Below are positions 1-64,000 of a stretch of DNA of 64,000 bases, piece by piece. Numbering within the stretch: the first letter of the stretch is position 1; each line of letters starts with the position of its first letter. The notes under the pieces are model-generated. The model had not been told where the DNA came from. It did not search any database and was given only the letters and a program-made list of their open reading frames with translations. The DNA lies in assembly GCF_003704095.1 (NCBI RefSeq), contig NW_020843834.1, forward strand, positions 62,001-126,000, in the 5' to 3' direction. Position numbers and translations under genes: made by a program. This DNA is from Pocillopora damicornis (taxonomy: Eukaryota).

Positions 1-13721: not shown

Positions 13722-14769
13722 GTAAGACATCGGCTAATGAAAATTATCATTTGTCCAACTGACAATTTTCTACTTTGGTTCAGACAGTCTACTTTTTCCG
13801 AAAAGGGTTTTAAGACTTTCGTGCCTGGCGAACGTCTTAATAAATCAAAAGCCCAAACAATAAGAAAAAAATCCCGACAAAACAAATTCTGTCCATTTTT
13901 TATTATTATTATTTTTAGCTAAACAAATACAAGTGCTATCCACCAAAATATATTCAAGACTCCAATAGGCGTTAGTGGTGTTTGCCGTTGAATCTTTGCT
14001 CTAATTTTTGAACTGTGAATTAACCGCTTAAAAAATTTAAGACATGATGAGTGGGGATTGTTGTGATAAATGTTTAATGGAAAGGAGAATGATGCTGACG
14101 TGTCTGGAACACATATGCCAATCGAGTGCAGCTCAGTCCGTCTTAATCTAAAGACAAAACCAAATCGGGATCAAAGCAGCTTTTTCACGTCTCAATTAAA
14201 AGCGCGCGGGGCCATTTGACTCTTGGTTATGATAATGCCTTATTTCTTTTCCTTTCGGAGTTGATCAACCCTTTGGATTAAGGACTATGATGCATATTTT
14301 CTGTCACAAAGCATAAAAAGTCCTCCAATCATGTTTGTGCCTTTGTTATGTGGTTGAGGGGGTTTGAGATTTAACTGCATTGTTGCGGGGCTAAATGTGT
14401 GAGGCTTTCACATTTCACCCTTACAACCACGCAGTTAAATCTATCGTTCTTAAAAACCTTAAAATTACCTCAAAATGATTCAGAGACTGATACTATCTTT
14501 TCGCAAGACGATTAGGTGACCGATTCTGAGAACACCTTCGCGCCGACATAGAAAGAAATGAAACGGGCGCATCCAAACCAGTCGCTAGACACTTAAATCT
14601 CCTTCACCAATCTAAGCAACATATGGCTGTTTGCGGCCTTTCCCTACACCCAGGCAATTCGGAAAGGCCAAAAACTCAAGAGAAAAATTGTATTTCAAAT
14701 CGATACTCTTACTCTCCACGGTATCAACGAGTGGTTTTTATTCAACTAATTTAATCTTGTTTTCTCGTC

Positions 14770-14935
14770 GCCATATTCCCACTAATAGCGTGGCTCCATT
14801 TCCTGCATGTAAACACACACCACCCACAATTCTTCCAATCACCCTAACGAAGGGCTAACGCTCGAAACATCAGCTTTTAAACTCTTTACGGTAGCCATTT
14901 TACGTTATCAACTCAGTTGACAATACCTATGTTAC
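14770..14935 (+). mobile_element. Penelope-like element terminal fragment with decayed minimal hammerhead core
   Basis: 'ctaacgaagggctaacgctcgaaacatcagcttttaaactctttacggtagccattttacgttatcaactcagttga'. The same family occurs at ~16825-16985, ~23535-23690 and ~45615-45850. Confidence 0.55.
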
Positions 14936-15426
14936 CTATATGTGTAAGCGTTTAAGATGGACCTTTTCTATGACGAATGGGAACTACAGCGAATAGCTAT
15001 TCCGCAGAAATTGCGTATTATAAAGAAAAGAAAAGGCGGGACATAATCTCCTGGATAAGCTTATGACACCGTGGGAAATCTTTTGCTAAAAACAGCAAGG
15101 TTGCGAACATTCTAGAAGTTTATTGGAATCACAATCAGAATTCTCAAGTTCACCAACTTGTCGTAAAATTTTCATATCCGGGAAATGGTTTGTAAATGGC
15201 ATTCAGATCTTAATGACAATATCTGGTTGATTCCTTTTTTTGCGCCGATAATCTTAAGTTGCATGGCGCTGAATAGCTTAGTAATTCAGTGCAAAAATTA
15301 ATGTGTTCTTGATTGACATCAACTTTGTCTTTTTAATTAAATATATTTGCTGTCATAACGAACACAATTCTCATGCTATCATTAGCGGATGAGAATTTTT
15401 GTTTGAAGAGGTAAAGGTATCAATTC

Positions 15427-15512
15427 TATATAATAACAAATGTTCAGAGAAGAAATCTATTAGTGCTCACGTAAGCCGAGAAAGCTGGAAAGGAAGTGTA
15501 TCGCAAGCTCAG
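15427..15512 (+). promoter_or_regulatory. Putative proximal promoter and non-coding exon 1 for GPCR-2
   Basis: TATATAA at 15427, TTAGT at ~15462, CTCAG|GTAAG donor after 15512; an extra duplicated donor at 15739. Confidence 0.55.
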
Positions 15513-17747
15513 GTAAGAAATCGGCACATGAAAATTATCGTTTGTCCAACTGACAATTTCCTACTTTGGTTCAAGTCTAATCTTCCAAAAAGGGTTTTGA
15601 AAGATTTTCGTGCCTGGCGAACGTCTTAATGAATCAAAAGCCCGAACAAGAAAAAAAAAAACAGAAAAAATCCTGACACGACAAATTCTCTCCATTTTTC
15701 TTTTTTTTTTTTTGACTTGAAGTGTATCGTTAGCTAAGGTAAGAAATCAGATTATGAAAATTATCATTTGCCCAAATGAAAGTTTTCTACTTTGGTTCAA
15801 ATAGTGTACTTTTACAAAAAGGGTTTTGAAAGATTTTTGTGCATGGCGAACGTCTTCAAGGATCAAAAGCCCGAACAATAACGAAAAATCCTGAAAAAGC
15901 AAATGCTCTCCATCTTTTAAAAACTTTTAGCTAAAGAAATGGAAGTGTTATACATCAAAAGGTATTCCTGACTCAAATATGCGTTAGTGGTGTCTGTAGT
16001 TGAATCTTTGATCCAATTTTTGAACCGTAAATTAACCGCTTTGAAAATTTCTAGACGTGATGAGTAGGGATTGTTATGATAAATATGGTCAATGATAAAT
16101 GGTCAATGACCAATGGCCAATTCCCAAATAATGGCCGAGAGAATAATGCTGACGTGTCTGGAGTACGTATCAATCGAGCGCAGCCCGGTCCTTCTTAATC
16201 AGTAAAGGCAAAGCCAACTCGGGGTCAAATCAGCTTTTTCCCGCCTTTATTAAAAGCGCGCAAGGCCATTTGACTCTCAGTTAGGATAAAAGCTTATTTC
16301 TTTTCCTTTGAGTTGATCAACCCTTTGAATTAAGGACTATGACGCATATTTTCTATCACAAGGTATAAAAAGTCCTCCAATCATGTCTGTGCCTTTGTTA
16401 CGTGGTTTTGAGGGAGATTTAATAGCATGGTTGCGAGACTGAATGATGCTCTCACATTTTACCCTCACAACCATGCAGTTAAACCGATCATTCTTAAAAA
16501 CTTTAAGTTATTTAAGAACGATTCAGAGACTAGCACTATCTTTTTGCAAGACGACTAGGTGACCGATTCCGAGGACACCTTTGCGCTGACATAGAAAGAA
16601 ATGAAAAGGACGCATCCAAACCAGTCGCTGGACACTTGAATCTTCCTCACCATTCTAAGCACCATATGGCTGTTTAGGGCCTATCCCTATCTCAAGGCAA
16701 TTCGGAAAGCCGCAAAACTCTAGAAAAAAAATTGCACTTCAAATCGGCAGTCTTACTCTCCACGGTATCAACGAGCGGTTTTAATTCAACTAACTTATTC
16801 TTGTTTTCTCGTCACTGTATTTCCACCAATAGCGTAGCTCCATTTCCTGCATAAAAACACACATATGACCCACAATTCTTCCAATCTCTCTCACGAAGGG
16901 CTAATGCTCGAAACGTCAGCTTTTAAGTTCTTTACGGTGGCTAATTTACGTCATCAACTCATTTGATAATACTAACTTACCCTTTGTTACCTATGTGTGA
17001 AAGCTTTTAAGATGCACCTTTTCTATGACGAATGGGAACTACAGCGAATAGCTTTTCAGCGGAAATTGCGTAATATAAAGACATTCAGTTTACAATAGCA
17101 TGTTTCAAAGACCCCTATAGCACTATATTACTGAGAACCTTCACATCTTAGTGGTATAGTTAAAGAACACAGGTGCTTTAACAGACTGGGAATTTTTCAT
17201 CGTAAAATAAGATGTGGTAATTTATGGTGGAGAATGCAATAAAAACGAAGCACTATCGTTTTTCTGACGATGAACTCATTTTTACACACACGCGTCTTTT
17301 CAGTAATACATCACAGATTACGTCAAAATGCCGTACGCCGGTAACAACAAAAAGGTAGCACACAATGCGCAGCACTTGTAAATTTTTCAAAAAATACAAA
17401 TTGTCTTTTTAACGCCAAATTGCACTCAAAATCATGTTATCACCCATGCAAATACCACTTAATGTGATGCACTTTGGGGTGAAAAGCAAGATGTTATTCA
17501 ATAAGTAGGGTATGAAACAAAGAATCATGTAGACCTTCATGTTCCTGAGAGATAGGTGAGAGAACTTATTTAGGTATCGATCACGTGCTGAAGTAAAACG
17601 TGACGAAAGAAAATGGCTAAATTCCTTTTACTCATGAGTTAGCGGCAGTCTCCCATTTTCCACTTCTACAAATTTGAAATATTTTACTAACTTACCAGTG
17701 GACAGTTTTTATTTTAAAGAATGCCTCCGTGCCTTTTTTTCTAGGGA

Positions 17748-18698
17748 ATGGCCGAAGACAGCTTGTTAAATAATTGTTTTATTATCGCCTTCACCATCTC
17801 GATGCTCATTAATTTATTCGGCAACATACTCGTCTGCTTTGTGGTGCTGAAGTTTCGAGACATGCGCATTCCAATGAATTACCTTCTTGTAAATCTTGCA
17901 ATCAGTGATATGATGGTTGGTTTCTTTATGTCCCCGAGGTTCATCTTCGGCCGGATGTTGAATCACCCCGGGGGAACTCTTGGCGACTACTTTTGCAAAA
18001 TCTTAACTGGGGATTCCTTCACCTGGACAGGAGCGTTGGCTTCAGATGTCACTCTGGTCTATATTGCAGTTGAGCGATATCTCTCAATCCGCTTTCCTCA
18101 TAGCAATAAGAAGAGGCTGACGACTAAGAAGCTTAGATACGTCATACCACTTTGCTGGACCTTTGCCCTTGGGGTCAACCTACCACCTTTTTTCTATCTC
18201 AAATACGACAAGAACTCTGGAAGCTGTGTGCCATTTTGGCCGACGCCAAACTTCATAAAATACCACAGTGTCATTAACACCCACATATTCTTTGTTTTTC
18301 CTGTACTGATAATGGGGGTGCTCTACACCCTTCTCATTTATCAACTCTGGTTTAAAAAGAAAACTTCGACCTCGTCTGTGGCTCAACGAGCAGTACTCAA
18401 GTACCGACGTCACTCCACCAAGATGGTGAGTACAGTAAGTTTGATCTACTGCATTTGCTGGTTTCCAAACTGTTTTGTTTACATCTACGTGGCTTACTCA
18501 ACCAAGCAGTTGTTCGGTGCGATTCACACAGCATCGGTTCTGATGGTTTCTCTAAACTCCGCCGTCAATCCGGTGATTTACAGCTTGCAGAGTCATCGAT
18601 TCCGTCGCCACATGGCAGCGTTGTGGAAAAGATGCCATTGCAACAAAGTTTATATTCTTGACAATGGTGGAGAATCAAACGCTGTTCAAACGTCTTAG
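17748..18698 (+). CDS. Class A GPCR, paralog 2 (316 aa)
   Basis: Same motifs as paralog 1 and roughly 90% identical by eye; ATG preceded by acceptor 'ttttttttctag'. Confidence 0.95.
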   Translation: MAEDSLLNNCFIIAFTISMLINLFGNILVCFVVLKFRDMRIPMNYLLVNLAISDMMVGFFMSPRFIFGRMLNHPGGTLGDYFCKILTGDSFTWTGALASDVTLVYIAVERYLSIRFPHSNKKRLTTKKLRYVIPLCWTFALGVNLPPFFYLKYDKNSGSCVPFWPTPNFIKYHSVINTHIFFVFPVLIMGVLYTLLIYQLWFKKKTSTSSVAQRAVLKYRRHSTKMVSTVSLIYCICWFPNCFVYIYVAYSTKQLFGAIHTASVLMVSLNSAVNPVIYSLQSHRFRRHMAALWKRCHCNKVYILDNGGESNAVQTS

Positions 18699-19791
18699 GT
18701 GACATAACTTCAGCCTTCGATTGAACAGATGGGACAGAAGTAAGGTGATTCCTAAAACATATGTCTTTTCCAAGGTTTGCGATGAAATTTTTTTGCATTG
18801 CCGTAACATGTCAAAGAGATTATGAAAATGTCATGCAGAAAGAAGCGCTTGACGCGCACCATTTCATCTATACCCGCTTGTTAAACTCGGTCACGTAAAA
18901 ATATTTGGCCTTTTTACGGATCACGAATAATATCCAAAACGCTTTCAAGTTCACCCGAAATTTAAAAAAATCACGTAGAATTGATATAATACTTTCTTTA
19001 GTCTTAACCAGTCTAACTTGACAAACGATGCTGCAATGTCCTATCTCATTTGTTCAAGAACCATTAGAAATCTGTCTTGTGATTATTATCGATCCATAAG
19101 ATTTCCATCTCTTGTCAAAACCCTTGTCAAAACCTAACCACAACCGTTCGAGAAAAATACGAACATTTCCAAAACGATAAAATAACCGGAAATGCATCAC
19201 GCAAAACAAAATGGTTCACGAATCACGTTTAATTCAGCTCTCAACTCATAGCTCATGCGCGTTCAAATAAAAAAATTCGCCCACGTAGATATCATAAGAT
19301 CTTATCACCATTGATCACGATTCACGGATTCACAAAAAATCAAATCACGATTTACGAGGAAAAAATCACCAATCACCCTTCACGTTAAAAGTATATTTCC
19401 ATCTCAGACAGATGAAAGCTCTCTTTTTTTTTTTTTGACAAATCAAGCAGTATGTATCGATGCATCTCATCAATCATTTGTGTTTTAGAGAAATGAATTT
19501 TGATCACTTTCTCGCTCCTAATCAGATTTAATTTAGTATACAGTGCAAGTGGTGTTGAGAAGTATTTAGTTAGTTAACGTTTAGGGATTTGTTTTAAATA
19601 TTTTAAGCGTTCAGTTAAGATCTGAATTTGATTTCCGAAGTTATTTGGGGTTAAGCTATCACGACAAGTTTCTTGCTTTCGACTTTCTTGTCCAGCGGTC
19701 CCACGGCGGATTTTATTTACTTGAATGTCTTTTCTTGAAGAAGTTGTGTTGTGTTTGATCGTTAAGAGTTTATCTGAATAGGTTCATCCAA

Positions 19792-19963
19792 TAGGCCATT
19801 TCCGTATTACCTTTGGCCTCGTTTTCAAAGCGAGTTCTGGTGCTCATCCTTTCATATAATTATAAGTTTTCATTCACATGCAAATTAATCTCATTTTCAT
19901 ACGAGTGGTTGAGCACCAGGCCTCGTTTTGAAAACGAGGCTGAAGGTAATTCGGAAATGGCCT
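19792..19963. mobile_element. ~170-bp MITE (hairpin)
   Basis: Inverted ends AGGCCATTTCCGTATTACCTT ... AAGGTAATTCGGAAATGGCCT, plus an internal palindrome cctcgttttgaaaacgagg. Confidence 0.7.
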
Positions 19964-19984
19964 GCTCGCAAAGCCTCTCATACT

Positions 19985-20915
19985 GAAAAATTCAAAGAGG
20001 TTTCTCGCCCAGCCGTTGTTAAGAACATAACTTAAAACCGGTATTTTTGGGAAATGTTTGAATCCACTTCCTCAACGAGCGGCCAAAGCCAAAGCATAGA
20101 AGCGTTCGCTCAATGAAGGACCATTCAAGCTATTTCCAAATTAATAAAAGCAGAAGACCTGGGATATTGTTTTTTTTATTTATTTATTTTTTCAGGCATA
20201 GCTTATGATATTATCTATCAATCTTATATTCTCTCCAATGAATCTTCCATTTATGATGCCAGCCTGGTCATGATCGAGAAGATCTGAGATGGCAGATTTT
20301 ATTCGATTAGCAATGGTTTTCACTCCTATTTTGTAGTCATAGTTTAGGATGGTTACTGGGCGCCAATTTTAATGAAGCGTGCATGCAGTTCTGCGTCTTT
20401 TTCAGTATGTGTTTGATAATTCCGCGTCTCTGAGTGATCGAGAGATTTCCAGCTTCGATCATATGCGAAGTTAAGCATATTTATTAGCACTGAAGACAAG
20501 TCCTTCCGGAAAATTTGGTGAAATCGGCAGGCAGTCTATCAGACCCAGGAGTTTTTTCATAATCCATATTTTTCAAAGCTTCTAGGCACTCTTTTTCTGT
20601 TAAAGGTCCTTCACAACTCTCTGCGTCATTATGGTTCAGGATGATGTCGTTTTCCGGCTGAAAAAATTCACTTTCAGGCGGTATATCACATTTTCATGGA
20701 GCTCTGTGTAGAAGGCTTCGCACTCAGCGAGAATTTCGTTATCAGATGTGACAAATTTAAATGACTCATTGTACTCAGTATGAAGTGCATTTTGCAAGAT
20801 TAAGAAAATATTTTATGCTTTTCTCGCCTTCATTGTACCATTTGATTTTGCACCTCGAAAATTTCCCCTAGTGCGCAGTCTCATTATCTCCTCCAGTTCG
20901 CCTTTGAGAGGTTAA
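19985..20915 (-). mobile_element. Degenerate non-LTR retrotransposon (L1/Tx1-type) reverse-transcriptase fragment
   Basis: Minus strand reads NWRPVTILNYDYKIGVKTIANRIKSAISDLLDHDQAGIINGRFIGENIRLIDNIISYA*, then NIPGLLL...LEWSFIERTLLCFGFGRSLRKWIQT...NNGW; stops and frameshifts are present. Confidence 0.85.
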
Positions 20916-22148
20916 AGAGAAGAGAGGTAGAGGTAATAAATCGACTGTGAATCAGGATCACAGCTAAGAACAAAGAATAAAAAAGACTGATCAATCAATT
21001 TACGTCCTGAGCGCCTTCCGCTGAGCAGTACGCTCTGTAGCAACCGTCAGACCTAACACACTATTCCTTTCAATTTTTTAAAATTAATCTCAAAACTGGC
21101 CGAGTATTTTTGCCAAAAATTTTCCATTTGAAAAAGACATTTGCTCGAAAAAATGAGCTTAATGTGAGGAATTTTTTTTATTTCTTTTAGGATTTATTGT
21201 AATAAAGCAAATATGTATAATGTTGGAAATAAGTATATTTCAAGGAAAGATTTTTCATCTTGGACGAAGTCTGTTTTCAAACTTTGTGGTTGGAACGTTT
21301 TAAACTATAATTTATTCTTTTCACGACCAAGTTGGAACATTTATCTGGATTTTATGGTTGGCACCGATACAAGAAGCGTTGGTTTATTGAGCTTCCAAAA
21401 ATTCAAAACAATAGAAAATCTGTAAGTTCAGTATCTCTTCTGTAACATGTTTGACTATCACTGTTTACTAATATGTTCCGAAATAGATTCGTGATTTAAA
21501 AAAAAGAGAGAAGCAGTGATAACTGCTCTTAAACTGAATGTAAGCGGTTTCTATTCGTTTTTCCTCTTTTTTTTTAATCGGTTAGCTAGCGCCAATGCTT
21601 TTCGTCTATTCCCTTCAAATTGGCATGAATAGGATAACTAATACTTTCCCAACCATGATCGTTCTGATATCAAGGATACCATCGCAACAATAGAGCCTCA
21701 TAAAAACATTCTTATCTTCTGTTTTATATTCCTGTATTTCCATAAGAAGATTGACGACCCCGATTTAAGCTCAGAGCCTCCTTAATTTTATTTGATCATT
21801 TAAGGTGGCTTTAGACCGGAAAAAAAATTGCGTAGTTTGAAGTGCTGCCCTGCGTAGGACCCTTGAATGGATCGTGCTTGTGAAAGAGTGCTCAGCTACT
21901 GTGATGAGCATGTCAAAATCCAATTCTGATCAATTTTTTCCATGCTTGTGCCTCATCCTTTATTGTAAAATTAATCCAGCAACTAAGAGCGAATAAGGTA
22001 TATTTTCTCTAATGATGTACCTCCATACAATGTTCAAGCTTTATATCTCCCTAAACAGGCGAATTAGAATCTTGATCAAACAGAAACGGTACCAATATCA
22101 ATACAAACGGTTCTCAATAGTAGTTTCGACGGGTAATTTAACCAAAGC

Positions 22149-22238
22149 TATATGATAAGAAGTGTTGCGTGAAGATCATCAGTAGCGTATACGTAAGCCA
22201 GGAAGCAATTATATTTAGGAAGTATATCGAAAGCTTAG
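22149..22238 (+). promoter_or_regulatory. Putative promoter and non-coding exon 1 for GPCR-3
   Basis: TATATGATAA at 22149, Inr TCAGT at ~22181, 'tatcgaaagcttag|gtgag' donor followed by the conserved intron start 'ataatgaaaaattatcatttt..caact'. Confidence 0.5.
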
Positions 22239-23094
22239 GTGAGAGGTTGAATAATGAAAAATTATCATTTTCCCAACTCAAAATTAGAAGAATCGTATCT
22301 TAAGAATTATACATAAATGTATTTTGTCCCTGCCGTTTCACATTTTCTGATTAAGAAAAAATAAAGGCTTAGTTGATATACTTGCCTGTAAAACGCTGAC
22401 AACCTGAACTAACAAGAAATCGTAAATAAGGCGTCGAAAAAGAAGAACATGAGGTCTACCGCTGAGTTTTTCTCTTCTTGATCTTTTAAATTAGCAATGT
22501 TCTGTCGCATTTAGTTAAAGCTGAAGATAGTAGTCGTTCTCACTATTCTTCGCGCAACTAACACTTGTAACAAGATATCACATTATTCAAGAGAAAAGAC
22601 TGCTACTGATTGCTAACCTGTGACATAACTAAGTTCATCTCTACTTCTTTCAGTCTCTTTTATCTTAGAGAGAGAGAGAGGTACGCGTCATCGCGATACA
22701 TTGTTCTATTGCCACAACGATTTTTTGGCCTGGCAGAAAAATGGGTGTGAGGATCATCAAATGACAGCGTTGTCAAAAGATAATCATGCGGAAGGCACTT
22801 CAGTTGTATTCGAAAGATATTGAGGTGAAGTTCGTCGGGGCATCGGGAAACGGGTCAGGCCGCAAGAATACTTAGGTTGAGTTTTTCAATGAGATACAAC
22901 TCAAATGTTCTAAAAGGTTTTATTTATTTACTCGTTCATAGCGCCTAACGAGTACAACAAACATAAAAATTTAAAAATCCGGCCAGTTCTGACTCGTTTT
23001 GGCGCTTTTTCTTTTCCCATAAATGTCAGCCTAACAGGTGATGGATCAACTATGTCCGATCGCAACACTTCAGAACATTGAATTCGGCTCCGCT

Positions 23095-23305
23095 TTAACC
23101 CTTTAACTTCCATAAGTGATCAAGACAGAATTTCTCCATACAATATAAATACAATATCAAGTAGACGAATGATGAGAATAAAGAACAATATCAATTAGGG
23201 AAGTATAAGTTGATCCAATACTAAATTCTCCAAACTAACCTCACAATAAGGGTATGGAAGACAGTAAGAAGAATTACCAATGAGATCTTGGGAGTTAAAG
23301 GGTTA
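23095..23305. mobile_element. ~200-bp TTAA-flanked MITE (piggyBac-like CCC termini); representative of a family with about 15 or more copies in the window
   Basis: TTAA|CCCTTTAACTTCC ... GGGAGTTAAAGGG|TTAA. Related copies near 28170, 33420, 34450, 38390, 42765, 45945, 47785, 48635, 52050, 53740, 59510-60130, 60476, 61203, 63215 and 63690. Confidence 0.8.
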
Positions 23306-23534
23306 ATTGAATGAGTTTTTCTACGACAACATTTTTCCATTTTAGCACTCTTGGACTGATGATCCTGATTGCGACTGAATATATTGAAAAAATAAAAGCT
23401 TTTGCTTCTAAAAGCAATCGAAGCCCGCAGATGAATCAAAATTTCTGTTCTATGTCTGTTTGTTTGTTTTTTTTTTGTTAACACTTCTTTGCTACCTTGG
23501 TGTTTTGTCTCGCACAACAAGAGACGCCGAAAAA

Positions 23535-23695
23535 TTGGCCACCGTAAAGAGTTTCAAAGCTGACACTTCGAGTGTTAGCCCTTCGTCACAGAGAATGGTA
23601 GTATGGAATGGTGTTTCGCTCGAAATGTCAGCTTCGAAACTCTTTACGGAAGCCAATTTACGTTATCAGCTCAGTTGATAATACCAAATTATAAA
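23535..23695. mobile_element. Penelope-like termini in inverted (head-to-head) arrangement
   Basis: 'aaattggccaccgtaaagagtttcaaagctgacacttcgag' followed by its inverted counterpart 'ctcgaaatgtcagcttcgaaactctttacgg..ccaatttacgttatc'. Confidence 0.55.
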
Positions 23696-25979
23696 GTTAC
23701 CACATTGAATATTCTAACCTGCCAGACTGAGAACCTTTACATATGCGCTTTTTAGGCCGTATCACTTTTCTTTCGTGTGCTCTAAGAACACTCTATAACC
23801 ACTGACACATTTCATTGGCGAGCGAACCCTCTAACATGTTAAAATGGCTCTTTACAGTCGTGTATTTTAAGAACAACAGTATTTCTCAAGAGTGACAATT
23901 TTACATCGTAGAGTAGAATGTAGTCAATCAGTCAATCATCTTGGCGCGCGCGGAAATGTGTACTGTAGTACGTCTCTTTTGTACTAGTCCTTTCTGATTA
24001 TTTTATTTTAAACCATTCAAGGTATAACGAGGTGGTAGCAAACGAACCAAAGCAAATTGAAGAGAAACGGAACGATAAAGACAATTGTGACTAAACAGGA
24101 TCAGCAGCAAATACATTAAACTTAAACAGATGCAGAACTGCTGGAACAATCACTGCTAAGGCGAGATAAGCTGTCATGTAAAGCGCTTCATCCTCAAAAA
24201 CAAGGACTGTTTTTTAGGACTCAACCATTTATTTGCACATTTTCCAACACGGGGTTGCGTAAATCATCAGACTTAAACGTTACTATAAATACCACAATGA
24301 AAGGCGAAGTTCACCTTGCTGTCCCATCCTCCCATTTTCCTTCATAACCACTTGAGATAGTTGTGGGACAAGCTCTGAAAACGCCCTCATTTACTCTTAG
24401 TATGTAAATACAAGACCTCTATAATTGCACTAGAAAACTTTCTTTTCCACGTTTCTTTTTTAACTTCATATATCATTGACCAGGTAACTTTAACGTAGGC
24501 TTAGTTAATTAAGATTTTGCAATTTTGTGTCATATCTTCCTAACATGACGCTTTCAAGAGCAAAGTAATCGCCAGATTTTCCTGTAAACAAGATATTGAC
24601 AAAGTACCCTTCAGGAAAAAAAAAAAAAGTTATATTTCGTCTCATTATACTTGAAGTTTTGAGAAACTTAAGAGCCGCGAAGCCACTTTGCTCTACATTC
24701 AGTTTATACTGCCAGAAAAGAAATTTTACCTTTAAGTTTAGTTTTCGTGTTATTACTACTACAAGGAAAGAAATAAGAAATTGAATTACGTTATATACAC
24801 TAAAAAGTGAAAAAAAAGAGTGACATTTTTTTTAATTTAGTCTCTGTGACCTGATAAATTTTTAATCTGCATGCAAAGATGCTGAAAGGAAAACTTCAAG
24901 GTTTCTTCAAGGTTTCAACCTTTTTGTTTCAGCCCGTTTGTGAGCAAATAGATTAACTTACTCCTCATAAAGGAAAGGAATCATTTTGTTTAATCAGCTG
25001 ATATATACGGTCAGGATATATTTATACAACCAAAAAAAAAAATAAGGAAAAGGATAACATCAGATACATGTCACAACAATATTTGGAGAAAGAATTACGT
25101 TTGTTTGTTGTTTTTTAAATTTGAATTACAGTTCGTTATTACGGGATAAATTACAATCTGTATCACAAGATATTCAAAGAAAAAGCCTCAATGAAAAGAA
25201 TTTTTAGCGCCGATTTTTAGGGCGTTCTTCAAAATCTCAGCTTTTTTCCTCCAGCGTGTTCGTGCTCAAATAAGCTTGTGCGGGTGGTTCAATTTACTTG
25301 TCAAAAAACTAGGTCAATATTATACTTAGTAAAAAAAACACAATTTCTTGCGTACAGTTTTTTCTTGATTATCGAGAACTTGATTAAATACTTATGACGC
25401 ATATTTGCACTTATACTGTACACAGAGCACCAGTAATACATATATCTGCTTGAAATCGCAAATGAGTATCTCACTTCACCCAACGGTTCAAGACATTAAG
25501 AAGTTTAAGCCCCGCATCCGTGGAAGTTCTCTGAAAAAAACACAAAAAGCTAGTTGAAACGTGTAGCGAATCTTTAGCCGGTAAGATAAAAGATTTTATT
25601 CAACATTTTCGTTTACCCAAATGAAATACTATTTGATGTCACTCTGAACATCCTAAGAAAAAAGCCAATTAATGAAATTAGCTTGTATCGTTTCAAATGG
25701 TTGGCTATTCAAAAGTTATCCATTTTGTAAATTTTACTCGCCACCCGTAACCGTGAAAACGCATTACAACATATGAAATGACCAAAAAATGTCCGACGGC
25801 GCCCAGACAGAAGGGAACGGCTTGCGATAGGATAGAGTCGCATTTTCTTTTCCTGCTTGATTAAGCAAAGTCTCATCCAGAGCTGATTTTATCTGAAAGT
25901 AATTCTGTGATTGGAAAACACTCAATGCAACTACTTGCGAGGCATTTCTTCTGAAATAATTTTTTTCGTAAGGTGTGGT

Positions 25980-26280
25980 CGTCCACTTTCCCTTAATCTC
26001 TTCAATTTTTTTTTATTTGTTTTTGTTTCTGGGTTCTTAAGCAAATTGAAGCTGTGTATCTGACAATGGCAACTAGAAAGAGCGTTATGAGAGTTCTGGG
26101 AAACATTTTACATTTTTCGGTCGTCATTATGAAAAATAACACACACTTAATCTCTTCAGTTTTTTTTAACTGTTTCTCAGTTCCTGGACAAGCCACGACT
26201 ATATATCTGACAATAGCTACTAGAAAGAACATTATCAGTGCTCTACGAAACATTTTACGTTTTATGGGTCGTACTCTGCA
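25980..26280. repeat. Two-copy ~150-bp degenerate tandem repeat
   Basis: 'cttaatctcttca.ttttttt...tatctgacaat.gc.actagaaaga...aaacattttac.ttt..ggtcgt' occurs twice. Confidence 0.7.
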
Positions 26281-26592
26281 AAATAACAGAAATTTGTTTT
26301 CGTAGTTCCATATGGTTCGCAAAAGGCCCAATCAAATCGGAAAAGAACCTCTGAAAATAAACACCCACGCATGACGTTCTTAAGTGACTGGATGTGAGCT
26401 CAGCACATTTTTTTGTGGCCAGTTAGACTTGTCATGATCATGATCAGCGAACTATTTCTCAAGTCAGGATGGCCAATCGTTTACCATCTACTCGCATGAT
26501 GCCTAAGATTCAAATCAAAACTTATAACAGTAATATGTATTTTCAGTTTGACGATGACCTTTATGAACTTTTTTCCCTTCTTTGTTTAGAAA

Positions 26593-27549
26593 ATGGCCCA
26601 GGATAGCTTTTCAAAGGACGGTTTCATCATTGCTTTCACGTTTTCAATGCTCATTAACCTATTCGGCAACATTCTCGTCTGCGTGGCGGTTCTGGCATTT
26701 CGAGACATGCGCATTCCAATGAATTATCTTCTGGTAAATCTTGCCGTCAGTGATATGATGGTTGCAGTCTTTATGTCTCCAAGGTTCGTCTTCAGCCGGA
26801 CGATGAACCATCCTAGGGGGACTCTCGGGGATTACCTGTGTAAGATCCTTACCGGAGATTCTTTCACCTGGACAGGTGCACTGGCTTCAGACTTCACTCT
26901 CGTCTGCATCGCAGTTGAGCGATATCTCGCCATCAACTTCCCCTATAGTGAGACAAAGAGGCTGACAACTAAAAAGCTTAGATTCGTCATTCCACTTTGC
27001 TGGATCTTTGCTATCGGAGTCAACCTACCGCCGTTTATGTACCTCAAGTACGACGAGAACTCTGGAAGCTGTGTCCCTTTCTGGCCAACACCAAACTTTA
27101 TGAAATACCACAGCGTCATTAACGGCCTGATATTCTTTGTCTTCCCTGCACTGATTATGGGGGTGCTCTACGCTCTTCTAATTTATCAACTCTGGTTCAG
27201 AAACACAGCTGCAACCACGTCTGTGTCTCAACAAGCAGTGCTCAAAAATAGACGTCACTCCACCAAGATGGTGATCACAGTGAGTTTGATCTATTGTATC
27301 TGTTGGTTTCCAAACTGTTTTGCTTACATCTACGTGGCCTTCTCGGCTAAGCAGTTGTTCGGGGAGGTACACACTGCATCGGTGCTGATGGTTTCTTTCA
27401 ACTCCGCTGTCAACCCTGTGATTTACAGCTTGCAGAGCCATCGATTCCGCCGCCATATAGCAGCGCTGTTGAAAAGATGCCGTCGCAACAAAGTTGGTGT
27501 TCATTACAAAACTACAGAAACAAACACTGTTCAAACCTCTACAACGTAG
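26593..27549 (+). CDS. Class A GPCR, paralog 3 (318 aa)
   Basis: Same 7TM motifs (NLAVSD, AVERY, CWFP, NPVIY); more diverged from paralogs 1 and 2; ATG preceded by acceptor 'ttctttgtttag'. Confidence 0.95.
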   Translation: MAQDSFSKDGFIIAFTFSMLINLFGNILVCVAVLAFRDMRIPMNYLLVNLAVSDMMVAVFMSPRFVFSRTMNHPRGTLGDYLCKILTGDSFTWTGALASDFTLVCIAVERYLAINFPYSETKRLTTKKLRFVIPLCWIFAIGVNLPPFMYLKYDENSGSCVPFWPTPNFMKYHSVINGLIFFVFPALIMGVLYALLIYQLWFRNTAATTSVSQQAVLKNRRHSTKMVITVSLIYCICWFPNCFAYIYVAFSAKQLFGEVHTASVLMVSFNSAVNPVIYSLQSHRFRRHIAALLKRCRRNKVGVHYKTTETNTVQTSTT

Positions 27550-29293
27550 AGATTTGTAAACATTTCAACTCTCCAAGGAGAAGGGAAAGAAGGAAAAGGT
27601 AGGAGGAAAAACGTTCTTTACATTCGGCTTCAGACGGTTTGGAAGAAAATAGCTCTACCTTCCCACAACTGAATGAGTAGGGTCTCACTAGTGCTACCAC
27701 AAGAGCGACGAAGCCTGCGGGTTTCGAGTCTTCGAGAGGTCTGCAAGAAGAGATAAGCAAGGGTTCAGGCTCTCATTGTTCGTGCAAGATCCCTCACACA
27801 CACCTTGCACGCCCTTTTCGCTCGAGGGGAGAAACTCGTGGGCCTTGTTACTCCTGTCCCAGTACTAATCATCAAGCCCTGCCTGCAGACTGGCCTTCTC
27901 ATCGTTGGTGCTTCTTTGACTCGTCCCTATCTCCCACGCACTTTCCGCGGTCAAAAAGGGTGCGACTTGGGGCGAGTCAGTGTCAACTTAGTGAACTGAT
28001 AGCATCAATGACCTTATAAACTTCATATCTTGGACAGAAGCTGAATCGCTATTTTTGGATCATGATAATCTGGAAAAAGAGGTTTTAAGATCGATAATAT
28101 GACCCGCGCTAATTCTTCACCGTCATAAAGAATTCTCGTCACCTTAGTTAATAGCTTAACGCTTCACCCTTCAGCTCCCAGAAGTGATTGACGTGTAACC
28201 TCTCCCCATAATATCCATAAATTATTTAGCAAACAGCCAATGAGAATAATCAAAATGATCATGTAGAAGTTATTATCTTGATCTAACACCAAATTCTCGT
28301 CATTGATTTAAAGGAAATTTGTAACGGTAAGTGGGGAGAATTTACAATCAGATCTTGGGAGTTGTAGAATAAAGTTCTTCTCTACCTTTCTTTTATCTTA
28401 ATTGGATTGTTTTCATTTTATTTTCCTCGAATCTCCCTGAATGCAAGAAATGTAAAGGGAAATACTGGTCAAGTTTTTGTTCGACTATTGAATCATTACA
28501 TCACACATTGACTCGATATATGCTGACGTAACTCCGTTTCCACATTTCTCCAAAGGAGACATCATTTGATAAATTTTCCCTGCCATTTCATTGCGAAACT
28601 CATGCAAATAAGAGCATTAGAAATTTGCGGTCGTGATTACAAGGAATAAGCTCCTTGATCCTAGAAGTGAAAGCTTAATTGCAGCTCTAGTCTGTGGGGA
28701 ATTTCAAGAATCAGCTGTTGCTAAATCATCAACCCAAGCGCTAGATAAATGTGTTCCCTCCGTAGCTAAGCCTCATGAAGAAAAGGAGTTAAAGTGGTTT
28801 GAATTTTTACGAGATTAAATAGTTTTTCTAGTGTTGTAGTCAGCTGAAATTGTGGTGAAATCCCTTTTTACAGCGTTCTTCGCTGAAGTATTATTGATAA
28901 ATTCCCCAATAAAAAATGGTAAAGGTTTTTCATATTCTTTCTTTAATTGTTAGCACCACTAGTAGCTTTAATAGCCATTTATATAGCCTTAAAGTAGATA
29001 TAGCGATGTATAGATTAAGCGTCTATACTGATCCACACTTAAGTCTTAAATAAATAAAATACATAAAGAAAACAAACTTCTCGCTTCACTCTAGCTTGAA
29101 TAAACTGCACAAAACTGTTCAATAAATGCTTAAACTAGGCTTTTACTTTATCAGGAGTTATAAATAAAACATGGTTTTTTAACCACAAGAAAAGTTTTCG
29201 CATTTCAGTGCTTTCCTTGCGGTTTTTTCATGCACAGATTTACAGTCAAAAAGATGTGCACTGCGCTTACAATTTTCAAGCGTGAGCAATAAG

Positions 29294-29908
29294 CTACGAT
29301 CGTATCATCATTAATGAGGTCCTCCAGTGTTGAAGGTTCAAAGTAAAAGACTTTAGTTCTGAATTGTCTAAGTTTTCAGGGAATATACGACCCAAGGAAT
29401 TCCTTGAACCGCTTACGAGCATAAGTTTCTGTCGACATTTCAGTAACAGTTCCTTTGCGGCGGGAAGCCGGACATATTTTCCGGAAGTAGTGAGCTCAAA
29501 GTCCATATGCTCTGTTGAGGTTTCACGTTTTCCTATCAGCGCGGTTGGATCAGCGACTAACGCCATTGCTTTCGCTAAAAGAATTTGAGACAACCACTCG
29601 TTCCTTTCATCTCGCCAGAAACAAGACAGAAAAAATGTCCGATTCGCAATCTTGCCGGCAGATACAGATCGCTTTACAAGCCGTAAGCAGTACTTTGTAT
29701 GTTTATCTGCCTGTTCTTCTATATACAGAGACATGTCATTGAAGAATATGACCTCCTTGGGTGCCTCTTGCAATGATTCCGCTTCAGTTCTATAGTAACA
29801 TAGGCACTCTTTGCTCAGGACGAAATAACGGAGATGCCATTGTTTCAGAATTTCGCTTTGCTTTAGAAGGTAACCTTGTTTTAACGGCTGTGTGTATGCG
29901 CCTTTCAT
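29294..29908 (-). CDS. Stand-alone PH-domain protein, paralog 1 (~204 aa from the ATG of MKGAY)
   Basis: LKQGYLLKQSEILKQWHLRYFVLSKECLCYY ... ERNEWLSQI matches the PH beta1/beta2 strands and C-terminal helix with its invariant Trp. An in-frame stop lies upstream, so the ATG at 29908 is the likely start. Confidence 0.85.
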   Translation of the reverse strand: MKGAYTQPLKQGYLLKQSEILKQWHLRYFVLSKECLCYYRTEAESLQEAPKEVIFFNDMSLYIEEQADKHTKYCLRLVKRSVSAGKIANRTFFLSCFWRDERNEWLSQILLAKAMALVADPTALIGKRETSTEHMDFELTTSGKYVRLPAAKELLLKCRQKLMLVSGSRNSLGRIFPENLDNSELKSFTLNLQHWRTSLMMIRS

Positions 29909-30083
29909 TTCTTTCGAAGCTCTCCCGGGTTTCCAGGCAATCAATTTCCGTCGCTATGTGTACAGGTCTGTTTTTCAAACATAAACTCTGTTTCTGTACT
30001 TTACACAAACTTCAGAAGCGGCAATCTTTCAGGAATCAGACGGGAACTTCATAATTCCTCGAACCTCAAATGCGAGAATACCG

Positions 30084-30142
30084 TCTCCAAGAATTTATAT
30101 AGACGTCAGGCAAGGTCAACAACGGAAAACCGGTCATGTGAC
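30084..30142 (-). promoter_or_regulatory. Putative core promoter of PH paralog 1
   Basis: Minus strand: GTCACATGAC (E-box/M-box-like), then CRE-like TGACGTCT overlapping TATATAAA, ~190 nt upstream of the ATG. Confidence 0.35.
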
Positions 30143-33100
30143 ACCATGTGATGAGCGTGTGCTCTTTGCCTACCGAGAGATGACTGGCTGTTCGATAGGA
30201 TATCAACTGTCCGAAATAAGAGTGCTTTGATTGAAAAAAATAACTACTTTTTAAAAATAGCAACGCAATCTTTCCCCCCTATCGTCAATAGTTTATAGAT
30301 GTTATCTGTGTGCACAGAAGCATATCATGCGACCCATGGAAATTGATATGATATGAGGCAATACGGACAAAAATAGAATATGCTTTCTAAGAAGAACCGG
30401 TATTGCTTATGTAAGTAGCTTTTCCTTTTTATTTCGATACTGATGGAAAAATTTCATTAGGTTTGGATCGAAGTACTTTCCTAAATTTACCCTTGTCTTT
30501 GGTCAGCAAAAACCTCAGACTACAATTTCGGAGATCACGCAAACACGAGATGAAAACAACACGCGATCCTTACACTATGTCGCAACGAAAACGGCGAAGC
30601 GCGTTGAGCCATAAATTTCAGTTTCAGTCTTCAGAATCTCGCAACAATTTGGATAGTGCTAAGTTTCTTTCAGTTTCAGAACCATTTTTGACTTAATGTG
30701 TAATAACAGGTTGGGTCCAAATTGCTGTATTCAAATAAGGGTCATGTCATTAATAACCGTTCTTCAATGAAAATTATTAGACAGAAAACTTTGTGATAGT
30801 ATGACGTAGTTCTGCGGAAATCTAATAAAATTCAGAGATAAAACACAGGAGGGGCTATTTTTCTAATCCTGGGAACAATTCTTTTCCCCTGCCTATGCAG
30901 CCGTAGTTTTCTAAGGTCTCCTGGGTGTCTTGCAATCGACAATTTTCCCCTTTTTAAATTGGCTCCCTAAAACAAATATTTTTATTTCGAAAGTATTCGA
31001 TTTCGGTTATTTCCCGATCTGACAGACAATGATTCTAAAGAAAGTCTAAAAATCTGCTTTAGTATATCAAAACTGACCCCGTGTTGACAAATGTCCAAAT
31101 ATGTGAAAACGCGGTTTATTCGTGTTCTGCCAACATAGCTGGGATGTTTATTTAGGAGGCCCTCAGTAAAATGTAGACTGAGACTTGGAAGTTAATCTGG
31201 AAATTCGCAAGAGGAAAATTTGATTTAGCAAGGGGAGAAACAAAGGTCCGAAATCGGCCGTGATTTGACGCACGTGCATGGTATACCATCGAACTGATAC
31301 AATTGTCTGATATGTTTTCGAATTTAAATTTTCATTTTCTTCGCTGAAAACCACCTGAGTAAAGGACATTTTGGAAGATTTCACAAAACAGGATGCATAC
31401 GTTGTGGCTGCTCAAGATTTCTTGAACAGAATTGTCCCTTGTTGTTTGAATTTGTTAGCCACCATTTCTCAGAAGTGTTTTCATTTCCGATTTGATCCTA
31501 TCAGCCAATGAAAAATTTTTAGATCTCTTGCTTCGCGGAATCTTTTTGAATATTTCTGAATAGAAGGCTTGTTCAGTATCATTCCAACGATGGAATGAAA
31601 CAGATCTTTTCTCTCTACTCATTTATTTATATTTTAAATATATATACATGATAACAATTTCTTGCATAAAATTTACGAAACTTGTTTCAGCTGGACTCAG
31701 TCCTCCAGCTGAAAACAGCAATATGTTTGGGACAGCCAGCGCTGTTGCATGTAATTATTTATATTTGCCATCCGTTAGGATGTCAAAATGTTTTGCAATC
31801 AGTTGTAAGTTCAAAGGATTTGCGATTTTTTTTAAGCATTGAATTACATAGGAAGGAGGTAGACAAAGAATCGGATCAGTCTGAACTAATTGTTAATACC
31901 GAGAGATATGTATGATTGGCAATATTCTAACGGTGATTCTTAAGAAAGACGAACGGTGTTGCGTCATGATCCGTTGAATCATAAGTAGATAATTGTATTA
32001 AAATTTATCATAATGACTGTTGCTGGGGTGAAAAGTTTAAGTCACCCCATCAGTGCGCATAGAGCAAAATCGAACCTGGAGGTGTAAGGTAAGGTTACAA
32101 ATGTAATAAGGAGTTTGAAAACTTTTAGGCTTAATTCTTTAAGTTGCTCATAGTCAGCAGTTAAGACAGCCTCGGCTAAGCATTTAATAAAGGGATTTAT
32201 TATTCCTCTATTGTTTCATTCTCGAGCGTTTTAACATCAAATTTCGAAAGAATTCCTATTGTCTATCCGAGCTTCGTACCGATCTGAACTTTGGCGTTCG
32301 CGAAAGACGAAAACAACCACAACGAAAGTGTTAGTATATTCCTCTGACCAACAAAAAACCCCTGATGCTTTTAAAAGACTAATCTGTTAAAGTCAAGCCT
32401 AAGAGACGAACTTAAGTTTGGATCATTCAGTAAGGCCAATTTGTGGCTCCGTTTTCCGTCTGTATAGTTTCCTTGTTCTACAGCGTAATACCGTGGCATA
32501 TTTTACACGTTCTGTTGCCTAAATAAGGTAAAATTGCGTATTAGTAGAATGATAATTCCGGTTACCATAAGGCCCCCAGGCAAGATACAGGCTCTGGATT
32601 CAAAAAGTTCTGTAACATCTGAAGACATATTGAGTCATTGACGCTCTACGGTGCTGCTTGCTACAGAATTTTCCAACAGCCACATCTTTAAATTTAATTT
32701 TAACCCTCTAATCTTTTTTTTTGCTTCAGGATCACAAAAAATTTCAGCGCACTGAATGAGTAACCTTGGAATGAAATACTGACCACTGACGCAGCCGCTA
32801 TGTCGCAAAACGGAAATGACGACTCCAGATTCCATCACATTTTGCGGTCAGGCAGATGTAATCAGTCTTTTTTTTTTCCTGTTTTCAGCAAACAAAAATT
32901 GTGAGTTCTGAGAAAATCTCATTGTGACGGCTGGTTTACGTGCAAGTGACTCAATCATTTGTACTTGCACAGGCATCATGCGGACCTTAGCTCGGTCAAA
33001 CCTGGATCCAAGTTTAGATGGTGACGTCATGAATCCACTTTTCCCAGAAGTTGCGTAGTGTAGAAACAGACTTTTAAAACTTTGTTCACAACTCTTAGGT

Positions 33101-35897
33101 CTGTTTATTTAAACAAAGCTAATTCCTTGTTCATAAAACTGCGTTCTAAACTACCTTCAATTTTGCCGAACCCTTGTAACTGAATATTTATTTTTGTGAA
33201 CAGTGTCAAGATGGCCAAAAGCTGACAGTGGGAAAAGTATTTTTTGGAATCTAATCGATCCACTTGTAGGAGAACCAAAGGCCCATTGATTGCGCAAAAA
33301 CCATGGTTTCGGTTAGACCTCGTGTAAATAACCAATCCTTAATGCTTTTCCGTTTTATTATTTTTGTTTCCTCTAATCAAATTGCTATTCAGAGCGTTTC
33401 TTTGGAGCTAATAAGGACGCTAACCTTTTCACTTCCAAGATCTCATTGTTAATTCTCCTTACTGTCTGCCATACGATTCTCATAATGTTAGTTCTAAGAA
33501 TTTGGTATTGAATCAACTAACAATCCCCTAACCGACATTTTTCTTTATTCTCATCACTTGTCTGATTGATATTGTATTGATTTAGTAAAGAAAAAATTAT
33601 GTCTTGGTCACTTATGGGATTTAAAGGGATAATTGAATTTTAAAAGGCTTTACCTATGAGATGATTAAGTCTGAGTCGCTTCGCTAAGTTTTTTGTTCAG
33701 TTCGGAAACGATATTTTCCGAAAAAAAAAAACAGTCTAAAGACGGTCAGTTTCGCATAAGATCTACTTCTTCGACAGAAATGCTACACTTTCTATAATCT
33801 CAACGTCAGCGTAAAGCGGAAACAATTTTTCCTGATCAGACGCGATAAAGAGCTTACTCGATATGGTAAATTTGATTAGCACAAAGGGTACTTGAGGAGT
33901 AAAACCCTCGTTCTGACAGCATCTACCTTTCTGGTCGGGGTTTTCAGGGGGAATTCCCCTTCTGGAGAACATGTAATCTCCGGCTTGAACTCGGTCGAAG
34001 TCCAAAACGTTTTCTCTTTCGTGAGCGGGGTGTGAGCGAAACGACGGCTAGATCTTTGACATTCAGGTTTCACCAGGAGAGTAAATCTGAATTTAATAGT
34101 TATCACTTGTTTGTCAACTTAGAAGTACGTGCTTGGACTTTTGGCTGATTATCAAAAGCCTGCAGGGCTATGTGATATGGGGAATTATTTTTAAGGTCAA
34201 AAAATAGGCAAAAGTTAATTACATGTATCACACATATTTTCACTGCGTGCTTCAACATGCATTTGGACGTAAAAAAAAAAGCTGTTCAATTCTTTCGTGT
34301 GTTTGAACGCACTTTAACTTCAGAAAGAGAAAGGTTGAAGGAAAAAGAGTCCCCCTTGCCACCTACGTCACGTCCTGTGAAACCTGTCCAACGAGAACAC
34401 TCGGGGGAACCGTGGTAGTGTCCACCTTGTGCAGGGTTTTAAAACCATTGCACTCTCAAGGGTGAGCAGCAAAGATTTTCTTCTTCTATTGGCCATACAT
34501 ATTCCGGCAGAGATGTTATGTGAAGATAGAGAAATGTAAATTTGGAGATATTGCCTGATTTAACAACAAATTCTATAGGTTAAAACTGTAAAAAATATGT
34601 GGTAGAGAGTGGGGAGAATTTATAATCAGATCTGGGGAATGAAATTGCACTACAGGTTCACGCAAACTGCGAAATGATAAGCACCTTTTGAGAGCGTTTC
34701 AGGGTCAACTGTACTTATCATTGCGATGACTTTTATTCATCGAATTTCATGCGTCTTTCTTCGTGTTTAAAACTTGTTCCAGCGAATTATCAAAAGACAA
34801 GCTTTTTGCAAATGTTTTTGGTAGAATAATTGGCGCGTTTTGCTTAGTGTAGGTTGTCGTTTGACTTGCCGATTCGGCACATCAAGGTATAATGACATTG
34901 TGTATAATTGGATAATAATTTGAATTGTACAGCAGGAAGGATTCATTTAGCAGTTTTCAGTCGTAAAATCCCTTAGAGTGTCCTTTCACTCAGGTCGCGA
35001 GTAAAAAAAAAGCTCAGTTTCAATGTCCTCGTCCACCTCATAAGGCTGCGCACTGAAACGGTGACGGTAATTCAAAGGGAGAAAGACAAAATAGGGTTTT
35101 ATGTTTATTAGGTTAATATGACATGGGGTTCGCTCGATACAGATATTTTCACTGTTTTCCTCCAACTTCACATACTTGCTCACTGGGACCAAACAAACAA
35201 AACAAATGAAGCGCAAACTCCCCATCAAAATGATCAGTTCTTCAGACAGAAGGCGTTGACACTCGTGTAAAATCACTAGCAAAGCAAAGCTCGTCAAACG
35301 CGGGGGTTCATTGCACTTTACGAAGAAGTAGAAATTGCTGTTTATCTCCACTTAACTAAACACACACGAAAACATGTTTACGAACAAGGTGCTGACAATG
35401 CGCATGCCAAGCGCGTTACTATTTCAATAGCAAAACCTTTTCTCCCAAAACAAAGCGCATTATTGTTATCTACAGGTGAGACCACTCAGCCAGGCATTAA
35501 GCGAAGGGAAACTTAATCTCACAATTGTTAGAGGACATCCGATCCTTGAAATGATAACAGCGGCGTATTTTTTTGACCTTTCACTCCGTTTCAGGAAGAC
35601 GGGACGCTCCAGAGCTTCAGTAAGGCTCTAAAGGAGGTGTCGTGAGGGAGTCGACTCATATTATTGTGTCCCGCCGAGGGCTGTTCCTGACCTTCTTTTA
35701 CCAATCGAGGCCGTGCAAGGCACGCAGTGACGCCAGGATAGGTATTTGCACTGCGTTCACATTCCTCATAACTCGTCTTACAATTTTGCACGGAACCATT
35801 AAGACCTTAACATTGCAAGTCTTGCACTGGCTCAGCTCTCGTTGCGCTTACAGATTGGACAAGATTCTGACACTTGTATAATACAGCTCCACTGAGA

Positions 35898-36521
35898 ATG
35901 AAAAGCTTAGATGCAAATAACAACGAAAGGATTTTAAAACACGGTTACCTGCTGAAGCAAAGCGACCTTCTAAAGCAATGGAATCTTCGGTATTTTGTCC
36001 TTAGTAAAGAATGTCTCTGCTACTACAAAACCGAAAAGCAATCGGTAGAAGACGTACCTAAAGAGGTGATATTTTTCAACGACATGTCTCTTTATATAGA
36101 CGAGCTGCCTGAAAAGCAGACAAAGTACTGCTTAAAGCTTGTAAAGCGATCAGTTTCGGCCGGCAAAATCGCAACCCGGACATTTCATCTGTGTTGCTTC
36201 TCAGAGCACGAAAGAAACGAATGGCTTTCGCAGATTCTCCACGCGAAAGCAATCGCGCTGGTGGTCGATCCGACAGCGTGGATGGGAAATCAGGAAGCTT
36301 CCACGCAAGACATGGATATTGAGCTTGCTAATTCAGCTGGCAGTGTCAAGCTCGCCCCTGCTAAAGTGATTTTTCAGAAGTGTCGGCGTAAGCTTTCTCT
36401 CAGTGCAAATACGAGGGATTCTCGAAACTGTTTGTTCCTGGATGACTGTAACTTAAACAGAAGAAGGAAATCCACGCCGCGTCTAAGTCAAGAATGGAGA
36501 AACACTTTAATGGTGATTTAA
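35898..36521 (+). CDS. Stand-alone PH-domain protein, paralog 2 (~207 aa from the ATG of MKSLD)
   Basis: LKHGYLLKQSDLLKQWNLRYFVLSKECLCYY ... ERNEWLSQI. In-frame TGA at 35868, so the ATG at 35898 is the likely start. Collinear with paralog 1 through the C-terminal WRxxLM motif. Confidence 0.85.
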   Translation: MKSLDANNNERILKHGYLLKQSDLLKQWNLRYFVLSKECLCYYKTEKQSVEDVPKEVIFFNDMSLYIDELPEKQTKYCLKLVKRSVSAGKIATRTFHLCCFSEHERNEWLSQILHAKAIALVVDPTAWMGNQEASTQDMDIELANSAGSVKLAPAKVIFQKCRRKLSLSANTRDSRNCLFLDDCNLNRRRKSTPRLSQEWRNTLMVI

Positions 36522-38629
36522 CTCCTGTGCGCCCCTAAAAATCGAGAAGGGGGACAGACAATTTTGAAAAGAATAGTAATCTGCAATTAGAAATTGGAAA
36601 TGGAAGGATTTAGAAAAATACCTGATCGCTAGCAGCAGAGGAAACAAGCAAATACTGTACAGTTTTTGCGCTACATTTTGTGGCAGTCTGGATGGTTGAT
36701 CGTTCAGTAAACTTCCACGTAAGCATTTATTAAAGTAAAAGAAGGTGAAGTAACTTTTACTTGTTTGTTTCGTTCATTACTTTCCGGTTGATCAAATAGA
36801 AATATTTGATAGAAAGAGTTTATTTTACTATATTTTTAGCTTGTTATATAACGACATTCGAGTGATGAAGTTGAAAAGATGGAACTGGACTGAACAATAA
36901 TTCCCATATAATGGTGTATCGAGTACATTACGTTTAGGTTTGTAAAAAACATGGCGTTTTAAACCATTTTAAGTTTCACACTAGTATCTGAAGCCCACTT
37001 TTAAATTCGGAAAAGCTGCCGAAATAAGTGGCGTCTCTTGAAAGAAAGGTTGAATGTCTGCTCCAACGGATGTTTCTCCGTGATTTAGAACATTGCTAGC
37101 AGTCGTACAATCGTTAATGTTAAGTTATTTTACTGATCGGCGATACCACTCAATTTATTTGAATTATTCATGCACTAAAAAAAAATTAAAAGAAAAAAAA
37201 AAATATTAGACGGGGGAAATTACCTGAAATCGGCTTTGATTGCATAATCAGTTGTCAAAACACAAGATACTTTTACTTTCAGAATTTAGCTGTCAAAGTT
37301 GTTGACAGTTTAAAATCTGCACTATGCAGTAAGGTATTTATAAATTATTTTCATTTTGACCAATCTTTAGAGGTATTTAAGAGTCGTTAGGGAACATATG
37401 GTATTTTAGGAATATATTTTGCAGTCATTGCATGTAGCTTGTGTAAAACAGTTCATTTGATCAATATCCGTAACTAAGGAAATTCAAGACGCGCTCGACT
37501 ATGTTGATCTTGTTAATTTTTCGATGAGAATTCAATAAAGCACCATCAGTAGTCCATGGACAAAGTTTCATGTGAAGATAAAAAATAGTGTAATTATAGT
37601 TTCTGATGCATGCAGGTTTTCGAAAATGAACCGCTTGGGAAATAACCTAAGGAACCAACGGCGCAGTTGCTAACCATACGATAAAGGTCTTCTCACGGTT
37701 TATCTTTCGTCAACTCTCTGGCATTAATCTTTGGCTCCTTGCCATTATTGTTTTTCCAAAAGGGCAAGAAAAACCATAATAGGTCATTCGTTTTCTATTT
37801 GTGATCTCAACAATCTGAGGCATTATGTTTGGGACAAATGCGCGTCTCTAAGATATTATGATACAACGATTTCATTCTTCACGCTTAAAAAGTCCTATAG
37901 AGAGGGAAATGGGGATCTTATACTATAGGCATAGCAAACTGAAAGAATTTCCTCCTAAACACGGGCACTGTTTCAGCGGCCACGGCCATCCCCTCACCTG
38001 AGGTTCACTTAGCGCTCCCTAATTCCCTCCCCCTCCGCAGAGGCCTGAAATCGAGAATTTCGTCACTTTGGCTGTTGGAAGAAATTAACTTAATTTTTGG
38101 CTCCAGTTCTCTCTTAAGCAGAAACACAAATAATAATGAGATCGCTCGAATGGCGAAACGCGACAATTCACCATTGTTAAAATGAAGGAGATGCGGGAGT
38201 GGTGGCACTGCAAATGCTCGGTTTATTTTATGAACAAGATAACTGGTATTGGTTTCCCCCCTACTTCTAATGGATTGAGAGGTTTTTTCAGGGGGGGGAG
38301 TTTGAAGTGCGGAACGGCTCATAAGGAGTCAAAAACGAGTAGGAGCGGAATTCCGCGCAATAGTTGACCTCTCCATTGATCCTTTGTGCCCTAAATGTGA
38401 CCAGCATCTAATTTCTCCCTACAATATCAGCCCTGAATCACACATTAATGTCACAAGAATAAAGGAAATGATCACCAACTAAAGAAGCGACTGATAATCA
38501 AACAAATTATCCTTGTCAGCGTTTCAGAAATTATGAGAACAGTATACTTTTTTTTATTTCTTCTACCATAACCCCCCCCCCTCCCCCCTCCTACACGACA
38601 TTGGCCTTAAATGTTAGTTTTCTACGACT

Positions 38630-38830
38630 TAAGCAGACTCAACAGCGGCTTGGTTTGATTGCTGAACCGAAATTAATGCCGTGGACCCTTGAGTAGGGCT
38701 GGAAATGATTGACTGTTTGTCTTCAAGTATTTTTTCCAAATCCCGCTTGGATAAATTTGCAAAGCCGTTATTTTCACTGGTAGTACTTTGCTTTGTTGAT
38801 CTTAAGACGCTTCCCATGTTTCTACAACCT
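38630..38830 (-). mobile_element. Possible remnant of a Crypton-like (tyrosine recombinase/DUF3504) element
   Basis: GFANLSKRDLEKILEDKQS resembles the 'FAxLSxxDLxxLLExK' N-terminal motif I recall from such elements. No catalytic region seen. Confidence 0.25.
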
Positions 38831-39263
38831 TCTCTAAATCTTCTAAGTCGTCGAGAAACTCTAACTCAAATGTTGGGTTGTTGTTAGCCATAACAGTGGC
38901 GAAAATTAAGTCTTACGCGAAAAAAGTCGGGGAAACAAATTTTGCTGGCAAGAAATTTCATCGACAGTGACGTCAGCCTGAACCATCTCTATAAACCATC
39001 CATCGTTCATGAAAACGAGTGTCGAAATGAGGGACATCCACATAACTTCTAGTTCAATCATGACGGTCAGGAAATACACGTCGCAATCACAAGATTTATC
39101 CAAATCGAGGAAAGTAAGAGCACAGTTAAAAAAAAAAAAACATTATATCCTCAAATGACGAAAAGAAAAACTTGCTTCTCTTGCGCAGACATTTCACCCT
39201 TAAAAGAAATACTTGATAAATCAGAATCTTGACGCAAACATCGTTGTAAATTTCATGCAGTTT

Positions 39264-51400: not shown

Positions 51401-53039
51401 ATTCTTGTTAACTGATTATGAAACGTTACTATACTTGAATCACGCTGGATAAATCAGTGTCCTAGGTGATCAACTCTGTGTCACATGTAAACCACCTCGT
51501 GTCCCAGTTGATCCACTCTGTGTCACAGGTAAATCACCTCGTGTCATTGGTGAACCACTCCGTGTCACAGGTGAACCACACCGTGTCATAGTGGAGCACT
51601 CTCTGAGGGAGCTGGCTTGTCAAACTTCTGTGGAACGCGGGAAAACTCGAGTGACCAAGTCGTGATTGGTTGTAGTTGTGCACCAGATTGGTTGAGAATG
51701 GGACGCGAGTTTTGAATACCTCAGGGCGAAATAGAGCAGAACTGGAACCAACAATCCCCTTTTTACTATCGACAATCCATTGAAAAGTTGCTCCGCAAAG
51801 TCATGTACGAATTAAACGTTTGAACACTTAATGATAAATTGATATATACGCATCCTTGTCCTAGAATATCAGTGAATCACTCCCGACCGCCTGCCTTTTT
51901 TCTGATCTCACAGGGAATGTCACATCGATAACCACGTGACGGAGAGAACAGATCTACCGGATCAACTTATACTAGAGTCTCAGGGAACGGAAATTTTTAC
52001 TCAAGAACTTCCACGGGTAAATATGACTGATTACAGAAAATATTTCACCCATTAACTCCCGTAAGTGACCAAGACAGAATTTCTCCCTACAATATTAATA
52101 CAATACCAACCAGAAAAGTGATGAGAATAAAGAAAAATATTTATTTGGGGATAATTTGCTGATGCAATACTAAATTCTCAGAGCTAATACTATAAGAATT
52201 GTATGGTTGACAGTAAGAAGAATTACAAATTTGATCTGGGAGTTTAAAGGTTAAAGTTAGTCTCTGACTCGTTTTATATTTTGTTTTATGTACACTTTTA
52301 GGTTTATCCTGTCACAGCCTTTCATGATCAAGATGTGAATAATGGCTCGCAGCGACTTGTCGAAGCTCATTCGCGGAACTGGCCTACAAAGCGAATCCTT
52401 ATGCAGGTTGGAAATAGTGAAATTTTTAGTCTTTGGAAAATAGCTTTAGTCTGTTTTTAAAGATAGAAAGAACACGACCAGGGTAGTTTCCCTAGAATAC
52501 TAAACCGCTTCCACAGCATTCATAAGTTTGAAATGCGCGCTTGAATGGACGAGGGCTTTACGCATTTCTCTTCTCGCGAGCGCGGTTTTATTTGCGGCGC
52601 AAACAGCCCTTACAGCATCCGGAAATCTGAAACGCGCGCGAAAGGGAAACCGAGTGTCACGCGTCTCTTTCCTCTTGCACACGTTTACAAAAGCTCTCAT
52701 AGCATGGGTAAGTCTGAAATGCGCGAGAGGAGGGGTAAAACCATTGCGCGTTCCTTTCTCCGGCCCTGCGCGCGTTTCAATATTCTATAGAAGGGAAACT
52801 AAGGCGTTTTAATTTTTTTTCGCACAGAGCCCTAGCAACTTTAATATAAAATGGGAATCTTGAACTTGACTAGTCAATATTTTTTGTTTCAGCGTCAAAA
52901 TCTAAGAGCGGTACCAGTTTCCGAGGTGAAATATGAATGGAAAGACACTGATACTCGTTACTGGGTGTACGGGTTGGATCACAAAGTACATGCCCCAGAC
53001 TACCCCCAAAAGTGTTGTTGGGGCTGCGCCATACTTTAA
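45483..53039 (+). CDS. SSUH2: SSUH2-like protein (copy B), complete, 13 coding exons: P/Q/G/Y-rich N-terminus, SSUH2 core, DnaJ-like CxxCxGxG zinc-finger repeats, C-terminal CCWGCAIL
   Basis: Phase-consistent GT-AG exons: 45483-45543, 46457-46822, 47384-47527, 48122-48197, 48393-48522, 49202-49262, 49547-49671, 49979-50041, 50893-50996, 51289-51381, 51914-52016, 52302-52406, 52893-53039. Family motifs: [58 protein letters not shown]. Confidence 0.9.
45615..45850. mobile_element. Penelope-like termini in inverted arrangement inside SSUH2 intron 1
   Basis: 'tattatcaactgagttgataac..gccactgtaaagagtttcaaagctgacatttcaaatgttagccctttgtcag' followed by a degenerate inverted copy ending 'tgataatactaaattaccc'. 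Confidence 0.5.
51466..51605. repeat. Degenerate ~21-bp minisatellite (about 6-7 copies) in SSUH2 intron 10
   Basis: Unit approximately GGTGAACCACTCYGTGTCACA. Confidence 0.75.
52484..52801. mobile_element. ~320-bp GC-richer MITE in SSUH2 intron 12
   Basis: Inverted ends TAGTTTCCCT ... AGGGAAACTA, with internal inverted gcgc-containing segments. Confidence 0.55.
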
Positions 53040-53465
53040 AACAATGGACAGAAGAGAGATGAAGGAACGGGGACAAACAAATTTCAATGCAAACTATTTA
53101 TGATGTGAAATAGTTAGACGTCAGGTTTCTCTACATTTTGCGATGGGAATTAAAAAATGATTTTACTTGCTTGATCTCTTAGCTTCATTTCTTTTTCGGA
53201 AATGGGAGTAATTTCATGTGAAAAGCAAGAATTAAGTTTACTCTGATTAATTCACTATGCGAACGAAGGCTTTGCTTGAAAGACAACCAAACTACAAACG
53301 TAAATCCCATTGATCAACTTTAATGGATGAAAACTTTAGTATGTTTTAATATCTTAAAACTGAATTTGACCGCCGGAATAAAATAAAAATACGTAGGCTA
53401 ATTTTCACTCAAAAAAAGATTTGTTCGATTTTTAGGCAACGAAACAAAGTAAACATGATTGGCGA

Positions 53466-56400
53466 CTACCAGTCGTCGATTCTCTTCTTTTTCTTATGCT
53501 TTCGTTTCGGCTGCCATATTGGTTTGCCAGGTTTAGGTGGCATATTAGCAGCAGCCTTTCTTTCCTTGTACTCTTGCCTGCATGAAAAGACAAGCGAAGG
53601 AAAAGTTAAAGTCATTGAAGTCATTTCTTCATTCATCCAGTTCAAGTATAGCACTGGTGTGCATCAATAATTACTTTTTAAAACTGCAAAACTAACGCAT
53701 CACTCGTTTGGCTACTGATTTTAAACAAGTTGATCTTAAACCTTCACGCCCTAACATCAGAAGCTATTTTCTTCACACCGTTCTTTGTACATTTCTTTTG
53801 TTACTGACAAGGAGAATTTCATTGACAATCAGGAGCTTCTGAAATTGGTGATCATTTCCTTTATTCTCATAACTTCTATATTTGATTCAAGAGTGATAAT
53901 ATGAGGAGAGATTAGAAACCAGTCACTATCAGGAGATTAAGGATTAAACAAGAAGGGCATTTCGCAGCACATAACTTACCATTTCCGTCCGATGTATTTC
54001 ACAATTCGTACACATAATCGGCACACGACAAAACCAGCAACCAGGAAGGCGACAGTGACAGCCAAACCAGCGAAGACAGCATAGACGCCATCTTGCCAAG
54101 ACAAGAAATCAAAGCGAGCTTGAATATGTATTACATGTTCTGTTGGAAAACAAAATTAATGTCATAAATAGTAAAAAAAGAAAAGTCATAAAAAAATTAG
54201 CAATTGTGTACTTTTTTCGCCGAGTCAAATGTAATAACTGAGAAAAAGTCGAACAACTGGCGAAATTAAGAAGAAATCTGAAGCATCCTTTAAAGTGCAC
54301 CGTGTAGCCCCTATATAGAGAAAATAATAGTTAAGTAATAATGATAATAATAATAATAATAATAATAATAGTAATAATAATAATAACAATTATAATACTA
54401 ATGATTATAATAATCTATTCCAGCCAAAAAGTGAGAGGTGAAATGGTCACTCTCTCCTCGGCTAGGCCAATTATGACTTGTCAAATTCAAATTGGTGAAC
54501 AATTGACTTACCACGGAGGAAACCAAAGTAAAACTCGACAGCAACGTCAGTTACATAGCAGACGACAGGAACAAACGGTTCAACAATCCACATAACTCCG
54601 TTAGTCATCATCTTGGTCAGCTCAGCTGATATATTTTGGATCATCTTGGCGAACGAATATGTTGCATTTATGGTAAAATCCATCAACCGTCGAAGTCCAG
54701 TCCAGATAGCCTCAGCTGACCATTGAATTCCATTCCAGATTACCTCAGCCAACAATTGAAGAGCATTCCAGATAACCTTAGCCAACAATTGAAGTCCTTT
54801 CCAGATAACTTCAGGCAACAATTGAAGTGCTTTCCCGATAACCTTAGCCAACCATTGAAGTCCAATCCAAATAACCCTAGCCAACCTTTGAAGTCCAATC
54901 CACATAACCTCCACCAACAATTGAAGTCCTTTCCAGATAACCTCAGGCAACAATTGAAGTTCATTCCAGATAACCTTAGCCAACCATTGAAGTCCAATCC
55001 AGATAACCTCCGCCAAAAATTGAAGTCCATTCCAGATAACCCCAGCCAACAATTGTAGTCCATTCCAGATACCCATAGCCAACCATTGAAGTCCAATCCA
55101 GGTAACATCCGCCAACAGTTGAAGTACATTCCAGATAACCCTAGCCAACAATTGAAGTCCAATCCAGATAACCTTAGCCAACAGTTGAAGTCCATTCCAG
55201 AAAATCCCAGCCAACAATTTAATTCCATTCCAGATAACCTCAGCGAACCATTGAAATCCACTCAAGATAACCTCAGCCAACCACTCGGCACACCTCCACA
55301 ACAATTTCCCAAGCCACCGCGCGCCGTTCCACGTCAAGCCTGAAAGCCATGCGACTTTTCCGCGAGTCCAATTTACCATTCCGATCCAGATGTCTTCAAG
55401 TCCATTCCATACTTTGCCAGTCACTGCCCTTGAGACCATGATGCATTTCTTCCATATGCAAGAGGTCAATTCCACCGTACCGTCCTGCACCTGGGTCATT
55501 ACTGTCACTGTAAAATTCCATATCTGGGATATTAATCCACGGTTTGTAATCTCGAAAGCCTCGTAATCAAAGCATGTTGTTTTTCCGAGATCCTGAATTA
55601 TTTTCTTGCAATTGAAGATCTGACAATATCAATTTAGAGAAGTTATTAGCCAAGTGACATCAGAAATAGTATTCCGGTTAGTTTGGTATTCTAAGACATA
55701 GAAGTAATAAAGATATTGGGAGGATGGGGGGGGGGGGGGGGNNNNNNNNNNNNNNNNNNNNNNNNNNNNNNNNNNNNNNNNNNNNNNNNNNNNNNNNNNN
55801 NNCCCCCCCCCCCCCCCCCGTGGGCATTTCTTCATATGGCTCCCATTTTGTATACTCTCATTAGCGACGCTGACCGATCCTCCCTCTGTCCCCAGAAAAA
55901 ATGTGATCCCTGCCAAAATCCTCCACCCCCCCTCCCTTGTCAAAAAGAAATGACTGGTCCTTGACGGTGCATTAAACGAACTGTCATATCTAATACCTTT
56001 GAAAGTTCAGGTTTGACGTAGCCATGGGCTTTGCTGTTAACAGCAATGGAAGCTTTTTCGTAAATCAACTTCAGTTTAACATTCATGGACGGAATCTCAA
56101 TCTTGACTGCAATCAGCTGCTGTACACACACAAAAAATAATTTTACATGAAAAGGCTTGGAAACGATTTAATTTTGCATGATATGTTCAATCATTTCTGA
56201 TCCATCTTAAATACATTAAAAAGAGGTCCGCGCGGCTGGAGCATATTCCAGTCTCTAAAGTTCAACAGTTCTTCGCAGATTTCTGATCCTCCTCAATTTC
56301 TCAGGTTTCCTTGACGACTCCAGTCTCGAGCCCAAGGTCATTTTGGCTCTTTGCAACGACAGCCATACCGCCGACAAATGATCAAAACGACCCTGGGGGC

Positions 56401-57180
56401 GAGATTGTAGCGACTCGCGCATCCCTGGTATGTAATTATGGAGAAAGACGCTGTAAGAGTAGGTGTCTTGCCCGCGATGCAAGGTTTCGAATTATAAATT
56501 TATTATTTCTTAATTGCAGTCAACAATTTGTTTTTCTCAGCAATCTAAATTTTGCCAAACCTCGTCGTCCCACTTTCCAGTCATCATCATCTTGTGTTGG
56601 TACAAATCATTTCGGCCCTGCATCTCACTAACTTTCAGAAGAGTTTCTACACAGAAAAAAAAAATGAATACTGATCATGGCAGTGAGAACAAAAAATTCA
56701 GTTTTGCGCTCTTGTAGGTTCTTTGAAATGGTCAACACCCCTTGATTTGGAGAGACACAAAAAATAATTTGCGCTGCGTAACCGTTTCTGGAGCGCATGC
56801 TACAAAAAAAAAAAAGAACGTAAAACCACGCGCGCAGCTACCATAGCAACAAGAAACATTTGTTTTGCGGATACAAAAGTACTTTTCATGAGAATTTCCT
56901 TGACGAAAAAGTCAAACCTCATAACCGGACAGATTTAGCAACGAAAACTGATCGATCCATTAACGAATATAGACCGCTTGACGAGACGATGTCGGGTTAA
57001 ATCCTTGTTTCTATTAATAAGTCCAGAAAGATCATTAGCCGTAAGGCGTCAACATAGAGAAAAATGTTTCTTTTGTTTTTCAGAGGGAGGAAATACCTTA
57101 CCGTCCAGTTTAGCACTGATTGTAGCATCTGAAAACGCAAATAAAAACGAAAGCACTATAAGCGCACTCAACCACTTCAT
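53466..57180 (-). CDS. Unrecognised predicted type I membrane protein (~555 aa): signal peptide, ~20 Trp-periodic 11-aa amphipathic repeats, TM helix, basic cytoplasmic tail
   Basis: Phase-consistent exons (minus strand): 57180-57102 (MKWLSALIVLSFLFAFSDATISAKLD), 56646-56561, 56119-55997, 55619-54512, 54139-53980 (VYAVFAGLAVTVAFLVAGFVVC) and 53577-53466 (WQEYKERK...KRKHKKKKRIDDW*); total 1668 nt. The exon 2 donor (GTTTGG) is the least certain boundary. Confidence 0.8.
54672..55331 (-). repeat. Coding 33-bp tandem repeat, about 20 units, consensus W(N/I)GLQ(L/W)LA(E/K)VI
   Basis: Plus-strand unit approximately 'ccagataaccttagccaacaattgaagtccatt'; no frameshifting indels across the array. Confidence 0.9.
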
Positions 57181-58481
57181 CTTCGATATGTCTCCGAATT
57201 TTTTGTCCTCTCTCACGAAAAGCTCAATCTTGCTCTTACCGCGAAAACGAGTGAAGTAAAGACTGACGTCACAATTATTCTTTACGACGCAGGTCGCACG
57301 TCACCTGCACGAGATGATCGCTTAACCGCTGTCATATATCCTTTCCTCCGACCCCTTAGTCGTAGTGACGGGCCTAAGTCGTGAGCAGGGCGGAGAGAGG
57401 TTAAGCAAGCCGCAAGCGTTCCCCGCTTCGCTCTGCACTCGTACAAGACGCACCCGACTTGGGGAGGGCAGAGGAGATAATGCATTCGCAACAATTACCC
57501 TAAAATTGAAACAAGTCGACGCATTATGTTTTCTTTAGCTAAAGATCTCCTTCCTGACACACTTCCAGTTCTGTATTAAATTAGCTTCACAGGTCTTCAC
57601 ACCCACTCAAGAGCCATAGGCGATGAATTAACGACCATCCCTCCCACAGCATTATTTAATTATACCATGAGAGCAGAATATCGATCACATTCCTCCTCGT
57701 CGTGCAACGTTGAGTTGCGTTCTAAAGGACGTGAGGTAAGATCACGCAGGCTGAGAGAGCCAAATACAAGCAAACTATTACATTTTTAAGGCTCCTTTCA
57801 TTAGATAGGGTAAGGTGTCGTGTATTTCTTATTGCGTTTTGTGTTGGTAGCTATGAAACGATCGGTATCAATGTCCCCATGTCGACGTATTTTCCATGCA
57901 TGGAGGCGCCGCTGCGGCAGACTAGCTTTTGGCGTTTCTCACCTCTTAATCTGTGTTTTATTGTAAGGATCAGAGAGTGTAAAAATTGATGCTAGACAAA
58001 TTGGAGGAGTTTTCAGCTGTAAATGCGTGTAATATGTCTTCTCGATATCTGTTTGGAAAATGAAAACGATACCTGTTTGCATGTCTCTAAATTATAATCC
58101 CAGCTCACTGTACGCTAACAACGAAATATTCACAATGGCGTGTTAAATTCCACAGGAATCGAAAGTGTAATTTCTATCCTCACACTCGTTATTGCAAACC
58201 TAGATTTGTTCAGTCGATGAATGTCAAGGTTTGAGTACCCACGTGCAAAACCGGAAAAAAAGTTGGAATTGAAACTCATATCTTAAAATTAGCTTCCAAA
58301 ACTAAGCTATGTTGCTTACAGTTTTCAATAAATTCGGGTGAAAGCTTTTTATATCTTCCTTATTATATCTTAGTCTATATCTATTATATCTTAGTGTCTT
58401 CAAAGGGATTTGAGATTTAATTAATTTATTTATAACATCTGTTTGTCAGAAATTCATGATAATTGTTGGACTGCTGTCACT

Positions 58482-61400
58482 ATGAGTCAAGCGCCTTATC
58501 CCCCTACTGGATATGCCTATGGACCTCTTCAAGGTTATCAACCAGGTATATTAATGAAACAGTACATACATGGGGATAGTTGATGAATTTTTTCTTGGAT
58601 CATGAGTAGACAATGGATTAGTGGTTTGCAATTAGATTATAAGTTCACATTTTCAAAGCATTAATTATTCATAAGGGGGTCATCCAACCAAGACATGCCA
58701 ATTTGGTCACATGCATGTGGTTTGAAACCCTGGTGAAACACTGGAATGATGTGCTATCCATGAGTTTCATATAATAAGGCATCAAACTCAAGTGAACTCA
58801 TTTCTTAATTTGAATATTAATAACATGTATTTGAATACTTAAAACAAAGACACCCACAAAAACAAACAAACTTTATTAACACCCTCTCTAATATGAAGAA
58901 ATAAGACATTGTCTAAAGAAAGTATGATCACATTCATTCCCTTGTTTACATTAATATTTATTTTACTTTTCTTAAAGTAGGCAGAGGCCATAAACTGATC
59001 ACAAGAACTCCTCAAATTACCAATTTCAACAGTACCTTCTGTGTCTTTACTCATTTCTTCCTTACTAGTGCTGCACTTAGGTGCCAACACCTCAGAAAAC
59101 TCAGCATTGTGATAACATTGCTTACACCCTTTCTGAAAAGAGAAATCACCATAGCAATACAATTTTTTGTAACAACAAACTTGCTGACAACATACAAAAA
59201 ATTTGTGAATATTTCAATTTTCTTTTATCCCTAAGGTGCAGTTGAGAAGCAGTTTCAAAAACTTGTGCATCAGGATTTCCAAACACTCTAAAACATTTAA
59301 AGTACTTGGCCTTGCAGCCTGGTGCTTTCATCAGCTTTCTCATGTTTGGAAATTAACCCTGATGAAACCCTTGTCCTCATTTTTTTAATAGTATATCTAA
59401 GAATTTTTCATCAGTGTTCAATCCTCTATCACAAAGTCTCGTTTACAATTTGTAAGTTAATTGTGTGACTTATTTACGGCAAGTAACATAAGTGCATGGT
59501 CCCCTTGATAACCCTTAAACCCCAATGAGTGACTAGCTTCTAATTTCTCCTTCATTATCATCCCTGAATCAAACATTAAAGTCATGAGAATATAAGAAAT
59601 GATCAGCAATTGAAGATGCTCAAGATTGTCTAACAAATTCTCCTTGTCAGCACCTTATAAAATGTCTAGAGAACAGTATGAAGAATAATAGTGCTTTCCG
59701 AAGTTAGGCTGTAGAGGGTTAACCCTTTAACTCCCAGATCAAATTTGTAACTCTCCTAACTGTCAACCTACAATTCTTATAACATTAGTTCAGAGAATTT
59801 AGTATTGGATCAACTAATTATCCCCAAGTTTATGTTTTTCTTTATTCTCTTCACTTATCTGGTTGATATTGTATTGACATTGTAAGGAGAAATTCTGTCT
59901 TGGTCACTCATAGGAGTTAACCCTTAAACTCCCATGAGTGACCAAGAGAAAACTTCTCCTTACAATATCAGCACAATATTAAGTAGAAAAGTGATGAGAA
60001 TATAAAGCGGGAGATAATCTAGGTCACTTGAAGTTGATCCAATACTAAATTCTCCTACATAATATCAAAAGATTGTATGACAGACAGTAAGAAGAATTAC
60101 TAATTAGATCTTGGGAGTGAAAGGGTTAAAGGATTTGAATTTTTTTCCTTTCCAGCTCAACCCCAGATTGGCTTTGTTCCTCAGCCAAGGTATGGTCCCC
60201 CAGCCCCTCAGCCAAGGTATGGTCCCCCAGCCCCTCAGCCAAGGTATGGTCCCCCAGCCCCTCAGCTACCTGGCCATGGATCACTAGCCATTACTGGTGA
60301 GTAACTGAAATAATTCAGACACAAACTGATGGTGATAAAATTCTGATTCTGTTGATAACTGCTGATAATAGATTTTGAAATCCAATCATCCATTTAAGTT
60401 TGCGATAATGTTATAAAGTTACCATTTTTTTTTTTCATAGATGGCAAAGCACCAAATTCTCATAGTATCCAGTGTAACCCTTAAACTCCCAGATCTCATT
60501 AGTAATACTCTTTACTGTTTGCCATACAATTCCTATGTTGTTAGTTTGGAGAATTTGGTATTGGATCAACTAATAATCCCCAAATTGATACTTTTCTAAA
60601 TTCTCATCACTTGTCTAAACAAGCCAAGAAATATTTCAAGAAAAGTATAAACTTTACATGTTTCAAGCTGAATATATAGTAATATGTAAGTTGGAAGAAT
60701 GTTGATTTCGGACATATCTACTTCTAATAAAAATTTACACAGGTCTGATCAAAATGGGGATCCACAGATCCTGGACCCTTTCCCTGAATCCACCATTGGG
60801 AAGGGAAGCTGACAAACAATTCTATTTTCTCTATTCTAGTTAAAACATTCATCACAATTATCCCATAATGAGATGAACTCCAACCTATGCACACTCTAGC
60901 AAACCAACAGTTCAGGCATTCTTTGTTAATTTCCAGGATTGACATTCAATTTCAATACCATTAAGTTTCAAAATTGAAAAAGACTGCAACTCTAAAATCC
61001 TTCAAAAATAAACTGAAAATTCCTAATAAAAAAATTATTAACCTCTTCTTTTCTTTTTTTCTTCTTTTCCCTTGTGATCTGAATCTGGCTTCTCCCCCAC
61101 ATGTCTTGTTCAATGTTATATATTAATTTGAACGTTTGTTAGCTAACTTCATACGAGCCTGGTGGCTTCATTTAGGTACTGTTGCAATACACCTTTATGT
61201 ATTTTACCCTTTAGACACTAACATCAGTATGCATATTCTCCATACTGTTCTCTATACATTCCTTAAGGTGCTGACAAGGAGAATTTGTGTAACAATCAAC
61301 AACTTCTTTAGCTGCTGATAATTTTCTTTACTCTTGTAACCATACTGCGTGATTCAGGGGTGATATTGTAAGGAGAAATTAGATGCTAGTCACTTTGGAA

Positions 61401-63656
61401 GTTAACCTAGTTTATCATGCTTCCCTGTCAGTGATTATCAAAGTGTTCCAAAGAGATAAATACAAAAAATTAAAATGTAGTTCTTCACATAATTTATAAA
61501 CTGATTTATCATTGGACAGGTAGAGTAGACAGACCTACATATTCAGGCTCAGATGTACCCCCTCAGGATGTGTTTGATAACCAGTTTGGCAAGCCTCCAG
61601 CTCCCTCTGCACCCCCTCCTGACATGTTTGCGCATTACTCTGGATATGAACAAACACAATTTGGTAGGCTAATGAGGATTTTTTACAAATTTTAATGAAT
61701 TTACCAAGCTTGTCTCACTAAAATAGGGTCAATTCTTTACTGGAGTCAAGTGGCTCATGAGTTGTATGAATACAACTGGAACTAATAGCTCCACATTTTC
61801 TGCCACATGGAATGAGTGATTAAGAGCATTGCTACCCCCCCCTGGGTGGAATGCCAGTTCATATCAGGTAACCCTTTCCCACCTCTTGGATGTCTTCTTA
61901 TAAGTCAGATTTATTTGATATTTATTAAAATTTTTATTTATTGATTGCCCCTTGTTCATGAGATTTACTCCTTGGCAACATTACATAAACGTAGTTTTGC
62001 AAAGTGGTAACATTATAGTTTTGCATATATTGCTACAAATTTTGTAACTATTTTATATAATCCAACAGGCTGTTCATATACGGTTGTGAATATATGGAAG
62101 TCATATATTTCATTCATATTTCATTCATTCGCGTCTTTAACCGAAGTTCAAATATATTTAATTCAAGGCAGTTCATATGTTCCTCCTCCACCCCCATATG
62201 TGCCCCCTCCCTCCTCACAGATGCCAGAACAGCACTTCCAACAGTGAGTTTTACTTCATCATTTGGTGTTAGTTACATATATTTTTTAATGGTTGAGTTT
62301 TTATTGTTTTTATTTTGTGAATTTGTGTCACAAAATACCATGATACCATTAAATGTATCAACCCAACCTGTTTTGATAGCCTGAAGAACAAGTTTTGTAA
62401 ACTGATCAGGAAGTAAAAGTATTAGGGCAAGTTGAGGTTACGAACTTGCAATCATATATCCAACCAGCCCTGTTTGATGTAGAATTATAGTGGATGGTGG
62501 GGGGAGAGGTCAGGGAAAGGTAAGAAGACAATTGTCCACCCCTTCCTTACCCCTTTGGTACAAATTTCTTTCTCTCCCCAGCCTTCCACTGACTTTTCAG
62601 TGAGAAAATACTGAGTACTTGCTCACTAAAATTATGTTTGCTCTGTTGGCCGAGTTGCCGGAAGATCAAATAGAATATGACATCCCATCATTCACACATG
62701 AGGCTGGTTGAATAACTGTAAAATGTGCCATATGGTTTTTTTAAATTTTGAATATTTAAGATTTTCATCAAGTGTTTGTCTAAGTATGTGATATCACATT
62801 TTCCCATCACTTCAACACATTTCTACCCTTGGAATTTTCTCTGCAAGGTGCAGTCAAGGATGACATGGGGGGGGGGGGGNNNNNNNNNNNNNNNNNNNNN
62901 NNNNNNNNNNNNNNNNNNNNNNNNNNNNNNNNNNNNNNNNNNNNNNNNNNNNNNNNNNNNNNNNNNNNNNNNNNNNNNNNNNNNNNNNNNNNNNNNNNNN
63001 NNNNNNNNNNNNNNNNNNNNNNNNNNNNNNNNNNNNNNNNNNNNNNNNNNNNNNNNNNNNNNNNNNNNNNNNNNNNNNNNNNNNNNNNNNNNNNNNNNNN
63101 NNNNNNNNNNNNNNNNNNNNNNNNNNNNNNNNNNNNNNNNNNNNNNNNNNNNNNNNNNNNNNNNNNNNNNNNNNNNNNNNNNNNNNNNNNNNNNNNNNNN
63201 NNNNNNNNNNNCCATCACACCCTATCATCAGTAGGTGAGTATGCTTATTCTCCATACTGTTCTCTATGAATTTCCTAGAGGTGCTGATTAGGAGAATTTG
63301 TGTAACAATCAAGAGCTTCCTTAGTTAGTGATTATTTCCTTTATTCACCTGGCATTAATCTGTGATTCACAGGTGATATTGTATGGAGAAATTCGATACT
63401 AGTCACCATAAGCTAGTAGGGTCAAAGGATCACTGAATGATACCCAGTCTGACAAAAAGAGTGCACATATGGAAAAAGAACTAATGGAAAGCAATGACAA
63501 ATACTGAATACTTATGCACTTTTTAGAGCCACTGCAATAACAGATGACCAAGCTCAAGATGCAATGATTCAGTTTGTGAGTGAAAACTGTTGTTATGGAA
63601 CAGCTCCAGCGAGGGAAATGGTGATTAAAGATGTCATTCCTTCAAGTGCTTATCAT
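58482..63656 (+). CDS. SSUH2: SSUH2-like paralog C, 5' part (continues beyond the window)
   Basis: Exons 58482-58545 (MSQAPYPPTGY), 60156-60296, 61520-61663 (GSDVP..PSAPP..GYE), 62168-62243 (PPPPPY) and 63527-63656 (ATAITDDQAQDAMIQFVSENCCYG..SAYH); same intron phases as copy B. Probable non-coding exon ending GTGAG|GTAAG at ~57735. Confidence 0.85.
59509..60129. mobile_element. Cluster of three TTAA MITEs (two adjacent, one nested)
   Basis: TTAA junctions at 59719-59722, 59917-59920 and 60126-60129. Confidence 0.75.
60179..60265 (+). repeat. Perfect coding 27-bp repeat x3 (PQPRYGPPA)
   Basis: CCTCAGCCAAGGTATGGTCCCCCAGCC repeated three times in an SSUH2-C exon. Confidence 0.9.
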
Positions 63657-64000
63657 GTAAGTACAATTTTTCTTGATGTGTCCATCTTTAACTCTTTGAC
63701 TCTCAGAGGTGATGAACGTGTAATGATATCTTAGTAATATACATACATTATCCAGCAAACAGGTTAGGAGAATACTCAAACTTATCAAGTAAAAATTGTT
63801 ATCTTGATCTAACACCAAATTCTCGCAACTAATTTACAACGAAGTGTGTAGCAGCGAGAGGGGAGAAGTAACAACCAGATCTGGGGAGTGAAAGGGTCAA
63901 TCTTAATTTTTCCTCTTTTTTTTTTTTTTCTGTGAAAGAATCAGTAAAAGAATTCAGATTTTCATCTTTATCATTCAAAGCACCAAATGAATGTAATGTG

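What the first reader, a model, noticed from the sequence alone, without database searches (positions are those of the whole stretch)
53466..57180. Unrecognised membrane-anchored protein with ~20 Trp-periodic 11-mer amphipathic repeats (tape-measure/apolipoprotein-like)
Seen: the 345-aa track ORF is the core of a spliced ~555-aa gene. It has a signal peptide, a ~190-aa Cys-containing region, ~220 aa of W(N/I/K)GLQ(L/W)LA(E/K)VI, one clear TM helix with juxtamembrane Cys, and a KRKHKKKKR tail. Units 11-13 recur as 15-17 (a 132-bp higher-order duplication) and the frame is intact throughout, implying selection on a still-changing array. Established: 11-residue (3/11) amphipathic helices are the lipid-binding module of apolipoproteins, perilipins and synucleins, and 11-spaced Trp/Phe repeats characterise phage tape-measure proteins. 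Inference: a ~33-nm, very hydrophobic luminal or extracellular helix (or helical hairpins) acting as a lipid-surface coat, membrane spacer/ruler or membrane-active protein. I do not recognise a named animal family.
Basis: partly seen in the sequence, partly recalled or inferred. Interest (0 to 1): 0.8.

Follow-up and report, generated by a model that had tools for sequence, protein, structure and literature searches.

The report
Coral membrane protein with expanded Trp repeats
This is a real, spliced and expressed coral gene for a single-pass membrane protein whose 11-residue tryptophan repeats have recently multiplied to about 18 copies, but the extra copies appear to drift neutrally and the same gene is broken in sister coral lineages, so it is an interesting orphan family rather than a proven new molecular ruler.

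Summary
A six-exon minus-strand gene (1668 nt, 555 aa) is confirmed by GT..AG splice joints in polyA RNA from two samples. The N gap is spliced out with an intron. The product has a signal peptide, a Cys/N-glycan N-terminal part, 18 clean 33-bp units (consensus VIWNGLQLLAE), one TM helix with a CxxC, and a polybasic tail.

It belongs to a small unnamed family. Only 51 representatives were found among 1.84 billion proteins, and the named ones come only from Pocillopora, Stylophora and Oculina. Other members carry just 3-10 such units. No Pfam or PDB match was found.

The repeat does resemble phage tape-measure 11-mers: the [FW]-x10 pattern is present and there are weak reciprocal HMM hits. The gene context, however, is eukaryotic.

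The inference of selection on the array is not supported:
- pN/pS among units is 1.16.
- dN/dS against P. verrucosa is 1.08 in the array and 0.3-0.4 in the flanks.
- Copy number is 16, 18 or 19 in three lineages.
- Two other Pocillopora lineages share a +1 frameshift, with further independent lesions in each (a 3.8-kb insertion in exon 1 and a TGA; deletions of 17 and 10 bp).

The mechanism (a Trp-edged 11/3 amphipathic ectodomain helix) is inferred. The scan noted a similar protein elsewhere in this genome (s1-765162).

The parts
57102..57180 (-). Exon 1: ATG at 57180 and the signal peptide (MKWLSALIVLSFLFAFS/DA...); 79 nt, leaves phase 1
   Evidence: Sequence. RNA joint 56646->57102 in X1 and X2.
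56561..56646 (-). Exon 1b, 86 nt (..TLLKVSEMQGRNDLYQHKMMMTGKWDDE)
   Evidence: RNA joints 56646->57102 and 56119->56561. A homologous exon is present in NCBI models P0001 and P0004.
55997..56119 (-). Exon 2, 123 nt, 41 codons; predicted beta-strand part of the N-terminal region; tandem CAGCAG acceptor
   Evidence: RNA joints. Translation. Strands in the ortholog model (low confidence).
55742..55802 (.). Assembly gap (N), flanked by poly-G and poly-C runs; lies within the intron between exon 2 and exon 3
   Evidence: RNA joint 55619->55997 skips it in X1 and X2, and intron bins have zero depth. The gap was not filled.
54512..55619 (-). Exon 3, 1108 nt: Cys/N-glycan N-terminal part, the W-hendecad array, and the conserved helical C-part (DFTINATY...PFVPVVCYVTDVAVEFYFGFL)
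   Evidence: Translation. RNA contigs with 0 mismatches tile 54512-55505 and are spliced to exon 4.
54678..55271 (-). 18 tandem 33-bp units (11 aa each, consensus VIWNGLQLLAE), 198 aa; about 4 degenerate units lie upstream at 55403-55272
53980..54139 (-). Exon 4, 160 nt: TM helix (VFAGLAVTVAFLVAGFVVC) with juxtamembrane CRLC and a basic stop-transfer segment
   Evidence: KD19 = 2.60. RNA joints 54139->54512 and 53576->53979 (+1). pLDDT 88-95 for this helix in the ortholog model.
53466..53577 (-). Exon 5, 112 nt: cytosolic tail AAANMPPKPGKPIWQPKRKHKKKKRIDDW and the stop codon
   Evidence: Translation. The tail motif is conserved in Stylophora and Oculina members.

Best explanation
This is a genuine, spliced, polyA-expressed gene of a pocilloporid coral. 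It encodes a 555-aa type I membrane glycoprotein of a small, unnamed family that has so far been named only in robust-clade stony corals (Pocillopora, Stylophora, Oculina). Family members share this order: signal peptide, a Cys- and sequon-bearing N-terminal part, 3-10 Trp-periodic 11-residue units, a conserved helical segment, one TM helix, and a PPxPxKPIW-polybasic tail. In the Pocillopora ancestor the repeat segment of this one paralog grew by unequal crossing-over to 16-19 units. The units form a long 11/3 alpha-helix, or a helical hairpin. Its polar stripe is narrow (N, Q, E/K) and edged by Trp, and its apolar arc spans about 230 degrees. Such a helix cannot stay monomeric in water. Inferred: it is buried either at the extracytoplasmic membrane interface or in self-association. 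Also inferred: the basic, probably palmitoylated tail holds the protein to the inner leaflet. The extra units show no detectable purifying selection and the gene is broken in sister lineages, so the long array is most likely a tolerated, drifting expansion rather than a length-selected ruler.
For: Gene model and expression: five GT..AG joints, zero-mismatch RNA contigs across the whole array spliced to exon 4, and empty introns. Family and range: only pocilloporid hits; 51 hits among 1.84e9 representatives; named members only from P. damicornis, P. verrucosa, P. meandrina, S. pistillata and O. patagonica, all 'uncharacterized'; no paper mentions the locus names. Paralogs in the same genome carry only 3-4 units. 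Helix: AlphaFold2 helices 75-219 and 224-339 at pLDDT of about 72; hydrophobic moment 0.433 at exactly 98.18 degrees, mean hydrophobicity 0.43, Wimley-White -1.43 kcal/mol per unit; wheel. Topology: signal peptide, 4 sequons in the ectodomain, TM KD of 2.6, basic residues after the TM. Neutral array: pN/pS among units is 1.16, and the third codon position is not the most variable. Against P. verrucosa, dN/dS is 1.08 in the array (12N:3S) and 0.31 and 0.40 in the flanks. Across three lineages the array has 13N:4S, and the window carries the consensus-breaking states (W>G, W>R, G>V, L>P, L>S). Short W-regions of paralogs are constrained, with dN/dS of 0.37-0.41. Broken orthologs: P. verrucosa L001 has a +1 T, a TGG>TGA change and a 3.8-kb insertion inside exon 1. 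Tara scaffold L011 has the same +1 plus 17-bp and 10-bp deletions and 16 units. The same +1 is seen in an RNA contig of run X5.
Against: Substitution counts are small. 13N:4S in the array against 18N:13S in the flanks is not a significant difference, so weak selection cannot be excluded. In this lineage the frame is intact over 594 nt and the transcript is abundant in four samples with zero mismatches, which fits a working gene. All RNA evidence comes from Logan contigs, which break in repeats, so no single molecule spanning all 18 units was seen. No protein-level evidence exists. The homo-oligomer test gave no verdict. The N-terminal fold was not resolved.
Confidence: 0.6

Rival explanations
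1. One reading: the long array is a selected functional module. It would act as a roughly 30-nm membrane spacer or ruler, a lipid-surface coat or a membrane-active helix, with its length tuned by unit gain and loss.
For: The array is intact, indel-free and strongly expressed here. There is perfect 11/3 coherence over 198 aa. The motif resembles tape-measure proteins, whose length sets tail length. Copy number differs between lineages at 16, 18 and 19.
Against: Array dN/dS is about 1, and the window itself carries consensus-breaking changes. Orthologs are frame-broken in two lineages, with independent extra lesions in each. All other family members work with 3-10 units.
Confidence: 0.15
2. The whole gene is a transcribed relic in this species too. 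It is open by chance, because the repeat unit lacks stops, and it is on the same path to pseudogenisation as in its congeners.
For: There are three lesions in P. verrucosa and three in L011. The P. verrucosa-type allele is still transcribed, so transcription does not prove function. The window lineage carries helix-unfriendly substitutions. Paralogs could provide redundancy.
Against: The non-repeat flanks show dN/dS of 0.3-0.4. All six exons, the splice sites, the signal peptide and the tail are intact here. The window allele recurs with zero mismatches in four RNA samples.
Confidence: 0.2
3. The W-hendecad segment descends from a phage tape-measure gene captured by an ancestral coral, so the similarity is homology rather than convergence.
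For: There are reciprocal HMM hits between the coral family and true tape-measure proteins. The core W-[NDG]-G-[ILV]-[KQ] is near-identical, for example in P0029 and P0040.
Against: The hits are repeat-driven and weak (E of 1e-5 to 1e-11 over short periodic stretches). The same motif also occurs in unrelated bacterial toxins (P0055, colicin-DNase). The coral gene has introns, a signal peptide and a TM helix, and no other tape-measure domain (no PhageMin_Tail, no Pfam TMP repeat).
Confidence: 0.03

Closest known systems
Phage tail tape-measure protein 11-residue W/F repeats (Pfam PF05017 'TMP repeat'; Belcaid et al. 2011, PMC3271669)
   Same: The period is 11 residues with an invariant Trp marker and a W-N/G-G-hydrophobic-K/Q core. 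The repeat number varies through unit duplication and loss. A long alpha-helix is predicted. Weak reciprocal HMM hits exist.
   Different: This is a eukaryotic intron-containing gene with a signal peptide, N-glycan sequons, a TM anchor and a cytosolic tail. It has no phage neighbours, no PhageMin_Tail domain and no PF05017 match. The similarity is probably convergent.
Exchangeable apolipoproteins, perilipins and alpha-synuclein (11-mer, 3/11 amphipathic lipid-binding helices)
   Same: The 11/3 helical periodicity gives a straight hydrophobic stripe.
   Different: Those helices have wide, charged polar faces and are soluble when lipid-free. Here only 3 of 11 positions are polar, there are 21 Trp in 198 aa, mean hydrophobicity is 0.43, and the protein is membrane-anchored in the secretory pathway. 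There is no Pfam match to PF01442 or related families.
Unnamed stony-coral family (e.g. S. pistillata LOC111337428 and LOC111323509, P. damicornis pdam_00005747, O. patagonica LOC144656780)
   Same: The exon structure, N-terminal CKK..NTTC..WNFT motifs, W-units, PFVP..Y.TDV..FY segment, TM helix and AAANLPP..KPIW polybasic tail are shared.
   Different: Those members have 3-10 units, often with two Trp per unit (VWNGVTWLAER). This gene has 18 units with mostly one Trp per unit.
Trp-rich membrane-proximal external regions of viral fusion proteins (e.g. HIV gp41 MPER). This is recalled from my own knowledge and was not tested.
   Same: Both have a Trp-rich amphipathic ectodomain helix in a type I membrane protein that is expected to sit at the bilayer interface.
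   Different: An MPER is about 20 residues long, non-repetitive and directly abuts the TM helix. Here 198 repetitive residues lie about 70 residues from the TM helix.

Membership tests
Phage tape-measure protein | Run of at least 7 [FW] residues at exact 11-residue spacing (pattern 1 of PMC3271669) | tested here: met
   12 consecutive [FW]-x10, starting at exon-3 residue 130. Pattern taken.
Phage tape-measure protein | Significant match to curated tape-measure models (Pfam PF05017 or PF10145; PHROG tape-measure families) | tested here: inconclusive
   Pfam gave none at E<=10. PHROG phrog_4200 gave E=2.5e-5 and phrog_5493 gave E=2.4e-3, over the repeat only.
Phage tape-measure protein | Encoded in a phage or prophage tail module, without introns | tested here: not met
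   Six exons are spliced in polyA RNA. The gene sits in a 234-Mb animal genome with paralogs.
Apolipoprotein A1/A4/E, perilipin and synuclein 11-mers | 11/3 amphipathic periodicity | tested here: met
   The moment is 0.433 at 98.18 degrees and 0.07 or less at 95 and 100 degrees.
Apolipoprotein A1/A4/E, perilipin and synuclein 11-mers | Broad charged polar face, and a sequence match to the family models | tested here: not met
   The polar arc is only Q7, E11 and N4. The array's net charge is +3. There is no Pfam hit.
Unnamed robust-coral W-hendecad membrane protein family | Full-length collinear homology: N-terminal motifs, W-units, PFVP..Y.TDV..FY, TM helix and polybasic KPIW tail | tested here: met
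   Exon 3 hits P0001 at 8e-104 and P0002 at 3e-71. Alignment A1 supports collinearity. The tail and TM are identical or near-identical to P0001 and P0002.
Unnamed robust-coral W-hendecad membrane protein family | Restriction to stony corals | tested here: inconclusive
   All named hits are Pocillopora, Stylophora or Oculina. Several members lie on unnamed ENA contigs whose species could not be read.

The most novel reading that the evidence does not exclude
The family is a eukaryotic, membrane-anchored analogue of the phage tape measure. In this reading a Trp-marked hendecad helix has a heritably variable unit number (3-19 units, up to about 30 nm) that sets a distance or coats a membrane surface in a coral-specific compartment such as the calicoblastic or symbiosome interface. 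The Pocillopora expansion would then be a natural length variant. A still bolder version is that the repeat was captured from a phage.
Probability: 0.08. Interest if true: 0.75.

Novelty: new variant of a known kind. Interest (0 to 1): 0.38.

Why it matters
The finding defines a previously undescribed family of coral-restricted membrane proteins. The family is built around Trp-marked hendecad helices that closely mimic phage tape-measure repeats. It also offers a natural series for study: 3-10 units in paralogs, 16-19 units in Pocillopora, and both intact and broken alleles. That series could be used to test whether such helices bind membranes or self-assemble. For the scan it is a caution: an open frame across a stop-free repeat unit is not evidence of selection.

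Tried and rejected
- Pfam on every exon product found nothing.
- A PDB sequence-profile search found nothing.
- Foldseek of the exon-3 model against the PDB gave no hit at E<=0.001. The top rows fall on the low-confidence N-terminus and are meaningless.
- AlphaFold2 of the ortholog with a 24-sequence alignment was confident only for the TM helix, so no fold was obtained for the N-terminal part.
- The ESM Atlas gave scores of 0.79 or less, which is not informative.
- Complex prediction with three copies of the array returned no verdict, which is neither support nor evidence against.
- A literature search for the locus names of six family members found no papers.
- A high-depth RNA 'joint' at 54681->55186 looked at first like a short-array isoform. 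Its loose ends and the 9 bridging letters read as the paralog sequence (..LLWNCTEWLAW.. / ..WNGLQCLADFT..), so it is a paralog contig and not an isoform of this gene (compared).
- The plus-strand ORFs across the array (111 and 85 aa) were rejected because the splice-site orientation puts the transcript on the minus strand.
- Species names for the ENA contigs carrying further members could not be obtained.
- Every search used single exons by reference or database orthologs.
- The N gap was not filled.
Full report
**Observation**

The finding lies on the minus strand. Tandem Repeats Finder reports a 33-bp unit in 17.9 copies at 54692-55281, with 81% matches and no indels. Read in frame, exon 3 contains 18 clean 11-residue units at 55271-54678. 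The consensus is VIWNGLQLLAE, with Trp in 16 of 18 units, Gly in 14 and Gln in 16. About four degenerate units precede them.

I derived the exon boundaries from the sequence. My first donor choice for exon 1 was wrong and I had missed a small exon. Both were corrected by the NCBI paralog model P0004 and by RNA.

**Exon model, expression and the gap**

That is about the exonic share of the stretch. Laying four RNA runs on 53400-57300 gave five joints in X1 and X2, all CT..AC on the plus strand, which is GT..AG for a minus-strand gene:

| Joint | Note |
|---|---|
| 53576/53979 | cut +1 |
| 54139/54512 | |
| 55619/55997 | spans the N gap |
| 56119/56561 | |
| 56646/57102 | |

The exons are therefore:

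| Exon | Coordinates | Length (nt) |
|---|---|---|
| 1 | 57102-57180 | 79 |
| 1b | 56561-56646 | 86 |
| 2 | 55997-56119 | 123 |
| 3 | 54512-55619 | 1108 |
| 4 | 53980-54139 | 160 |
| 5 | 53466-53577 | 112 |

Together these total 1668 nt, or 555 codons plus a stop, with consistent phases.

- The assembly gap at 55742-55802 is inside the exon 2-exon 3 intron, and both neighbouring exons are in phase 0. The gap therefore does not touch the reading frame of the dominant transcript. I did not fill it.
- Zero-mismatch RNA contigs tile the array in X2 (54512-54866, spliced to exon 4; 54840-54998; 54972-55505). Intron bins have zero depth. The array is therefore kept in mature RNA.
- These are de Bruijn contigs, so no single molecule spanning all units was seen.
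- A deep joint at 54681->55186 turned out to be a contig of a paralog and not an isoform. Its loose ends and bridging letters spell the P0004-type sequence.

**Architecture**

Each exon was translated separately.

- Exon 1 is a classic signal peptide.
- Exons 1b, 2 and the first ~70 residues of exon 3 form a part with four Cys and the sequon NFT.
- From about residue 75 of exon 3, AlphaFold2 (single sequence) predicts two long helices, 75-219 and 224-339. They are broken at a Pro, with pLDDT of about 72.
- Exon 4 carries the only strong TM segment (KD19 = 2.60), followed by CRLC and basic residues.
- Exon 5 is a polybasic tail.
- The sequons (NFT, NWT, NAT, NIS), the signal peptide and the positive-inside distribution argue for a type I topology with the array outside or luminal. 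This topology is an inference.

The array has a hydrophobic moment of 0.433 at exactly 98.18 degrees (three turns per 11 residues) summed over all 198 residues. The moment is 0.07 or less at 95 and 100 degrees. Mean Eisenberg hydrophobicity is 0.43, and Wimley-White interfacial free energy is -1.43 kcal/mol per unit. On the 11/3 wheel the polar stripe is only Q7, E/K11 and N4. W3 and L/W8 flank this stripe, and the apolar arc is about 230 degrees.

**Relatives**

- Pfam finds nothing.
- The word search found only pocilloporid proteins.
- The exhaustive profile search with a repeat-poor family alignment found 51 representatives among 1.84 billion. All named ones are 'uncharacterized' proteins of Pocillopora damicornis, P. 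verrucosa, P. meandrina, Stylophora pistillata and Oculina patagonica.
- No paper mentions their locus names.
- Members share the N-terminal motifs, W-units (often VWNGVTWLAER, 3-10 copies), a PFVP..Y.TDV..FY segment, the TM helix, and the tail AAANLPP..KPIW followed by a polybasic stretch ending in W.
- The window's genome (234.35 Mb, 4393 contigs) has at least four further paralogous loci, each with only 3-4 units.

**Tape-measure likeness**

The remaining hits of the coral profile are prokaryotic proteins with W-hendecads.

- P0040 is a bona fide tape-measure protein (phrog_58, 6e-126).
- P0047 has the PhageMin_Tail domain.
- P0050 has a sub-threshold stretch matching the 11-residue Pfam 'TMP repeat' (E 0.0016).
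- P0055 is a colicin-DNase toxin with RGITWLARTVW units.

In the other direction, exon 3 hits the PHROG tape-measure family 4200 at E=2.5e-5. It also satisfies the published [FW]-x10 pattern 12 times in a row. It is confined to the periodic core, however, and occurs in unrelated contexts. I therefore read it as convergence on a hendecad Trp-Gly helix, not as membership.

**Selection**

- Among the 18 units pN/pS is 1.16, and codon position 2, not position 3, is the most variable.
- The P. verrucosa ortholog locus (L001, 96.5% identical) has 19 units. Its array dN/dS against the window is 1.08 (12N:3S), while the exon-3 flanks give 0.31 and 0.40.
- L001 carries three lesions: a +1 T at the position matching window 55204, a TGG>TGA change in the penultimate unit, and a 3.8-kb insertion inside exon 1 that splits the signal peptide. 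NCBI's 340-aa model skips the array and starts in exon 1b.
- A Tara Pacific metagenome scaffold (L011) has the same +1, plus 17-bp and 10-bp deletions in exon 3, and 16 units.
- An RNA contig of run X5 also shows the +1.
- Across the three lineages the array has 13 nonsynonymous and 4 synonymous variable sites. The window carries the consensus-breaking states (W>G, W>R, G>V, L>P, L>S).
- By contrast, the short W-regions of paralogs are constrained, with dN/dS of 0.37-0.41.
- The counts are small, and the difference between array and flanks is not statistically significant. Every line of evidence nonetheless points the same way: the family's W-helix is functional, and the Pocillopora expansion is drifting.

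**Mechanism**

Shown: the gene is real, spliced and expressed; the helix has 11/3 periodicity; the family membership holds; the copy number varies; and the congeners are broken.

Inferred: the helix has a 230-degree apolar arc edged by Trp, so it must be buried. I put interfacial embedding in the extracytoplasmic leaflet at about 45% and self-packing (hairpin or oligomer) at about 35%. The homotrimer test returned no verdict.

The gap was not filled.

Noticed in passing
window 53793-53923 (intron between exons 4 and 5): This stretch has very high RNA depth in all four runs (about 1,450-10,100), many contigs with loose ends, and 90-95% likeness. It looks like a dispersed, widely transcribed repeat element sitting in the intron.
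   Followed up: no
window 54323-54414 (intron between exons 3 and 4): An AAT/ATT microsatellite of about 30 copies. The same microsatellite is present at the orthologous place in P. verrucosa (L001 8307-8370).
   Followed up: no
window 55726-55741 and 55803-55819: The N gap is bracketed by a 16-nt poly-G run and a 17-nt poly-C run. This looks like a sequencing or scaffolding artefact at a homopolymer rather than a biological feature.
   Followed up: partly
L001 1665-5458 (P. verrucosa): A 3.8-kb insertion interrupts exon 1 of the ortholog. It carries arrays of a 10-bp unit (GGAATTCCTA / AGAAATTCCC) and is probably a transposable element.
   Followed up: partly
window 56114-56119 (exon 2 acceptor): This is a tandem CAGCAG (NAGNAG) acceptor. 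The RNA contigs here use 56119, whereas the NCBI P. verrucosa model uses the site 3 nt downstream, giving a difference of one Gln.
   Followed up: no
P0029, P0041, P0055 (metagenomic proteins): These non-coral proteins carry almost the same hendecad (VTWDGLKWLAG, AWNGTTWLGNQ, RGITWLARTVW). One of them is fused to a colicin-DNase/WHH nuclease toxin domain. The Trp-Gly 11-mer therefore appears to be a recurrent building block in bacteria and phages.
   Followed up: partly
G000:C1939:165951-172686 (L004-L006, L009): A cluster of several family copies sits on one contig, including fragments with internal stops. An N gap lies inside the exon of the best copy.
   Followed up: no
The same neighbour is present in P. 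verrucosa (L001 9959-10147), so the synteny is conserved.
   Followed up: no
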